Source: an uncultured virus (IMG/VR IMGVR_UViG_3300028372_000001)
Lineage: Duplodnaviria > Heunggongvirae > Uroviricota > Caudoviricetes
Direction: 5' to 3' (one strand)
Virus record (IMG/VR): IMGVR_UViG_3300028372_000001
DNA length: 64,000 nucleotides
In this document: positions 1 through 64,000 of the stretch, piece by piece
Position numbering within the stretch: position 1 is the stretch's first letter
Layout: each line of letters starts with the position of its first letter
The notes under the pieces: generated by a model
Databases searched by the model: none
Seen by the model: the letters and a program-made list of their open reading frames with translations, nothing else
What the model was told of the DNA's origin: nothing
Program-made: the position numbers and the translations under genes

Positions 1-157
1 TTTGATGTACCCGTCGGCACATGCATACTCTAGGAGAACTGCGATGGAAAGTCAAGCAGGGCGGGGGAGGACAGTACCCTGCGAGGAAGGTGGGTAGTAC
101 CCAGTCTCCCCCGACCCCTCTTTACCCTGCTTAGCTCACCAACCCCTTGGAGAGGTA

Positions 158-358
158 CTACGTGTCAATCCAGTCGGTGGTACCGTCATAAGTCGTGTCC
201 GGCTCGCTCGAAGCTTTCAGTTCGCGAACGACTTCACCGTCGTGGTCAATGATCAGAATCGTTCTCCACCCACCGTAGCGCTTGTACAACCTATTGGCCA
301 CCACTTCAGCCTGCGGAAAGTTTTCAAATAATAGCCCATCCACGTGGAACATGTTCAT
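158..358 (-). CDS. hypothetical protein
   Basis: ORF with GGAG upstream of ATG at 358; same orientation as neighbours. Confidence 0.55.
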   Translation of the reverse strand: MNMFHVDGLLFENFPQAEVVANRLYKRYGGWRTILIIDHDGEVVRELKASSEPDTTYDGTTDWIDT

Positions 359-408
359 TACTCCGTGTTGATGTACGTATAGTATAGTACTGCACGGAAC
401 TGCTGGTG

Positions 409-954
409 TCAACTGCCCACCAGCGCCCGTGCGGCTTCCATTTCAGCCTCATACAACTTCACTGCGAGGCTACCATACTTGCTGCCCCTGAATGCTTCCG
501 TGAACAGGGTGCTGAATGTAGCATCCTCGGTCACATACATGGACAGCTTCCGTACATTTTCGGTCCTGAGACCAGTCCGAAGGTTGGCAATCCGGTCTGC
601 CATCTTGACCGTCAGTGCATCGATTCGAACAACATCCCTTGATGCAAAACTAATGCCCCTCATCCTGAACATGAACTCGGCCTTCCTATCCGCTCTCGTC
701 GGAAGATCAGCATCAGTGATGAGAGCAACCGTGTCGCCAACCGTGATGCCGAATCTGGTCCTAACATCCGTAATGGTGGCATCAGTGTCTTCTACCACAT
801 CATGCAACCATCCAACGGTGATCAGGTGCGATTCCGATTCGACATTAAACTCCATAAGGAGAATGTTGACGACTTCGGCCAGATGCACCACATAGGGTGC
901 CCCACCATACTTCATATCTTCGTGTACAAACATTGCGAAGGTACTAGCATGCAT
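409..954 (-). CDS. HD-domain protein, SpoT/Mesh1-like small alarmone ((p)ppGpp) hydrolase
   Basis: Motifs H..MKYGGAPYVVHL, WLHDVVEDT, VKMADRIANL match the RelA/SpoT HD hydrolase domain. Confidence 0.8.
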   Translation of the reverse strand: MHASTFAMFVHEDMKYGGAPYVVHLAEVVNILLMEFNVESESHLITVGWLHDVVEDTDATITDVRTRFGITVGDTVALITDADLPTRADRKAEFMFRMRGISFASRDVVRIDALTVKMADRIANLRTGLRTENVRKLSMYVTEDATFSTLFTEAFRGSKYGSLAVKLYEAEMEAARALVGS

Positions 955-1261
955 CGTCTTTCTCCTTGTCGCTGTAGTCCCAACCGCACATGCGGCAGGA
1001 GTAATGAATGAGTGATCCTAACACTCCAATTGGTGCATTGCAAGCAGCACACTGGGGGCAATCCAGACCGTCGTCCATCTCTTCATCCATCATCTCATCC
1101 ATGGCCTTCCACGTTTCTTCTTCTTCCTCTTCACCATCATAGTATTTGGAATACTCCCAACCACATGAGCGGCAGTAGTAGTGAATGGTACATCCTAGCG
1201 TACCCAAGGGGGCGTTGCAAGTACCACACATCGGGCAGTCCAGAGCATCATCTGCCATCAT
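944..1261 (-). CDS. small protein with two tandem zinc-ribbon repeats
   Basis: LDCPxCxxCNAPxGxLGxxIHYxCRxCGWxYS occurs twice, separated by an acidic linker. Confidence 0.7.
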   Translation of the reverse strand: MMADDALDCPMCGTCNAPLGTLGCTIHYYCRSCGWEYSKYYDGEEEEEETWKAMDEMMDEEMDDGLDCPQCAACNAPIGVLGSLIHYSCRMCGWDYSDKEKDDAC

Positions 1262-1273
1262 GGTTGTCTCCGT

Positions 1274-1579
1274 TTAAGAGTGAAGAGTATACCGGTAATG
1301 TAAAAAATCCACAACAGGGTTGTGATTATATTCTGCCTCGAACCATTCATTGATTTCATGACTCGTAGTAGGAGCAGTCTCGTCACAGAACCCATAAGCA
1401 TCACGAAACATGTTACTCACAATCCCCGGAAACGCAGTGTCAAAATCTAGACCCAACCAACCAGTTTCACCATCCTCGTGTTTGACGAAAAAATAATTGA
1501 GTTCCGACTCGTAGTTGATGTTTTCAATCTCATCTTTGGTGAACATAATGGTTATCTCCGCTTCTAAAGTGTAGAGCAT
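1274..1579 (-). CDS. hypothetical acidic protein
   Basis: ORF with GAGG SD. Confidence 0.6.
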   Translation of the reverse strand: MLYTLEAEITIMFTKDEIENINYESELNYFFVKHEDGETGWLGLDFDTAFPGIVSNMFRDAYGFCDETAPTTSHEINEWFEAEYNHNPVVDFLHYRYTLHS

Positions 1580-1597
1580 ACACGAACCTCAGAAAAA

Positions 1598-1623
1598 GAA
1601 AAGGGGACCGAAGTCCCCTTTCT
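1598..1623. terminator. intrinsic terminator after rIIB
   Basis: aaggggac-cgaa-gtcccctt hairpin flanked by A/T runs. Confidence 0.75.
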
Positions 1624-1642
1624 CAGTGCCACTTGGAGGCAC

Positions 1643-2845
1643 TTAGGTATTGAAGCGCACCGGCCAGACTTCGCGGCTGGAAGCGTTCACATTCGGCCAC
1701 GAACGACCGTCACGGATGCGGGCGATGGTCTCCCGATGCACACCATAGGCCGCACCGATTGCCGTCAGACTCAGGTCGCCGCGATGAATCAGCAGTGCCC
1801 GAATATTCGCCACCTGAACTTCGTTCAGCGTCCCCGAGGTCGAGGCGGGCGTCGGGACAGGTGCGGGAGTGTCCTCATCGAAGTCCTCATCGAAGTCCTC
1901 ATCGAAGTCCTCATCGAGCATATCGAGCACATCATCGATGGAACTTTCATCATTCAAGTCCTCCACGGTCATGCGAGAGTCGAGTTCCGAATCGACGCCA
2001 TCATCGCCTTCGTATTCGTTCGTGTAGTAGGACGTGATACGAGTTGCGCTCCAATCCTCGATTTCAGATGCGACCGTGTAACTTGCCGCTCGACCCTTGC
2101 TGTTGTTGTAGTCGGACGGAATGGCAACCACATCAGCGGGGTTGATCTTGACCACGACGACCTTCCGACCACCGAAACCGTAGCTCGGCAGATATTCGTA
2201 GGAGCAGAAATGCAGGCCAGCCGAACAGGTGCGGTCCTTGTCCTCATCCACCATGTTGCGAGGGCACGAGATAGTCGTGATACCATCCACCACCTGAACC
2301 GTGACTTCCTCGCGGGCACCAGCGACGACCGGCTCACCGTACTTCACCAGTTCTTCGGCCGTCATCATAGCAGCGGGCTTGTTGAACACGCTCCCGCTGT
2401 AACCGTCCATGTAATCACTGCTTACGAACCGATACGCAAGGAAGTGACCATCAGACGTGACGGGCAGATCACAGGCTTCGATGAAACCCCACAGTTCATC
2501 CACAGCACGCTTCGACGGGTTGTTGTACAGGTTGTCGAGGAACTGAACGTAACCGTCCACAGCAGCCGAACCACGCGCCACCATTTCCAGAATACGATTG
2601 ACCAGCCGACCCACGACTTCACGACCGTCGAGGAAGATGCTGTTGTCACGAATCTCGACACGACCGAGGGTACGGCTCTTGACGTGACCACGAACGTCCG
2701 ACAGTTCACGGACCAGTGCTTCATCACCAGCGTCGATTGCATCACGAATCGCATAGTGCGAAGGATGATCCGTCGCAAACGAACAGGGCTTGCCGTCGAT
2801 GAAAACGGTCAGACCGCGATCCGTCATAGTGAAGGGAATATTCAT
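1643..2845 (-). CDS. rIIB: rIIB-like protein with acidic linker and C-terminal HTH
   Basis: DGHFLAYR, CSAGLHFCS, VKINPADVVAIPSDYNNSKGR motifs; directly downstream of rIIA. Confidence 0.85.
   Translation of the reverse strand: MNIPFTMTDRGLTVFIDGKPCSFATDHPSHYAIRDAIDAGDEALVRELSDVRGHVKSRTLGRVEIRDNSIFLDGREVVGRLVNRILEMVARGSAAVDGYVQFLDNLYNNPSKRAVDELWGFIEACDLPVTSDGHFLAYRFVSSDYMDGYSGSVFNKPAAMMTAEELVKYGEPVVAGAREEVTVQVVDGITTISCPRNMVDEDKDRTCSAGLHFCSYEYLPSYGFGGRKVVVVKINPADVVAIPSDYNNSKGRAASYTVASEIEDWSATRITSYYTNEYEGDDGVDSELDSRMTVEDLNDESSIDDVLDMLDEDFDEDFDEDFDEDTPAPVPTPASTSGTLNEVQVANIRALLIHRGDLSLTAIGAAYGVHRETIARIRDGRSWPNVNASSREVWPVRFNT
1872..1917. repeat. 12-bp tandem repeat (tcctcatcgaag) about x4, encoding DEDF
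   Basis: Seen directly. Confidence 0.9.
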
Positions 2846-2898
2846 ATTGTGCTTCTCCAAGTGAATGAGTGAGTATTATAACCTAGTGGATAGGGGGG

Positions 2899-5088
2899 TC
2901 AAGCCCCCGTTTCCACTTTTTCTACCAGCTTGATGTACTCTGCTGCCGAATCGAATAGATCATCACGACCTTCCGAATAGTACGGTATCGTGATGTGGCG
3001 CAGCATCGGGTAGCGGTCGAAGAATGCAGCAGACCGTACCTTGCCAGCTTCGTAACCAGCAGTGTGATTACCCGTAGTAGAACCCTTACCTTGAACCAAA
3101 TCCCAAAAGCCTCCAGCACGAGCCTTCAAAACTTCCATACGATCACGAACCACTTGAAGGTTGCCGACAACTTTCAGACCTTCAACGCGGTGCATGATAC
3201 CATTAATCAGCTTGTTATTGCAACCATCTAGAAAACCTTCGTATTTGTTGTATGCTTCAACATGGCGAGTAGCAGCAGCCATCTTGTCCTCAATCTGAGC
3301 CAGTGCAGTCTCGACCGTGATGTGCTGCTGACCAATCTTACCATCAAGGAACTTCTTGGCAGTCTGGTTGTTGACAGCATATACGGGCATATCAATCAAA
3401 TTCATCTTGATTGCTGCCATGAACATACGCAGATCGGCACCCGAAGCGTCCAACTGGTGACGATCCATCGGAATCACGACACCATCATCAAGATCGTCCA
3501 GCTTGTCATACTCAGCGTCCCATGCCACCGAACGATTGCTTGAATGCTCCGCGTTCTGGGGATCATACCTGTATGCACGCGGACGTGCATCATGCTTACG
3601 TCCCTTCGCCGCAGGAGCAGGAAGCGCCGACAGACGCTTGACTCGCGATACGTCGATGCAGAACGCATCCGCAATCTTGGAAATCATCGCCGCGTCGATT
3701 TCGACTTCACTGGAAACAGCCTCGACTACAAGCGTCTTGGGATAGCCGTTTTCCTCGCAGAACTTTTTAATCCGTGCAACGGGCTTGCTATTCGTGTCAC
3801 GGACAAAGACGTTTATATCACCATCAGGCGTCAACCGCGCACCATAATAACCATAATAACCATCGTCCAAATAGTTGATGTTTCGACGCTTCACACGCAC
3901 ACCACGTTCATGACTCTCGCGCTTCATGTAAGTGTGCTTCTCCATCAGAACACCAATCACATCAATGTCGCTCAAACGCTCAACACAGAACACCATGTCT
4001 TTTGTGCGATCATCAACCTTGAAAGCAGTGAAAATCTTGTCGAATTTCTGATTGTTCTTGATTGCCCGCTGCACCACCCGAATCTGTGCATTGAACAACA
4101 CAGCACGTTCCCATTGACTGTCCGTGGCGAGGATTTCCTTCATAGCATCACGGCAGAGCGATTGAGAAACAAGCAAAAGACGTGCGATGATGTTCTTGAT
4201 CGTATCACCTTCGTAGGAAATACCTTCACGCGATGCCGTCACTTCAATCTCACCAATGGGGAAATCGATAGTGGCACCATGCTTCCGCAGTGCGTCAGCA
4301 AAACTCATGACATTCGACGGAATATCCACGCCGAGAGAAGCCAGATTCAGCGGATAACCAACACCACCCTGAGTCACCCAGATACCGTTAACAGGCGAAG
4401 AAGTCTCTTTGTAGATCGTGACGTACTCGTTCGACATCTTGACACCCTGACTTATATCCATAATCGCCAGACCATCAAGATTGTTGACCAGCTTGGGAAG
4501 AACAGGCAGGAATCGAAGCTGGTCCCGGATAGCACGATGAAACGACCGATTGTCCGCGTCATTGACAGCAAGCGTAACCTCGACGCCGGGATGCTCGTCA
4601 GTATCCGACTCAGATTGCAGACTGATGTGCGGCAGACCATCATTGCCAATCACAGCAACGTAAATACGCTTCACACCATCGAAGATCGAGGAAATGGTGA
4701 ACTGGTCAGTGTAAGCGAAAGGAGTCTTGGCACCGAGACCAAAAGCACCAATCTCGTCATTCGACTGGTCTTTCGTGCTAAGACCATAAATGGCATAGAC
4801 CTTCCGTACCGAGTCGTCCGACAAACCAACACCATAATCCTTGACAGAGAACCACGGCTCCAGAGCATTCGGAACGTGAACCTCGACAGGAATATCAGGA
4901 GTACCCGCAGCACGATGAGCGTCCACCGCATTGCAGACAATCTCACGAACAATAGAACCGGGCTTGTCCTGATACAACGAACCAGAAAGAGTCTTGAACA
5001 TCTTGGAATTGTAAGCAATACCAAAATTGGAACGCTCACCAACTACACCACCCTGCTGAACATTGTTATGAAACTCTTTGACCTGCAT
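2899..5088 (-). CDS. rIIA: rIIA-like protein (N-terminal GHKL/HATPase)
   Basis: LSGSLYQDK..IVREIVCNAVDAH, DYGVGL, STKDQSNDEIGAFGLGAK, TASREGISY. Confidence 0.88.
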   Translation of the reverse strand: MQVKEFHNNVQQGGVVGERSNFGIAYNSKMFKTLSGSLYQDKPGSIVREIVCNAVDAHRAAGTPDIPVEVHVPNALEPWFSVKDYGVGLSDDSVRKVYAIYGLSTKDQSNDEIGAFGLGAKTPFAYTDQFTISSIFDGVKRIYVAVIGNDGLPHISLQSESDTDEHPGVEVTLAVNDADNRSFHRAIRDQLRFLPVLPKLVNNLDGLAIMDISQGVKMSNEYVTIYKETSSPVNGIWVTQGGVGYPLNLASLGVDIPSNVMSFADALRKHGATIDFPIGEIEVTASREGISYEGDTIKNIIARLLLVSQSLCRDAMKEILATDSQWERAVLFNAQIRVVQRAIKNNQKFDKIFTAFKVDDRTKDMVFCVERLSDIDVIGVLMEKHTYMKRESHERGVRVKRRNINYLDDGYYGYYGARLTPDGDINVFVRDTNSKPVARIKKFCEENGYPKTLVVEAVSSEVEIDAAMISKIADAFCIDVSRVKRLSALPAPAAKGRKHDARPRAYRYDPQNAEHSSNRSVAWDAEYDKLDDLDDGVVIPMDRHQLDASGADLRMFMAAIKMNLIDMPVYAVNNQTAKKFLDGKIGQQHITVETALAQIEDKMAAATRHVEAYNKYEGFLDGCNNKLINGIMHRVEGLKVVGNLQVVRDRMEVLKARAGGFWDLVQGKGSTTGNHTAGYEAGKVRSAAFFDRYPMLRHITIPYYSEGRDDLFDSAAEYIKLVEKVETGA

Positions 5089-5121
5089 GTTGAAACTCCC
5101 TAAGTGCCCAAGTGAGATTGA

Positions 5122-5150
5122 ATATTACCGAACTGCTAATTACCTGTCAA
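5122..5150 (-). promoter_or_regulatory. sigma70-type promoter for rIIA
   Basis: TTGACA-17 bp-TAATAT on the minus strand. Confidence 0.6.
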
Positions 5151-5238
5151 GACTTTTCTACAGACTTCTCGTCAGACTTCTCATCCCACACAATCGGCGT
5201 GCAGAAATTACCCTTGATGCCCATAGCCCGGTCCTTGA

Positions 5239-5676
5239 TCATACCACCCACAACATTCGCCCCTTATTACCACTAAGGTATTCATGAGTGTAACCCACAG
5301 CACACATCACCGCAGCGATAGGCACACCCACCAATAGAACACAAGCCATTACCGCTCCAAGGCCAGTAGGAATAACCATAACGGAAAAAGCGAACAAAAT
5401 CACTTGGGTTGAATCCATATCCTGAAAAATAAGCCGCAGACCGTTACTAAACCAGTGAATCGCACCCGGACCAATACCATACCAGCTTTCAAGACCAAGA
5501 GTGAACAACGAAACGAACATAGCCATGAAAGTAAGTGGCGCAAAAAGAACGCTTACCGTCATCCATACATAATTCAAACCATTCCACAACCCCACCAGAA
5601 CATACCACAGTCCGTCTTGGGTACAGGTGCCCACAACCACCAATCTAACTCGGCAGTCAACGTGTTGTCGAACCAC
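5239..5676 (-). CDS. multi-pass membrane protein
   Basis: Several long hydrophobic segments; start uncertain. Confidence 0.55.
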   Translation of the reverse strand: MVRQHVDCRVRLVVVGTCTQDGLWYVLVGLWNGLNYVWMTVSVLFAPLTFMAMFVSLFTLGLESWYGIGPGAIHWFSNGLRLIFQDMDSTQVILFAFSVMVIPTGLGAVMACVLLVGVPIAAVMCAVGYTHEYLSGNKGRMLWVV

Positions 5677-5780
5677 TGATAACCAATTGAATCCTTCGAA
5701 AGATGACGCATTCTATCTACTCCTGTTGTATGAACGATGCAAGTATATTACTCAACCAAATCTAAAATGTCAACGCATTT

Positions 5781-5936
5781 TCATCCGCCAACCCGACACT
5801 GAATACAAGTCCCCGAAGGTACCTCATCCTCATCCAATATACAACCACAAAATGCACAACCCTCATCTTCAAGCAAAGAATCACTCACATACCATGAGGA
5901 CACAATGTCATCAACAAACTCTCGCATACCATCCAT
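5781..5936 (-). CDS. small acidic zinc-finger protein (not in ORF track)
   Basis: Manual translation MDGMREFVDD...EGCAFCGCILDEDEVPSGTCIQCRVGG*; two CxxC pairs. Confidence 0.5.
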   Translation of the reverse strand: MDGMREFVDDIVSSWYVSDSLLEDEGCAFCGCILDEDEVPSGTCIQCRVGG

Positions 5937-5953
5937 AATATCCATAATATCCA

Positions 5954-6190
5954 TCACATACCCCCAGCATCCTGCACTTCACGCAAAGCCTGAACAACAG
6001 CTTCAACACACATGATATCCACCCTCAAAAGCAACAAGCCAAAGAAAAGAAGCATCATAAAGAAACCAATGACGATGTGCGGAATACCATTATGGTCAGG
6101 ATCACGTATCATCATCCCCAATTGCATACCAATGATCGCACCATTGACACCAATCATCAACATGTAAAACACCAACCTAAAAACATCCAT
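5954..6190 (-). CDS. small membrane protein
   Basis: Two hydrophobic helices; overlaps the stop of the upstream gene. Confidence 0.6.
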   Translation of the reverse strand: MDVFRLVFYMLMIGVNGAIIGMQLGMMIRDPDHNGIPHIVIGFFMMLLFFGLLLLRVDIMCVEAVVQALREVQDAGGM

Positions 6191-6450
6191 CAGGCAACCC
6201 CACCACCAACTACAAACACACTGACCACAGAACTCACGTCCAGAACCAAAGAACCAGAATCACCAGCATCACTATACCCGCTGGCATACCCATCACAGAA
6301 CATAGTACAATCCAGAGTATGGAGATACATACTCCTACCACTGTTACCTCCCCATGCCACACACAACACATCATACTGCTCCCGCGTCAGCATCACACGA
6401 TGAACATGACCACCCTCCATATGAATGTGAACCATCTTCTTATCACTCAT
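6190..6450 (-). CDS. hypothetical protein
   Basis: ORF, probable start MSDKK. Confidence 0.5.
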   Translation of the reverse strand: MSDKKMVHIHMEGGHVHRVMLTREQYDVLCVAWGGNSGRSMYLHTLDCTMFCDGYASGYSDAGDSGSLVLDVSSVVSVFVVGGGVA

Positions 6451-6953
6451 CTCAACAACCCCCATGAAATAATACCCATCATCACACACAATGGGCCAAC
6501 CGTCAACAATTATGGGCCATCGTTGTAACAACAATACCACTCGTCACCTATACATTGATTCCTTATAATTTATGCTTTATACTAGGATGGCGGTTGGGGG
6601 GATAGGTAAACAACTCTGGGCCACGACCCCGACAGGGGGAGTGTGCCCATTCCCCCAACCACCCACCTATGGTAGCACACTAATTTACAAAATACAACCA
6701 TTGACAAACATGGGCCAAATATGGGACACTGTAAGATTTCCTACTCGTCACAAAAAAATTTGACAACCATAACCAATTGTGGTAATACAAAAATAATCCT
6801 TGACATTACCTAATATACAATGATAATGGGCCACAGCCAAAGGGGAGTTTGTTTATTTGTCAAGTAATATCCAAGACAATTTACAACTAAATAGAGGTAA
6901 CGTTTATAACCATGCTAGCCATGGTTGTCCGTGGGCCATCGGTCAGATCATCG

Positions 6954-7076
6954 ACCGCTCGTCAGCTAGTGATTGCTATTGCAAAATACAACCGCTCGTC
7001 AGCTAGTGATTGCTATTTTCAATTCGACCGCTCGTCAGCTAGTGATTGCTATTGCAAAATACAACCGTTCGTCAGG
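6954..7076. repeat. iteron-like direct repeats: 27-bp core accgctcgtcagctagtgattgctatt x3 plus a partial 4th, period 36-37 bp
   Basis: Copies at 6954, 6991, 7027; partial at 7064. Confidence 0.9.
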
Positions 7077-7081
7077 CTAAC

Positions 7082-7110
7082 TTGACAACCATCGCAGATT
7101 GTGGTATAAT
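7082..7110 (+). promoter_or_regulatory. consensus sigma70 promoter
   Basis: TTGACA-17 bp-TATAAT, perfect consensus. Confidence 0.8.
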
Positions 7111-7193
7111 CGGGAGGCTATTAACATGCTGTTAACAATTAAAGACGATAGGCCACAGCTATGACAACCATGGTTGTGATAGTCAAAATCATA

Positions 7194-7222
7194 TTGACGA
7201 TGGGGCTCTGATCGTGTAGACT
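7194..7222 (+). promoter_or_regulatory. sigma70-type promoter
   Basis: TTGACG-17 bp-TAGACT. Confidence 0.5.
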
Positions 7223-7385
7223 GTGGTTGTGGAAAATCTTTTCACGCTTTGAACGCGGCCCTTACCAGACAATCAAAGCCATTGATCTCCCACAACAATA
7301 ATCTCAACCCCCACAACGCCCCACAATCTACCACAGTAAAACGGCTTATAATTTAACAACCACGGTATTTACAGCCTGATTGACG

Positions 7386-7405
7386 TTATAATTTATAAAT
7401 TATAA
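7386..7405. repeat. perfect 20-bp all-AT palindrome TTATAATTTATAAATTATAA
   Basis: Equal to its own reverse complement; lies at the skew switch. Confidence 0.9.
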
Positions 7406-7732
7406 GAACTAATAGTAGTTTACTGACCACCCAATTCGAAGTCCATTTGATGTTTGATTAATGCTAACGCAAGCGTTAGCGGCTGTATAGAGGTCCTACA
7501 CGGTGTGTTCTCTACGTGTTTCTCTACGTGTTCTCTACGAGTTTAAATGTAGTGACGAGTGGGTGTTGCGGTCTCTGGATAGGTATGTTATTGTGTATTA
7601 CTGTTAAATGCTAACGCAAGCGTGAGGATAGTTATGATAGGTACTGCGAAGAAGGTGTCTACGATAGTAGGTATGACTAAGAGTCTGACTGCTTCTTGGG
7701 TGGCTATAGAAAGTAAGAATACGAAGAAGCTA

Positions 7733-9677
7733 ATGACTACCAATATCAACTTGAATAGTGACGTAATTACGTTGCGTGATTGGCAGTCAGAAGCCTTCCA
7801 TAAGTACGTTGCCACTACCCGTAAGAACTTCTACATTAATGCTCCTACTGGTAGCGGAAAGAGCAAGGCTGTAATGGCGATTATTGCTAAGGCTCTAGAT
7901 GTTGACACTACTTGCAAGATCATCATTGCTGTTCCTCAGAAAGCAATTGGTGGGGGCTTTGCTACTGCCAACGGACCCAAGATTTTTGCTGATCTTGGTG
8001 TTGATTATGTTCTTGATGAGAACTACTGTGACGATGGTAAGTCAGTAGACGAGAGCAAGGTTAAGGCTGTCATTGCTTTTTTGAAGCGTAACTCCACAAC
8101 CAAGGCTCGTCGTTTGCTTCTTTGCACTCATGCTACTCTTGCTAGGGTGTATGCTACTCTTGAGGTTAGTGGTAATCTTTCGTTGTTGGTTAGGTCTACG
8201 CTCTGGTTTGACGAGGCTCATCACATCATGGGTTACGACAATACTATTTCCAATAAGCTGGGTGGATTGGTTCAGTATTCTTTGAACAACAATATTCCTG
8301 TCAACTTGGTTACTGCTACTGCCTTTCGTGGTGATGGTATGCCTATCATTCCTCGTGACAAGGTGGATAGTTTTGAGAAGTATTACCTTCCGTATGATCG
8401 TCACTTTGGAGAGAACTGTAATGGGTTGTCGTTCAAGTATGATTTCATTCTTACTCAGGGTCATTGGTATGATGGTATTGAGCGTGTGATCGAAGACACT
8501 GGTGGTTGTAAGACTATTGTGTTTTATTCCTCATCCCAGTTCCAACCTGTCTACTGGCAACAAGCTTGTTGAAGTGCGGAAGATCATTTCCTTGTATAAA
8601 GGTTCTGTGGTTACTGCTGCTGATACAGTAGAGGACAACCATGGTGTTATGTCTGTTACCAATCAGTCTGGTGATGTTTACAAGATCATTGATTTGGTGA
8701 AGGAAGAAGGTCGTAGTGTAAAGATTGAGTACTTGCGTGATCATGGTGATGTTGTGGTGGGTATCAATGTTCCTAAAGAGGGATTTGATTGGCCTGCGGC
8801 TTCTCGTGAAATCATTGTAGGTCCGCGTGGTTCATTGACTGATTTGATTCAGATGTTGGGTCGGACTTTTCGTGCTCATCCTGCTAAGGGTTATGGTCTT
8901 GAGCCTGTTGAGATTTACCATGTGATGCCTTGGGTTGATCGTGCTGCTGTTGATGATGATGAGTTAAGGGATAAGTTCAACACGTACATGTCGGCTGTGA
9001 TGATGAGCTTGATCTTTGAGGACATTATGCTGCCTGTTGACCTGAAAGTTCCGTCTCTCCGTAAGAACGACAACGATAGTATTCCTGAGCCCAATGAGGT
9101 TATGGAGTACATCAAGGACGTTCTAGGAGACGAGGGTTGGATTAAACTCAGAAGTGAAGCGATGGATGCTTGTACTGAGTATCGCTCTCAGAACGAAGAT
9201 GTGACGGTTAGGGAGGCTAATGAGATGTATCAGCAGATCATTATGGATATGGTCAATGATTGTGCTGATATTGAAGAATATGAAGAGGACATTGCTGATC
9301 TGGTCTTCAAGAGTTTCATGCGTGCGTCGTTCAAGGCTGCTAGGTTGGATATGGTTTCTGAGAATGTGGATGAATTGTTCTTGGATATGGACTTGATGGA
9401 TCAGGTTGATGCTGTTGCTGGGTTCACTACGTTCTTCTTGAAAGAGTATTGTGATGCTCTTACGTTGAAAGAGTATCGCCAGATTGCTTATGGTCGATTT
9501 ATTGCTTCGGCTGAACAACACCGGGAGTGGATTAGAACAGGTAATTACACTGCACGACAATGGGTTGAGGAAGGATATCCCAAGTACAAAGATCAAGGGG
9601 CGGTCTACAGCCCCGATAAGAAATTCAAAAAGCCATGGTCTTGGTTCACAGGAAATACGAAAGATAATGAAGAGTAA
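7733..9677 (+). pseudogene. SF2 DEAH-box helicase split by a +1 frameshift at TTTT 8522-8525
   Basis: 5' ORF has Q motif LRDWQ, APTGSGKS, DEAHH, TAT; 3' ORF has KEGFDWP and QMLGRTFR; removing one T gives KTIVFIPHPSS. Confidence 0.75.
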
Positions 9678-10353
9678 TCATCCCACGTTTGCATCGTGTC
9701 CTAAGAAGTTGGATGCAAGGAAGACGACTATCATTGACGTATACCGTCAGCATTTTGGTAGGAGTCTTCCAGCAGACAAACAGTATTGGACGATGTGTGC
9801 GTCACAGATTGATGCGTGTGGTGAGCTTTCCAGTGAGTCTGAGTTGGGACAGATGTTTGGTGAGGAACTTATCACGAAGGATCAATTTTACGGCATCGAT
9901 ATCAAGGAGGATGTAATTGCGTCTAATCGGATGGCTGCGCCGGAATGTAACTGGTTGGAGGGTGACTTCTTTTCTACAATGGAGGATGCGTATGCTTCTG
10001 GAAATTACAATCCGGGGATCATCAACGCTGATTTTGTGACAATGATTTGGAAATCTGCTCCGATTGTTTCTGGGGTTATGGCGTTCTTGTCAGATATTGG
10101 TATGACTGATGTTATGGTAGTTGCCAATGTGATGGCTACGAACCCGTATGGTTCTGGTCGAATTCCTGTTGATTTTGTTCCAGACTTTGATGAGATTTCT
10201 GGTGAATATTTAAAGAATGCTGTTTATCGTCGTGCGGTATCGCAAGGTGACTGGACATTGCACCCTGAACTGTTTTACTATTGGGGTACAGGTGACAGGT
10301 CAAAGACTGTCATGTCAACCTATTGTTTCGTAAAAAAATTGATGGAGGTTTGA
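9667..10353 (+). CDS. putative SAM-dependent methyltransferase-fold protein
   Basis: FYGIDI...NWLEGDFF...GIINADF resemble Rossmann MTase motifs; motif I not evident. Confidence 0.4.
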   Translation: MKSNHPTFASCPKKLDARKTTIIDVYRQHFGRSLPADKQYWTMCASQIDACGELSSESELGQMFGEELITKDQFYGIDIKEDVIASNRMAAPECNWLEGDFFSTMEDAYASGNYNPGIINADFVTMIWKSAPIVSGVMAFLSDIGMTDVMVVANVMATNPYGSGRIPVDFVPDFDEISGEYLKNAVYRRAVSQGDWTLHPELFYYWGTGDRSKTVMSTYCFVKKLMEV

Positions 10354-10356
10354 GAT

Positions 10357-10659
10357 ATGATTGAGTATACAGTAAAGGTTGATGATAAAAATGGTAATCG
10401 GTTTTGGCGTTTGAATGGGAAGCGTCATAGGGAAGATGGTCCGGCTGTTGAGTTTGCTGATGGTGGCCGTTCGTGGTATTTGAATGGAAAGTTTCATAGG
10501 GAAGATGGTCCGGCTGTTGAGTGGGCTGATGGTGATCGTTCGTGGTATTTGAATGGGACGCAACTTACGGAAGCTGAGTTCAATGCTAGACAACACCCTA
10601 CCTGTAATGGTAAGGTAGTAGAAATTGATGGCAAGAAATACAGGTTGATGGAGGTTTGA
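10357..10659 (+). CDS. HREDGPA-repeat protein 1 (2 modules)
   Basis: MIEYTVKV cap, 23-aa modules, LTEAEFNAR...LMEV cap. Confidence 0.9.
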   Translation: MIEYTVKVDDKNGNRFWRLNGKRHREDGPAVEFADGGRSWYLNGKFHREDGPAVEWADGDRSWYLNGTQLTEAEFNARQHPTCNGKVVEIDGKKYRLMEV

Positions 10660-10660
10660 T

Positions 10661-11029
10661 ATGATTGAATATACAGTGAAGGTTGATGTTAATGGTAATC
10701 GTGGGTGGTATTTGAATGGAAAGCTTCATAGAGAAGATGGTCCTGCTATTGAATATGCTAATGGTAGTCGTTCGTTGTGGGTTAATGGGGAACGCCATAG
10801 AGAGGATGGTCCGGCTATTGAGTGGGGTGATGGTAGTCGTTCGTGGTATTTGAATGGAAAGCTTCATAGGGAAGATGGTCCTGCTATTGAGCGGTCTAAT
10901 GGTGATCGTTCGTGGTGGGTTGATGGAGAGCGGCTTACGGAAGCTGAGTTCAATGCTAGACATCAGCCCTTTGATGGGAAGGTTGTAAAGATTTATGGTA
11001 AGAAATACTACAAATTGATGGAGGTTTGA
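10661..11029 (+). CDS. HREDGPA-repeat protein 2 (3 modules)
   Basis: Same architecture as protein 1. Confidence 0.9.
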   Translation: MIEYTVKVDVNGNRGWYLNGKLHREDGPAIEYANGSRSLWVNGERHREDGPAIEWGDGSRSWYLNGKLHREDGPAIERSNGDRSWWVDGERLTEAEFNARHQPFDGKVVKIYGKKYYKLMEV

Positions 11030-11032
11030 GAT

Positions 11033-11608
11033 ATGATTGAGTATACAGTGCGAGTTGAGGATGATGGTGACCGGTTTTGGTATTTGAATGGGCAGCTTCA
11101 TAGGGAAGATGGTCCGGCTATTGAGTGGGGTGATGGTAGTCGTTCGTGGTATTTGAATGGAAAGCTTCATAGGGAAGATGGTCCTGCTATTGAGCAGGCT
11201 AATGGTTTTCGTTCGTGGTATGTGAATGGAAAACGCCATAGGGAAGATGGTCCTGCTGCTGAATATGCTGATGGTGGTCGTTTTTGGTATTTGAATGGAA
11301 AATACCATAGGGAAGATGGTCCGGCTATTGAGTGGGCTGATGGTGATCGTTCGTGGTATTTGAATGGAAAGCTTCACAGGGAAGATGGTCCTGCTCTTGA
11401 GATGGCTGATGGTGTCCGTTCGTGGTGGATTAATGAAGAGCGTCATAGGTTGGATGGTCCTGCTGTTGAGTGGGATGATGGTAGTCGTGAGTGGTATTTG
11501 AATGGGAAGCAACTTACGGAAGCTGAGTTCAATGCTAGACAACACCCTACCTGTGATGGTAAGGTTGTAGAAATTGATGGCAAGAAATATAAGTTGATGG
11601 AGGTTTGA
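11033..11608 (+). CDS. HREDGPA-repeat protein 3 (6 modules)
   Basis: Same architecture as protein 1. Confidence 0.9.
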   Translation: MIEYTVRVEDDGDRFWYLNGQLHREDGPAIEWGDGSRSWYLNGKLHREDGPAIEQANGFRSWYVNGKRHREDGPAAEYADGGRFWYLNGKYHREDGPAIEWADGDRSWYLNGKLHREDGPALEMADGVRSWWINEERHRLDGPAVEWDDGSREWYLNGKQLTEAEFNARQHPTCDGKVVEIDGKKYKLMEV

Positions 11609-11611
11609 GAT

Positions 11612-12109
11612 ATGATTGAGTATACCGTGAAGGTTGAGGGTGGTGATCGTTTTTGGTATTTGAATGGAAAATACCATAGGGAAGATGGTCCGGCTATTGA
11701 GTGGGCTGATGGTGATCGTTCGTGGTATTTGAATGGAAAGCTTCACAGGGAAGATGGTCCTGCTCTTGAGCGGGCTAATGGTTCTCGTGCGTGGTGGGTT
11801 AATGGAGAGCTTCATAGGGAAGATGGTCCGGCTGTTGAGTTTGCTGATGGTTCTCGTTTTTGGTATTTGAATGGAAAGTTTCATAGGGAAGATGGTCCGG
11901 CTATTGAGTGGACTAATGGTGATCGTTCGTGGTATTTGAATGGAGAGCTTCATAGAGAAGATGGTCCGGCTATTGAGTGGGCTAGTGGCACTCGTAAATG
12001 GTATTTGAATGGGACGCAACTTACGGAAGCTGAGTTCAATGCCAGACATTCTTGTGATGGTAAGGTTGTAGAAATTGATGGCAAGAAATATAAGCTGATG
12101 GAGGTTTGA
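11612..12109 (+). CDS. HREDGPA-repeat protein 4 (5 modules)
   Basis: Same architecture as protein 1. Confidence 0.9.
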   Translation: MIEYTVKVEGGDRFWYLNGKYHREDGPAIEWADGDRSWYLNGKLHREDGPALERANGSRAWWVNGELHREDGPAVEFADGSRFWYLNGKFHREDGPAIEWTNGDRSWYLNGELHREDGPAIEWASGTRKWYLNGTQLTEAEFNARHSCDGKVVEIDGKKYKLMEV

Positions 12110-12110
12110 T

Positions 12111-12683
12111 ATGATTGAATATATCGTGAAGGTTGAGGATGGTGACCGGTTTTGGTATTTTAATGGGCAGCTTCATAGGGAAGATGGTCCGGCTATTGAG
12201 CGGGCTGATGGTAGTCGTGAGTGGTGGGTTAATGGAGTGCCTCATAGGGAAGATGGTCCGGCTCTTGAGCAGGCTAATGGTTTTCGTTCGTGGTATGTGA
12301 ATGGAAAACGCCATAGGGAAGATGGTCCTGCTGTTGAGCGGGCTAATGGTTCTCGTTCGTGGTATTTGAATGGAAAGATTCACAGGGAAGATGGTCCTGC
12401 TGTTGAGTTTGCTGATGGTTCTCGTTTTTGGTATTTGAATGGAAAGCTTCACAGGGAAGATGGTCCTGCTATTGAGATGGCTGATGGTGTCCGTTCGTGG
12501 TGGATTAATGGAGAGCGTCATAGGTTGGATGGTCCTGCTGTTGAGATGGCTGATGGTAGTCGTAAATGGTATTTGAATGGGAAGCAACTTACGGAAGCTG
12601 AGTTCAATGCTAGACAACACCCTACCTGTAATGGTAAGGTAGTAGAAATTGATGGCAAGAAATATAAGCTGATGGAGGTTTGA
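12111..12683 (+). CDS. HREDGPA-repeat protein 5 (6 modules)
   Basis: Same architecture as protein 1. Confidence 0.9.
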   Translation: MIEYIVKVEDGDRFWYFNGQLHREDGPAIERADGSREWWVNGVPHREDGPALEQANGFRSWYVNGKRHREDGPAVERANGSRSWYLNGKIHREDGPAVEFADGSRFWYLNGKLHREDGPAIEMADGVRSWWINGERHRLDGPAVEMADGSRKWYLNGKQLTEAEFNARQHPTCNGKVVEIDGKKYKLMEV

Positions 12684-12684
12684 T

Positions 12685-13113
12685 ATGATTGAATATACAG
12701 TTAAGGTTGAGGATGGTGACCGGTTTTGGTATTTGAATGGAAAGGTTCATAGGGAAGATGGTCCGGCTATTGAGCGGGCTGATGGTAGTCGTGAGTGGTG
12801 GGTTAATGGAGTGCCTCATAGGGAAGATGGTCCGGCTCTTGAGTGGGGTGATGGTAGTCGTGAGTGGTGGGTTAATGGAGTGCCTCATAGGGAAGATGGT
12901 CCGGCTCTTGAGCAGGCTAATGGTGATCGTTGGTGGTATTTGAATGGAAAGATTCACAGGGAAGATGGTCCTGCTGTTGAGTGGGATGATGGTGTTTGTT
13001 TCTGGTATCTCAATGGAAAGGGGCTTACGGAAGCTGAGTTCAATGCCAGACATTCTTGTGATGGTAAGGTTGTAGAAATTGATGGCAAGAAATATAAGTT
13101 GATGGGGGTTTGA
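12685..13113 (+). CDS. HREDGPA-repeat protein 6 (4 modules)
   Basis: Same architecture as protein 1. Confidence 0.9.
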   Translation: MIEYTVKVEDGDRFWYLNGKVHREDGPAIERADGSREWWVNGVPHREDGPALEWGDGSREWWVNGVPHREDGPALEQANGDRWWYLNGKIHREDGPAVEWDDGVCFWYLNGKGLTEAEFNARHSCDGKVVEIDGKKYKLMGV

Positions 13114-13114
13114 T

Positions 13115-13153
13115 ATGATTGAATATACCGTAAAGGGTGATATGTGTAAATGA
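13115..13153 (+). pseudogene. vestigial 7th array unit (MIEYTVKGDMCK*)
   Basis: N-cap sequence atgattgaatataccgtaaag follows the usual junction, then stops. Confidence 0.65.
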
Positions 13154-13428
13154 TTGTAGAATATAAGACTCTGCGTACTGGAGAATATGAGTCCCGTGTG
13201 GTTGTGTTTAGGGATAAACATCATAACATTGTGGATATGCATTACCATGATTTTTCAGGTAAGTTATATTATCCTCGCTTTGTGTTGTATCACATTTCCT
13301 GTGATGAGTATGCGGGTTATGTGCGGCCTCGCATGTCGCCTACATCTATTACCTCTAGTATAATAGATTTTAAATATTTTTTGAATACTGGCAAATATTC
13401 GGTATATGAATGTATACTGTGCGATTGA
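13150..13428 (+). CDS. hypothetical protein
   Basis: ORF in a tightly packed operon. Confidence 0.55.
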   Translation: MIVEYKTLRTGEYESRVVVFRDKHHNIVDMHYHDFSGKLYYPRFVLYHISCDEYAGYVRPRMSPTSITSSIIDFKYFLNTGKYSVYECILCD

Positions 13429-13648
13429 TTTGAATGAATACAAGTCAAAGGGACTATTTTTGTCAAATCCATCTCCCACGCCAAAGGTGGAATACATCAA
13501 AATGAACTACTCTGAAATGGTCGCAGGGGATTTTTATACACTAATATGGGTACGTATCAACACTAAGTATTACAAATTCCTAAATAGCCTGTACATAAAA
13601 ATTACTTTGCATCCCAACTGGTTGGATACCTTCCCCTGTGAAGACTAA
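13406..13648 (+). CDS. hypothetical protein
   Basis: Overlapping ORF in operon. Confidence 0.45.
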   Translation: MNVYCAIDLNEYKSKGLFLSNPSPTPKVEYIKMNYSEMVAGDFYTLIWVRINTKYYKFLNSLYIKITLHPNWLDTFPCED

Positions 13649-14033
13649 TACGCCATATCTCTACATGGGAAATTATTTGTATTTCTACCCACATGGAACC
13701 GGTTTTAATAGCCCGCGATTCAGTCTAAGATATATTGTATATGATACGGAGCTTGAAGAGTTCGAGTACCGAGGGGAGGCACCAAACAATCCAGCTCATG
13801 TAGATACTATCAGGAGTCGCGCTGAACATGGCCAATGCGTTGTCTATAATGCAATTATCTCACACGCACCTGTAATTGAATTTAACAACGATGGTCCCGC
13901 TATCGTCGCATATGATATAGCCCGTCCCGTATGGAGGCATGGATTGAGTATTACGGAATGTATTCGTGTTCTCGAAGAAGATGAAATAATCGATATCTAC
14001 GCAAGGCTGGAAAATGATCAGGTTCGAATTTGA
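13638..14033 (+). CDS. hypothetical protein (YIVYDTELEEF motif family)
   Basis: ORF; shared motif. Confidence 0.6.
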   Translation: MKTNTPYLYMGNYLYFYPHGTGFNSPRFSLRYIVYDTELEEFEYRGEAPNNPAHVDTIRSRAEHGQCVVYNAIISHAPVIEFNNDGPAIVAYDIARPVWRHGLSITECIRVLEEDEIIDIYARLENDQVRI

Positions 14034-14544
14034 CAAAAAAGCTGCCATTACATTGTTTATATGCTTCGATTACACTGGATTTGTGGTATACCATGTCGAT
14101 CATGATATGTACTATGGTTACAACAATGCACAGTATACATATGTTTGGTACAATCCAATGGAAAATGATTTTCGGGTAGTAACTATGTTTCCGCGTAGGA
14201 ACGGGGGAGAGATTCAAGAAACTACTGGGATAGACTACGAAGTTTTTTACATATTCAAGTTAAAGACACTAGATGTAAGACACATTAGCATGCGCTTGGG
14301 TGGTTTACGTGATCCTTATCATGATCAGGATGCTGTGATAGTATGGCAATTTGGTAACCGCTCTCCGTTGAATATATATTTTCCCGCCATTATGGGTAGT
14401 AACTTTTCCATGGTCCCAGTAAATTTACATATGCGGGCTTTTGGAACTTATGAAATGTTAGATGCTAATGCGCCTTCTAGTAAGGGCCATGCAACGTGTC
14501 ATGATTACAACGTAGAATGGATCAATGCAGAGCGAATAACATAA
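14014..14544 (+). CDS. hypothetical protein (FVVYHVDHDMY motif family)
   Basis: ORF; shared motif. Confidence 0.6.
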   Translation: MIRFEFDKKAAITLFICFDYTGFVVYHVDHDMYYGYNNAQYTYVWYNPMENDFRVVTMFPRRNGGEIQETTGIDYEVFYIFKLKTLDVRHISMRLGGLRDPYHDQDAVIVWQFGNRSPLNIYFPAIMGSNFSMVPVNLHMRAFGTYEMLDANAPSSKGHATCHDYNVEWINAERIT

Positions 14545-15017
14545 TGCCTATTAATCCTCCACCAAATACTTTCAGCTGGCTTACCCAATACCATCTTATA
14601 AAGAAGAACATTAGATTAACAACGATAAGTGAATTTAGGGTTGGAAAGCAGCAACTAAATTACAAATGCGGCTTTTGTATATTTTCATTGGATAATGATG
14701 AATATTTTAGTGATAATACAACGGGTGATATTATACTATTCCCTAGTGTGCATCTGTTGGCGGTGGGTCTTCTACCATATGCAAGAGAAGAGCCAGAAGA
14801 CATATTGACACGATCTTTTATTGTATTTAATTGTGTGTTGAAGGAAGTCAAATTTTTAAACTTATTCAAAATCAAGAACCCCCGATACGAACCGTTTCTT
14901 ATTGATACAGCTTATCCTCTATGGGATAGTAAATTGGACCTTCTACGCGATTTGCATTCTCTGGAGCATTATGGTTATGATAGGGTCGTGGGAAAGGTAA
15001 AGGAAGCGGGACTATGA
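14544..15017 (+). CDS. hypothetical protein (FCIFSLDNDEYF motif family)
   Basis: TAATG coupling with the upstream gene. Confidence 0.6.
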   Translation: MPINPPPNTFSWLTQYHLIKKNIRLTTISEFRVGKQQLNYKCGFCIFSLDNDEYFSDNTTGDIILFPSVHLLAVGLLPYAREEPEDILTRSFIVFNCVLKEVKFLNLFKIKNPRYEPFLIDTAYPLWDSKLDLLRDLHSLEHYGYDRVVGKVKEAGL

Positions 15018-15037
15018 ATTTAGTGTGAGGCATAATT

Positions 15038-15574
15038 ATGGTGGTAGCTTGTATAATTATACTAGGTTCAGTTACGCTTGACATTATATTGTCCAAGCGT
15101 ACTGCTACTGCTGCTACTGCTACTACTGCTACTACTGCTACTACTGCTACTACTGCTACTACTGCTACTACTGCTACTACTGCTACTACTGCTACTACTG
15201 CTACTGCAGATGAAGAGAATATTACATTTACACATCAATATAATATGTTATATGACCTCAAAAATATGACTTTTTTTATTAACGGCGGTTGGGTATCATC
15301 ACTGGATAATATGTTTATGAGTGAACTAGTTGATGTTGCTACTCTAGGTGACTCAACAGATATAGTGATTTCCGAGTTCATTTACCTAAGAGCGTATAAT
15401 GCCATTAATATAATCCATACACGAACTTGCAAATTTGAAGACTTGATACTTGATCACCAATACATACATATTGTCCCAATTGAACTCAAATTCATTATAC
15501 TGTCGGTCTGTGGCTTGATGAGAGTAGAAGACTACACCCCTAATTGGGTAGAGGCCAAACGATTTGGCGGCTGA
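15038..15574 (+). CDS. membrane-anchored protein with a Thr/Ala repeat stalk
   Basis: Hydrophobic N-terminus, (TAT)n tract, C-terminal family motif YTPNW. Confidence 0.65.
   Translation: MVVACIIILGSVTLDIILSKRTATAATATTATTATTATTATTATTATTATTATTATADEENITFTHQYNMLYDLKNMTFFINGGWVSSLDNMFMSELVDVATLGDSTDIVISEFIYLRAYNAINIIHTRTCKFEDLILDHQYIHIVPIELKFIILSVCGLMRVEDYTPNWVEAKRFGG
15100..15207. repeat. 9-bp minisatellite (actgctact) about x11-12
   Basis: Seen directly; in frame. Confidence 0.95.
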
Positions 15575-15653
15575 ACAAAAAGCCATAAAGCTTTACACCT
15601 TCAAACGAGAAATGATACATTGGCACATTGAAGATACATGGTGAGGTTTCTAG

Positions 15654-16211
15654 GTGAACAAACATCGCAACGTAATCGATAGTTGGGTCAAGGCGGCTAA
15701 TTATATGAGTTCTGATAGCCAATTCGATGGCGAAGATAAAATTAAGACCGATTTCGAATCATTGAATCACACGTTTGAGTTCAATAAGAACATCATGTCA
15801 CTTGCACCGGGTGAATATATCATTAGGGTTGCGGTTACCGATGTTGAAGAAGGCTTGGTTGTTGGAAATAGCCAAGGCTTAAGATCAGATTCTGCGTTCT
15901 GTATATATGATCTAGAAGATTTCACGAGGGCTCAAGTTCAGAATTTTTTCTCTGGAGTTTTCATAATTCGGGAACTACGCTACCATATGAGCCTAATAAG
16001 AGGGGTGTGCGGAGGTATGGTGCAACGACTCTATGCTGCGCCTAACAAGACAATTCACGTTATAAAGCTGACTATTATTATTGGCGATGACGGTAGAATT
16101 GAAAGTTATGATATTAACTGGACAAAACCCATAATCATGCGTGGCGTAAAACTGGAGCCCCCACACGACACTAAATCGGTGTTTGACATTGAAGATTCAG
16201 ACTTTCAGTAA
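15654..16211 (+). CDS. hypothetical protein (FCIYDLEDF motif family)
   Basis: GAGG SD plus GTG start. Confidence 0.6.
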   Translation: MNKHRNVIDSWVKAANYMSSDSQFDGEDKIKTDFESLNHTFEFNKNIMSLAPGEYIIRVAVTDVEEGLVVGNSQGLRSDSAFCIYDLEDFTRAQVQNFFSGVFIIRELRYHMSLIRGVCGGMVQRLYAAPNKTIHVIKLTIIIGDDGRIESYDINWTKPIIMRGVKLEPPHDTKSVFDIEDSDFQ

Positions 16212-16259
16212 CAGAGATTAATGCGCTTGTCAGGCTCTTGATGAATTTGGAGTAGATTT

Positions 16260-16508
16260 ATGGAATTACAAACATTACGCCGAAGAATTTTCTATTGGTT
16301 GATGTGGAAAAAGAAGCGAAGATTCTTGCTATATCATCTTGAGGATGATGCATACTCGTTGTTTAGTACTTCCAAGTATCAATATCAATCAGAGCTTTCT
16401 TGTGATATGTTTATGTCTCGAACCGAAATCACATATTGTATTAGATATCATAAATTCACAATTGATGAATATCGGAAATTCGCTGAAGGCAAGATATTCT
16501 CGAATTGA
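16260..16508 (+). CDS. hypothetical protein (FLLYHLEDDAY motif family)
   Basis: GGAG SD. Confidence 0.55.
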   Translation: MELQTLRRRIFYWLMWKKKRRFLLYHLEDDAYSLFSTSKYQYQSELSCDMFMSRTEITYCIRYHKFTIDEYRKFAEGKIFSN

Positions 16509-16878
16509 TGAGTTCTTGACAACGAAAAATCATACTGGATATATGTTCTATGATCCACAACATGACTATTTCATGCGGTTGATGTGTGTTCAATATGGTG
16601 ATAACGGTATGTTCGGTCCAATATCATACAAAATTCATTACCAATTGTATTTTTACGAAGAACTTCCAATGTATTTAGGGGCCAATGAGATAGCCCGACG
16701 ATTCATTGTAGATATAGATCACCTCGAACACATGCGCAAGCGCATAATTGAGATTGACCCGGATAACATTCGGAGCCACTATGCTCATTTGACGTGGATT
16801 CCATTTGATATCGTTACCAAATATGGGAGGGTGCAATATGTCACACCAAGATTCACCGATGCCAAATCCCTCTTTTGA
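16465..16878 (+). CDS. hypothetical protein (YMFYDPQHDYF motif family)
   Basis: ORF; start uncertain. Confidence 0.55.
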   Translation: MNIGNSLKARYSRIDEFLTTKNHTGYMFYDPQHDYFMRLMCVQYGDNGMFGPISYKIHYQLYFYEELPMYLGANEIARRFIVDIDHLEHMRKRIIEIDPDNIRSHYAHLTWIPFDIVTKYGRVQYVTPRFTDAKSLF

Positions 16879-17257
16879 TGTGCCAATAATGATATGGCAT
16901 ACTGATACCGCGACATTAGAGTTTGACGGTAATCAATGGAATGTTGTGAAGCTTAAGCATACGCTCGTGTACGAAGAAGGCACGGCAGTCTGCATAGACT
17001 GCGTTGGGTTTTATAATGATACAACTGGTATTGTTGAAACAACACTCATTGGTAAATTTTATGCGGATATGTTTTATATCGATAGTGTAGGTGATACTGT
17101 GCGCCAAAAGATAGACTACCTATACACGAATTATCACTATGCCCTAAACGCCGGTACGCTCAAAATGTTCCTTGTACCCATAACATATCTGTGTAATACG
17201 GGGACGGGCAAGATACGGTCATACACTCCCGATTTTGTGAAAATGATTAAAGTATGA
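16838..17257 (+). CDS. hypothetical protein (C-terminal YTPDF motif family)
   Basis: GGGAGG SD upstream of ATG. Confidence 0.6.
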   Translation: MSHQDSPMPNPSFDVPIMIWHTDTATLEFDGNQWNVVKLKHTLVYEEGTAVCIDCVGFYNDTTGIVETTLIGKFYADMFYIDSVGDTVRQKIDYLYTNYHYALNAGTLKMFLVPITYLCNTGTGKIRSYTPDFVKMIKV

Positions 17258-17273
17258 TGAAACCATGATTCCG

Positions 17274-17302
17274 TTGACAGTCTGTGGATGGTGGCGTATG
17301 AT
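17274..17302 (+). promoter_or_regulatory. sigma70-type promoter for lysS
   Basis: TTGACA-17 bp-TATGAT. Confidence 0.7.
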
Positions 17303-17337
17303 CGCTCTTCAAAACTAGAATAATGGGACGAATTTAA

Positions 17338-18843
17338 ATGAGCCAAATTACTGAAAACCTTGAAAATCTTCGACAAGAATGGATCGATGGTGGGGACGCA
17401 TATCCCAATGATATCGACTGCTCGCATCGCCGGTCGGCAGAGAGCCTGCATTTGAACGACTATCTTTCGGTCAACGATCCCGATTCAATGGCTGAATGGA
17501 ACAGTATTTGTGGTCATACAACGGTCATTGGGCGAGTTATTCTGCGTCGTGTTATGGGTAAGATGAGCTTCATTACGCTCCGGGACGAGACTGGTGATAT
17601 CCAGTGTGCAATCCAGCGTGATCAAGTTGGTGAAGAAGCCTATGCAGCATTCAAGCGGCTCTGGCACATTGGTGACATTGTTTCTGTCACTGGTGAAGTG
17701 TTCTACACTCGGACGGAAGAATTGACTGTTCGCGCAAGTGAAATTCGCCTGATCAGCAAGACTATTCTTCCTATGCCCGAGAAGCATGAAGGTCTCAAGG
17801 ACACCGAGACGCGGTATCGTCAACGCTATCTGGACATGATCAGCAACAACAAGTTTGCTGTGACACTCAAGACTCGTTCAGAAATGCTGCGACGTATCCG
17901 TCGTGGTCTTGAAGAAAACTTCGTGGAAGTTGATACTCCCGTGCTTCAGGCTGTCGCCAGTGGTGCTAATGCTTTGCCGTTTGTGACGCATCACAATGAA
18001 CTGGACGCTGATATGTTCCTTCGTGTGGCTCCCGAGCTTGCGCTCAAGATGCTTATCGTCGGCGGCATGGAAGGTGTGTATGAGATTGGACGATGCTATC
18101 GTAACGAAGGTGTGTCATCCAAGCATAACCCTGAGTTCACGTCTCTGGAAATGTATATGGCGTACATGGATTATAAGGCCATGATGTTTTGGTGTGAGCA
18201 GATCATCAATGATGCGATGTGCTGCGTTAGCAGTTATCACTTCGAAGGTGTTCAGTATCAGGGTCAGAACCTCAACATTGACACTACGACCCGTTTCCGT
18301 CGAATGACTGTTCGAGAAGCTGTTCTTGAGTACACTAATGTGACGGAAGAGCAGATTGATGATCGCGATGCTCTCATTCATGAATTCTTCACTGGAGAAG
18401 ACCATGGTGATACGCTTGCTATGCTCCACTACCGCATCTTCGAAAAGCTGGATGTTGAGTCAAAGCTGATTGAAGCAACCTTCATCACGCACCTTCCGAT
18501 TGAAGTTTCTCCGCTTGCACGGCGCAACGATGATAACCCGGAAGTGGCGGATCGATTCGAGCTTTATATCGCTGGCATGGAAATCGCCAATGGGTTCTCG
18601 GAACTCAATGATTCTGTGGAACAGCGTGAACGGTTCATGGAACCGGCTCGTAAGCACGCTGATGAGCTTCTAGGTGAAGAGCCGATGCAGTTCGATGAGG
18701 ACTATATCACCGCTCTGTCTTATGCCATGCCGCCTGCTGGAGGTCTTGGAATCGGCATTGATCGTCTCATAATGCTGGCAACTGATTCCCCATCCATCCG
18801 TGATGTGATTGCGTTTCCAACGATGAGGCCCCAAAGTAGCTGA
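17338..18843 (+). CDS. lysS: class II lysyl-tRNA synthetase
   Basis: OB anticodon domain (RRVMGKMSF, GDIVSVTG), ETRYRQRYLD, motif 2 YRNEG..KHNPEFT, EIANGFSELND, motif 3 PPAGGLGIGIDRL. Confidence 0.95.
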   Translation: MSQITENLENLRQEWIDGGDAYPNDIDCSHRRSAESLHLNDYLSVNDPDSMAEWNSICGHTTVIGRVILRRVMGKMSFITLRDETGDIQCAIQRDQVGEEAYAAFKRLWHIGDIVSVTGEVFYTRTEELTVRASEIRLISKTILPMPEKHEGLKDTETRYRQRYLDMISNNKFAVTLKTRSEMLRRIRRGLEENFVEVDTPVLQAVASGANALPFVTHHNELDADMFLRVAPELALKMLIVGGMEGVYEIGRCYRNEGVSSKHNPEFTSLEMYMAYMDYKAMMFWCEQIINDAMCCVSSYHFEGVQYQGQNLNIDTTTRFRRMTVREAVLEYTNVTEEQIDDRDALIHEFFTGEDHGDTLAMLHYRIFEKLDVESKLIEATFITHLPIEVSPLARRNDDNPEVADRFELYIAGMEIANGFSELNDSVEQRERFMEPARKHADELLGEEPMQFDEDYITALSYAMPPAGGLGIGIDRLIMLATDSPSIRDVIAFPTMRPQSS

Positions 18844-19346
18844 TGTATCATACACTTGATAGATCAAAAGCAAAGGAAGTGACATACGAGACCATGGAGC
18901 AATTCATGGTCCGTCTGTTCATGCATTATCCCTACCACAAATGGCACTCAGAATTCTATGATATTTATCGGTGCGACTTAGATATTGATCATAGTATTAT
19001 CCATCATAGCAGAGAAACGATAAAAAATCGTGCTATGCGAGTTACGACCGACGCTACCAAGTATCATACTTGGGGTCCTTCCAGATTGGCATTTCATTTA
19101 GAATACGTAGATTATAAGTTGGGAGCACCAATTGAAGTTCAGGTAAATCAGGTAATGCACACTACGTATCTAATTTATTACTACAGAGACTATCGACATT
19201 TATCACGACCAGTCATCCGCGAAGACGACTACGACTTGACAAATTATCTAGATAGATGGATACTGACGATGCTGCGGGTTCGCGAGGACTATCGTCCATG
19301 TAATGAAGTGGAACTGATGCTATATGAATTCGGAATAAAGAGTTGA
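18843..19346 (+). CDS. hypothetical protein
   Basis: TGATG coupling to lysS. Confidence 0.6.
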   Translation: MYHTLDRSKAKEVTYETMEQFMVRLFMHYPYHKWHSEFYDIYRCDLDIDHSIIHHSRETIKNRAMRVTTDATKYHTWGPSRLAFHLEYVDYKLGAPIEVQVNQVMHTTYLIYYYRDYRHLSRPVIREDDYDLTNYLDRWILTMLRVREDYRPCNEVELMLYEFGIKS

Positions 19347-19350
19347 TATA

Positions 19351-19737
19351 ATGGAAAAAATAGATAAACAATACCTAGAGCTTCTTCGTTCCGGTAAGAT
19401 CAGACGTACCGGGCTGATTTTTTATGACGTTGTTAAAGATGAAATAAAATCACATAGGGGGGCAAAAGAATGGACCACTGTGTGGACGTTTAATGGTAAA
19501 GAAGAAGCCATAACATTCTGCCAAAAGCTCGAAGCCGACCTTATTCGCCACTGTAGTAATGCTGACGATTATAAGCCTTTTGAATTTCACACGTTTCATG
19601 TTATTTTTTGGGTAGATAAAGATCGTTTGTCTTACATGGAGAATGATAATGTTTGTTGCCTTGAAATCGATGATGCCGACATTGATGAGTTCGATTTCCT
19701 TAAACCATTTTATAAGGTACAAGCAAATGTCAGTTGA
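19351..19737 (+). CDS. hypothetical protein (LIFYDVVKDEI motif family)
   Basis: ORF. Confidence 0.6.
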   Translation: MEKIDKQYLELLRSGKIRRTGLIFYDVVKDEIKSHRGAKEWTTVWTFNGKEEAITFCQKLEADLIRHCSNADDYKPFEFHTFHVIFWVDKDRLSYMENDNVCCLEIDDADIDEFDFLKPFYKVQANVS

Positions 19738-20065
19738 ATGGGTCATCTTCGATCCCGAAACTGATATGTTCTATTATGCTAATATGCATGTTGGGTTCTA
19801 TGATACAATAAATTGTATTTCTGAACATATGGAAATGCAATTTAATAACACACCCAATATGTTCTTTCAAGAGTGGTCAGATGTTTGTCATTGGTATTAT
19901 AAAATATACGGATATGAGCTTGAGCATGAGCAAGCTAATAAAGATCAAGTAGAAAGATGTATGGTTATTGCATACGATCATGAAACTGGGAAAATAATGG
20001 CGAATAAAGCGATCAGCTTAATTAGACTAGTGGAAAGCAGCGATGATTATAGCACATCCAAATAA
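19727..20065 (+). CDS. hypothetical protein (WVIFDPETDMF motif family)
   Basis: ORF. Confidence 0.6.
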   Translation: MSVEWVIFDPETDMFYYANMHVGFYDTINCISEHMEMQFNNTPNMFFQEWSDVCHWYYKIYGYELEHEQANKDQVERCMVIAYDHETGKIMANKAISLIRLVESSDDYSTSK

Positions 20066-20447
20066 GTGGGATTGGATTAACACTCCCCCATGGTCTAAAT
20101 TAGAATTGGGTCCTGACGGTAAGTACCATTTTTACGGACTATATGTTTTCGGGTTGGATGAATGGATCGGAAGTAGGTATGGTATGGGCGCAAGTGACGC
20201 TATTTGTGTTTTCAATAGTGTACATATGTTGGCATCATTTTATAAAACGGGTGACATACATTTGAAAACGGAATTCATATACACAAATGTAGTTCCGGTA
20301 AGTTGTACGAATAGATTAACACCCGGTAGGTCGTACAGTTTTAGTAAGCCGATTATTCCCGATTTCTCCATGGTCTATTGTGGTGAAACTTTAGCAACGG
20401 AGATTGAACGTGGTGATACATGGTCTACCGGACCCAAAGTTACGTAG
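20043..20447 (+). CDS. hypothetical protein (VVP...IPDF motif family)
   Basis: ORF. Confidence 0.55.
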   Translation: MIIAHPNKWDWINTPPWSKLELGPDGKYHFYGLYVFGLDEWIGSRYGMGASDAICVFNSVHMLASFYKTGDIHLKTEFIYTNVVPVSCTNRLTPGRSYSFSKPIIPDFSMVYCGETLATEIERGDTWSTGPKVT

Positions 20448-20745
20448 AGACCCATATGCTATCTACTGTATAGATATGGAAGCATTTTACCACTCTGGGC
20501 ACTGGACTGATGATTTCGTTTCGGCATATGTGAATATTGAAAGTGCTCGAATGACAATTCGGCATCACCTATGGAGAATGGATTGGGATAGTCTTGTAGT
20601 CGTGCCGTGCATCGTTTCACACTTCATCGATTACAACAATCGTGGTACAATTGAACAGATATATACACCTGATTTCAAATATTCTTTGAGGATGATGCAA
20701 AATGACAACTCTGAAAATCTCTATCAAGGGGACGGAAATTCATAG
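20404..20745 (+). CDS. hypothetical protein (YAIYCIDMEAF...YTPDF motif family)
   Basis: ORF. Confidence 0.55.
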   Translation: MNVVIHGLPDPKLRRDPYAIYCIDMEAFYHSGHWTDDFVSAYVNIESARMTIRHHLWRMDWDSLVVVPCIVSHFIDYNNRGTIEQIYTPDFKYSLRMMQNDNSENLYQGDGNS

Positions 20746-21019
20746 GCTGCTCTCTGACCGGGTAAATTGGGATAAATTTGTCATTTACCATCCTGAAAGT
20801 AACGCATTTGCTGTTATGCGAAATGATATTATTAAGATCGGAGAACCCAATTCTCCAAATTTAACACGTTTTGACAAGACTAATCTCAACAGTGCATTCA
20901 ACTATATAATTTACGAAATGAATTATCCCGAGTATGCCGTTGTGGCATTTGAAGCAAGGGTTGTTAATGGTGTCTTAGAAATTATGACTCGTAACCCACT
21001 TAGGCTTCCATTAAGATGA
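20702..21019 (+). CDS. hypothetical protein (FVIYHPESNAF motif family)
   Basis: GAGG SD. Confidence 0.55.
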   Translation: MTTLKISIKGTEIHRLLSDRVNWDKFVIYHPESNAFAVMRNDIIKIGEPNSPNLTRFDKTNLNSAFNYIIYEMNYPEYAVVAFEARVVNGVLEIMTRNPLRLPLR

Positions 21020-21298
21020 AAGGATAGATAACCCAATGACCAAAAAAACACACAGGATAATTACAGTCTATGGAAAGGGATATGGACGCTAGAGGGTCTA
21101 ACTGTATTTCGGTCAAGTTGGTTGTTGATTATATCAATCCTTCTCAGTATTTGGATGAGCGGCATTGTTTTACTTTGGCTATTCTCAATAATAGCTAAAG
21201 ATTATACGTTATATGGTGCAGAGTTGACTCACGAAGTTTTTTATTACAATAATAGCTCCGTTAATGATGATAAATATTACACATCATGAGGATAAATT

Positions 21299-21616
21299 AT
21301 GCAAGCATATACACATGCAATGAATATTCGTAAGGAAGAAGGTCATGTTCGAGAATATTACGAAACCCTCTTCCGCGCATACAGTAATAATGACCTGTTT
21401 GAAGTATATGACGTAGAACGTGAAGAGTTTGTACAATTCACTGGACGCCAAGGCTCTGAGGTAATAAACAAACAGACCTTAATAGAAAATCTTATTGAAC
21501 TTGCATTGGGCGGCGAGCCAGTTGAGCCGTATATTATTATAGAATATAATCCCAAAGATACTGATTTCAACTACCCAGCATTCGTTGGCCTAAACGATGG
21601 TTATAAGAATATCTAA
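21299..21616 (+). CDS. hypothetical protein
   Basis: TAAATA upstream, GAGG SD. Confidence 0.65.
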   Translation: MQAYTHAMNIRKEEGHVREYYETLFRAYSNNDLFEVYDVEREEFVQFTGRQGSEVINKQTLIENLIELALGGEPVEPYIIIEYNPKDTDFNYPAFVGLNDGYKNI

Positions 21617-22233
21617 TGATGTGGCACAAACCCAAGATGGCTTTTATTCATATACCTAAGACTGGAGGTTCTTCAGTAGAACACTTGCTCTATAGGTGTC
21701 AGTCATTCAGTGACCGTGAAGGGAAAGTTGGACAGCACTCTACTATGGCTGATGCTTATAAGTACATGAAAGGATCACCTGAAGAGTATTTTAAATTCAC
21801 GATAGTCCGAAACACATGGGATCGTATAATCAGCTTCTACTTGATGCATTACAAGCGCAACTCATTTTCATTTCCAAACGTAGATATATTCAAAGGGCGA
21901 CATTATGTGTCATTCTCAGATTTCTACAGAAACCTAGAACCCACATGGCAGCACGCCGAAACCGTCAAACACTACCTAGAAGTTGATGGGCAAATACCCG
22001 ATGACTTACATATTCTCAGATTCGATCACTTAGAAGCCGATTTCGTGAATATGTTTGAAGTACAAGGTATTGAAATGCCTATGGAATTCCCACATGTCAA
22101 TAAGAACGAGCGAGCGTCGGACAATTTGCGGGCCTACCTTAAAGCTGATCCAGAATTTGCAGACAGAATAGCTGAATTGTATGCAGATGAAATAGATCAC
22201 TTCAACTTTGAGTATAGCACTCCCCATCAATAA
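21616..22233 (+). CDS. sulfotransferase family 2 protein
   Basis: FIHIPKTGGSS (5'-PSB), FTIVRNTWDRIISFY (3'-PB), ILRFDHLEADF. Confidence 0.85.
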   Translation: MMWHKPKMAFIHIPKTGGSSVEHLLYRCQSFSDREGKVGQHSTMADAYKYMKGSPEEYFKFTIVRNTWDRIISFYLMHYKRNSFSFPNVDIFKGRHYVSFSDFYRNLEPTWQHAETVKHYLEVDGQIPDDLHILRFDHLEADFVNMFEVQGIEMPMEFPHVNKNERASDNLRAYLKADPEFADRIAELYADEIDHFNFEYSTPHQ

Positions 22234-22259
22234 ATACAACTATAGACGTGGAGCATGTC

Positions 22260-22457
22260 ATGCTATTAAAAGATTTGAAAGAAGCATCGTATCCCGGCAA
22301 CATTGGTGCTATGGAAGTTATGAAATTCTACCAACAGGCGTCCAATGAGCAACGTGGCATGCTAGATCAATTGCTGCAACAAAAGGACTATGAAAATGCA
22401 TGGGAACTTATTCAACAGGTGACGGATACTCGCTTGCATCCAATGCATGGTGAGTGA
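22260..22457 (+). CDS. small putative virion (internal head) protein
   Basis: MLLKDLKE/A leader; TAAATA upstream. Confidence 0.5.
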   Translation: MLLKDLKEASYPGNIGAMEVMKFYQQASNEQRGMLDQLLQQKDYENAWELIQQVTDTRLHPMHGE

Positions 22458-22484
22458 TACACTAGTTTAAAAGGGAGATTCAAA

Positions 22485-23078
22485 ATGCAAATGTTTATGA
22501 TCGGATTCGCTATCGGCGTTTTTCTTACGGCTACTACACTATTGATTGTTGGATGGCTAATATCCAAGGAATCCACTACACTGGTGGGGACCGGTGCAAC
22601 TCGTCCTGATCCACTGGCTACTGATCCACGAGCGAATCCGCCGGGGAAAAATAATCCATATAATACAACATTGAGCGCTGGTGAAGCGAGGATGATGGCT
22701 CAGACCGAAGAACGTCTTCGGAGCCTATGCTCATCTGCACCTACCTCAGACATTCGTGTTCAAGCCGAATTGGTGCTTAAACTTCACATCAAGATGAATG
22801 TAATCATGGACGAAGGCACAATCTCTCAAAGAAACGAAATCATGGATATGGTTACACATGAAAGTAACATGCTGTTTGCCATGCTTACTGATTATGGACT
22901 TGAACATGGTGCCGTAGACTACAATGACATTCCCATGGAGATGAGAGAGCTTCTCGAAAAATACCGTGCTAATAAAGCAGCATCTGCTCCGACGATGCCC
23001 ACAACCCAAGAAGATTTGGAGGGTAATCTTGACTTCAATATGCCAAACTTTGGAAAATTTAAACAGGATGGACTATAA
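22485..23078 (+). CDS. membrane-anchored hypothetical protein
   Basis: N-terminal TM helix; GGGAG SD. Confidence 0.7.
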   Translation: MQMFMIGFAIGVFLTATTLLIVGWLISKESTTLVGTGATRPDPLATDPRANPPGKNNPYNTTLSAGEARMMAQTEERLRSLCSSAPTSDIRVQAELVLKLHIKMNVIMDEGTISQRNEIMDMVTHESNMLFAMLTDYGLEHGAVDYNDIPMEMRELLEKYRANKAASAPTMPTTQEDLEGNLDFNMPNFGKFKQDGL

Positions 23079-23416
23079 TGACAAAAACCAAACTCAAGCA
23101 AATCATGAATACCGACGCCGAAATCTGGATAACTGTAGATGATGGTATAGGTAATCTTCTCTATGAAGCGTTCGATAATGATGACGATGAATCTGAATCT
23201 GTAGTAGTATTCAAAGTTGTAGATGATTCCATAATATTCGATGTGAAGTACGTAGTCTTTAAAATTAACGGCAGTGTGGAAATTCTATTTCCAAGTACTA
23301 AACGGAACGAAGAAATGCTTAAAGAGTTCTTTGAATTTGTCGATGAGCTTAATGCTGACTTCGAAGAAATGGCAGTCGATGTGTTCCCGAGTAACACGTT
23401 AATTTTTGCGCACTAA
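23078..23416 (+). CDS. acidic hypothetical protein
   Basis: Coupled ORF. Confidence 0.65.
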   Translation: MTKTKLKQIMNTDAEIWITVDDGIGNLLYEAFDNDDDESESVVVFKVVDDSIIFDVKYVVFKINGSVEILFPSTKRNEEMLKEFFEFVDELNADFEEMAVDVFPSNTLIFAH

Positions 23417-23447
23417 ATAATGGTACGTGAAATAGGAGCATGTTACC

Positions 23448-23978
23448 ATGACAGAAGAAACAAAAACACCGGGCCGTGCCGGGAGACCGCGTAAGCAGCC
23501 AAAAGCCGAAGAATCCAATAATGGTGATAGCGGAGGACCAGTGGAGTCAACAGAATCCGTTGATTCCGCACCAGATGAGGCACTAGCGTCATCTGAATCC
23601 AAAGTAGAAAGTGCTAATCTAGAAGGGGCTGTAGACCGCCTCATGGATTTTATGAAAGGCTACACTCCAATGTTCAACCGTAAGCAGAGAATGTCTGTGG
23701 TAGACCTTGGAAGCCGCCATACAGGACAAGGCATGAAGTATCGACAGCTTTTCGTAGAAGAGACGCCGGGACTTCTCAATGTCACAATCCGAGAAGGGTT
23801 CAAGAGTTCGCACGGTGGTACAGATCAGAGAAATGTGTTATACGGATTTAGTGTACCAATTTCTGAATTTGAACTATACGGACGAGTTCATCGACGTTTC
23901 TTTGGATTTAATCCAAAAAAGAATGCAAACGAAGCTACACTATTGCTTGACACATTAGAGCAAACTGTGAGAAACTGA
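23448..23978 (+). CDS. hypothetical protein (N-terminal GRPRK AT-hook-like motif)
   Basis: AGGAG SD. Confidence 0.7.
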   Translation: MTEETKTPGRAGRPRKQPKAEESNNGDSGGPVESTESVDSAPDEALASSESKVESANLEGAVDRLMDFMKGYTPMFNRKQRMSVVDLGSRHTGQGMKYRQLFVEETPGLLNVTIREGFKSSHGGTDQRNVLYGFSVPISEFELYGRVHRRFFGFNPKKNANEATLLLDTLEQTVRN

Positions 23979-24002
23979 TAGCCCCCATAACGGAGTTATC
24001 AT

Positions 24003-24299
24003 ATGCTTTCATCCGATGAAGATTTGTTGATTCGTAACATTAAAGGCTTGCGGTACGAGTATGTGCCGCAAGCTGGTCACTGGAGAAGTATCAGCCAGCG
24101 TAAAAACAGAGTCAATAAAATCATCACGGTATCCCGCCTCAAAGTTTATGGAAATACCATAAACGCAAGAGTACAGCAGTACTATGCCGCGCCCATGTCC
24201 AACAGCGATTCAGCATTATCTCTAGAAGACACAAAGAATATTTCTTTTAACGACAATGGGTTCGCTGAAAAACTATCTGAACTTAGTAAAAATGATTAA
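24003..24299 (+). CDS. hypothetical protein
   Basis: GGAG SD. Confidence 0.65.
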   Translation: MLSSDEDLLIRNIKGLRYEYVPQAGHWRSISQRKNRVNKIITVSRLKVYGNTINARVQQYYAAPMSNSDSALSLEDTKNISFNDNGFAEKLSELSKND

Positions 24300-24380
24300 T
24301 ATAAGTAGGGTCACTCAGAGACCTTACTGTGTTAACTGAATTGTTATAAATTAATAAACGGAGATTTAAAAAGATATCCA

Positions 24381-24734
24381 ATGCGATATGCAAGTATTCT
24401 GTACCACACCAAAGTATCATCAGAAAAAATACCTGATACCATCGATATTGGCAAAGTAATCGATAGGTATTCGAAGCACTCTTGCCACCATGGTTCTTGG
24501 CCAAAAGATACACCAAAGCCAACAAGACTACCAGCGGTAGAAGAAACTTCACACGTCGTGCAAGACGTTAAATTGAATGATAGTGGTGGCCTAGATGTAA
24601 GTTTTGTTATGATTGCATCACCACGAGGTTTCAGGCTAATGGACGAGTTTGATAAGCACCGTTTTGAAATGCTACCAATAATTTCGGAAGACGGAGAATT
24701 GATTCTCCGATTTGATTTCATAAAAGAGGAATAA
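24381..24734 (+). CDS. hypothetical protein
   Basis: ORF. Confidence 0.55.
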   Translation: MRYASILYHTKVSSEKIPDTIDIGKVIDRYSKHSCHHGSWPKDTPKPTRLPAVEETSHVVQDVKLNDSGGLDVSFVMIASPRGFRLMDEFDKHRFEMLPIISEDGELILRFDFIKEE

Positions 24735-24735
24735 T

Positions 24736-24936
24736 ATGAATATGATTGATATAGCAACCACAGCACGCATTAAAGCTAAGAAGTTTGTAGATTGGCTAGA
24801 CTCCGTACCAAGCGTCCCCGCAGCACTGGGTGGGGTTGCAGTAGGCATGATTGTTCCCAAGACTCTGGTTATTGTACTTGCGATTGCTGGTGTTATTTGG
24901 GCTGTTAGTAAGTTTGGCGGTCTGGACGAAACCTAA
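24736..24936 (+). CDS. small membrane protein
   Basis: GAGGA SD; hydrophobic hairpin. Confidence 0.65.
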   Translation: MNMIDIATTARIKAKKFVDWLDSVPSVPAALGGVAVGMIVPKTLVIVLAIAGVIWAVSKFGGLDET

Positions 24937-25040
24937 AGCTTCTAATATCAACGCCGTCGTGCTTGTCCTTTCAATTTTTGGCTTGACAATTGACGGTGTT
25001 AATGTGATAATTAACCTTCTATAATTTTGAAGGTATAAAA

Positions 25041-25373
25041 ATGAAAATAGTTCGCACATCGAATAGCACCGTGTTCGATTACATACTCCATTTGCTCAAT
25101 AACTTTCCAAACAATTGGAAAGTCCTATATCCGAGCACAAACATGATCCAGTACATTTACCATGATAGTAAAGGCACGTCCTACACAGTTATTATGGATC
25201 ATACCACTGTTGTTCCAAAGTTTTTCAAAGATGAAGTAAGGATTATTTTTACTAAATTGACAAAAGAACAAGTAGAAAAAATGACAGAAGCATTAAATAT
25301 ATTAGCAGTATCTCGTGAACCAGAAGATAAAGTAATCGACCTGATGGAGCTACTCAATGACCACAAAGTTTAA
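25041..25373 (+). CDS. hypothetical protein
   Basis: ORF; TTGACA..GATAAT upstream. Confidence 0.6.
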   Translation: MKIVRTSNSTVFDYILHLLNNFPNNWKVLYPSTNMIQYIYHDSKGTSYTVIMDHTTVVPKFFKDEVRIIFTKLTKEQVEKMTEALNILAVSREPEDKVIDLMELLNDHKV

Positions 25374-25590
25374 TCCAAAACAACTCTTCCAAACTCGCAA
25401 AGGTTTCAGCGTGACCCACGTCACTCTGAAAGACAAAATTATGGGCATTGTAAAGTATGACAACACAGAAGCTGTATTTTGTGTATGGAGTCATCAGGGT
25501 GAAAAAATTAGCTTGTATCCACGAAAGAATGGAGAGGAACACGACCTAGATTTAGTTAACATCACGGAGAATAACACGACCTCGATGTAG
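25357..25590 (+). CDS. hypothetical protein
   Basis: GGAG SD. Confidence 0.6.
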   Translation: MTTKFNPKQLFQTRKGFSVTHVTLKDKIMGIVKYDNTEAVFCVWSHQGEKISLYPRKNGEEHDLDLVNITENNTTSM

Positions 25591-25609
25591 TCAACACTGG
25601 AGACTAGCG

Positions 25610-26080
25610 ATGAATGGTGAGATTAAAGAAGTGAGAATGGACGAATCCGCGAAAATTAGAGCATCGATGTCAATTAAAAGTTTATGCGAGCGCATGAGCG
25701 AATGTGAGCCCGTGGCGGTTCCACGCCCACACGTAGCTTTGCGATTCGAGCATATCAAGACAGTTACCATCTTGTATGAACAATTCGTTGGAATCCTAGA
25801 GTGGAACGCTGAAACTGATAGCTTCAATTATGTGGCTATGGGGTGGAACCCTTCTGGTGATCTAAGTAATGGTGACATTGAAATCGTTGATGTTAGAGTT
25901 CTAGACGAGGAAGATCATGAAGTATTCCAACATGCCGTAAATCATATGGCTCGACTTCAAAGCAAATCATCACCAGTTCGTAGAACCATCAGTGAACCCG
26001 TTGAAGTTAAACAAATACTTGATGCTATTGTAGAAGTCTGGTTGGCTTCAACACAATCAATGGGTGAAATTATACACTGA
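25610..26080 (+). CDS. hypothetical protein
   Basis: GGAG SD. Confidence 0.65.
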   Translation: MNGEIKEVRMDESAKIRASMSIKSLCERMSECEPVAVPRPHVALRFEHIKTVTILYEQFVGILEWNAETDSFNYVAMGWNPSGDLSNGDIEIVDVRVLDEEDHEVFQHAVNHMARLQSKSSPVRRTISEPVEVKQILDAIVEVWLASTQSMGEIIH

Positions 26081-26499
26081 TGCTAGCACTGTTAGATACA
26101 GAAGTCAATGAATCGGAGTTACTACAGTGCTTCATTGAAAAGTGTGTTCAAGTAAAAGCACAGTCCCCGGATGCGCCCCCCAAGTTCGCTATGAACGTAT
26201 TTGCTATAGATGATGGCTTTGTATACCACTTTGATGGCGTATATGCGTTTGCATCTAAAGAGAACATGATTCGTCAAATAATTATTTCAAGTCCAGACAG
26301 GTTCGGTTTGACGATGATAGATACAAGGAAGGTTAGCAAAACCCATAAAGCGTTGATCCGAAAGATTGAGAGCTTTGTGTCAATTTTAACACCATTGCTT
26401 GCTAAAATGTTAAGCAATGAACTAATAGTAATTGAAATAAAAAATGGATATACACTCTCTGATATTAGGGAGCAACTAATAAAAAATAGTTCACTATAA
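26080..26499 (+). CDS. hypothetical protein
   Basis: TGATG coupling. Confidence 0.65.
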   Translation: MLALLDTEVNESELLQCFIEKCVQVKAQSPDAPPKFAMNVFAIDDGFVYHFDGVYAFASKENMIRQIIISSPDRFGLTMIDTRKVSKTHKALIRKIESFVSILTPLLAKMLSNELIVIEIKNGYTLSDIREQLIKNSSL

Positions 26500-26510
26500 G
26501 GATAATATTA

Positions 26511-26930
26511 ATGAGCAATTCAAAGCACCGCCAACTCACCAAGGAAGAAATGATTGAAAAGGGTCTTCTTCCACCAACAAAGATTAAAGCCGCTGAAGCA
26601 GTTCAAGTAGCAAACGAAGAAGTGGCTAACTCACAGGCTGCCGAGGTTACACCAGTAGATAACACTACACCAGTTTCCCGCCAGACTGTTTCAACATCAT
26701 CACAAAGCGACACAGAGTTGTTCCAGCAGTTTTCGAACCGTGGACAGCTTGTAGTGAGCTTCGTCAACAGCATTCTTACAGTAGATGGTATGGATAAGCC
26801 AGCTGATGAAATAATTGACTATGGATTCAAACTTGCTGATGAGATTCAGAATCGCACTAATCGTGATTTTGTTCAGGCAACAATTCAGAAACAGATGGAA
26901 GGACTTTCAGTTAAAGCTAGTAAGGACTGA
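26511..26930 (+). CDS. hypothetical protein
   Basis: AAGGA SD. Confidence 0.65.
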   Translation: MSNSKHRQLTKEEMIEKGLLPPTKIKAAEAVQVANEEVANSQAAEVTPVDNTTPVSRQTVSTSSQSDTELFQQFSNRGQLVVSFVNSILTVDGMDKPADEIIDYGFKLADEIQNRTNRDFVQATIQKQMEGLSVKASKD

Positions 26931-26934
26931 TCTT

Positions 26935-27483
26935 GTGTTAAATAAATTCAGACAGAAACTTGCGTTTGAACTATTGGTTAGACTCAAACGCAAGACGCAG
27001 AATCGCAAACCCGATTTTGTTATAAGTGAGCAATACATGAAACGCTGGTGGTTGTTACCTAAAAACCCTATTATGAACGTGTATTACCACGAAATCAAGG
27101 GTAGTGACTTAGACCGCCACCTACACGATCATCCATTCTTTTTCGCAGCATTCATCCTAGAGGGTGGATACGATGAACATACTACATCGGGGGTTGAGAA
27201 ACGTGCAGCTGGTGACATATATTTCCACAGCCCATGGAAACTCCATAAACTACTAATGAATGAAAATGAAGGTGCATCAACAATATTCGTCACATTATTC
27301 AAAATCCGCAAGTGGGGCTTCATGACTGAAGAAGGGTGGGTGCCACGGAATAAATACATTAGTGAACACGGTCTTCAATCACAAATAGAACATATTGATA
27401 CAGAGGAACCTGAATATGAAAAGAGTAGCTTGGATAGCGTTACTATTCGTATTAATAGTTGGATGCGAAAGCTCGTCAATTAG
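26935..27483 (+). CDS. cupin-fold phage protein
   Basis: YYHEI..SD.DRHLHDHPF...ILEGGYDE...LHKL...RKWGF. Confidence 0.7.
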   Translation: MLNKFRQKLAFELLVRLKRKTQNRKPDFVISEQYMKRWWLLPKNPIMNVYYHEIKGSDLDRHLHDHPFFFAAFILEGGYDEHTTSGVEKRAAGDIYFHSPWKLHKLLMNENEGASTIFVTLFKIRKWGFMTEEGWVPRNKYISEHGLQSQIEHIDTEEPEYEKSSLDSVTIRINSWMRKLVN

Positions 27484-27724
27484 CGATGACCCAGACGTAG
27501 GTAGTACACCTACACCAGATATGATCGAAATATCAGACGATGTGAACGTGGTGTTCTGTGATCATAAATACAGTGCCCAGCGTGATTTTTATTACATGGG
27601 CAGAATGGCATCCAGTACCGAAATGTTATTTGGTCAGAATGTAACCATGTTTACATTCACTCTGTTAGACAATACCAAGAAATATCTGTCTAGTACTGAA
27701 TTCGTAAATTACGTTTGTGAGTAA
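27416..27724 (+). CDS. putative lipoprotein
   Basis: MKRVAWIALLFVLIVG-C lipobox. Confidence 0.65.
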   Translation: MKRVAWIALLFVLIVGCESSSISDDPDVGSTPTPDMIEISDDVNVVFCDHKYSAQRDFYYMGRMASSTEMLFGQNVTMFTFTLLDNTKKYLSSTEFVNYVCE

Positions 27725-27764
27725 TCAACACCACTAAATACAATAAAATTGAGGAATTTTAACC

Positions 27765-28112
27765 ATGAAACTAGCAGACGCAGCGCAGTATCTGAAAGAA
27801 GTTGACCTTGAAGACAAAGGTGAGGCCCCAGAACCAATTGGCGACACAGCATCAACAAAGTGGGCGGCAAAAGAACTTGGTGTAACAGTTTCCCGTGTTC
27901 GCCAAATGATTGGTGATGGCACTCTCAAGGCCAAGATCAGTCCTCGTCCGGGCGACCGTGACCATGAAATCTTGAAGAAAGATGTTCAGGCTCTTAAGAA
28001 GAACATGCCTGAAAAAGGCCGACCATCAGATAAGGATTCCGATGGTAAAGAAGAAGGCAAGGGCAAATCCGATGACGATAACAAAAGCTCAAAAGGCAAA
28101 GATAAAGACTGA
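27765..28112 (+). CDS. excisionase-like HTH DNA-binding protein
   Basis: AAKELGVTVSRVRQMIGDGTLKA; TAAATA upstream. Confidence 0.75.
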   Translation: MKLADAAQYLKEVDLEDKGEAPEPIGDTASTKWAAKELGVTVSRVRQMIGDGTLKAKISPRPGDRDHEILKKDVQALKKNMPEKGRPSDKDSDGKEEGKGKSDDDNKSSKGKDKD

Positions 28113-28116
28113 AAAG

Positions 28117-28407
28117 ATGAATCGTAGAAAGACTTTTCTTCTCTATGCTATTCTGATACTATGTCTCTTACTTCTATGGAAGCAAACTGTACTTCAAGAT
28201 AACATGAATAATCTTGAAGTCCGGCTAATGGAATTGGAAAACGCAAACCAAAATCAAGATGTGTACTACGTTACACGAAAAGAAATAACGGAATTAGTTA
28301 GTGATGTAAATGATATACACTCATCACAAAACACTCAACTTCAAATCATACTTGAAGTTATAACCCCCAAACCACGTCCAAAACCACAACCAAAAACAAC
28401 AATATAA
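28117..28407 (+). CDS. membrane-anchored coiled-coil protein
   Basis: N-terminal TM helix. Confidence 0.6.
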   Translation: MNRRKTFLLYAILILCLLLLWKQTVLQDNMNNLEVRLMELENANQNQDVYYVTRKEITELVSDVNDIHSSQNTQLQIILEVITPKPRPKPQPKTTI

Positions 28408-28416
28408 GGAAGTTAT

Positions 28417-28662
28417 ATGAAGTTTACAGTTTATGGAAAGAACAACTGTAAGTTTTGCGTGAGCGCAAAACAATTAATCAAACAATCAGGCCACGAATAT
28501 GAAGAGCTATCGGTGCCAGAGCAAGTTTCTCGCGACGACATTCAGTTGTATGTCAACGAATCTGGGTCTGACCATGTAGTTAAAAGTGTACCACAGATTT
28601 TCCACGAGGGTGTATATGTGGGCGGATTTAAAGAATTGGTAGAGTATTTGAGGGCTATTTAA
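28417..28662 (+). CDS. glutaredoxin
   Basis: CKFC, SVPQIF, YVGGF. Confidence 0.9.
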   Translation: MKFTVYGKNNCKFCVSAKQLIKQSGHEYEELSVPEQVSRDDIQLYVNESGSDHVVKSVPQIFHEGVYVGGFKELVEYLRAI

Positions 28663-28687
28663 TAAATATATTGTAGAGGGTTTCAAC

Positions 28688-29131
28688 ATGGCAAAAGTCC
28701 CATTTACAGCAGGCAAAGATTTCAGCCAACTAGGAGTTATAGGTAAAGTGACAACCGTATCAACAATCGTTGCGAGTGTGGTAGGTGCATTTTTTACCGT
28801 GTGGCAAACCGTGGCCTTTGCATCTGAACGTACCGATCTATACGTTACTGAGATAGTTAAAGAGCAGACTCCATACGTCGTTGAAGTGGAGCTTAAAGGA
28901 TTTCAGCAACAACAACAAATATTCTACTATGGCAATCAAATGCAGATCATGAGTTTGGAGCTTCGATCTATTGAAAGTGAAATGAGTGCTATCACTCGTG
29001 GTAAAACTCCAACCCAACTTACAGCAGATGATGTATCTAGGCTAGAAACTCTACGTAGTGACCGTGATAGGATTAAATCACAAATCACTAACATTCGTAG
29101 TCAGCAACAACAACTCCAACAGCAAATGTAA
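28688..29131 (+). CDS. single-pass membrane protein with a coiled coil
   Basis: TM helix followed by a Q-rich coiled coil. Confidence 0.6.
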   Translation: MAKVPFTAGKDFSQLGVIGKVTTVSTIVASVVGAFFTVWQTVAFASERTDLYVTEIVKEQTPYVVEVELKGFQQQQQIFYYGNQMQIMSLELRSIESEMSAITRGKTPTQLTADDVSRLETLRSDRDRIKSQITNIRSQQQQLQQQM

Positions 29132-29136
29132 CTCTG

Positions 29137-30354
29137 TTAGTACTTTGCAATATACTGTAGTGTCGCAGCCAAGTCAGAATCCAAATTAAACGTTCTAGCT
29201 GCAATAGTGATGGTATCCGGCACGTCATTAATATCAAAGCCAAGTCCACGTTCGTTTAATGATACCGGTTCAGAAGTAGCACCATCACTTAATACAAAAG
29301 TTCCATCAACTCTAGTTCCCCCAGTAACGGTAGTAGAATCCTCATCATACTGAATAATATCAGTTTCACCTGTTTGCCAGTTTGTTCCGCCACCTAATGT
29401 GGCGTTATATAGTATTTGTACTTGTGCGGGTCTGTTGTCAATGTTTAGTATGGAAGCTTTGATAAATTCGGCTCCAGAGTTTAGGAAACTAGGTGATAGT
29501 CTGATAGAAAGTAGAGGCGTTAATGTTGTATCATCTACGTTTAGCGGCTCACTGTTCACTTCTGCCAACACTACACCTTGTTCTACTGAATTTCCCTCTG
29601 ATGCAACTGAAGATGCTTTCCAGTCCAATATACCACTCCCGCTAGCTGTTCCTGTATTTTCAATTTCCAACCTAATAGGAAGGGTGGAATTGCCAATATA
29701 ACCAAATCGTGATCCAGTATTGATACTCAATTCTTCTATGTGAGCATACATGGGTTGACCTTTCATCAAGAACCCATAGCGAATTAGGCCAGCACCATGC
29801 CAAGTGAAGTCTATAATCGCCACGAAACTATCTTCAAAGTTAATGTTTATTCCAGAAGGTCCATTTCCATCAAAAGAGTCTAAATTCCAATTAGATTGAG
29901 TAATAGTGTTGTTTACGGGAGAACCAGTAACACCACTCCTATATACAAATTGATAGTCTGTGCCAGAATCTTCAAAATACAGTCCATCGTTAGTATCAAA
30001 TAAACCAACACGGGCTCTACGATTTGAGTCTTGAGGTGGGAATGCAACCGCGTTAGAAATGAAACTAGATCGTGCTGGTTCGTAAATAAACCGGCGACGG
30101 GTTTGTCTATAAACATACTCACCCGATACAGTACCAACCGTTAAATCTAATGTACTGGTTGTTGCAGAGTCACTACTATCAATGCTTGCTCCTGCTCCAT
30201 TTATATCAGAAGACCAAAATATTGGATTGTCTCTATAGCCACGATCAGAAAACAGAGCTAACGGTGTTGACGTACGAAGTCTACCAAATGCATCATATGT
30301 TGAAATTTCAGGATCAGCTTTAATTGCAATTATATCACTAAGTAACTTACTCAT
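29137..30354 (-). CDS. putative virion structural protein (beta-rich)
   Basis: DAFGRLRTS...QTRRRFIYEP...WNLDSFDGNGPSG...IDFTWHGAG pattern seen in large-phage virion proteins. Confidence 0.6.
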   Translation of the reverse strand: MSKLLSDIIAIKADPEISTYDAFGRLRTSTPLALFSDRGYRDNPIFWSSDINGAGASIDSSDSATTSTLDLTVGTVSGEYVYRQTRRRFIYEPARSSFISNAVAFPPQDSNRRARVGLFDTNDGLYFEDSGTDYQFVYRSGVTGSPVNNTITQSNWNLDSFDGNGPSGININFEDSFVAIIDFTWHGAGLIRYGFLMKGQPMYAHIEELSINTGSRFGYIGNSTLPIRLEIENTGTASGSGILDWKASSVASEGNSVEQGVVLAEVNSEPLNVDDTTLTPLLSIRLSPSFLNSGAEFIKASILNIDNRPAQVQILYNATLGGGTNWQTGETDIIQYDEDSTTVTGGTRVDGTFVLSDGATSEPVSLNERGLGFDINDVPDTITIAARTFNLDSDLAATLQYIAKY

Positions 30355-30355
30355 T

Positions 30356-30874
30356 TTAGACAATACTCCATTCGTTGCCAGTCCATTGAACATCAATGGA
30401 AAAATCATTTATTTTCACGATAATTTCAGTTTCTCCACCTTCAATTGTGTCGGAGCCTGCGGTATTTATAGACACTTGATTACGACGAGCATTTGTTGTT
30501 TCATCTTTGATTGTAATTATTTGTCCTAATGAAACTGCTGACCCCAACGGTAACGTCAGTGTTATACTATTTGTTGTAGTATCCAAACCAATAAAAGTAT
30601 TGGCTGGGAGGATAGTGTAAGTAGCTGTAGTAACAGAAACTCTACTAAATGATACTAAAACTAGGAGTACCCAATCAGTTGCTCCGGTATCGTTTTTTTG
30701 GTATACTTCCGTGGTCCCGGTTCGTAAGTACAGAACTCCCACAGGGATTGAAACACCTAAAGTTATATCTGTTACCGAAGGATCATCGGCCCCTGCAAGG
30801 AAACCAGTATCTTCATTAAATGAAAGGCCCTCCCCGTTATCAGTTTGTCTATTCCATGGATAATTCAGCGGCAC
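30356..30874 (-). CDS. putative tail fibre/virion accessory protein
   Basis: ITLTLP...IITIKDE...DTIEG...W.GNEW repeat-type domain. Confidence 0.55.
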   Translation of the reverse strand: MPLNYPWNRQTDNGEGLSFNEDTGFLAGADDPSVTDITLGVSIPVGVLYLRTGTTEVYQKNDTGATDWVLLVLVSFSRVSVTTATYTILPANTFIGLDTTTNSITLTLPLGSAVSLGQIITIKDETTNARRNQVSINTAGSDTIEGGETEIIVKINDFSIDVQWTGNEWSIV

Positions 30875-30926
30875 ACTATTGCTCCTGATACATACTTGTG
30901 TTAGTATTTATGTCGGAGGCAAATCT

Positions 30927-31373
30927 ATGGAATATATCAAAAAGGATGTAACAACAGTAACACGAGGCGTCATAGCGCATGGCGTCAACTGTAAAGGTGT
31001 CATGGGTAGTGGAGTTGCAAAAGCCATTCGTGATAAATGGCCGCTAGTATACGATGAATATCGCAAATGGCAACCAGATGCCAAACTTCTAGGCCAGTGC
31101 CAATTCGTTCCAGTGAACCAAAACATTTGGGTGGCAAATTGTTTTACGCAGAACGCATATGGGCGCAACCCAAATGTGAAATACGCATCACCGCACGCTA
31201 TTGCCAATGCACTACAACGGGCTATGCAGTTCGCGTGTGAAAACGAATCACCATTCTACATGCCGCCAATTGGATGTGGTCTAGGTGGTCTTTCGTGGAA
31301 TCTAGATGTTCGTAACATCGTTGAAGAACTTGAGAGAAAATACCTAATAGAAGTATACATCTGTGATATTTAA
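30927..31373 (+). CDS. macrodomain (ADP-ribose binding/hydrolase), T4 Tk.4-like
   Basis: IAHGVNC.GVMGSGVAKAI, ANCFTQ, MPPIGCGLGG. Confidence 0.9.
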   Translation: MEYIKKDVTTVTRGVIAHGVNCKGVMGSGVAKAIRDKWPLVYDEYRKWQPDAKLLGQCQFVPVNQNIWVANCFTQNAYGRNPNVKYASPHAIANALQRAMQFACENESPFYMPPIGCGLGGLSWNLDVRNIVEELERKYLIEVYICDI

Positions 31374-31374
31374 C

Positions 31375-31382
31375 TATAAATA
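31375..31382 (+). promoter_or_regulatory. T4-type late promoter TATAAATA
   Basis: Exact motif; also at 47414(+), 32663(-), 42026(-), 44485(-), with TAAATA variants before many virion-type genes. Confidence 0.6.
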
Positions 31383-31418
31383 GTTTTAACTCAGCTAAAT
31401 AAACGGGAGTTAGAAGCT

Positions 31419-31607
31419 ATGAATAACAAACTGATTAATGAAAACCCAACAGTAAAATACCGCGTCGTGCTGGAAGGGACAGTGCTAAAAGAAGCACCGT
31501 CTCAAATGCTCGCAGAGCAATTCATCATGACGCTATCAGAAGAGCAGCGTGCGAAAGCACAAGTTCTTCCAATTACTGAGGGTGGCCACCAAGTTCTATT
31601 TGGATAA
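31419..31607 (+). CDS. hypothetical protein
   Basis: GGGAG SD. Confidence 0.65.
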   Translation: MNNKLINENPTVKYRVVLEGTVLKEAPSQMLAEQFIMTLSEEQRAKAQVLPITEGGHQVLFG

Positions 31608-31618
31608 AGGAATAAAGA

Positions 31619-31783
31619 ATGAACGATATGGAACGCGCAGAAATCTATGTAGAAGTTTCGGAGCTACTTGACAGCATCGAAGAAGTGTTCGAAAATAACG
31701 ATGTTGACGTTGAAACAGACGAAGCCTTTGCAGAAATTGATGACCTTCTTCAACGTATTCGCTCTGTCGTAACCGAGGAATAA
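31619..31783 (+). CDS. 54-aa very acidic protein (not in ORF track)
   Basis: AAGGA SD; MNDMERAEIYVEVSELLDSIEEVFENNDVDVETDEAFAEIDDLLQRIRSVVTEE*. Confidence 0.7.
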   Translation: MNDMERAEIYVEVSELLDSIEEVFENNDVDVETDEAFAEIDDLLQRIRSVVTEE

Positions 31784-31786
31784 ATT

Positions 31787-32185
31787 ATGTATAATGGATA
31801 TGAGCTTGAACAAGGATCGCGTGAGAAACTTCGCACTTTGTTTCCTCCGAAGTATCCGCAGTTTCTAGGTCACCATATTACTGAGAAATTTGGTGTTAAG
31901 TCGGATAATGTTCCGCCACAGCCAAACACAGTTAAAGTTGTCGGTTACATTGATAACGGGAAAGATGTGGAAGGTTTCTTGGTCGAAATTGACGGCACAA
32001 CCGATAGGCCAGATGGTTCTAAGTATCACATCACATGGTCAATTGATCGTGGTAAGGGTGCCAAACCCTTCCATATGAAAAACCATATAAATGATGCAAC
32101 GCCATTGAAGAGACCGGTTGAAATTGATGTAGATGCAAAGTTCTTTGATAAACCAACTGATGCATATGTGAAAACGGGGCGTTAA
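31787..32185 (+). CDS. 2H-phosphoesterase family protein
   Basis: Two HxT motifs (HHIT, YHIT). Confidence 0.7.
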   Translation: MYNGYELEQGSREKLRTLFPPKYPQFLGHHITEKFGVKSDNVPPQPNTVKVVGYIDNGKDVEGFLVEIDGTTDRPDGSKYHITWSIDRGKGAKPFHMKNHINDATPLKRPVEIDVDAKFFDKPTDAYVKTGR

Positions 32186-32196
32186 GCCCCGTTTTT
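32171..32196. terminator. bidirectional intrinsic terminator
   Basis: aaaacggggc-gttaa-gccccgttttt between convergent genes. Confidence 0.8.
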
Positions 32197-32214
32197 CGTT
32201 ATACCATAGGTCTA

Positions 32215-32640
32215 TTATTTATTACCAAGCTTAGCTTTTTCTGCTGGAGTAATCTCTTTGTTGGTGTCCTGTGGATGCACAAGTCTTACAGAGTAACGAT
32301 ATCCACCATATTCATTATCTAGCCTATCAGCACGGGACGTTGCACGTTTACGGCTAGAATACGGCTTGCCTACCCATGTTTTTGCCTTACGATCCCAAAT
32401 TCTGAAGGGTCCTTCTGATGCTTCACTAACCTTATGCTCGCTCACATAAGAATACACATGCGCTTTGGCTAATGGAATTGCTGTTGCGTCTGAATCAGCC
32501 GCACCCTTACCACGCTCATATGCAGCAGTGAGAGCCGTTTTAGATATCCCAGAACTCTTGTAGACCTTATTGATAAACTCGGCCTTCTCGTCCTCAGACA
32601 ACATATTCGATACAACCGATTCTAGTAAACTCTTAGACAT
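32215..32640 (-). CDS. putative internal virion protein
   Basis: MSKSLLE/S leader; TATAAATA upstream. Confidence 0.55.
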   Translation of the reverse strand: MSKSLLESVVSNMLSEDEKAEFINKVYKSSGISKTALTAAYERGKGAADSDATAIPLAKAHVYSYVSEHKVSEASEGPFRIWDRKAKTWVGKPYSSRKRATSRADRLDNEYGGYRYSVRLVHPQDTNKEITPAEKAKLGNK

Positions 32641-32703
32641 TGAAAAACTCCTTGACTACCAGTATTTATAATTGATAGCCAAGGAGTTCTTCATATTCTA
32701 CGA

Positions 32704-34413
32704 TTACTCGTACTTGGTGAGGTCGTAGAACTTGCACGTCTTCGGAATGTTCTCCTTAGAGTGCCCCGGAGTCATGATCCAGTGCCAGTTCTCAGGCTTA
32801 TCCGGTACAATGTCCGAACCGTAACCATCGGTCACGACGAAGATAGCGTCCGGGTACTTGAAGTCCGGGTTGTCCCGAAGTTCTTCCTGCACTCTGTTCT
32901 CCAGAATGTGGAAGTACGTACCACCGAAGCCGTAAAGCTCACGAGACTCAAGGCTCGTCTCATAAACTCGCGTATCGAAGCAGAACAACCGCATTCTGAA
33001 ACGATCCTGCGGCATCGACTCCGCGATGTTGAAGAAGCGGTCAGTGTAGCCAGAGCAGGAACCAGAGGTATCCTGAAAGAACCACACGTCGATCATATCT
33101 TCTTCCTTAAACTTCTCCCACACTTCATACTCTGACGGCAGCATGAGGTCGCTGTTGTTGATGACGCTTGCGAAGCGACGATTCGGGAACACGAACTGAT
33201 CCACGTCACGGCTAGTTTCAGTGATCCGCTTCTTGGTCCAGTCAGTGATGATAGCTTCCCACTTACGCTTCTTCACTTCCATCTTCTTGGCGTAGGTCCA
33301 ACCAGTACCAGCTGTTGTACCAGCTTCCTTGGAACCACCACGACCACCACCACCGGTCACACCAGTCGGGCCATGGTCCGGGTTCTCTTTCGGCTCGTCA
33401 CTGTTCTCGTTCTCTTCGAGGAAGTTTTTGAGCGTTTCTTTCTCTTCGCCCGTCAATTCCTCGTTGAGCTTGTCGATCACAGGCTCGAAGTCGTCGGTCA
33501 AGTCAGGATCAGTGCCCGGATCGAAGTAGTTGAAATCGTGATGATCAAGGTCAATGTCGCCACCACCCTTCTGATTATCACCTTCATCCTTACCTTCACC
33601 TTCTTCTTTCTCTTCTTCCTTGCCTTCATCTTCACCTTCACCTTCTTCTTTCTCTTCCTCTTCCGAAGGCTGACCACCATTCGGCTGCGAGTTACCCGGC
33701 GTCGGAGTGCTACCGTCTTGGTTCTTCTGCGGCGCACCACCCTTTGCCTGCTGACCCTTCTCGTGATCATCCACCGTCTGCATCTGATCAAGAATCTTTT
33801 GCATTTCGTCCATGTTCTTCTGGAATTCACGCCAGATACGGTTGAAATAGTACTCGAAGTTCTCGTCATCACGGACGTTATCTTCCGGCTTGAAAATTTG
33901 ATCTACCCAGCAGTACTTACGGGCAATAATCGAATTACCGTTCTTGTCCTTGACCTCGTTACCATCACCATCCGTGATCAGGGTGAGTGCATCGATTTCA
34001 TCGCGGTCATAACCATACTTGTTGATAAGAGCGTGATTAATAACCAAGTCCTGTGCGATGTTGGCGATCTGTGCCTTGACCGGGTGCTTGAAGTGCTCAA
34101 TGGAACGGGCACCGTGGTTCAACGCAATGTGAAGGCATTCGTGAGAAATAACAAAGCACTTCTGTTTGAAGGTCAGCTTTTCCCAGAATTCCTTGTTTAC
34201 TGCGAAGTCAACCAGTTCACCCTTACGGTTGAAGAACACAGCAGCGGTCGGCACTTTCTTAGTGTACCGAATGCGGCTCATGGACCACACACGCTCAAAG
34301 ATAGCGTGATGTTTCTCCAGTTCGCGTGCGATCAGACGATGTTCCGTCGGATCAATATAGTTGCGCTCACGAATCTTCTGAAGAGTGTTGTTAGCTTTAC
34401 TCATAATGCCCAT
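32704..34413 (-). CDS. HExxH metallopeptidase-like plus vWA domain protein (DUF2201-like)
   Basis: HECLH, ANIAQDLVIN, acidic linker, MIDAS DTSGS, VVTDGY. Confidence 0.85.
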   Translation of the reverse strand: MGIMSKANNTLQKIRERNYIDPTEHRLIARELEKHHAIFERVWSMSRIRYTKKVPTAAVFFNRKGELVDFAVNKEFWEKLTFKQKCFVISHECLHIALNHGARSIEHFKHPVKAQIANIAQDLVINHALINKYGYDRDEIDALTLITDGDGNEVKDKNGNSIIARKYCWVDQIFKPEDNVRDDENFEYYFNRIWREFQKNMDEMQKILDQMQTVDDHEKGQQAKGGAPQKNQDGSTPTPGNSQPNGGQPSEEEEKEEGEGEDEGKEEEKEEGEGKDEGDNQKGGGDIDLDHHDFNYFDPGTDPDLTDDFEPVIDKLNEELTGEEKETLKNFLEENENSDEPKENPDHGPTGVTGGGGRGGSKEAGTTAGTGWTYAKKMEVKKRKWEAIITDWTKKRITETSRDVDQFVFPNRRFASVINNSDLMLPSEYEVWEKFKEEDMIDVWFFQDTSGSCSGYTDRFFNIAESMPQDRFRMRLFCFDTRVYETSLESRELYGFGGTYFHILENRVQEELRDNPDFKYPDAIFVVTDGYGSDIVPDKPENWHWIMTPGHSKENIPKTCKFYDLTKYE

Positions 34414-34479
34414 ATGTATTGGTCCTTTAGCGAGTAGTTGGGACTATTATCACACAGTCCACGTATATGTGCAACACTA

Positions 34480-34618
34480 TTGACAACCGCCCGTCGGCTA
34501 CGTATAGTGCCCCCCAAGTCGAGGGCGAACAGTACGCCATATAGATGTACGAGTCAACCACTCGACCAAATGATGCCCGAAGAACGGTATTGACCTAGCA
34601 ATCTAGCTAGTCTATAGT
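34480..34618 (+). promoter_or_regulatory. two tandem sigma70 promoters
   Basis: TTGACA-17-TATAGT (34480-34508) and TTGACC-17-TATAGT (34590-34618). Confidence 0.7.
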
Positions 34619-34647
34619 TCGCTCACTGACGCTTAGGAGGCCAGATT

Positions 34648-36060
34648 ATGTCATTTGATCAGAACAAACTCGATTTCTTCATCGCACAGGAAGTGAACGT
34701 GCTCTTTAAGGGCAAACACGGTGTGGGTAAAACCGCTATGGTCAAGGAAGCCTTTGAACGGCACAACCTTGATTGGCGCTATTACTCTGCTGCAACTATG
34801 GACCCGTGGGTGGATTTCATCGGCATCCCCAAGGAGAAAGAGAACGAGCACGGTGATGGTGGTTCGTACATCGAGCTTGTTCTGCCGAAGGGTCTGCATG
34901 AAGTCGAAGCTCTCTTCTTGGACGAGCTTAACCGCGCTCCGAAGAAGGTGCGTAACGCAGTGATGGAGCTTATCCAGTTCCGTTCCATCAACGGTACGCC
35001 GTTCCCGAACCTCAAGTTCATCTGGGCAGCAATCAACCCGGACGACGAGGAAATGGCAGATTCCAGCTACGATGTAGAAGCACTTGACCCGGCCCAGAAG
35101 GACCGCTTCGAAGTCATCGTGGATATCCCGTACACGCCGGTTCGTGCGTTCTTCGAGCGTCGCTATGGTGAGGCTGGTGTTGGTGCCATCGAATGGTGGA
35201 AGGGTCTCACGACCGAAGCACAGGACCTTGTGTCCCCGCGCCGTCTTGAGTACTCCATCAAGTACTACAACGCTGGTGGCGACCTCCGTGACGTTTTGCC
35301 GAACGATCAACTCAACCTGACGCAGCTTCGTCAGCGTTTGGGTAGCGGTTCGATCAAGAAGCGTCTGGAAGAACTGCGTGATACCGTCGATGAAGAAGCA
35401 CGCCGATTGGCATTCAGCAACATGAACTTCGTGACGGATGCAGTTCCGCACATCATGAAGAAGGACGAATACATCAGTGCCTTCATTTCGTACCTCCCGC
35501 GTGACGTGGTGTCCAACCTCATCACCGACAAGGACGGCGCACAGGCTGACCGGATCATCAGCCTCGCACCGGGAGACGCAATTTCTCCGATTCTGGCATC
35601 GCTGGTGGTAGGTACTACGCTCAAGCGTTCCACTCTCCAGAAGATCACGGAGAGCGCCGAGGCGAACAACCTCGACCTGTCCTCCGAGGATGCACATCGT
35701 GCAGCCGTTGAGGAAGGACTGCGGACTGCAAACGACACCCAGAGTGACCGTTACTCTGCGTTGCACGCAATCCAGTCGAACTACAACAAGTCGGCATCGC
35801 TGGAAGTGTACGAAATGACTCTGGAACTCGTGACCAAGATCATCTACCACACGACTGACAAGGGTCTGAAGGATACCAAGAAGCCGTTCAGCCAGCTTTC
35901 GCGCTACATTCTTGGAATGCTGGGAGATTCTTTCGCCACTTACGACACCGACGTTATGTCGAAGTGGAAGGAGCGACAGGGTGTATGGTTCTCTAACACT
36001 GATAAGAGTCGTCTGGATCGTATCGGGAGCTACTTGGAAGAATTTCTCAAGAAGAAGTAA
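34648..36060 (+). CDS. MoxR-like AAA+ ATPase, copy 1
   Basis: GKHGVGKT, LFLDELNRA, AAINP, LDPAQKDRF, VSPRR. Confidence 0.9.
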   Translation: MSFDQNKLDFFIAQEVNVLFKGKHGVGKTAMVKEAFERHNLDWRYYSAATMDPWVDFIGIPKEKENEHGDGGSYIELVLPKGLHEVEALFLDELNRAPKKVRNAVMELIQFRSINGTPFPNLKFIWAAINPDDEEMADSSYDVEALDPAQKDRFEVIVDIPYTPVRAFFERRYGEAGVGAIEWWKGLTTEAQDLVSPRRLEYSIKYYNAGGDLRDVLPNDQLNLTQLRQRLGSGSIKKRLEELRDTVDEEARRLAFSNMNFVTDAVPHIMKKDEYISAFISYLPRDVVSNLITDKDGAQADRIISLAPGDAISPILASLVVGTTLKRSTLQKITESAEANNLDLSSEDAHRAAVEEGLRTANDTQSDRYSALHAIQSNYNKSASLEVYEMTLELVTKIIYHTTDKGLKDTKKPFSQLSRYILGMLGDSFATYDTDVMSKWKERQGVWFSNTDKSRLDRIGSYLEEFLKKK

Positions 36061-36078
36061 GATTTCTTCTTAGGAAGT

Positions 36079-36121
36079 TTGACACAAAAGTGTGGGGGTG
36101 TTAAAATGCCCCCACACTTTT
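36079..36121 (+). terminator. 13-bp hairpin terminator overlapping a sigma70 promoter
   Basis: aaaagtgtggggg/cccccacactttt; TTGACA-17-TAAAAT with the -10 box in the loop. Confidence 0.65.
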
Positions 36122-36140
36122 ACCATTATAGGAGTAAGAC

Positions 36141-37649
36141 ATGGCAGTAAACAACGCAGACCTTGATTTGTGGATTGAAAACGATTGGAATGTCCTCTTT
36201 CAAGGCAAACATGGTGTAGGTAAAACAGCAACCGTGATCGAGGCATTTAAATGACACGATTTGAACTGGCGCTATTACTCGGCGGCTACGATGGACCCGT
36301 GGGTTGACTTCATTGGTATCCCGAAAGAACAGGAGGAAGCTGATGGTTCAAGCTACATTGCACTTGTGCAGCCGAAGGGATTGCATCAGGTTGAAGCGTT
36401 GTTCATGGACGAGCTTAACCGTGCACCCAAGAAGGTTCGTAACGCTGTCATGGAGCTTATCCAGTTCAAGTCGATCAACGGTATTCCTTTCCCGAATCTT
36501 CGATTTATCTGGGCAGCGGTAAACCCGGACGATGAAGAAGATGCCGATACGAGCTATGATGTAGAAGCACTTGACCCGGCCCAGAAGGACCGATTCCAGA
36601 TTGTCATTGACATTCCGTACAAGCCCAGTGCCCCGTACTTTCAGCAGAAGTATGGTACAGCTGGTGAAGGTGCGGTCGAATGGTGGAATAAGCTGGATGC
36701 TGCCGCTAAGGAATTGGTATCGCCGCGCCGTCTGGAGTACGCAATCAAGGTTCATGCTGCCGGTGGTTCTCTTCGTCACGTTCTACGTGGTCCGAACATT
36801 AACCCGACCAGCCTCTCGAATTTGATGGAAATCGGTTCAATCAAGAAGCGTCTCCGTGAATTGACGACGGCTACGGATGAAACCTGTGCAGCGGCGTTCA
36901 ATGATATCAACTTCGTGACGAATTCAAAAAAGTCGATCTTGTCAAATGCTGGTTATATCAAGGCTTTTGCACAACACATGCCGAAAGATATTATTTCGGA
37001 GACACTTGTAAAGCAAGACAAAAACTCTGTCTTGCTGGCAGATAATGCTCCGGCTGAAGTTGTCGATCCAGTTTTGTTGTCCTTGCTCGAATCTATGACC
37101 AAGAACCAGCAGAAGAAGTTCGCGAAAACGTTTGGTCATCGTAAGATTGTGAGTGATAATTTGGATGGAAGCGTCAAGCCTGTGGTTGCGGGTTCGTTTG
37201 AAGAAGTAACAGACAAAGCTATCAGTATTCTCACTAAGAACGGTTCACATAACACTACGCATTATCGTAAGAAAGCACTTGAAATGGTTCGTGATCGATA
37301 CCGTCAAGCAGCTTATGATAATGATAATATTGTAATAGATGATGCCATTCGCGTGGCAATACTCCTTGCAGAAGTAGTGAAGCGATCACAGGTACATACG
37401 GTTGAACCATTTCCCAACCTCAACTATGCTCCGTCTATGACGTACATGGGTGATATTGTTGATGAGTTGGAACAAATCATCAGCACTATTGCTTCAAGTG
37501 TGGGTAAAACCGCAAATGATGTTGCGACTATGGCCGAAGCCGATATTAGATCGGCTGCATCGAAGCGTGTTTACACTCGTGCTCGTAGAGTAAATTGGAG
37601 TCAGTTAGGTTTCGATAAGGTGTATGCTCGCTTCAGTTGGTGGTATTGA
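36141..37649 (+). pseudogene. MoxR-like AAA+ ATPase, copy 2, with in-frame TGA at 36252-36254
   Basis: AGGAG SD and ATG at 36141; GKHGVGKT precedes the stop; the frame continues to 37649. Confidence 0.8.
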
Positions 37650-37651
37650 AA

Positions 37652-37999
37652 CTACTTCTCGTAGCGGACAAGCCACTCGTAAACGTCTTCACCCGGTTCC
37701 ATTTCTAGATCAGCAATGTCTAGGTTTGGATCGGAGCGATAGCGATACCTACTGAACAAAGCCGGGAAGGATACCTTGAGTACCTTCTCGGCGTTTGTGG
37801 TTCCATCCACACCATAATCTTTCACGTATAGCTGTACCCCTTCTAGAACATCGATAAGCATTTCTACCTGCTCATCTGTCATGTCTTCCAGTTCAGGTTC
37901 ATATTGGGCTACATATTTTAAAAGGTCCACCGGGTCACCGGGAATGGTACGGAATTTCTCTTCTTCCATACGCTTGAAGTAGGATTCTAGTAGTTTCAT
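37652..37999 (-). CDS. putative internal virion protein
   Basis: MKLLE/S leader; TAAATA upstream. Confidence 0.55.
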   Translation of the reverse strand: MKLLESYFKRMEEEKFRTIPGDPVDLLKYVAQYEPELEDMTDEQVEMLIDVLEGVQLYVKDYGVDGTTNAEKVLKVSFPALFSRYRYRSDPNLDIADLEMEPGEDVYEWLVRYEK

Positions 38000-38064
38000 G
38001 ATTTACCTCTTGATATACTTCTATTTATCGATTAAGGTAGCTGCAACTTCACAGGAGAACTCAC

Positions 38065-38376
38065 ATGATTTACATGCGTGATCTGCTAGACCGTAATGAT
38101 TTCAGTGAAACCGAAAAAGTAGAACTGCTCACTTTTGCCGAAGAAGAAGTGCGATGGATGGTGGATGAAAGCGACGCTTCCACGGCAGACATTTACATGA
38201 CGCTATGGGCGCTTGGGAAAATTGCCGAAGCTGGGGTCGAACTTCCTCATCAAACGGTAGACAGGGCTGTTCGATTTGCCCAAGACAATGTTGAGGCAAA
38301 AGCATTTAATGATCCTAAAAAGCCTTTTGCTCAATTTAAAGAATACTTCGTTGAAAAATATGGTCTGAGCGTGTAA
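38065..38376 (+). CDS. hypothetical protein, weakly similar to the C-terminal domain of AAA copy 1
   Basis: AGGAG SD; DPKKPFAQF versus DTKKPFSQL. Confidence 0.6.
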   Translation: MIYMRDLLDRNDFSETEKVELLTFAEEEVRWMVDESDASTADIYMTLWALGKIAEAGVELPHQTVDRAVRFAQDNVEAKAFNDPKKPFAQFKEYFVEKYGLSV

Positions 38377-38454
38377 ATATTTCTGTAAGTAGTTGACAAC
38401 CACGGGCTCTTAAGGCATCATATGTTTTTGGTAATGGCTTAAAGAAAAGCGAAA

Positions 38455-38952
38455 ATGATTGACGACATTACGATTTATGTTGATATGGATGGAGTTGTTT
38501 CCGACTTCGAAGGTGCAATTGAGCAGCGATTTGGCAAGCCCATAGAAGCCATGGCAAAGCGTGAATTGTGGAGAAGCATTCTCCGCTACAACGACACTGA
38601 AGCGCCGTGGTACTACAGCCTGCCGGAAATGCCGGATGCTCGACAGCTATGGGAATTCGTGACTGCGAACTTCTCTGACGTGCAGATGCTTACGGCAAAG
38701 GGCAACAGCCCGAAGGATGCTGGTGGGCAGAAGCGCAAGTGGGCGGGTGAACACCTTGGGTGGGACGTGCCGGTGAATATCGTCATAAGTTCCGCCGAGA
38801 AGGCAGAGTACGCACACTCGAAGGCTGTGCTTATCGATGACCGTAGCAAGGCAATCGATCCATTCACCGCAGCGGGTGGTATAGGTATCCTGCACAAGCG
38901 GGCATCCACCACCATCTCCGTTCTTCGAACGATGATGGAAGAGTGGAAGTAA
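38455..38952 (+). CDS. HAD-family 5'(3')-deoxyribonucleotidase
   Basis: IYVDMDGVVSDF, LIDDR, GGIGILH. Confidence 0.85.
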   Translation: MIDDITIYVDMDGVVSDFEGAIEQRFGKPIEAMAKRELWRSILRYNDTEAPWYYSLPEMPDARQLWEFVTANFSDVQMLTAKGNSPKDAGGQKRKWAGEHLGWDVPVNIVISSAEKAEYAHSKAVLIDDRSKAIDPFTAAGGIGILHKRASTTISVLRTMMEEWK

Positions 38953-38956
38953 GACG

Positions 38957-38983
38957 AAGGGTGGCGGTTGCCACCCTTTTTCG
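38957..38983 (+). terminator. intrinsic terminator
   Basis: aagggtggc-ggtt-gccaccc-ttttt. Confidence 0.75.
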
Positions 38984-39026
38984 TTTATGCTAATATTCTA
39001 ACGCTTACGTTAATTTGGAGATAATC

Positions 39027-39254
39027 ATGGATACTTGTTGGGTCGTAGAGAGAGAATATCCTTACGAAGATAATGAAATCTTGGCGGTATGTCGCTCTGA
39101 AGAAGCTGCACATAAATTTTGTTCGACCTACGCAGATAAGGAAAATGAATCAAACGTATCTAGAAAATGGCGCTTTGATCGGCTTGATAAAAATGAATGC
39201 TGGAATAATGGTTACCACTATATCATTATTGCCAAGTGGGAAATTGAAGATTGA
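39027..39254 (+). CDS. hypothetical protein
   Basis: GGAG SD. Confidence 0.6.
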   Translation: MDTCWVVEREYPYEDNEILAVCRSEEAAHKFCSTYADKENESNVSRKWRFDRLDKNECWNNGYHYIIIAKWEIED

Positions 39255-39862
39255 ATATCTTCTATCTAGACAGCGATCCTACGGTATGTGCTCAATGGCA
39301 CGTCGATAAGCACGCCGTTAAAATGGTCCTTGAGTACGCACAACTACTGTCAACTGCACATCGTGTGTTGGATGGTATTGAAGAAGATGTTGCGTACATT
39401 CCTGTCAAGTTTGAATACTACGACAACCATAATCTCAAAGGCATGAAAGTAGGTAAGCCGAAAGTCCGCAAGGATTTGACTCTATACCATGACGATATCA
39501 TGATGGAACGTTTCCTGTACCGTCAGACCCACACAAACCATCCCTCAGCCATTTGGGTACGCCAAAGCGCTGCGAACTACCGCTGGTTGTTTAAACTCTT
39601 TACAGAGCTACTGTGGGAGTATGAGCACCGGTATGGCAAGAAACACAAGTGCTGGGAGCTTCATGCACATCTTGAACGGTTGCCACATGCCATTGAGGAC
39701 GATGTGACTGCATTTACAGAGCCCACGCCTGCAATGCCAGAGGAATACCGGATTGAAGGTGATTCCATTACTTCATACCACAGATACTATAACGGTGAGA
39801 AGAACGCGATGTTTGCATGGAAGAATCGTGGGGTTCCCCCGTTTATACAAACTCAACTGTAA
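39251..39862 (+). CDS. pyrimidine-dimer DNA glycosylase-like protein
   Basis: MNIFYLD..P..CAQWHVDKH.VKM.LE.AQLLSTAH, THTNHPSAIW, AMPEEYR. Confidence 0.75.
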   Translation: MNIFYLDSDPTVCAQWHVDKHAVKMVLEYAQLLSTAHRVLDGIEEDVAYIPVKFEYYDNHNLKGMKVGKPKVRKDLTLYHDDIMMERFLYRQTHTNHPSAIWVRQSAANYRWLFKLFTELLWEYEHRYGKKHKCWELHAHLERLPHAIEDDVTAFTEPTPAMPEEYRIEGDSITSYHRYYNGEKNAMFAWKNRGVPPFIQTQL

Positions 39863-41396
39863 TTAATACGCTTTCCTTGAATGAGGTGTAAACGTGAGTG
39901 TCTTTCGGATCATTTGTATCACTTAACGAATCATAGCCACCAAAACCGAAATTACCAATGAGCTTTAAACCAGCACCAGTAATTGTTGTAGGGAGTTCAC
40001 CTCGAAGCGTGACTGTTGTTTGGTCTGTATCTGGATCATAAGACACACCATCTACAGAGTAATCGAAATCTGTTATCGTAACGGTTGCTGGGATAACGTT
40101 CCAATCGAATCCGCCGAAAGTTGTATCAAAGGCGTAGTCTGAACTATCACCGGAAGTATCGCCGGGGCGCAACTTATCCTCTAAAGTGTTGGGTATGTTA
40201 TATTGCTTGGCAATATCTTCTCTAGTACCTTCAAGGGATACTATGCGTCGGTTTGTGATTGCGGTGCGAAGCATCATTGAGCCATGATTATTGGCTTCGG
40301 TAACGTCGGTTAGTTTGAATGGTGTGGTTGCATCGACAGTTATAATCGTGTTGGTGCCGTTGAACACAACATTTTCAATTAGATAAAATCCAAGGTTACG
40401 TGTTGCCTTCGAAACAGAAATTATTCCACCACAGTAGCCAGTGTCAATGGTTTGTGTTGCGCTGATGCGAATTGTTGTTTTATCATCTATGCCACTATAA
40501 GATGTTGTAACCACCGAATATCTGCCATCATTGGGGCCAGTGCCAAGAACATCAAATCCCTGTCTCGAAAGGAACTCTGCACTTCGGTCTCCACTTACTA
40601 CAAATTCGGTCGATGTGCACGACACAATATCATATGTACGCTTAGAAACAACCCTAAAGGCTGTATTTAGCCCGTCAGTGGCAGTATCGGAATCTGTGAT
40701 TAGAGAAGTTACATCGCCGCGTATAATCATGTTGGAAGTATTTGGAATACTTTGTATCTGAAACCTAAGATCGTATGTTTGATTACCACTTAATACAACC
40801 TCACATTCTCCCGGTATAGGTGCAAACGCAAACGATGGCAGCGCTGCCACTTGACTATCATCAAACAATCCACCGTCAAATCCACCCGCAATAGGTGTGA
40901 ATAGATTACAGAAGTCTTTACCAGCATTTAAATAGCTATCATATTCACCAGATGCAATGTCCAGTGTGACACTAATCTCTGTTCTATTAGCGCCAATATT
41001 GTAATCCACCACGGTAACTTCTGTGATTACCGGGCGACGATTTACTGTGGAGCTATTGAAAAGAGCGATAGCATCGCCCGGTGCCCAATCTGATGAAACA
41101 TCACCCTGAAGAAAGACTTGATCCCCAGAGTTATTATAGCCTATAATATCGTATTCAGTTTGAAAAGTAAAGCCTTCGTCATAATCCTCGAAAACTTCTA
41201 GAGAGTCACATAATTCACGGTTAGCAATGGTATAATCATTGAATAAATCTTCAACAACTGATACATTGATCGTGTCAAAGAAATTGTACTGCTTCAAAAT
41301 CTCTAGAATTTTGGTATGATACGGTTTCATATCGTTGAAGTATCGGATATATGACTCGATAGGAGTCGATAATCCAGAATTACCGGTAATAGCCAT
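39843..41396 (-). CDS. putative virion structural (baseplate/tail) protein
   Basis: KPYHTKI motif, beta-rich T/D composition, TAAATA upstream. Confidence 0.6.
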   Translation of the reverse strand: MAITGNSGLSTPIESYIRYFNDMKPYHTKILEILKQYNFFDTINVSVVEDLFNDYTIANRELCDSLEVFEDYDEGFTFQTEYDIIGYNNSGDQVFLQGDVSSDWAPGDAIALFNSSTVNRRPVITEVTVVDYNIGANRTEISVTLDIASGEYDSYLNAGKDFCNLFTPIAGGFDGGLFDDSQVAALPSFAFAPIPGECEVVLSGNQTYDLRFQIQSIPNTSNMIIRGDVTSLITDSDTATDGLNTAFRVVSKRTYDIVSCTSTEFVVSGDRSAEFLSRQGFDVLGTGPNDGRYSVVTTSYSGIDDKTTIRISATQTIDTGYCGGIISVSKATRNLGFYLIENVVFNGTNTIITVDATTPFKLTDVTEANNHGSMMLRTAITNRRIVSLEGTREDIAKQYNIPNTLEDKLRPGDTSGDSSDYAFDTTFGGFDWNVIPATVTITDFDYSVDGVSYDPDTDQTTVTLRGELPTTITGAGLKLIGNFGFGGYDSLSDTNDPKDTHVYTSFKESVLITVEFV

Positions 41397-41428
41397 TAAC
41401 GTGCCTCAGTTCATTACATTATTTATGG

Positions 41429-41644
41429 TTATTGAAGCGGATTTGATTCTTGTGTATTTTCTTCGGGGGAGTTGCTAAATATGGGATTAAATTCTAGGTG
41501 AATATTTCTTACTGATCTGCGAAGGGTAGAGACGATAGCTCTTAGTCTTGGGTCATCAATATCTTCTTCACTAACAAGTCTTAGGAAATCTTGTAGACTA
41601 TTATTCTCGTAAATAGTCTTCAGATATTGATGGTCTAACTTCAT
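41429..41644 (-). CDS. hypothetical protein
   Basis: Coupled ORF. Confidence 0.55.
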   Translation of the reverse strand: MKLDHQYLKTIYENNSLQDFLRLVSEEDIDDPRLRAIVSTLRRSVRNIHLEFNPIFSNSPEENTQESNPLQ

Positions 41645-41823
41645 AACGCTTCCCTCGACCAATCGACAACACTATTGAAACTTTTTCGAGTGTGTCTGTC
41701 GAATACAGAACCGTCATCATTGATGATCAAGCCAAAACGAAACGCTACTTCTGTAATTTCGCTAGCTCGGCGTAGTTTAGATACTATATCTTTGGGTGGT
41801 TTTTGATAATTACAAACCGACAA
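41641..41823 (-). CDS. hypothetical protein
   Basis: Coupled ORF. Confidence 0.5.
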   Translation of the reverse strand: MSVCNYQKPPKDIVSKLRRASEITEVAFRFGLIINDDGSVFDRHTRKSFNSVVDWSREAL

Positions 41824-41998
41824 TTTTTACGCCTTCAAAAAATTCTTTTGTCAAGGATGAACTCTGAGATGTTTCCTTTTCGGTTAATCTCTTCATTTCT
41901 GCTCGACGTTGCAGGGTCAACAAAAAGCGATTCAATTCTTTTATTTGACGATCTGCATCCAAATTTCTTGAATTAACGGCGGATGAATCATTGGGCAT
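41810..41998 (-). CDS. hypothetical protein
   Basis: TATAAATA upstream. Confidence 0.55.
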   Translation of the reverse strand: MPNDSSAVNSRNLDADRQIKELNRFLLTLQRRAEMKRLTEKETSQSSSLTKEFFEGVKIVGL

Positions 41999-42028
41999 AG
42001 TAAAAATCTCACGGTCTGTTTAAGGTAT

Positions 42029-43078
42029 TTATACTATGTTACTCAAAAATTTCTGGTTCTTGATCTGGAAGTCTTTAAGTCTAATCTTAGCCTCGAAGCC
42101 ATGGTATGTTCTATCTACCACAGATTTAAGCACATAAAGCTTACCAAAGTGGTTGATTGCATTACAAATATCTCGACATGGAAATATCTCAGGAAGAGAT
42201 ATTCCCCAGCCTAATTCTATTGCCTGATTCGCAAGATGCATACCATCGGAATTATAGTCTGGGACTACCACTTTTGGTTTACGACTTCGAGATATAATTT
42301 GTATCTTTGCATCTTTCATGGTGTTACCAAGCACGGCCAATCCATTTAAATGCCACGAATCAAAAAAGCCCTCCGTTATATACAATGGCCTATCAGGATC
42401 ACCATCATATAAATGCTCTAGGCCATGTATAACGGCACTGCTATCTTCGACAGAGGCATTGAGATACTTCTTTCCACTACCATAAAATAGACGCCCCTGC
42501 CAGTAGATTAGCCGATCACCCTGATAAGCTGGAATAATTATTCGAGTCCGCAAGTGTTTACAATGGTAGATATCATCTGGGTCCTTGGAACTAGTCTTTC
42601 CACTGGACAACATGAAAGGATAGTCATCTGGCCGCATCTTGTAATTGTCCCACAAGAAATTTTTGGCCTCAATAAAAAATGGGTTATCTTCTGGAAAATT
42701 CGTCATAGTGACAAAAAAGTCAGGCTGCTCGATATTGGGTAGCCGAATAGCCTTCTTCTGAATGACTTGACGTTTGTCGCCTTTGAGGTTCTTAACTAAA
42801 AGTTCTTGAACTTCTTTATAAGGAACTCCAAACGAAGTGAAGACTTCATACATGTATTTGGAGTTAGGATGCTCGCGGTTGGGGTCAAAATTAGCCTCAA
42901 CTCCACAGTTGAAACAATTGTAGAAGCACATATCATCTTGAAACAGCCAGCCACCGCGTGGGCCTTTAGCCCTGCTGCCATCACCACATACTTCACAGAA
43001 TACACTGTGCCATCCTTTAGATGACACGCTGTGTACAAGGGGAACATGCGTTCTTACAATATCTTCTATAGTATCCAT
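42029..43078 (-). CDS. DNA primase (T4 gp61-like)
   Basis: Zn finger CEVCGD...YNCFNCG; RIIIP, YWQGR, KYLN; TOPRIM YITEGFFDS, VPDYN.DG. Confidence 0.85.
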   Translation of the reverse strand: MDTIEDIVRTHVPLVHSVSSKGWHSVFCEVCGDGSRAKGPRGGWLFQDDMCFYNCFNCGVEANFDPNREHPNSKYMYEVFTSFGVPYKEVQELLVKNLKGDKRQVIQKKAIRLPNIEQPDFFVTMTNFPEDNPFFIEAKNFLWDNYKMRPDDYPFMLSSGKTSSKDPDDIYHCKHLRTRIIIPAYQGDRLIYWQGRLFYGSGKKYLNASVEDSSAVIHGLEHLYDGDPDRPLYITEGFFDSWHLNGLAVLGNTMKDAKIQIISRSRKPKVVVPDYNSDGMHLANQAIELGWGISLPEIFPCRDICNAINHFGKLYVLKSVVDRTYHGFEAKIRLKDFQIKNQKFLSNIV

Positions 43079-43101
43079 CGTGGATATGATATCACACGGT
43101 G

Positions 43102-43797
43102 TTAGTCTTGTTCAACCCTTTTTGCTTTGGACTTGCGACGATACTTGCGAGGCACAAGTTCTTCTTCGATCCCATCATATGCCTCTTTTTCCAACTCACG
43201 AGGATCATGACTGGCACGCATAACTCCCGCACCAAATTTTTCTAGACGCTTAATTACTTCTTCCGAGCCCATCCAGAAATCCCTATCCTGACAAATATCT
43301 TCGATTTCTGTGGGTGTCATGAAATCTTTATAAAAGCTTTTAGCTAGTTGATTAAAGTATTCGTCGGTAAACTTCACCTGTCGGGCAACTTCTCCACCCT
43401 TACCTAGAATACCATGACTGTAATTATGAATCATGAAGCTACAATTATCATTGACAATATAGCTATCACCCGCAAGGAAAATGAATGTGCCTGCTGAGAA
43501 AACTTCACCTTCAATTACTGTTGTTACTTCAGCTTGAGATTGCTTCATTGCTGAGATAATCTGAATGGTAGTGCTTAAGCAACCACCGGGTGTATTTAGA
43601 TAGAGGAAGATTTTATCATGGGGTTCTGCTGACTTGATAGTATTAATCATATCAATGTATCTGTCGGGCTCTTCAATTTCACCTATAATGTAAAAGTGAT
43701 GGAGAGAAACATTGATAACCTGAGTGTATTGCTTTATAGGCCGCTCAGCCCAAGGGTTACCTAACAACAATTCAGATACTTCTTCGTCGTTTCGCAC
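43102..43797 (-). CDS. clpP: ClpP-like protease subunit
   Basis: LYLNTPGG, catalytic S in VFSAGT, FMIH, RDFWM; AGGAG plus GTG start. Confidence 0.85.
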   Translation of the reverse strand: MRNDEEVSELLLGNPWAERPIKQYTQVINVSLHHFYIIGEIEEPDRYIDMINTIKSAEPHDKIFLYLNTPGGCLSTTIQIISAMKQSQAEVTTVIEGEVFSAGTFIFLAGDSYIVNDNCSFMIHNYSHGILGKGGEVARQVKFTDEYFNQLAKSFYKDFMTPTEIEDICQDRDFWMGSEEVIKRLEKFGAGVMRASHDPRELEKEAYDGIEEELVPRKYRRKSKAKRVEQD

Positions 43798-43875
43798 TAA
43801 GCTACTCCTATTTTGTATTCTTTCGGGTGTAATACTATTTAGCCAATTATAAATTGTAGCTTTAAACCTACAAAT

Positions 43876-43903
43876 AAAAACGGCACCCGAAGGTGCCATT
43901 TTT
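43876..43903 (-). terminator. terminator after tmRNA
   Basis: ggcacc-ttcg-ggtgcc followed by gtttttattt. Confidence 0.8.
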
Positions 43904-44071
43904 AGGTTGACTTTGATAACAAGGCGTTTCCTGCCTCGTGAGGTTCACGCCGCTAGACGGAAGTCCTCATCAAATGTATTATCATTTGCATTTACTTTAA
44001 TGATTTTTACGATTTTTCTTATCGGGTTGTCACTATTCCTTCACTATCCACGTCGAATCCAGAACGCCCTC
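43900..44071 (-). ncRNA. ssrA: permuted tmRNA, coding piece; tag (A)ANDNTFDEDFRLAA* at 43989-43945
   Basis: 5' GAGGGCGTTCTGGATTCGAC; resume codon GCA; tag ends in LAA. Confidence 0.9.
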
Positions 44072-44263
44072 AAAGCTGGCCACGCCACCCGGAGGTGACG
44101 GGACCGTATCCTTTTGTACACATGGCACATAGGAAATGTAGGTCCATAACTACTAAGTTGTCGTATAAAAGGAAGACCTACGGCAGCCCCTTATCTCTCT
44201 GGCAACTTAATAACCCTCTCGCTAAAGAGGTAAACATTCAATTTAACCCGATTGAATGCTTAG
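44072..44263 (-). other. 192-nt structured intervening segment of the permuted tmRNA
   Basis: Lies between the acceptor 3' end and the coding-piece 5' end; several helices. Confidence 0.75.
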
Positions 44264-44325
44264 TGAAGGCGGCGGGAGTCGAACCCGCGTCCGCGAATGA
44301 TCCTCAACAGATCATACAACCATAC
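44264..44325 (-). ncRNA. ssrA: permuted tmRNA, acceptor piece
   Basis: GGACGCGGGTTCGACTCCCGCCGCCTTCA; pairs with GAGGGCG to give G3.U70 and discriminator A; CCA not encoded; TAAATA just upstream. Confidence 0.9.
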
Positions 44326-44627
44326 TTACTACTTCTATTTAGTCTTTCTAAAAAATTCACTTGATAAGGCTTAAGTACTTCGTCTTCTAAATTTAAGGTT
44401 TAGATGCTGACTGTCAATAGTGTCTTAAGCTTCCCAGCCCCAAGATTGTACATTCTTTAATCCCAGAATTCTTATGCGGCATTTTATTTATAATAACTAT
44501 ATTATTATATTAGGATACGCCTGTGTAACTTAGAACTCAATAAAATGAGTATAGTTACAGTAGTCATTGTGAGACGCAGCAAAAGCTAACTGAATGCAGA
44601 ACCTCTTATCAAGTTGTGGTAATGATA

Positions 44628-44900
44628 CTACGGATACAGGAGTGTGTCAACATCATATTCCATAAACTGTGGAATTTCTCGGTCTTCACGGGGTTCTGGC
44701 TCATCAAGAACCATGACCCATCCCGTACCTTCAGAAAAATCAAATTCTGCCACAATATCATCACCATCATAAACATATACAGTCTTGTTGTTTCCCGCAG
44801 CGAACCGGGGATTGTTTGGATAGGACGCCAAAACGGTCTCCCCCCAATCACCATATGTTGTTTGATGATTGCCCGGAAAGCCAATTCTTCTAGATGCCAT
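44628..44900 (-). CDS. hypothetical protein
   Basis: ORF. Confidence 0.55.
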   Translation of the reverse strand: MASRRIGFPGNHQTTYGDWGETVLASYPNNPRFAAGNNKTVYVYDGDDIVAEFDFSEGTGWVMVLDEPEPREDREIPQFMEYDVDTLLYP

Positions 44901-45058
44901 AATTTAATTTTGCCCTTTTGTCCACCATTAATTCTTTGTTAAGTCTATCCCTTTCGCGTGTCAGAATGTCTCGCTTCTCGGCATTCGTTTCTTTAGAAAG
45001 TTGAATCTCTACCAACGATAGATTTGTTTCCATTTCTCGAAGGTCTCGCTTGAACTTT

Positions 45059-45847
45059 TTATACATGATTTAGTATTTCACCATCCCTGTATTCTTTAAG
45101 TAATATTGGAGTGCCGTTATTCCACTCCCAGACTTGTAGAATGCCGTCTTCGGTTTCACCTATCCATGAACAGGTCTCTACCCAATCTCCACTATTTAAG
45201 TACAGTGTATTATCATACCCAATCATTTTTATTTCGGGATGATGTATGTGCCCACAAATGACGCCATCGTACTTACCATGCACCATAGTGGCCGCTGTTT
45301 CTTCAAATTTGAACATGAAATTTGCAGCTTCTTTGACTCTATGTTTCAAGTACTTAGATATTGACCAATACTCGTATCCGAGTGCTCCGCGAATTTTGTT
45401 ATAAAATAAATTAAACGACAGCATAAGATTATACCCAACATCACCGATGTATGCAACCCATTTATGATAGTGCATAATATTGTCAAACCCATCACCATGG
45501 ACAACCAAGAAAGATTTACCATTGCTTTTGTAAACCATCTTGTTTACAATCTCGATGTTACCAAGTTTCATATCAAAGTCGTGATAGCCTCGAAGGAACT
45601 CATCATGATTTCCAGTAACGTAGTATATTTTACGTCCCTTCTTGGCCATAGATAGCACCTTGCGGATTGCGTTGACGTGTTCTTGTGGAAAGAACCATTT
45701 AGATTTCAGTCTCCAACCGTCAATTATATCACCATTCATAATTAGAGTATCAAACTTTGTCTCATCCAAAAACTTTGTGAAAGCTTCTGCTTGACACCCT
45801 CTACTTCCAAGATGAATATCGGATACCCAGACGGTTTTAAACTTCAT
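45059..45847 (-). CDS. LpxH-like metallophosphoesterase (UDP-2,3-diacylglucosamine hydrolase family)
   Basis: SDIHLG, GDIIDGW, GNHD, HGD.FD, CGHIH, NSGDWVE. Confidence 0.85.
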   Translation of the reverse strand: MKFKTVWVSDIHLGSRGCQAEAFTKFLDETKFDTLIMNGDIIDGWRLKSKWFFPQEHVNAIRKVLSMAKKGRKIYYVTGNHDEFLRGYHDFDMKLGNIEIVNKMVYKSNGKSFLVVHGDGFDNIMHYHKWVAYIGDVGYNLMLSFNLFYNKIRGALGYEYWSISKYLKHRVKEAANFMFKFEETAATMVHGKYDGVICGHIHHPEIKMIGYDNTLYLNSGDWVETCSWIGETEDGILQVWEWNNGTPILLKEYRDGEILNHV

Positions 45848-46326
45848 CGCCACCCACCATCCAAGTCTTCATGATACTCTTCGATTAGTTCTAGTGGACC
45901 GATGTCTTCCAGATTCAATTTAGATATGTCCAAACCAACACACTCGTATGATAACGTGATGTGGGGTTGGTATTCATCAAAATCGAAAGTTGCCCCATGA
46001 TCATCCATTATTTGATTATGGCGCTCCACAAGGTCAGGGGATTTCAGTTTGATAACCAGTGCGTTTTCCTCTTCACCGAATAGTCCAAATTTATCAGGTT
46101 CTGCAAGCATTGGAGTTTCAAGCTTACCACGTGATTTAAACTTTGGCAGATATTTACGTGAGTAAATTAAAGTTGTGTGGAGTTCCTTTTTGCCGAGAGC
46201 GTCAGGGAAATTATTCGCATTGATAAATTCCATGATCTTCTCCGCAGATTCATCAGATAAGCGGGCTCCGACATATGTCCCTGCGGGGGTACTTTCGAGT
46301 AATTGTTTAAGCAGTTTCAATTTCAT
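45844..46326 (-). CDS. acb1: Acb1-like (T4 57B-type) 2H cyclic-nucleotide phosphodiesterase
   Basis: GTYVGA, LHTTLIYSRK, GATFDFDEYQPHITLSY. Confidence 0.78.
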   Translation of the reverse strand: MKLKLLKQLLESTPAGTYVGARLSDESAEKIMEFINANNFPDALGKKELHTTLIYSRKYLPKFKSRGKLETPMLAEPDKFGLFGEEENALVIKLKSPDLVERHNQIMDDHGATFDFDEYQPHITLSYECVGLDISKLNLEDIGPLELIEEYHEDLDGGWR

Positions 46327-46582
46327 AATTGCGTTCTGTAAGCTCATTTCTATATAATTCAACGACAGCATGAACCAATACATCTAAATCTTTCTCCATA
46401 TCCTTTTCCGTCAAAACACATGACTGAATATTGCGGCCATGGTGGAATTTCCATTGCTTAGACTTATGAACGCTGATGGCTAAGAAATAATCACCATCGT
46501 CATATGCCAGTGATACGACTAGATCATCACCAAGTTCAGCCGCGATTTTCTCATGGAAGATAACTACATCTGAAAACTTCAT
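46307..46582 (-). CDS. hypothetical protein
   Basis: ATGA coupling. Confidence 0.6.
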   Translation of the reverse strand: MKFSDVVIFHEKIAAELGDDLVVSLAYDDGDYFLAISVHKSKQWKFHHGRNIQSCVLTEKDMEKDLDVLVHAVVELYRNELTERNYEIETA

Positions 46583-47100
46583 GCTCCGGTTCTCCTATAT
46601 TTAGTAAACACTAGTCCCGATTCCAAACTTTGAGACTCAACATCAAACTTCATCTGAAGAATGCGGCAGAACTCATCGGAAAGTTTAACATCACATTCAT
46701 GAGTGTTGGGTATATCGGTTATATACACACTGTCAACGCAGCGAATAGCTTCGTCGTACAAACTGATACCACCAATTATAAAAACGTCTCCAGATGCTTG
46801 TTGAAGGGCGTCAGGGAGTCCTCTTGCACCAAACGTGTCGGCATACATCTTAATTTCTTCTTGACGTGGTAGATATTTTGATAGAACAATGCAGGTTCTC
46901 CCCGGAAGCAATTGCTTTCCGGGCGTAAGCTTTCGGTGTTCTATAATACTTTCGCATGTATTGTATCCCATCACACACGTACTGTTCTTAGTTGTTTCTT
47001 TGAAGAACTTCAAATCTTCGGGATAATACCACGGAAGTTCTCCATTTTTACCAATTCCAAGTTCTCGATCACATGCTAGTATTAGACTTATCATCCTCAT
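46579..47100 (-). CDS. folA: dihydrofolate reductase
   Basis: GIGKNGELPW..PEDLKFFK, VMG.NT, LPGR, FIIGG. Confidence 0.92.
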   Translation of the reverse strand: MRMISLILACDRELGIGKNGELPWYYPEDLKFFKETTKNSTCVMGYNTCESIIEHRKLTPGKQLLPGRTCIVLSKYLPRQEEIKMYADTFGARGLPDALQQASGDVFIIGGISLYDEAIRCVDSVYITDIPNTHECDVKLSDEFCRILQMKFDVESQSLESGLVFTKYRRTGA

Positions 47101-47395
47101 CATCAATTAGAATATCTCGGACCATATGAAGCTCTTTCAGATTTACCCATTTCACCCCGAACGCTACACCAACATTAGGCATAGCGCTATTACTCCGTGG
47201 GGCTGGCTTTATTTCAACTACAACGTCAGGCTTAGGTGCAGGTCTGGTTGTTCTAGTTGCTCTACGACCAGCACGCCTAGATGAAGGTGGGATGGGTTCT
47301 TCATTTGGTTTTTCCGCGACTCGACCAGTCAAGATGTACTCGTTTCCGTCATAGATATAAGTCTTTGACATATCAAGGTTTAGATCATCTTCCAT
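47069..47395 (-). CDS. hypothetical protein
   Basis: GGAG SD. Confidence 0.65.
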   Translation of the reverse strand: MEDDLNLDMSKTYIYDGNEYILTGRVAEKPNEEPIPPSSRRAGRRATRTTRPAPKPDVVVEIKPAPRSNSAMPNVGVAFGVKWVNLKELHMVRDILIDDEDDKSNTSM

Positions 47396-47648
47396 TTATA
47401 AACTCCAGCTTAGTATAAATAATTATGTCTACTGGATTATTTATCGGTAGGCTAGTCGAGTGAATAGAGACACATTCAGCAATTCTATCTTAGACTAGAT
47501 GATTTGTCAATGTTAGATCAGCCTAGTTCTCTAAAGCTCTGACAATAGTACATATCTGCTTTAAAGGGGGTAAAACTTTCGTATGATGTATAAGTTATGA
47601 GGGAAAGTACACGCGGCCAACACACCCACTAAAAAACGGAGAAGTAAA

Positions 47649-48434
47649 ATGTCACGAAGAAAGTCAGTGGCTAAGGCAATTAGCCCCAAAGACAAAAAAA
47701 TTAGAGACCTAGAAGTAGGACTCATCAACAATGGATTTGCAATGGCAGAAAACACCCGAAAAAGAAAGAACTGGACCATCCATGACCTTAAGACAATCAA
47801 ACCCCTCAATGAACCTCAACGCGCTATGTTTGAGGCGTATTTTCAAGACTTTCACATCATAGCAAACGGCTCTGCCGGTACAGGCAAGACACTTGCCTCG
47901 CTGTTTCTAGCGCTCAATGACGTACTATCAAAAGACCGCCCACAACAACGTGTAATCATCGTGCGTAGCGCTGTTGCAACTCGTGACCTTGGCTTCCTAC
48001 CGGGTAATATTGATGAGAAGCTAGAACCATTCGAGACACCCTATCGTGATATCTTGGGCTTTTTAACAGGGAATGCAAATGCTTATGACAGCATGAAAGA
48101 AAACGGATTGATTGCATTCATGCCGACTTCTTTCGTCCGTGGTCTCAATTGGGACGATGCAGTTGTAGTTGTCGATGAAGTGCAAAATTTGAACTTTTGG
48201 GAACTGAATAGTGTGATTACACGAGTTGGCGATAATTCGCGTATACTTATTGTAGGTGATCAAATTCAAACGGATTTATATAAGTCTAGTAATGATAAAA
48301 GTGGTATGGACAAGTTTTTGAAAATTGCTCGCACCCTGCCTGACGAATTCTCGGAGATTATTTTCCAGAAGGAAGATATTGTGCGAAGCAGGTTTGTCAA
48401 ATCTTGGATTTGTGCCCTAGAAGAAGCTAGTTGA
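47649..48434 (+). CDS. phoH: PhoH-like ATPase
   Basis: GSAGTGKT, LGFLPG, FVRG, VDEVQN, GDQIQTDL, DIVRS. Confidence 0.92.
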   Translation: MSRRKSVAKAISPKDKKIRDLEVGLINNGFAMAENTRKRKNWTIHDLKTIKPLNEPQRAMFEAYFQDFHIIANGSAGTGKTLASLFLALNDVLSKDRPQQRVIIVRSAVATRDLGFLPGNIDEKLEPFETPYRDILGFLTGNANAYDSMKENGLIAFMPTSFVRGLNWDDAVVVVDEVQNLNFWELNSVITRVGDNSRILIVGDQIQTDLYKSSNDKSGMDKFLKIARTLPDEFSEIIFQKEDIVRSRFVKSWICALEEAS

Positions 48435-48485
48435 CAAAGGCTTGCCCCTCCCACATGGGAGGGGCACGGCTCCGTCTATGTAAAG

Positions 48486-48797
48486 TTAATCTTCCCTGAG
48501 TGTTCTGAAATCAGTCACATAGATGTTTTCAAAACCTAGCTGCTCGGCGTATGTTGCGCCTGCTTTCGCTTCGGCGTCATCCAGATCGTGCCCAAAGATA
48601 ATAATAGGACGCTTTTTCTCTTTCGAGAGTCGATGAAGCTCATTCACGAATTTGCGCGTGGGGTACAGATTAACTGCCCCAGATATAGTTCCATTACGAA
48701 AATATTCTGGAGTTCGTACATCTGCAACCAACACTTCTTTACGACCACGAATTTGTGCCAGTCGTTCTTTTGTGATGTTCCTGAAACTTGCTTGCAT
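48486..48797 (-). CDS. rhodanese-like domain protein lacking the active-site Cys
   Basis: DVRTPEYF..G.I.GAVN; LGFENIY; IIIFG where C is expected. Confidence 0.7.
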   Translation of the reverse strand: MQASFRNITKERLAQIRGRKEVLVADVRTPEYFRNGTISGAVNLYPTRKFVNELHRLSKEKKRPIIIFGHDLDDAEAKAGATYAEQLGFENIYVTDFRTLRED

Positions 48798-48808
48798 GAT
48801 ACTACTCC

Positions 48809-49393
48809 TTATTCAATACCAAGGTGTTTATAGGCTTGATATAAACTATGTAGCCTAATGAACCTCATGCAACTTTTGTTGAACGGGAGAGCATGTAAGA
48901 ACACATGATTAACTTTCCCAGATTCTTCAAGATCAATACAGTTTTGCACTTGGTCATCAATGGCAAACTCTATTGTATCAAATTTCTTTAGAAAGTCAAC
49001 TTTATTCGCACCATGGTCACTGATAATCAGGTCATCGTATTCCAAACCAAACTTACGCAAATAACGATCAGTCTCATGGTGTGGGTTAGGAACAAACCCC
49101 TCTCGTGCAGTCAATATGACAACATAGAATCCACGTGCCATTAAATCCTTTAGAAAAAATTCCGAATGAGGATGAGGTTCAATATTCTCGAACACTCTAT
49201 CCTCAACCGTATATTGAATTAGATCATCAACTTTAACGTTTGTATTATCCTCAAACTTAAAGTCAGTCCAATCGGACCAATGTCTAATTGCATCTTTCCC
49301 ATGACGCTGCTTAACACACTGATACATTGCTTCCCGTGTGTTAATCAGCGTATCGTCTAGATCAAGAACCGCTACTGGTCGCTTTATACTCAT
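48809..49393 (-). CDS. HAD-family nucleotidase
   Basis: LDLDDTL, ILTAR, AIDD. Confidence 0.8.
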   Translation of the reverse strand: MSIKRPVAVLDLDDTLINTREAMYQCVKQRHGKDAIRHWSDWTDFKFEDNTNVKVDDLIQYTVEDRVFENIEPHPHSEFFLKDLMARGFYVVILTAREGFVPNPHHETDRYLRKFGLEYDDLIISDHGANKVDFLKKFDTIEFAIDDQVQNCIDLEESGKVNHVFLHALPFNKSCMRFIRLHSLYQAYKHLGIE

Positions 49394-49991
49394 TTACACT
49401 CTCGATGATTGCATCTACTAGAATCTTTCGCTCAGCTTCCAAATCACGCTCTTTTGCTTCCTCTTCGGTGAAAATATTTCCGGCGAACCTGATTTCAAGT
49501 TTCTTGATAATCATCGCCTGAACACTCTCCCAGTCGATACCCGTGGCTTCATAGAACAACGCCTTGTACCAATCGGAGTCACCGAGTTCTTCACATACAT
49601 TTACCACATCAAGCTCACCAGTTGCTAGTGCCTGAAGCATGGCCGTGGCGATTTCACCATGTTCCGTGATAGAACCTAGAAGAGCATGGAACACTCTCGG
49701 GTCAAGATCAAGGCTTACCGTTTCTCCGGGGGAGGAACCTTGAAGAGTATACAAGTCGTTTCGCATTGCAATAACCTGATCGTTTACTGCACCTACATAC
49801 TTCTCAATGTCACCAAGGTCTAAATCCTTTCCATAGAAAGCATGCTTCTTGAAGCGATCTAGGATTTCAGCAGAATTTTCAAATGCCTGAAGTGCACCAA
49901 CAAAAATATTGTACCTATGCCCCTCAAGTTCAATCTTATCTACAACTGATTCAGTCCTCACTGCTAGTTTCTGAAATTCCGTCCGATCCAT
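49362..49991 (-). CDS. MazG-like NTP pyrophosphohydrolase
   Basis: HALLG..TE.GE...NV.EELGD..WY. Confidence 0.7.
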   Translation of the reverse strand: MDRTEFQKLAVRTESVVDKIELEGHRYNIFVGALQAFENSAEILDRFKKHAFYGKDLDLGDIEKYVGAVNDQVIAMRNDLYTLQGSSPGETVSLDLDPRVFHALLGSITEHGEIATAMLQALATGELDVVNVCEELGDSDWYKALFYEATGIDWESVQAMIIKKLEIRFAGNIFTEEEAKERDLEAERKILVDAIIESVNEYKATSSGS

Positions 49992-50808
49992 CCTGTTCCT
50001 CCTTATTATTGTTTTCTGTTACAGGGATTTCTTTACTCAACATAGCCAGTGACATCTTTTCAGCGAACTTGTTCACCGGGACTGCCTGTGTTGCAATAGT
50101 TCTTTTTTCTTCTGCACGGTTGAAAATGTCTTTAAGATTTTGCTGAGTATCCGCACCATCTTTAGCGCCACTTGCAAGCTCTTCTTTAGCAAGAGCAAAC
50201 GAAACATTACGGATGACTGATTTCCTGCGTTCTTCCAACGAAGGAATGGCGGCTTCCATGTGTTTGTCTTCGGGCATGATATATCTGTTGCTCATAATTC
50301 TCTGAACAAACATAGCTTCACTGGGAAAGCTCGAACGTGTGTTATGGTCAAACATTCTATTCCAAAGGTCTTTGCGGAGTGACCATTCTTGCTCTGTTAC
50401 ATTTTCATCAGGATCAGCGTTATTCCAATATCCAAAGTACTGGACCTGTGGGTGATCTAGGAATATTTTCTCCGAAGTGCGATCATCGAAGAAGAACATT
50501 GCAAGGGTATAACCATCTACGATTCCAATGGCGACACTGTAATCACTGGCTTCATCTGGTGGGAGCCTAACATGCCGCTTAGATGCTACGAGAAGGGGTA
50601 TACGCTGGTCCTCATCGGGATTAAAATAATCCTGACCCATAACATGGTACATGTCATAAATTAGAGTAGAGGTGGCCAGAATCTCTCTGGCGCGATCCAT
50701 ATAGACCGCTTCTTTAACAGGACCTCGAATGGAGTCCACGAAATCATACATATCTTGAATTGTGTAAACGCCGTTAAGCATTACACCGTTGAATATTTTT
50801 GTTGACAT
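49951..50808 (-). CDS. hypothetical protein
   Basis: Long ORF; YWNNADPDE motif. Confidence 0.7.
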   Translation of the reverse strand: MSTKIFNGVMLNGVYTIQDMYDFVDSIRGPVKEAVYMDRAREILATSTLIYDMYHVMGQDYFNPDEDQRIPLLVASKRHVRLPPDEASDYSVAIGIVDGYTLAMFFFDDRTSEKIFLDHPQVQYFGYWNNADPDENVTEQEWSLRKDLWNRMFDHNTRSSFPSEAMFVQRIMSNRYIMPEDKHMEAAIPSLEERRKSVIRNVSFALAKEELASGAKDGADTQQNLKDIFNRAEEKRTIATQAVPVNKFAEKMSLAMLSKEIPVTENNNKEEQDGSDGISETSSED

Positions 50809-50861
50809 TTTTACCCCATATGTGAAAAGAGCGTGCATTGTAGCACGCTCTTTTCATGAGG

Positions 50862-51515
50862 TCAAGCCTCGTGGCCAAATACTGGCAATGGATCGCTATG
50901 TAGTCTGCTCTCCCGAGGAACACCCTTCATCAACCACTCCATCTGATCCGCAAGAATTCTACGGTTCTTCAAAATTAGAGCCTCGTGGTACGATGGGACA
51001 TACGGAACGTAAGTCAACTGCATGTTCGCCTGTTCCGGTGTGCGGTCGTCTTTACGCTGATTGCAAGAACGACAAGCAGTTACTACATTCTGCCACACGT
51101 CTGGCCCACCCTTCGACTTCGGATGTACGTGATCGCGCGTTAGCTTACCGTTTGCGTACTTCGTTGCACAATATGCGCAAACGTTTCGGTCACGGGTGAA
51201 CAACTCGCGATTGTTAAGAGCCGGTGCCGTTCTACGATACTTGGTCGGGCTAGTACCGTTATCGAGGGCTACGATAGTGTCCAGAATCAGCGTAGACTGC
51301 TTACCAGTCTTTACGTTGATACCACCACGTAGAAGAACCTCGTACTGACCAACACTCCATAGGATTTTACCCTTAGCCGAGTAAAACGCGGAATCTTGAT
51401 AGGTAATCCAATGAAGGGCTTCGCCTCCCGAATTCAAGGCCAAAATCAACGGTAGCGAATCAACACCATCAATTACCGGAGCACTGCCCCCTACTTCTTT
51501 ATTGGTCAACATCAT
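50862..51515 (-). CDS. HNH endonuclease
   Basis: LFTRD..CAYC, TRDHVHPKSKGG, NVVTAC..CN..K. Confidence 0.9.
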   Translation of the reverse strand: MMLTNKEVGGSAPVIDGVDSLPLILALNSGGEALHWITYQDSAFYSAKGKILWSVGQYEVLLRGGINVKTGKQSTLILDTIVALDNGTSPTKYRRTAPALNNRELFTRDRNVCAYCATKYANGKLTRDHVHPKSKGGPDVWQNVVTACRSCNQRKDDRTPEQANMQLTYVPYVPSYHEALILKNRRILADQMEWLMKGVPRESRLHSDPLPVFGHEA

Positions 51516-51526
51516 TTTCCCTTCTC

Positions 51527-52039
51527 CTATACAAAGATTACTTCGTCAAAACCCTCCTGCTTAGTCGGCGGGATATAGCTCTTGGCCATATCTCCCATGA
51601 CTTTCGCTGGAATGTGCTTTCCCGTTTCACGCTCACGCTTTGCCAAACGGTCTTCCAGTTCCTGATCGTCTACCTCGAACGATACTGCAATCTTATAGTA
51701 ATCGTCAGGAACTTTCCGAAGGATACCCCTTCGCTTCTTGGGAGTCAAGTTAGTCTGGTCCCAAATAATGCTCTTACCATTATTTACTTCTTCGCGAAAC
51801 TTTTGCTTCATGATATGGGTAGCCTGCCCTACATGCTTGCCAAAGCCGGAAGTATAGTCCATTCCATCAGCTTCCGACAGACGCTCGATTTCGTCATCGC
51901 TTGAAACAATGACATAATCAATATCAGTCTGCGCGAGCATACGATCACGCCAAGTTGACTTACCGGAACCCGGCAGGCCAATCATCACAATGATTTCGGG
52001 ACGCTGGGCGTCTCTTTCTCGCAACATCTTGGGATTCAT
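51527..52039 (-). CDS. P-loop kinase (polynucleotide kinase-like, AAA_33)
   Basis: GLPGSGKST, SSDD, IWDQTNL, EGFDE. Confidence 0.85.
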   Translation of the reverse strand: MNPKMLRERDAQRPEIIVMIGLPGSGKSTWRDRMLAQTDIDYVIVSSDDEIERLSEADGMDYTSGFGKHVGQATHIMKQKFREEVNNGKSIIWDQTNLTPKKRRGILRKVPDDYYKIAVSFEVDDQELEDRLAKRERETGKHIPAKVMGDMAKSYIPPTKQEGFDEVIFV

Positions 52040-52077
52040 GTTCTTATTCCTTAAAAGTTACAGCTACTTTATACTAT

Positions 52078-52560
52078 CTATTCGGTAATGTCAACTACTG
52101 TAACTACCTTAATTTCGGCCTCGTCTAGCATGATATGGTTTACGCCACATGCATCATAATGTGTGCCCTTCCCCTTACCGGGAAATTTGATATTGGGACC
52201 TATGACTTCAACGATACCAGCTTGAATGATAGCACGAGTACAATCGGAACAACACTCTACCTGATAATTCATGTACATTTTACAACCCCGCGTCGAAACC
52301 CCAACGCGGGCTGCGTTAAAAATTGCGTTCCGCTCACCGTGTTCAGTCCATTCATACTTCTGTGGGCGCTCCCATCTATCTTCGATATCTTCGTTGACGT
52401 TTCGTGGAAATCCATTAAAGCCTGTACTGACTACTTCATTATCTGGCCCTACGATTATTGCACCACATTTGGTACTCTGATCCTTGGACTTGCTCGCAGC
52501 TAATTGAGCCATTTTCACAAAATATTCATCCCAACTGCTTGCTCTTCGTTCACTTCTCAT
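52078..52560 (-). CDS. dCMP deaminase
   Basis: SKD.STK.GA, GFNGFP, HGERNAI, CSDC. Confidence 0.9.
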   Translation of the reverse strand: MRSERRASSWDEYFVKMAQLAASKSKDQSTKCGAIIVGPDNEVVSTGFNGFPRNVNEDIEDRWERPQKYEWTEHGERNAIFNAARVGVSTRGCKMYMNYQVECCSDCTRAIIQAGIVEVIGPNIKFPGKGKGTHYDACGVNHIMLDEAEIKVVTVVDITE

Positions 52561-52832
52561 TTATTATCCTTTAAAATTTTTTCAATTTGATTTGTTCTCT
52601 GTTTGCCGTAGCAAGACTCACAGGGTACATTGCCTCGACGTACCGCATTTTCTACTACTGGATCAAAGTCCATCATTTCGGCATGAAGGAGATTCATTGT
52701 CATATGAGTTGTAAGCCAAATTGGCAAGCGATCAATGATTCGGCCTTGAGTTGCAATAGGATAACGCTGGGCATCCCAGTACATCTTATGCATAAGCTCG
52801 GGCATCCACTCTATATCTTCTTGATGTACCAT
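52557..52832 (-). CDS. hypothetical protein
   Basis: GGAG SD. Confidence 0.6.
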   Translation of the reverse strand: MVHQEDIEWMPELMHKMYWDAQRYPIATQGRIIDRLPIWLTTHMTMNLLHAEMMDFDPVVENAVRRGNVPCESCYGKQRTNQIEKILKDNK

Positions 52833-52844
52833 ATATTCTCCAAT

Positions 52845-52870
52845 AAAAAAGGGGGCCGAAGCCCCCCCCC
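52845..52870 (-). terminator. terminator after NAMPT
   Basis: gggggc-ttcg-gccccc-tttttt on the minus strand. Confidence 0.8.
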
Positions 52871-52927
52871 CATCGAATCCCCATCAGTGTATAGTGCTCA
52901 CTTTTGGGGTAACTTAAACTGCTTCGC

Positions 52928-54364
52928 TTACTTGCCGGGAAAATCCCGTAGGGCTGCGAGTTCGCGAACTTCATCAAACGTTTGCTTCCTAAGAATCTTA
53001 CCATTCTGGAAAACCGTGTCCATTGCAACTACTTCGGTGTTCTTCATAGTGTCGTGCTGGTTAATCGTCCTGTACTCTTTCGTCTCAGTATCTTGAACGA
53101 GAGTCAAAATTCCAGCCTTCGACGCCTTGGTAGGATCAGTGATCGGAACCTTCTGAATATCACGAGCATCACCATCAACAACGATGTGAGAGCCCTTGAT
53201 TGCAAACCGCAGTGTATCACGATCCAGCTTCCGAAGCAAGCCTCCACCACTACCAAAGTTGATGTTATCTGCCGAGTAGCCCAGAGATTCAAAGTTGCCA
53301 AGGATATCTTTGACCGCTTGCAAATCAACACCATCACCTTGAATGATTCGAACGCAATCGTTCAATACCTTGAAGCCCTTGTCGTTGACATAGGAGCCAA
53401 ACAACTCGTCCAACTTCGTGACAACAAGCTCGGTCATTTCAACAGGCACGCCACTATCGGGGCGAATAACGATCACACCGTTGCTTTCGATTTCTTCTCG
53501 AAGCTCACCAAACATTTCGATGGCTGCAACAAGATCGTAGGTGTCACATACTACAGAGCAGATGCCGGTCTTAGGCAGCACGGTACGGACGATGTTGGCG
53601 AAGAAATCAAACTCACGAAGTTTACCCCATCCAATAGTAACAGTGTGTTCCGTAGCAGGAATTGAGAATCCGGCCATGCCACTGGCTGTACCGTAGTAGT
53701 CTTCTGCCATGCAAATGCCAATCATGTTATCAGTGGAAGTACCCGAGGTCAGGTGAGCAGCGCCACCAACCATGGCTTCTTCCTTGGTGCTAACACCACG
53801 ACTACCAAAGTCCACAAGCTTCGTGTTTGCAAGTTCCGGCGAACCCGTGCGTTCAAGAGAATTCTTAAACACTTTGAGGAACTCACGAGAGTGGGTTGCA
53901 ACCGTAATGGGGTACCAAGAGCGCATGTAAATGTTTTCGAAGTACGAAGCACACCAAGACACATTAAATCGAGGATCAGTCGTCTCGATAGTCATTAGTG
54001 CATTGTTTACCGGAACAACAGCACCTTCCTTAACAGCCCTGACCTTAATGGGAATAAATCCATTGTGATCATTAACAACAGCTTCCCAACCTTTACGGTT
54101 GAATGCGGCTGTAGTACCTATGTGCTTTTCAATGAACTCTTCGGCCTGATCAACCATTTCCATGGTTACAGGTTCCATCATTTCATGCTCAAGAATGTAC
54201 TGAAGGCCGAAGAAAACGGTCTCATCGTACAACGCACCCGCTCGCGCCTCAAGATATACTTGAGAGAAGCTAGTGCCATTCTCCATGAACATCCAGTGCC
54301 CAACTTTATAAGTGTCGGTGTTCAAGATAACATTATCAGTAAGTTTAAGTTCTTGGTTTTTCAT
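52928..54364 (-). CDS. nadV: nicotinamide phosphoribosyltransferase (NAMPT)
   Basis: TDTYK..H, FFGLQY, DFGSRG, SIPATEH, IRPDSG, IIQGDG, FGSGGGLL. Confidence 0.9.
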   Translation of the reverse strand: MKNQELKLTDNVILNTDTYKVGHWMFMENGTSFSQVYLEARAGALYDETVFFGLQYILEHEMMEPVTMEMVDQAEEFIEKHIGTTAAFNRKGWEAVVNDHNGFIPIKVRAVKEGAVVPVNNALMTIETTDPRFNVSWCASYFENIYMRSWYPITVATHSREFLKVFKNSLERTGSPELANTKLVDFGSRGVSTKEEAMVGGAAHLTSGTSTDNMIGICMAEDYYGTASGMAGFSIPATEHTVTIGWGKLREFDFFANIVRTVLPKTGICSVVCDTYDLVAAIEMFGELREEIESNGVIVIRPDSGVPVEMTELVVTKLDELFGSYVNDKGFKVLNDCVRIIQGDGVDLQAVKDILGNFESLGYSADNINFGSGGGLLRKLDRDTLRFAIKGSHIVVDGDARDIQKVPITDPTKASKAGILTLVQDTETKEYRTINQHDTMKNTEVVAMDTVFQNGKILRKQTFDEVRELAALRDFPGK

Positions 54365-54366
54365 TT

Positions 54367-54384
54367 GCCATATCTCCTATGTGC
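54367..54384 (-). promoter_or_regulatory. 18-nt leader GCACATAGGAGATATGGC (copy 1, includes SD)
   Basis: Identical to 55517-55534. Confidence 0.8.
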
Positions 54385-54429
54385 AAGTTTAGTTTTACGA
54401 GATTACGCTCAATGCTGTTTACTATAACA

Positions 54430-55515
54430 TCACCCGATGAAATAGTCAAGTATATCAGCATGGTCTTCGAAAAGTTGATCCCGCATTCTATGGACTTCAG
54501 CGAATGGGAACCACCATGCTTTCAAGATTCCGGGACCTGCCCGTAAGCCCTTCACAGGGAGTGGACGAGAAGAATCAAGTTCGTAGTAGAAGGCCGTTGT
54601 AAGCGTTCTATTTCGGTCTGTCGTAAGCCTAGCACGCAATGAGCGATTAGGATTGTCAAATTCGTGTTTATCAGTCAATGAACCTTTGAATGCTTTTACT
54701 GGCACATCAAGATTAGTCTCACTTAGCACCGCACGAATAGAAGCGTCTTCAAGCGTTTCATTCGGTCCAAGGTGAACCCCCGGCAATGCCCATTGTCCAT
54801 AGCCCATGGGGTTTCCACGCTGCACCAATAGCACGTGTCCAGACTGTGCCACAACCGAATCAACCGTCTGGAATGTAATGCCGTATGGTAGAGCCTCATA
54901 TAACTTTTCTTCACTCCTAATATATTCATATTCTTCACGAAGAATCTTGAATTCATCACTTAGAATGAAGTCTTGCATCCAGTTGTAAACATAGGGAGTA
55001 ACATTACTTTCAATGTAACCGAGGTGCCCCTCAAATATAAGTTCACGGATTTTGGTAGAGGACACAACCTTACCAGCGTTTCCTTTGACGTATGGCCCAG
55101 TTTCAACAAACGACCAGTTAGGGAAGTTCTCACGAAGGTAATAACTACTTGAATCCTTTTCGTGTCCAATAATTCCGATACGCGGATTGGTCTTGCCAGT
55201 CGTATAACGAGCAATATCAGCTACAGAACCTTGAATAAAAGTAATCCATTTAGATTCTTTGTAGCGATGATCTTCCGCATGTATGAATGTAAGTTTAGAA
55301 AAATCAATACCATCTGCAAGGGCAGAGTTGCTAAGCATATCTTGCCGCTCTGCGGCGGTCCATGGATTTTTTGGTGTGCGGGCGGCGTTGGATGAACCAA
55401 TTATGATAATAACTTGATCTGCCGCGTTGGCTGCCTGTCGCAGCGTAGACATATGTCCATCATCGGAAGGTTCGAACCTTCCGATGTAAACAATTGCATC
55501 GTATTCTTTACTCAT
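54430..55515 (-). CDS. bifunctional NMN adenylyltransferase/Nudix (NadM-Nudix, NatV-like), with degenerate motifs
   Basis: YIGRFEP...GH, GSSN, KNPWT, GHEKD.SSYYL, SSTKIR; TVDSVV..SGHVLL, WALPG, FEDH. Confidence 0.88.
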   Translation of the reverse strand: MSKEYDAIVYIGRFEPSDDGHMSTLRQAANAADQVIIIIGSSNAARTPKNPWTAAERQDMLSNSALADGIDFSKLTFIHAEDHRYKESKWITFIQGSVADIARYTTGKTNPRIGIIGHEKDSSSYYLRENFPNWSFVETGPYVKGNAGKVVSSTKIRELIFEGHLGYIESNVTPYVYNWMQDFILSDEFKILREEYEYIRSEEKLYEALPYGITFQTVDSVVAQSGHVLLVQRGNPMGYGQWALPGVHLGPNETLEDASIRAVLSETNLDVPVKAFKGSLTDKHEFDNPNRSLRARLTTDRNRTLTTAFYYELDSSRPLPVKGLRAGPGILKAWWFPFAEVHRMRDQLFEDHADILDYFIG

Positions 55516-55516
55516 A

Positions 55517-55534
55517 GCCATATCTCCTATGTGC
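55517..55534 (-). promoter_or_regulatory. 18-nt leader GCACATAGGAGATATGGC (copy 2)
   Basis: Identical to 54367-54384. Confidence 0.8.
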
Positions 55535-55590
55535 TGAGTGATATACTGTGTATTATATAACTATTTATCTAACTTGTCAAGTGGTATAAT

Positions 55591-55618
55591 AAGAAAGGGG
55601 CCAGATGGCCCCCTTCTT
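55591..55618 (-). terminator. intrinsic terminator
   Basis: ggggcc-atct-ggcccc-tttctt. Confidence 0.65.
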
Positions 55619-55634
55619 AAGCATTATATAGGGA

Positions 55635-56879
55635 TTAAATCTCTACGTCAATGCGTGTTGCGTTTACAGTTGTGGTATCCGTAGATGTAATCTGCAGACC
55701 CATCGTCTGAGCAGCGCCTGTACCCGATAGTACCACATCGAACTTTAGACCTAAAATAGCGCCATTCAAGCGAAGCTTGGAACTGACGCTCCAATCAACC
55801 TCGGTAGCATCGGCCCCGGCTGTCCCATCATGCGTTGCATAAACTTCAACAGATTCTTTCTGCGTCGGATCACCTTCATCAAACACAGTGACAAACCATT
55901 TTGAGGTCTGAATATCATCAATTAACACAGTATCCACTGTCGTTGCTGTCGTAACGCCCGTAGAAACAGACGTGTTTGGCGCAACATCAGCGATAGCAAT
56001 GTCAAGAGCGTCAATAGATGCTGTAATGGTCTGACCATCTGTTACGAAATTATCTTCAGTGTAAGTTCGGTTACCAATAGCGATATCAAGAGCATCCAAA
56101 GATGCGGTTACAGTCTCGGCATCCGTTACAATGTTTTGTTCAGTGTATGTGCGATCACCAATTGCGGTATCAAGTTCACCAATTGCAGCCTCAAGTGTAC
56201 CACCTTGAGTAACAACTACTGCGGAGGAATAAGTTGGCGTTTCGGAGCCAGCAGCCGTCTTACCAATGAAGGCACGAATAAATGCTAGTTCCGCGTTATT
56301 TGTAGTAGAAGCGATTTGCTGCCATACTGTACTGTCATACACCCATTGTGACTCAGCATACGTACCATCTTGAACAAGTAATGCGTCGCCGTCGGTTGCT
56401 GTGTTTACGTCTTCCGTGAATGTCCAGTTCCCTGTTGAACCAGAAACAATATAAACGTTCTCGTTACCAGTTGTCAAATCCGTAAAGAGAACGCGATCAT
56501 CTGCGGCAATTGTAACACCATCAACCGTATCACCTACGTTTGCCGCTGTTTCTGCTGCGGTAATATCAGCGTATGTGGTATCATCAAGTACGAGGATGGG
56601 CTCTCTCCATGAGAGACCGTTGATTAGGTTATCAACGTAAGACTTGGACGCAGACTGTACCCAGTCTGCAGCTGCATTTGTGTCAGTAATTTTCTGATAA
56701 ACTACAGAAATTGATGCCGATGCGTCCGTTCGCAAATAAATGGAACCAACGGGGGCATCATCTTGGTAACTGGTATCGCCACCGGGTACGCCAGAACCAG
56801 ATAGGACGCTACCCGCACGGGTACCGTCTTCTTCATCAATTGAAAGTCCAAGTGCAACTCTGAATAGATCTAATGCCAT
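55635..56879 (-). CDS. putative virion structural/tail fibre protein
   Basis: SKSYVDN...GL.W, VDGVT....DRVL....T...EN.VY; internal repeat AIGxRTYTExN; TAAATA upstream. Confidence 0.65.
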   Translation of the reverse strand: MALDLFRVALGLSIDEEDGTRAGSVLSGSGVPGGDTSYQDDAPVGSIYLRTDASASISVVYQKITDTNAAADWVQSASKSYVDNLINGLSWREPILVLDDTTYADITAAETAANVGDTVDGVTIAADDRVLFTDLTTGNENVYIVSGSTGNWTFTEDVNTATDGDALLVQDGTYAESQWVYDSTVWQQIASTTNNAELAFIRAFIGKTAAGSETPTYSSAVVVTQGGTLEAAIGELDTAIGDRTYTEQNIVTDAETVTASLDALDIAIGNRTYTEDNFVTDGQTITASIDALDIAIADVAPNTSVSTGVTTATTVDTVLIDDIQTSKWFVTVFDEGDPTQKESVEVYATHDGTAGADATEVDWSVSSKLRLNGAILGLKFDVVLSGTGAAQTMGLQITSTDTTTVNATRIDVEI

Positions 56880-57036
56880 GAGTATTTTTCCTTACTATTA
56901 TATTTATGAAAGTGTTTAACATAATTACACTTTTACGGCACATATATCTAATGCCATGAGTATTTTCCTTACTATTATATTTAGTTTAGTTTGAATATTA
57001 TATTCATAATTACACTTTTACGGCACATATATCTAA
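56869..57036. repeat. about 80-bp diverged tandem duplication of the intergenic junction, creating minigene MALDICAVKV* (56957-56925, minus)
   Basis: Two copies each of atctaatgccatgagtattttccttactattatattta and cataattacacttttacggcacatatatctaa. Confidence 0.85.
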
Positions 57037-57381
57037 AGGATGAGCTTCATTATTTGTCAAGGAGAATACAATGTTCGTGTTAGGCACTCCAGTTGCTACA
57101 ATAACGTCAACTTCTGTGTTAGTATCATCACCAAGCTTTGATGATAGATTCCAATGCACATTACCTTCGTAGTCATGTACCGTGGTGAGAACAAAATATT
57201 GTGTGCTTTGAATTAGGGAAGTTCTATCAGACACCGAAATTTGCCACCGTACAAAAGGGCACCCTGAACCGTCAAATGTTTCGACTATTTCAGTATCGCC
57301 CGGTGAAACGGTTAGCTCGATTGGTAAAGTATTGCCGCCTGTCCCACCAACAATTCGCCTTGTTAATATAATTCCTTCCAT
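57010..57381 (-). CDS. putative virion protein
   Basis: Beta-rich; resembles the C-terminal domain of 55635-56879; TAAATA upstream. Confidence 0.55.
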   Translation of the reverse strand: MEGIILTRRIVGGTGGNTLPIELTVSPGDTEIVETFDGSGCPFVRWQISVSDRTSLIQSTQYFVLTTVHDYEGNVHWNLSSKLGDDTNTEVDVIVATGVPNTNIVFSLTNNEAHPLDICAVKV

Positions 57382-57463
57382 TAATCACCACCAGTTAGGT
57401 ACATTATCACCCTAAAACTCTAAATATCACTATATGCTATTTATGTCTTGAGAAGGGACCGCA

Positions 57464-57997
57464 ATGAGTAAAATTATTTCTTCCTTTTTTACTAATGCTG
57501 GGAGCCCTGCCGTTGGCTTGTCTCCTACCATTAGAATTTGGGAAGTAACAACAATTGGTGATACCCTAGTCGTCAACAGTGACGCAATGACAGAAGTGGG
57601 TGATGGCTTTTACAAATACGAGTTTGTTACGTATGATCCGACAACTCAATATTTAATTCGCACCGATGGTGGTGCTACTTTGCCCACTACTGAAAGATAC
57701 CAAGAGGGAAGTAACCAAAACTCAGCGAACGAGGTCTGGAATCAACAGACCACGGACTTCAATGATCTTGGTACCTTTGGTGAACAATCTAACGATATCG
57801 ACAGCAATGCAACGGCTGCTCTTGCAGTTCTTGACGTTCTTCTCAAATACGAATCCAACAGAACTCGCGTTGACCCTATAGCAAATACCCTTACAATATT
57901 TGACGATGACGGAACAACTATCTTACAAGTCTTTGATCTTAAGGATGAGAATAGCGATCCGTCCTCTACATGTATTTACGAGAGAGACCCACAATAA
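57464..57997 (+). CDS. putative virion protein
   Basis: MTEVGDGFYKYEF, LTIFDDDGTT; TAAATA upstream. Confidence 0.6.
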   Translation: MSKIISSFFTNAGSPAVGLSPTIRIWEVTTIGDTLVVNSDAMTEVGDGFYKYEFVTYDPTTQYLIRTDGGATLPTTERYQEGSNQNSANEVWNQQTTDFNDLGTFGEQSNDIDSNATAALAVLDVLLKYESNRTRVDPIANTLTIFDDDGTTILQVFDLKDENSDPSSTCIYERDPQ

Positions 57998-58443
57998 TGC
58001 CTACAACAGGAAATTGCAGTGGTCCGTGCTTTGGGTGTGCTGGGAACGTCATACTCAAAGGTATGGCGGGAGACGGCAAGCGACTAGTTGTTGGATTCTT
58101 TTATCACCAGATCAGAGTAGAGGTTGATGATGTAAGACCGGGTGGTGCTGGTGGGCCTATACCGCCGCCGCCTGATCCCGGTATGCAGTATCATCCAGAG
58201 AGGGATACCACAGACCATAATAAGGTCGAAGTTACTGTTACAGTCAAGTGGCCATTCATGAATGAACCTAAGAGAATGCTCTTCATAATGGAGCGTCGGT
58301 GGGCAAACGTTGTAGTGAACCGAATCAATCAAATAAATACCTTTAACGAGAAGTTTAATGTGCGAATCGGTGAGCTAAAAGACGACTTTAAAGTCAAGTA
58401 CACCGATTTCAAAGATAAATTTGGTGTCAAATGGAAGAAATGA
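57997..58443 (+). CDS. hypothetical protein
   Basis: TAATG coupling. Confidence 0.6.
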   Translation: MPTTGNCSGPCFGCAGNVILKGMAGDGKRLVVGFFYHQIRVEVDDVRPGGAGGPIPPPPDPGMQYHPERDTTDHNKVEVTVTVKWPFMNEPKRMLFIMERRWANVVVNRINQINTFNEKFNVRIGELKDDFKVKYTDFKDKFGVKWKK

Positions 58444-59225
58444 ATCTAGTCATAGCCGTGAACGTCCCTTATGAAGTGGAGATAACAGCCACCGGTATAC
58501 CCTTGCATGAAGCAAAGGTAGAATTTTGTGTACATAAAAATGACGTAAGCTACAACTTTCCAGCAAAGATGGTTGATGACAAGAAATTCATTTTTACTAT
58601 TACCGAAGCATTAACTGGTATGTCAAATAAAACACACGAGTACCGACTATACGTATATTACGGTAACGCTCGGTTTGAAGCAGATACTGGTTCCTTCAAC
58701 TTAGTTGACAAGAAAGCTTTTGATGTTAAGATGACTGGGGCGAAAGAAGAAAAGAAAGAGTCGTTACGTGATAGGCTTCTAGATAAAACAACCAAAAAGC
58801 CTGCCAAGAAAGTTGAAGTCACGCCCACACCAGAGCCTGCCGAAGAAGAAAAGGTTAAGGTAGAAAAGAAAGTTACAGCTACTAAACCTACTCCAACACC
58901 AACAATAGAACCTACGACTACACTTGATCAAGCTAAAGATGCGCTCAAGAAGTCGAAGAAGATTACTGTTGAAGCTGTGAATGAAGATGATTCAGCAGAA
59001 GATGCTAATGCGAAGGTCCGTAAAATTCTATCGTCTATTGATAAGAGAGCAGTGCCAACAGAATCAATGTCACCTACGCCAACCGTCGCACTTGAGCCAA
59101 CAGAAACGCAGCAGCCGGGTCAGTTCTTTGCTGAAATTGAGCGTATGCGTGAAATTAACGAGAGTCGTCGCAGAAATAAAGTAGTCAAGGACGCTATTCG
59201 TAAGACTACGAAGAAAAACGATTAA
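58440..59225 (+). CDS. hypothetical protein with a K/E/P/T-rich tail
   Basis: ATGA coupling. Confidence 0.65.
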   Translation: MNLVIAVNVPYEVEITATGIPLHEAKVEFCVHKNDVSYNFPAKMVDDKKFIFTITEALTGMSNKTHEYRLYVYYGNARFEADTGSFNLVDKKAFDVKMTGAKEEKKESLRDRLLDKTTKKPAKKVEVTPTPEPAEEEKVKVEKKVTATKPTPTPTIEPTTTLDQAKDALKKSKKITVEAVNEDDSAEDANAKVRKILSSIDKRAVPTESMSPTPTVALEPTETQQPGQFFAEIERMREINESRRRNKVVKDAIRKTTKKND

Positions 59226-59400
59226 GCATAGCTATACGAGCTTCGCCTAATATTTCCTCTACCTTCTCCCTACAAGTCTGACAACCGGAACAGACACCTG
59301 TGGTATAAGCTAAATCTTGAACGGTGTCAATATCAGGATCATTCATGATTTCTTCCATTATTTGAGATTCTGTCATATCAGCGCATAAGCAAACGTACAT
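59206..59400 (-). CDS. BFD-like [2Fe-2S] ferredoxin
   Basis: MYVCLC....ESQI...GVCSGCQTC; GGAGG SD. Confidence 0.8.
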   Translation of the reverse strand: MYVCLCADMTESQIMEEIMNDPDIDTVQDLAYTTGVCSGCQTCREKVEEILGEARIAMLNRFSS

Positions 59401-59420
59401 ATCGTTCAAATCAACCTCCA

Positions 59421-59450
59421 GAAAAAGAAAGGGGGCCAGTTGGCCCCCTG
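59421..59450 (-). terminator. intrinsic terminator
   Basis: gggggcc-aact-ggccccc-tttctttt. Confidence 0.75.
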
Positions 59451-59475
59451 AATCTATACCTAATGAATGTATAGC

Positions 59476-61707
59476 TTACTTGGAATCGTCTCCAGTTGCA
59501 AGATAATTCACAAGCTGACCGGGGAACATGTCCCAAATCGGGCTCATAAGAGTACCAAAGAAGATTTGAGCTTCCATAAAGCCTTCGTGATCACCACGAC
59601 CCAAGTTCTTCTTGATTTGCTCTAAGCACTCAATTGCGTTGTGCTTAACGCTCTTCTCATTATACCCGTTGTTGTCGTAACGTTCAACAGATTTCTTGAG
59701 TTCAGTGATACGCTTGTCAATTGACGACATAACTTCACGAGGAACCTTAACTTTGGTGCCAACACGGTCAGCACGTCCAGTACGCTCATCTTTCTGCTGC
59801 TGATCATCTACTGCATCATATGGCTGATCACCACCGAAAACAGTTGCATCAACTGCCGCTTCACCCAAGGACCCGGATTTAACCTTACTGACTGGTACTT
59901 TGATTGATTCTTCTTCCCCTACGTCAACAACACAAAAATCACTCTCAGGTCCCGTTGTATCCGTTCGAACAACCTTACCGGAGACCATCTTACCTTTATG
60001 TGGTACTTTTACCGTGTCGCCTTTTTTATATGATTCATCAACGCGACCAGATTCACCGTCCCACTCACCGACGCCTACACGCTTACCGTCTTTTTTAACA
60101 AAAGCTTGAGCAATATCTTTATCACCTTCAAACTCTACGGCACCATGCTTCTTCTTGAGTGCAGCCTTCCAAGCAGAATATGTCTGCTGACCTTCCATGG
60201 TTGTTCCTTCATTCAGACCTTTGAGCTTATCCTTAAGAGCATCAATTTTAGCATTGATATCATCTCGGCGCTTATGACCATTAGTCTGTACACGCTTAGC
60301 AATTAGCTCATCGATTTCCTTTTCAATTTTTCTTTTATCTTCAGCTTCAGTTACACTGCCTTCATTCAGACCTTTGAGCTTATCCTTAAGAGCATCAATT
60401 TTAGCATTGATATCATCTCGGCGCTTATGACCATTAGTCTGTACACGCTTAGCAATTAGCTCAGCGATTTCCTTTTCAATTTTTCTTTTATCTTCAGCTT
60501 CAGTTACACTGCCTTCATTTTTAGGAACACAGTTAGGAACTTCTTTGCCGTTCTTCTTCTTTGTTCCAACCATTTCATGACTGTCCCAGCATGGGTCTTC
60601 ACCATCCATTTTCTTCTTAGCTTCAGTAACTTCTTTCTTATCGTTAAGAAGCTTCTTGACTGTGGATGCTTTAACCATATCGACCTTGCCATCTTTGGTT
60701 GCAGAAATACCAACCATGCTAGCTGGCCCATCAGGGACAACAACAAACATCTCCTTACCACCACAAGTTACTTTGTCACCTTTCGAGAACACTTTACTCG
60801 TATCTTTGGCTTTCATATCATCAGAATTATCAGATTCAGTCATACGGGCGTTGCCCTTGCCAAGCTTGCGGGAAGCCTTAGATGCTGCACGCTTCTGCTC
60901 TTTGGAACCCGGACGACCGTATGAGCCAGCAGCCTTTCGACCGGTAGCTTTGTCTTCCTTTCCTTCCATATCAATGGTGCCGCCACCAAGATTTACAGGC
61001 TTACTGTAAATGTCTGTGCCCATATCACTCATATCGCCCATTTCACCATCGGCGCTATCTGGGTCTTCTGGAGACTCACTGTCGAGGTAATCGGTAGCGG
61101 TGTCAAGATACTCGGCTGCAATTGTAACCTTTGATTGAACCCATGCTGGAAGCTCAGAACCATCATCGATCATAGTGCATAGACGCTCGATGTTGTCCTT
61201 CATGTTATCCATTTGACGACGAGCCATTTCACCATCTGGGTGCTCATCTCCCATATCATCCATATCATCCATATCGTCCATGTCGTCCACAGGCATACGG
61301 TCGCCGCCTTTGCTTACTTCCATATCACTATAGCCGTTATTGCGAAGGACAGAAGCCATTGGGCGCATTTCCATCATACCCTCTAAGCGTAAATCAAGCT
61401 TTTCAGCCCCACGCCGAGCATGCAATATAACGGAAGGAACATATTCCTTACTTTCCGTCATTGATCCCGCTTCTTTGTCGGATAGATACATATCAGTGCG
61501 GCGATCATAGTACTTGCCCTCTTTCTTATCGTAGTACACAACTCGGCCATTTTTCATTTTGAATGGACCCTCTAGGCCCTTTACTGGTCCCTGATGATCC
61601 AATGAATCGTCTTCCTCGATTTCATATTTTTCATAAAGACTAGTGATGAAGCCACTTTTTTCAGCGACACCAGATAGTTCTAGGAGTCTACGTAGGTCTT
61701 TGTTCAT
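59476..61707 (-). CDS. modular internal head polyprotein-like protein
   Basis: MNKDLRRLLELSG leader; many xxE/[SAG] junctions; modules PCW...VPNCVP, LPAWVQSK and KOW-like KGDxV. Confidence 0.6.
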   Translation of the reverse strand: MNKDLRRLLELSGVAEKSGFITSLYEKYEIEEDDSLDHQGPVKGLEGPFKMKNGRVVYYDKKEGKYYDRRTDMYLSDKEAGSMTESKEYVPSVILHARRGAEKLDLRLEGMMEMRPMASVLRNNGYSDMEVSKGGDRMPVDDMDDMDDMDDMGDEHPDGEMARRQMDNMKDNIERLCTMIDDGSELPAWVQSKVTIAAEYLDTATDYLDSESPEDPDSADGEMGDMSDMGTDIYSKPVNLGGGTIDMEGKEDKATGRKAAGSYGRPGSKEQKRAASKASRKLGKGNARMTESDNSDDMKAKDTSKVFSKGDKVTCGGKEMFVVVPDGPASMVGISATKDGKVDMVKASTVKKLLNDKKEVTEAKKKMDGEDPCWDSHEMVGTKKKNGKEVPNCVPKNEGSVTEAEDKRKIEKEIAELIAKRVQTNGHKRRDDINAKIDALKDKLKGLNEGSVTEAEDKRKIEKEIDELIAKRVQTNGHKRRDDINAKIDALKDKLKGLNEGTTMEGQQTYSAWKAALKKKHGAVEFEGDKDIAQAFVKKDGKRVGVGEWDGESGRVDESYKKGDTVKVPHKGKMVSGKVVRTDTTGPESDFCVVDVGEEESIKVPVSKVKSGSLGEAAVDATVFGGDQPYDAVDDQQQKDERTGRADRVGTKVKVPREVMSSIDKRITELKKSVERYDNNGYNEKSVKHNAIECLEQIKKNLGRGDHEGFMEAQIFFGTLMSPIWDMFPGQLVNYLATGDDSK
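60206..60519. repeat. 153-bp near-perfect tandem duplication (51 aa)
   Basis: NEGSVTEAEDKRKIEKEI(A/D)ELIAKR...KLKGL x2. Confidence 0.95.
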
Positions 61708-61728
61708 AGCAAAAAATTCCTCTTTATT

Positions 61729-62058
61729 CTATTTATTGGTTGTGCGCCACGGTCCCTGTAAACCGCGAGCTTCATATAGGTCTTTGACTGCCACCGCAAT
61801 CAAACCATTGTATTGTTCCCACCGTTCCTTGGTCGAAGGTACTGGCTTAGGAACATTTAATTCACGAAACGCATGATCTACAAGCTCTAGCGCGTTTTCC
61901 CATTCTGTTTCTAAATCCTTGGCACCAGTATTGATTTCACGCTTCAATGCACTCATTGTATCTTTCGGAAAAGGAGCATCAGGATCATACTCTTTAAATA
62001 CGTCCTTATGTTCATCTTCTTTTTTGTTTTCCCGAATAATATCTAGAATTTTACGCAT
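61729..62058 (-). CDS. hypothetical (putative virion) protein
   Basis: MRKILDIIRE leader; coupled. Confidence 0.55.
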   Translation of the reverse strand: MRKILDIIRENKKEDEHKDVFKEYDPDAPFPKDTMSALKREINTGAKDLETEWENALELVDHAFRELNVPKPVPSTKERWEQYNGLIAVAVKDLYEARGLQGPWRTTNK

Positions 62059-62459
62059 CAAAATGTACCCTTGCGCTTTAGCTCCCAAAGCCAACCACCC
62101 TTGACACGCTTACCGTTCTTCATGATGGTATACTTACCTGTTCTTTCAAGCTCTTTAGCCATATCGGCATACATTTTCTTTTCGAAAGTATTCTGTGCAA
62201 ATAATCGTGTAGTGGTACGCTTTGTTGATTTGTAACTGTCAAGTGCGGATAGGCCAGCTGATACCGCTATACCTGTAAAGAACGGGTTGCGCTTTAGAAA
62301 ATCTTTAAAGTGGCGAACAGGGCTATTACCTTTAGCAGCAAACGAGACAGTTTTCGTTGCTTCATCTAGCAAGAATACATACTTGTCGCCCCAATCATCT
62401 TTGATTTCTTTTAGTACCACGTATTCTTCGTCACCGTGGTATTCACTTAGAAAGTTCAT
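62058..62459 (-). CDS. hypothetical (putative virion) protein
   Basis: Coupled ORF. Confidence 0.55.
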   Translation of the reverse strand: MNFLSEYHGDEEYVVLKEIKDDWGDKYVFLLDEATKTVSFAAKGNSPVRHFKDFLKRNPFFTGIAVSAGLSALDSYKSTKRTTTRLFAQNTFEKKMYADMAKELERTGKYTIMKNGKRVKGGWLWELKRKGTF

Positions 62460-62968
62460 TCTATATCATAATCCTTTCTTTTAAGACTTTCGAATTCGGC
62501 TTCAAAATTACCAAACTCTTCTTCTCTTTTTTCTTGGAGGCGAATTTCGGCACCATCCAGTTCAACTATAGTAGGAGCATTAATCACAATCTTGTTAGCG
62601 TTGTCGGCTGTAGGCCCTGCGGAACTTGCCGGTGCAGCCATAGCTTGCCTTTCAAGATCATCGACCTTACGTCGATCTTCTGCTGCCATTTCTCTATATT
62701 TATCAATAACCATCTGTCTTAGGTCAGAACAGTCAGTTGACTGCTCAATAGCAATGCGATAAGCTTTTGCAACTTCCCCGTCACTCATGGCTGAAATATC
62801 GTCTACGGTTACAGTACGAAGCGGCGGGCAATCAGTATTTGGGGGCATTGGTACGTTAGAAACTGGTACCTTTACTTCTTGATAGAGTGTTTCAGTACGG
62901 ACTTTACCCGGCCCAAACGAACATCCAGTCACCATCAAAAACATTACCAATATAATTATACGTATCAT
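62456..62968 (-). CDS. putative o-spanin lipoprotein
   Basis: Lipobox LMVTG-C, Pro-rich segment, follows the i-spanin-like gene. Confidence 0.65.
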   Translation of the reverse strand: MIRIIILVMFLMVTGCSFGPGKVRTETLYQEVKVPVSNVPMPPNTDCPPLRTVTVDDISAMSDGEVAKAYRIAIEQSTDCSDLRQMVIDKYREMAAEDRRKVDDLERQAMAAPASSAGPTADNANKIVINAPTIVELDGAEIRLQEKREEEFGNFEAEFESLKRKDYDIE

Positions 62969-63381
62969 TTTCTTTCTCCTAAGCCATCACGGAGCAATTG
63001 CATTGCATCTTCACAATTTTTTGGAGTTGGAAGTTTGTCAAGATCAGCAATTCGTCCGCTAGTGGATTCTCGAATCAGGTCCACATTATCCTGAAGCAAA
63101 TCAAACATTCGTTCTCGATTATCACGATCTTCCCGAAGGTCTTCGATTCGCATATTGGTTTGCTCAACGGTAGCCTTGCATGCCTTGACTTCACCTTGCT
63201 CAAATGCAACATCAACCTTTAATGCGGCCTTCTCATTTTCAAGTCTAGCAACGTCATTCTCAAGCCCCCATATTTCAAACTTGAGAATGCCTATGTAACC
63301 ACCAATACCTAGTACCACTGCTAGCGCTATACCAGCAGCCATACTGCTCCCACCAAACAATTTAGCAAGAAATGCAATCAT
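62965..63381 (-). CDS. putative i-spanin
   Basis: N-terminal TM helix, long coiled coil, C-terminal Cys. Confidence 0.65.
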   Translation of the reverse strand: MIAFLAKLFGGSSMAAGIALAVVLGIGGYIGILKFEIWGLENDVARLENEKAALKVDVAFEQGEVKACKATVEQTNMRIEDLREDRDNRERMFDLLQDNVDLIRESTSGRIADLDKLPTPKNCEDAMQLLRDGLGERK

Positions 63382-63590
63382 AATCTACTACTCCTGAGCA
63401 ATGTTTTCAAACTTTCAATATTATGCTTAGCATTTGACAGCTGAGTTCGTGTGAATGACAGGCGCTTAGTAACGTGGGCTAGTTTAGTAGATATTTTATT
63501 GACAAGGGAAGTAGTAGCCTTTAGGTCTTTCCTAAGCTGCGTGACTTCTTTCTTGAGGGAATCTATTTCCCGTTTAACATCTGGTTCCAT
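63378..63590 (-). CDS. coiled-coil hypothetical protein
   Basis: ATGA coupling. Confidence 0.55.
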   Translation of the reverse strand: MEPDVKREIDSLKKEVTQLRKDLKATTSLVNKISTKLAHVTKRLSFTRTQLSNAKHNIESLKTLLRSSRL

Positions 63591-64000
63591 GCTTTGTTTA
63601 CCTTTCTATATACGCCTAATGCATATTTAGCATCATCTAGCGCGTTGTGTGCATCACGAGCCTTGTATCCTAATCGCTCAAACAAGGTATTTGAATCGTA
63701 TTCTTTAACTGTTCCCATCGAAAGGGCAAATGTATCAAAGTAACGGTGCCCAATCTTGATGTTCTTAAGTCCATACCTATGGAGCAAATCCTTAAAGAAA
63801 GGAACGTCGAACGACATGATATTATGTCCAAGGAAGTACAACGGCTTCTTAACGTCTATGTGCTTAATGATGAACTCTAGGATCAAGACAACAGCTTCTT
63901 CTTCCTCAACTCCATTTTCTTCCAAATATTCTTTGGTCAACCCATGGACAGCCTGCGCTTTTGCATCCCACTTGGAGTAACCATTCCACTTTACTTCGAT
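63563..64000 (-). CDS. DnaQ/DEDDh 3'-5' exonuclease (5' end outside the window)
   Basis: AVHGLT, LGHN..FD, FDT, HNALDDA; frame open to the window edge. Confidence 0.85.
   Translation of the reverse strand: MEVKWNGYSKWDAKAQAVHGLTKEYLEENGVEEEEAVVLILEFIIKHIDVKKPLYFLGHNIMSFDVPFFKDLLHRYGLKNIKIGHRYFDTFALSMGTVKEYDSNTLFERLGYKARDAHNALDDAKYALGVYRKVNKAWNQMLNGK

Follow-up and report, generated by a model that had tools for sequence, protein, structure and literature searches.

In phage T4, the repressor RegA and the GGAG-cutting nuclease RegB are proteins which shut off early mRNAs at their SD regions, and the coat-protein operators of RNA phages such as MS2 are short hairpins with a bulged A which hold the ribosome-binding region. 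Among base-pairing RNAs, C4 antisense RNA pairs with the ribosome-binding region of its target, and RNAs of the 3'ETS-leuZ type act as sRNA sponges with Hfq. The available text of PMC11143913 describes C4 of phages P1 and P7 as cut from a longer precursor by RNase P, and that of 10.1101/2021.04.25.441314 presents 3'ETS-leuZ and similar tRNA-spacer regulatory RNAs as base-pairing by-products of tRNA-type processing. Two-piece tmRNAs of phages, encoded by permuted genes with a spacer (IVS), numbered 53 among 18,146 phage genomes and were mostly aquatic according to the accessible part of PMC9004378; the accessible part of PMC11915505 reports a tRNA-Ala inside an IVS of a permuted tmRNA. In literature on permuted tmRNA in phages, including these parts of the two papers, we found no regulatory IVS. 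NadV and NatV form the route from nicotinamide to NAD+ (NARP2), which the available portions of 10.1101/2024.02.11.579819 and PMC13464706 treat as a phage counter-measure to NAD-depleting defence; those portions do not address phage control of the route, and a literature search on natV/nadV leaders found nothing on the leader described below.

Here we analyse a stretch of 64,000 nt (IMGVR_UViG_3300028372_000001; hereafter the window), part of a large uncultured phage from a lake, in which the IVS of a permuted tmRNA gene carries a tract complementary to a hairpin leader shared by natV and nadV. The tmRNA belongs to Rfam RF04321 like the known phage two-piece tmRNAs, some of which have cargo near or in the IVS. 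If the window IVS acts, it would resemble C4 as a phage antisense RNA excised from a longer precursor; C4, however, is a dedicated gene product in immunity control, whereas the present candidate is the spacer of a tmRNA gene with putative NAD-salvage targets. RNAs of the 3'ETS-leuZ type are sponges for sRNAs, whereas the target here would be an mRNA translation-initiation region and the source a permuted tmRNA. The logic would be like that of RegA and RegB in that translation of an early-gene set is stopped via the SD region, but those are proteins, while the effector here would be an RNA with its site on two genes only. The NAD leader hairpin itself resembles the MS2 operator (short hairpin, bulged A, ribosome-binding region), although loop and stem sequences differ.

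Genomic setting and relatives

The region from 39 to 58 kb of the window encodes Acb1, DHFR, PhoH, dCMP deaminase, a ClpP-like protease, NadV and NatV, that is, genes of nucleotide metabolism and counter-defence. A distance of 6-9 kb separates the NAD genes from the Acb1 anti-CBASS homologue (45844-46383, minus strand; Pfam 3.7e-35), an arrangement which points to a counter-defence cluster in an early-looking region. A class II aminoacyl-tRNA synthetase of the D/K/N type is found at 17338-18843. Table 1 lists the features on which the analysis turns.

Table 1. Positions of the tmRNA and NAD-gene features in the window, and of two endonuclease genes in related phages.
Feature	Position	Strand	Basis or context
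Permuted (two-piece) tmRNA gene, precursor span	43854..44353	-	ARAGORN tmRNA*, tag ANDNTFDEDFRLAA; Rfam RF04321 110.1 bits at 43945-44321
Terminator hairpin GGCACCUUCGGGUGCC then U-run, after tmRNA	43882..43897	-	Sequence
Coding piece: 5' acceptor strand GAGGGCG (G3.U pair), pseudoknot region, tag ORF 43945-43989	43945..44071	-	ARAGORN, Rfam
IVS, 191 nt, strongly structured	44072..44262	-	Boundaries by acceptor-stem pairing; MFE -64.6 kcal/mol, z -3.18
Anti-leader CUACAUUUCCUAUGUGC, 13-bp core 44125-44137	44125..44141	-	Sequence, inside IVS
Acceptor piece: P2 strand, T-arm, 3' acceptor strand CGCCUUC + discriminator A	44263..44321	-	cmscan alignment, sequence
CTAAATAG, T4-late-promoter-like, 13 nt upstream of GGUUGUAUG	44335..44342	-	Sequence
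Sigma70-like promoter TTGACA-16-TAAATT (10/12), upstream of tmRNA	44390..44417	-	Sequence
Terminator after nadV	52848..52871	-	
nadV (nicotinamide phosphoribosyltransferase), ATG 54364	52928..54364	-	Pfam NAMPT_N, NAPRTase
nadV leader hairpin, same 18 nt as natV	54367..54384	-	Sequence, folding, alignment
nadV promoter, sigma70-like, TTGACT-17-TATAGT (10/12, TG)	54421..54449	-	Sequence
natV (NMN adenylyltransferase + Nudix), ATG 55515	54430..55515	-	Pfam CTP_transf_like, NUDIX
natV leader hairpin GC-A-CAUA[GGAGA]UAUG-GC, SD in loop	55517..55534	-	Sequence, folding, alignment
natV promoter, sigma70-like, TTGACA-17-TATAAT (12/12), ATAAATAG in spacer	55552..55580	-	Sequence
G001 endonuclease gene, 245 aa, HNH + NUMOD3 + I-TevI-type DNA-binding	L016 5003-5740		Between natV and nadV, just upstream of nadV leader
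G002 endonuclease ORF	L017 14094-14654		Between acceptor piece ~13990-14049 and coding piece 14632; stop codon overlaps coding-piece 5' end

Searches by overall similarity returned nothing close. The tmRNA and NAD regions had no blastn match among 50,697 phage records, no known phage protein exceeds 44% identity to the window NadV (tblastn), and a single-protein scan of IMG/VR with this NadV yielded no relative. Pattern scans of IMG/VR led to two related IVS-bearing lineages: G001 (84.5 kb; ~71.5% DNA identity to the window, with 71% and 75% amino acid identity in NadV and NatV) and G002 (18.9 kb; 48% and 54%, respectively). A scan of IMG/VR with the leader core gave 73 loci, the NAD-related ones being only G001, G002 and G021, a distant phage fragment of 11.7 kb without tmRNA, in which the core stands before nadV only; the closest NadV relatives of G021 (47-58% amino acid identity) are without the leader. 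The tmRNA pattern found 11 loci in a metagenome scan, namely a strain near-identical to the window (L026), a duplicate of G002 (L031) and nine unrelated loci. A scan of genome contigs gave five loci, none of them related. Contigs from four DNA runs represent further strains near-identical to the window, with a single low-depth variant within the anti-leader.

The permuted tmRNA gene and its spacer

The window gene belongs among the permuted tmRNAs of RF04321. Its acceptor stem GAGGGCG/CGCCUUC, built from the two pieces, has a G.U third pair, and it has a T-arm (CGCGGGUUCGACUCCCGCC) and a tag ORF with AA before the stop (ANDNTFDEDFRLAA*). It scores 110.1 bits and G001 98.5 bits, while G002, at 44.3-44.5 bits, falls slightly under the cut-off of 47 bits. 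Since the IVS lies between the acceptor and coding pieces, it must be removed for a two-piece RNA to arise. In the window (44245-44262, minus strand) and G001 the acceptor piece is followed by ACUAAGCA and CCA is not encoded, so that CCA must be added after trimming; the G002 tmRNA encodes ACCA. Permuted tmRNAs above the Rfam cut-off were also observed in 8 of 18 natV-bearing jumbo-phage contigs (IMG/VR G003-G020), in one of which (G003) the gene, at 11219-11483, lies ~1.1 kb upstream of natV.

The spacers of this clade are long, at 135-582 nt. Those of the window (191 nt) and G001 (135 nt) compare with 25-99 nt in seven other phage permuted tmRNAs, and both are more stable than their shuffles (z -3.2 and z -3.0, respectively). 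The 582-nt IVS of G002 contains an ORF for a 186-aa endonuclease (PHROG endonuclease, 9.9e-19; HNH endonuclease, 9.5e-14; also endonuclease VII), and the gap in the tmRNA is thus a landing site for a homing-type endonuclease gene.

A conserved hairpin leader on both NAD genes

An 18-nt leader, GCACAUAGGAGAUAUGGC (that is, GCACAUAGGAGAUAUGG(C)), occurs in exactly two copies in the window, before natV and nadV, and GCACATAGGAGATATGG is matched exactly at 54384-54368 and 55534-55518 of the minus strand. The preliminary description had proposed a ribosome-binding leader common to two NAD-salvage genes; the exact copies bear this out, and Pfam confirms the products as NadV and NatV. The leader folds into a hairpin in which the pentaloop holds the SD and the stem has a bulged A, with a local MFE of -6.4 kcal/mol (z -3.26) for the nadV copy. 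Seven aligned instances give eight pairs with 92.9% of cells paired, and four of the eight pairs are changed on both sides. Covariation scores 0.345, where shuffles give 0.109 and 0 of 500 reach the observed value. Variation on both sides is found in the four pairs of the outer stem (GC/GC becoming AU/AU before nadV of G002, and UC/GA in G021), and the inner 14 nt are invariant in 7/7 instances from four phage lineages. The leader is a conserved RNA hairpin which overlaps the SD and has the features of a cis-regulatory leader hairpin.

All three tmRNA-bearing lineages (window, G001, G002) keep this leader. It is identical at 18/18 positions before both genes of G001 and at 17/17 before natV of G002, where the nadV copy, ATACATAGGAGATATGAT, retains 14/17 with compensatory changes. 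For 17 pairs of ordinary orthologous leaders in the window and G001, the longest run of identical bases has a median of 3 nt. Rfam holds no relevant family for the window leaders (52500-56000, E<=5) and gave no match at five nadV loci of other phages (E<=1). Unrelated phages commonly use the 14-nt core, ACATAGGAGATATG, with ATG after it as a strong RBS (73 IMG/VR loci). A near-identical leader, ...ataaaaaatataaagACATAGGAGATATGgatgATG, was seen in an unrelated phage group (L077-L144, about 25 IMG/VR loci), so that this core serves as an RBS in other settings too.

Other hairpins were observed before NAD genes in further jumbo-phage contigs (L037-L055, L066-L072, L157-L163), in which natV/nadV is preceded by structures whose stems are variable and covary. 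Their loops read AUAGA, ACAGA, AAAGA or AGAGA, frequent flanks are AAGUCC...GGCAU, and a frequent form is AAGUCC-stem-AUAGAC-stem-GGCAU. Hairpins with an A(U/C/A/G)AGA loop stand before 15 of 33 NAD genes, as against 8 of 128 other genes at the same loci, and those before NAD genes match nothing in Rfam; a search with a loose AAGYC...RGCAT hairpin pattern gave counts equal to its control. We regard the A(U/C/A/G)AGA-loop hairpins as candidates for a new cis-regulatory RNA motif of NAD-reconstitution genes in phages. The GGAGA-loop leader of the window appears to be a variant form of this family, one whose loop has turned into the SD.

Complementarity within the window

The plus strand at 44125-44141 reads GCACATAGGAAATGTAG, and the RNA of the minus strand is therefore CUACAUUUCCUAUGUGC. 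Of its 17 bases, 16 pair with the leader (two G.U); 13 of these pairs are contiguous (one G.U), and the hybrid energy is -18.4 kcal/mol. The preliminary description had reported this stretch of the insert as complementary to the SD leader, and its sequence, coordinates and pair counts are confirmed. Allowing up to three mismatches to GCACATAGGAGATATGG, both strands of the window contain three sites, the two leaders and the tmRNA site, against 0.17 expected, and 0 of 100 shuffles gave three. As orientation is irrelevant on double-stranded DNA, three copies of a motif might also be expected if one DNA-binding protein recognised a 14-17-bp operator at both NAD genes and, inverted, in the tmRNA gene. 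We consider this very improbable: the spacing of the leader is fixed with respect to the start codon and variable with respect to promoter elements, its outer stem shows covariation at the RNA level, most differences between the IVS copies and the leader are G.U-compatible transitions, and no candidate regulator gene was identified.

A more serious rival, and in our assessment the main one, is coincidence over an autonomous leader. Here the SD-in-pentaloop hairpin would be a self-contained translational operator, read by the ribosome or by a sequence-specific protein, and the IVS matches would be chance pairings of pyrimidine-rich tracts with a purine-rich SD. That the inner stem of the leader is invariant rather than covarying agrees with this account, pointing as it does to a sequence-reading partner common to all lineages. 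So does the presence in both the window and G001 IVSs of several anti-SD-like tracts (UCUUCCU, UUUCCU, UCUCCU, UCUCUAU). The preliminary description had itself allowed that a match of this length could be chance, and the answer depends on the comparison made. When the window IVS is shuffled 150 times, 29% of the shuffles score as high on one or more of 108 gene starts (17% for G001), so that the window match alone is post hoc and not significant, again as coincidence would have it. Against the specific 18-nt leader, however, the match is rare, being equalled by 0/1000 dinucleotide, 109/200,000 mononucleotide and 34-65/100,000 block shuffles, the last of which preserve local composition. The IVS site is also the best complement of the leader on the transcribed strand, ranking first of 63,983 window positions, with the next best at 12.0.

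Among possible targets, contiguous pairing places the two NAD leaders as the top two of the true gene starts, both in the window (110) and in G001 (120); in the window list, one antisense ORF overlapping the tmRNA gene outscores them. The expectation that the NAD genes should rank top is thus upheld by contiguous pairing, but it is not upheld once IVS structure is taken into account. RNAduplex without accessibility returned inflated energies with long loops and was excluded from the ranking. By the RNAcofold partition function, the NAD leaders of the window reach -10.5 and -10.3 kcal/mol (mean -5.25, sd 2.64), which puts them fourth and fifth among 108; those of G001 come eighth and 41st among 118. 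The seed is mostly paired inside the IVS, including in the MFE structures of the window and G001; the opening cost is 6-10 kcal/mol and leaves a net pairing energy of only -4 to -6 kcal/mol. It had further been proposed that UUCCU sits in the loop of a UACAU/AUGUG hairpin. This hairpin is the MFE structure of a 25-nt piece, where it is weak (-2.9 kcal/mol, z -0.97), but it does not form in the MFE structure of the whole window IVS, in which the tract takes part in other helices. Such poor accessibility is a further point for coincidence. An accessible seed combined with top rank in structure-aware prediction was found in neither the window nor G001, and we have for this reason not filed the window IVS among trans-acting regulators.

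The low-depth variant noted above, 44133 G>T (depth 2.8 in one contig, lake run X8), would cost the core one of its G-C pairs and turn the anti-SD UUCCU into UUACU; an error of sequencing or assembly may account for it.

Recurrence in related phages

Conservation in relatives had been set as a test beforehand, and the lineages informative for IVS-leader complementarity are only two. G001 has a complement of different sequence. Its IVS tract CGUGUCUCCUGUGU forms 14 contiguous pairs with ACAUAGGAGAUAUG, three of them G.U, at -19.6 kcal/mol; the score against the leader is equalled by 0/1000 dinucleotide, 35/200,000 mononucleotide and 6-20/100,000 block shuffles, and the site ranks first of 84,481 positions on the transcribed strand (12.5, next best 10.5). 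G002 has no leader complement in its IVS (989/1000 and 195,805/200,000 shuffles do as well), and its leader is intact; conservation of the leader is thus independent of the IVS. The complement is accordingly present in two of the three lineages with both leader and tmRNA. Of the eight natV-bearing contigs with a permuted tmRNA mentioned above, the seven distinct ones, all from phages further removed, have an IVS which pairs with the phage's own NAD leaders at background level (p 0.13-0.98), and a general rule across phages was dropped on this result.

The anti-leaders of the window and G001 have only 8 of 17 bases in common. MAFFT puts one on each side of an IVS hairpin that is homologous between the two phages (window, GUAGGUC/GACCUAC; G001, ACGUGUC/GACACGU), in which four of seven pairs are doubly changed with pairing kept. 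The window anti-leader extends from the 3' strand of this hairpin into a piece of ~60 nt which is absent from G001, and the two IVSs are otherwise beyond BLAST alignment. With so few shared bases, opposite hairpin sides and a hairpin that is itself kept, simple inheritance of one chance match is unlikely. Judging by the sequences, the complement would either have been preserved under heavy divergence or have arisen separately in the two phages. At leader positions 3-16, which are those paired in G001, five of six deviations from a perfect complement are G.U-compatible when both phages are pooled and read by hand; as the leader is invariant in the paired core, true two-sided compensation cannot be seen.

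For coincidence over an autonomous leader, these comparisons cut both ways. The leader is conserved without an IVS complement in G002 and before nadV of G021, and NNAGA-loop hairpins stand before NAD genes in phages without IVS complementarity, as would be expected of a hairpin which acts by itself. Coincidence, however, requires two events which are rare against the specific leader (about 5e-4 in the window and about 1e-4 in G001, even with shuffles that preserve local composition), together with genome-wide rank 1 in both genomes. We regard it as unlikely, while keeping it as the foremost competitor.

The complementarity could also be non-random and yet involve no regulator in trans, as a relic or by-product, for example of an ancient inverted leader copy, of homing-endonuclease traffic or of selection on helices internal to the IVS whose purine strand resembles the leader by chance. 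In the G001 MFE structure, the anti-leader pairs internally with a leader-like strand, UUACAUGGG, and both loci are endonuclease landing sites, G001 having the HNH/NUMOD3/I-TevI-type gene between natV and nadV (absent from the window and G002) and G002 the gene in its IVS. The two endonucleases, however, show no homology (BLASTP E 0.56); the IVS and leader regions show no DNA similarity beyond a 10-mer; and a neutral relic should not persist as 13-14 contiguous pairs in two IVSs that BLAST cannot align. We therefore think an origin of this kind rather improbable. A shared homing-endonuclease target, a separate candidate, was dropped because the G001 and G002 endonucleases are unrelated.

On balance, we favour the view that the complementarity is non-random, with considerable room for doubt. 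What raises it above chance is the conserved SD-in-loop hairpin leader together with the 14-bp complement of different sequence in G001.

Promoters and timing

The preliminary description supposed a late-expressed tmRNA. In agreement with this, (A/C)TAAATAG, which is T4-late-promoter-like, stands before the tmRNA in all three lineages (CTAAATAG in the window, ATAAATAG in G001, ATAAATAG/TATAAATAG in G002). The T4 late promoter is TATAAATA, which ATAAATA(N) resembles, and ATAAATA(N) occurs mostly 24-37 nt upstream of many start codons, at 14 sites in the window, 27 in G001 and 8 in G002. The natV gene shares the motif, however, having TTGACA-N6-ATAAATA in all three lineages, an arrangement which suggests overlapping early and late promoters, and the tmRNA of the window has a sigma70-like promoter in addition. 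Late tmRNA with early NAD genes is a plausible reading of these motifs; the ATAAATA at natV and the sigma70-like site at the tmRNA keep it from being established.

A possible antisense mechanism

If the complementarity serves regulation, the following scheme may be envisaged. The permuted gene would give rise to a two-piece tmRNA, whose maturation, by analogy with known tmRNA biology, would involve RNase P cutting the 5' end of the coding piece and, on the acceptor piece, 3' trimming followed by addition of CCA, and would free the long, structured IVS. The IVS, or the unprocessed precursor, would then present its pyrimidine tract to the SD-in-loop hairpin of natV and nadV. A duplex of 13-14 bp there would mask the SD and keep the 30S subunit from binding, and might also leave the mRNA open to decay; synthesis of the NAD-salvage enzymes would then drop as tmRNA transcription rises. 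Accumulation of the IVS, pairing in vivo, a repressive direction and the timing are all parts which we infer. Antisense occlusion of the two SD hairpins, whether by the IVS or by its precursor, is in our estimation plausible and the likeliest single reading, though tentative and somewhat short of an even chance. The fuller proposal, in which the excised IVS would be a trans-acting antisense RNA which invades the SD hairpin of the NAD genes and switches off counter-defence as late tmRNA transcription rises, asks for more and is held more tentatively again.

Implications

The findings suggest two layers of control over the NAD route: an invariant SD-in-loop hairpin on both genes and, in one clade, maybe an antisense partner in the tmRNA spacer. 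Should the antisense reading prove false, the leader hairpin family remains as a testable new cis-element. Should it prove true, permuted-tmRNA spacers would have a function, the first regulatory one for a tmRNA IVS, and would constitute a source of regulatory RNA which gene finders ignore, and these phages would possess an RNA counterpart of protein-based early-mRNA shut-off.
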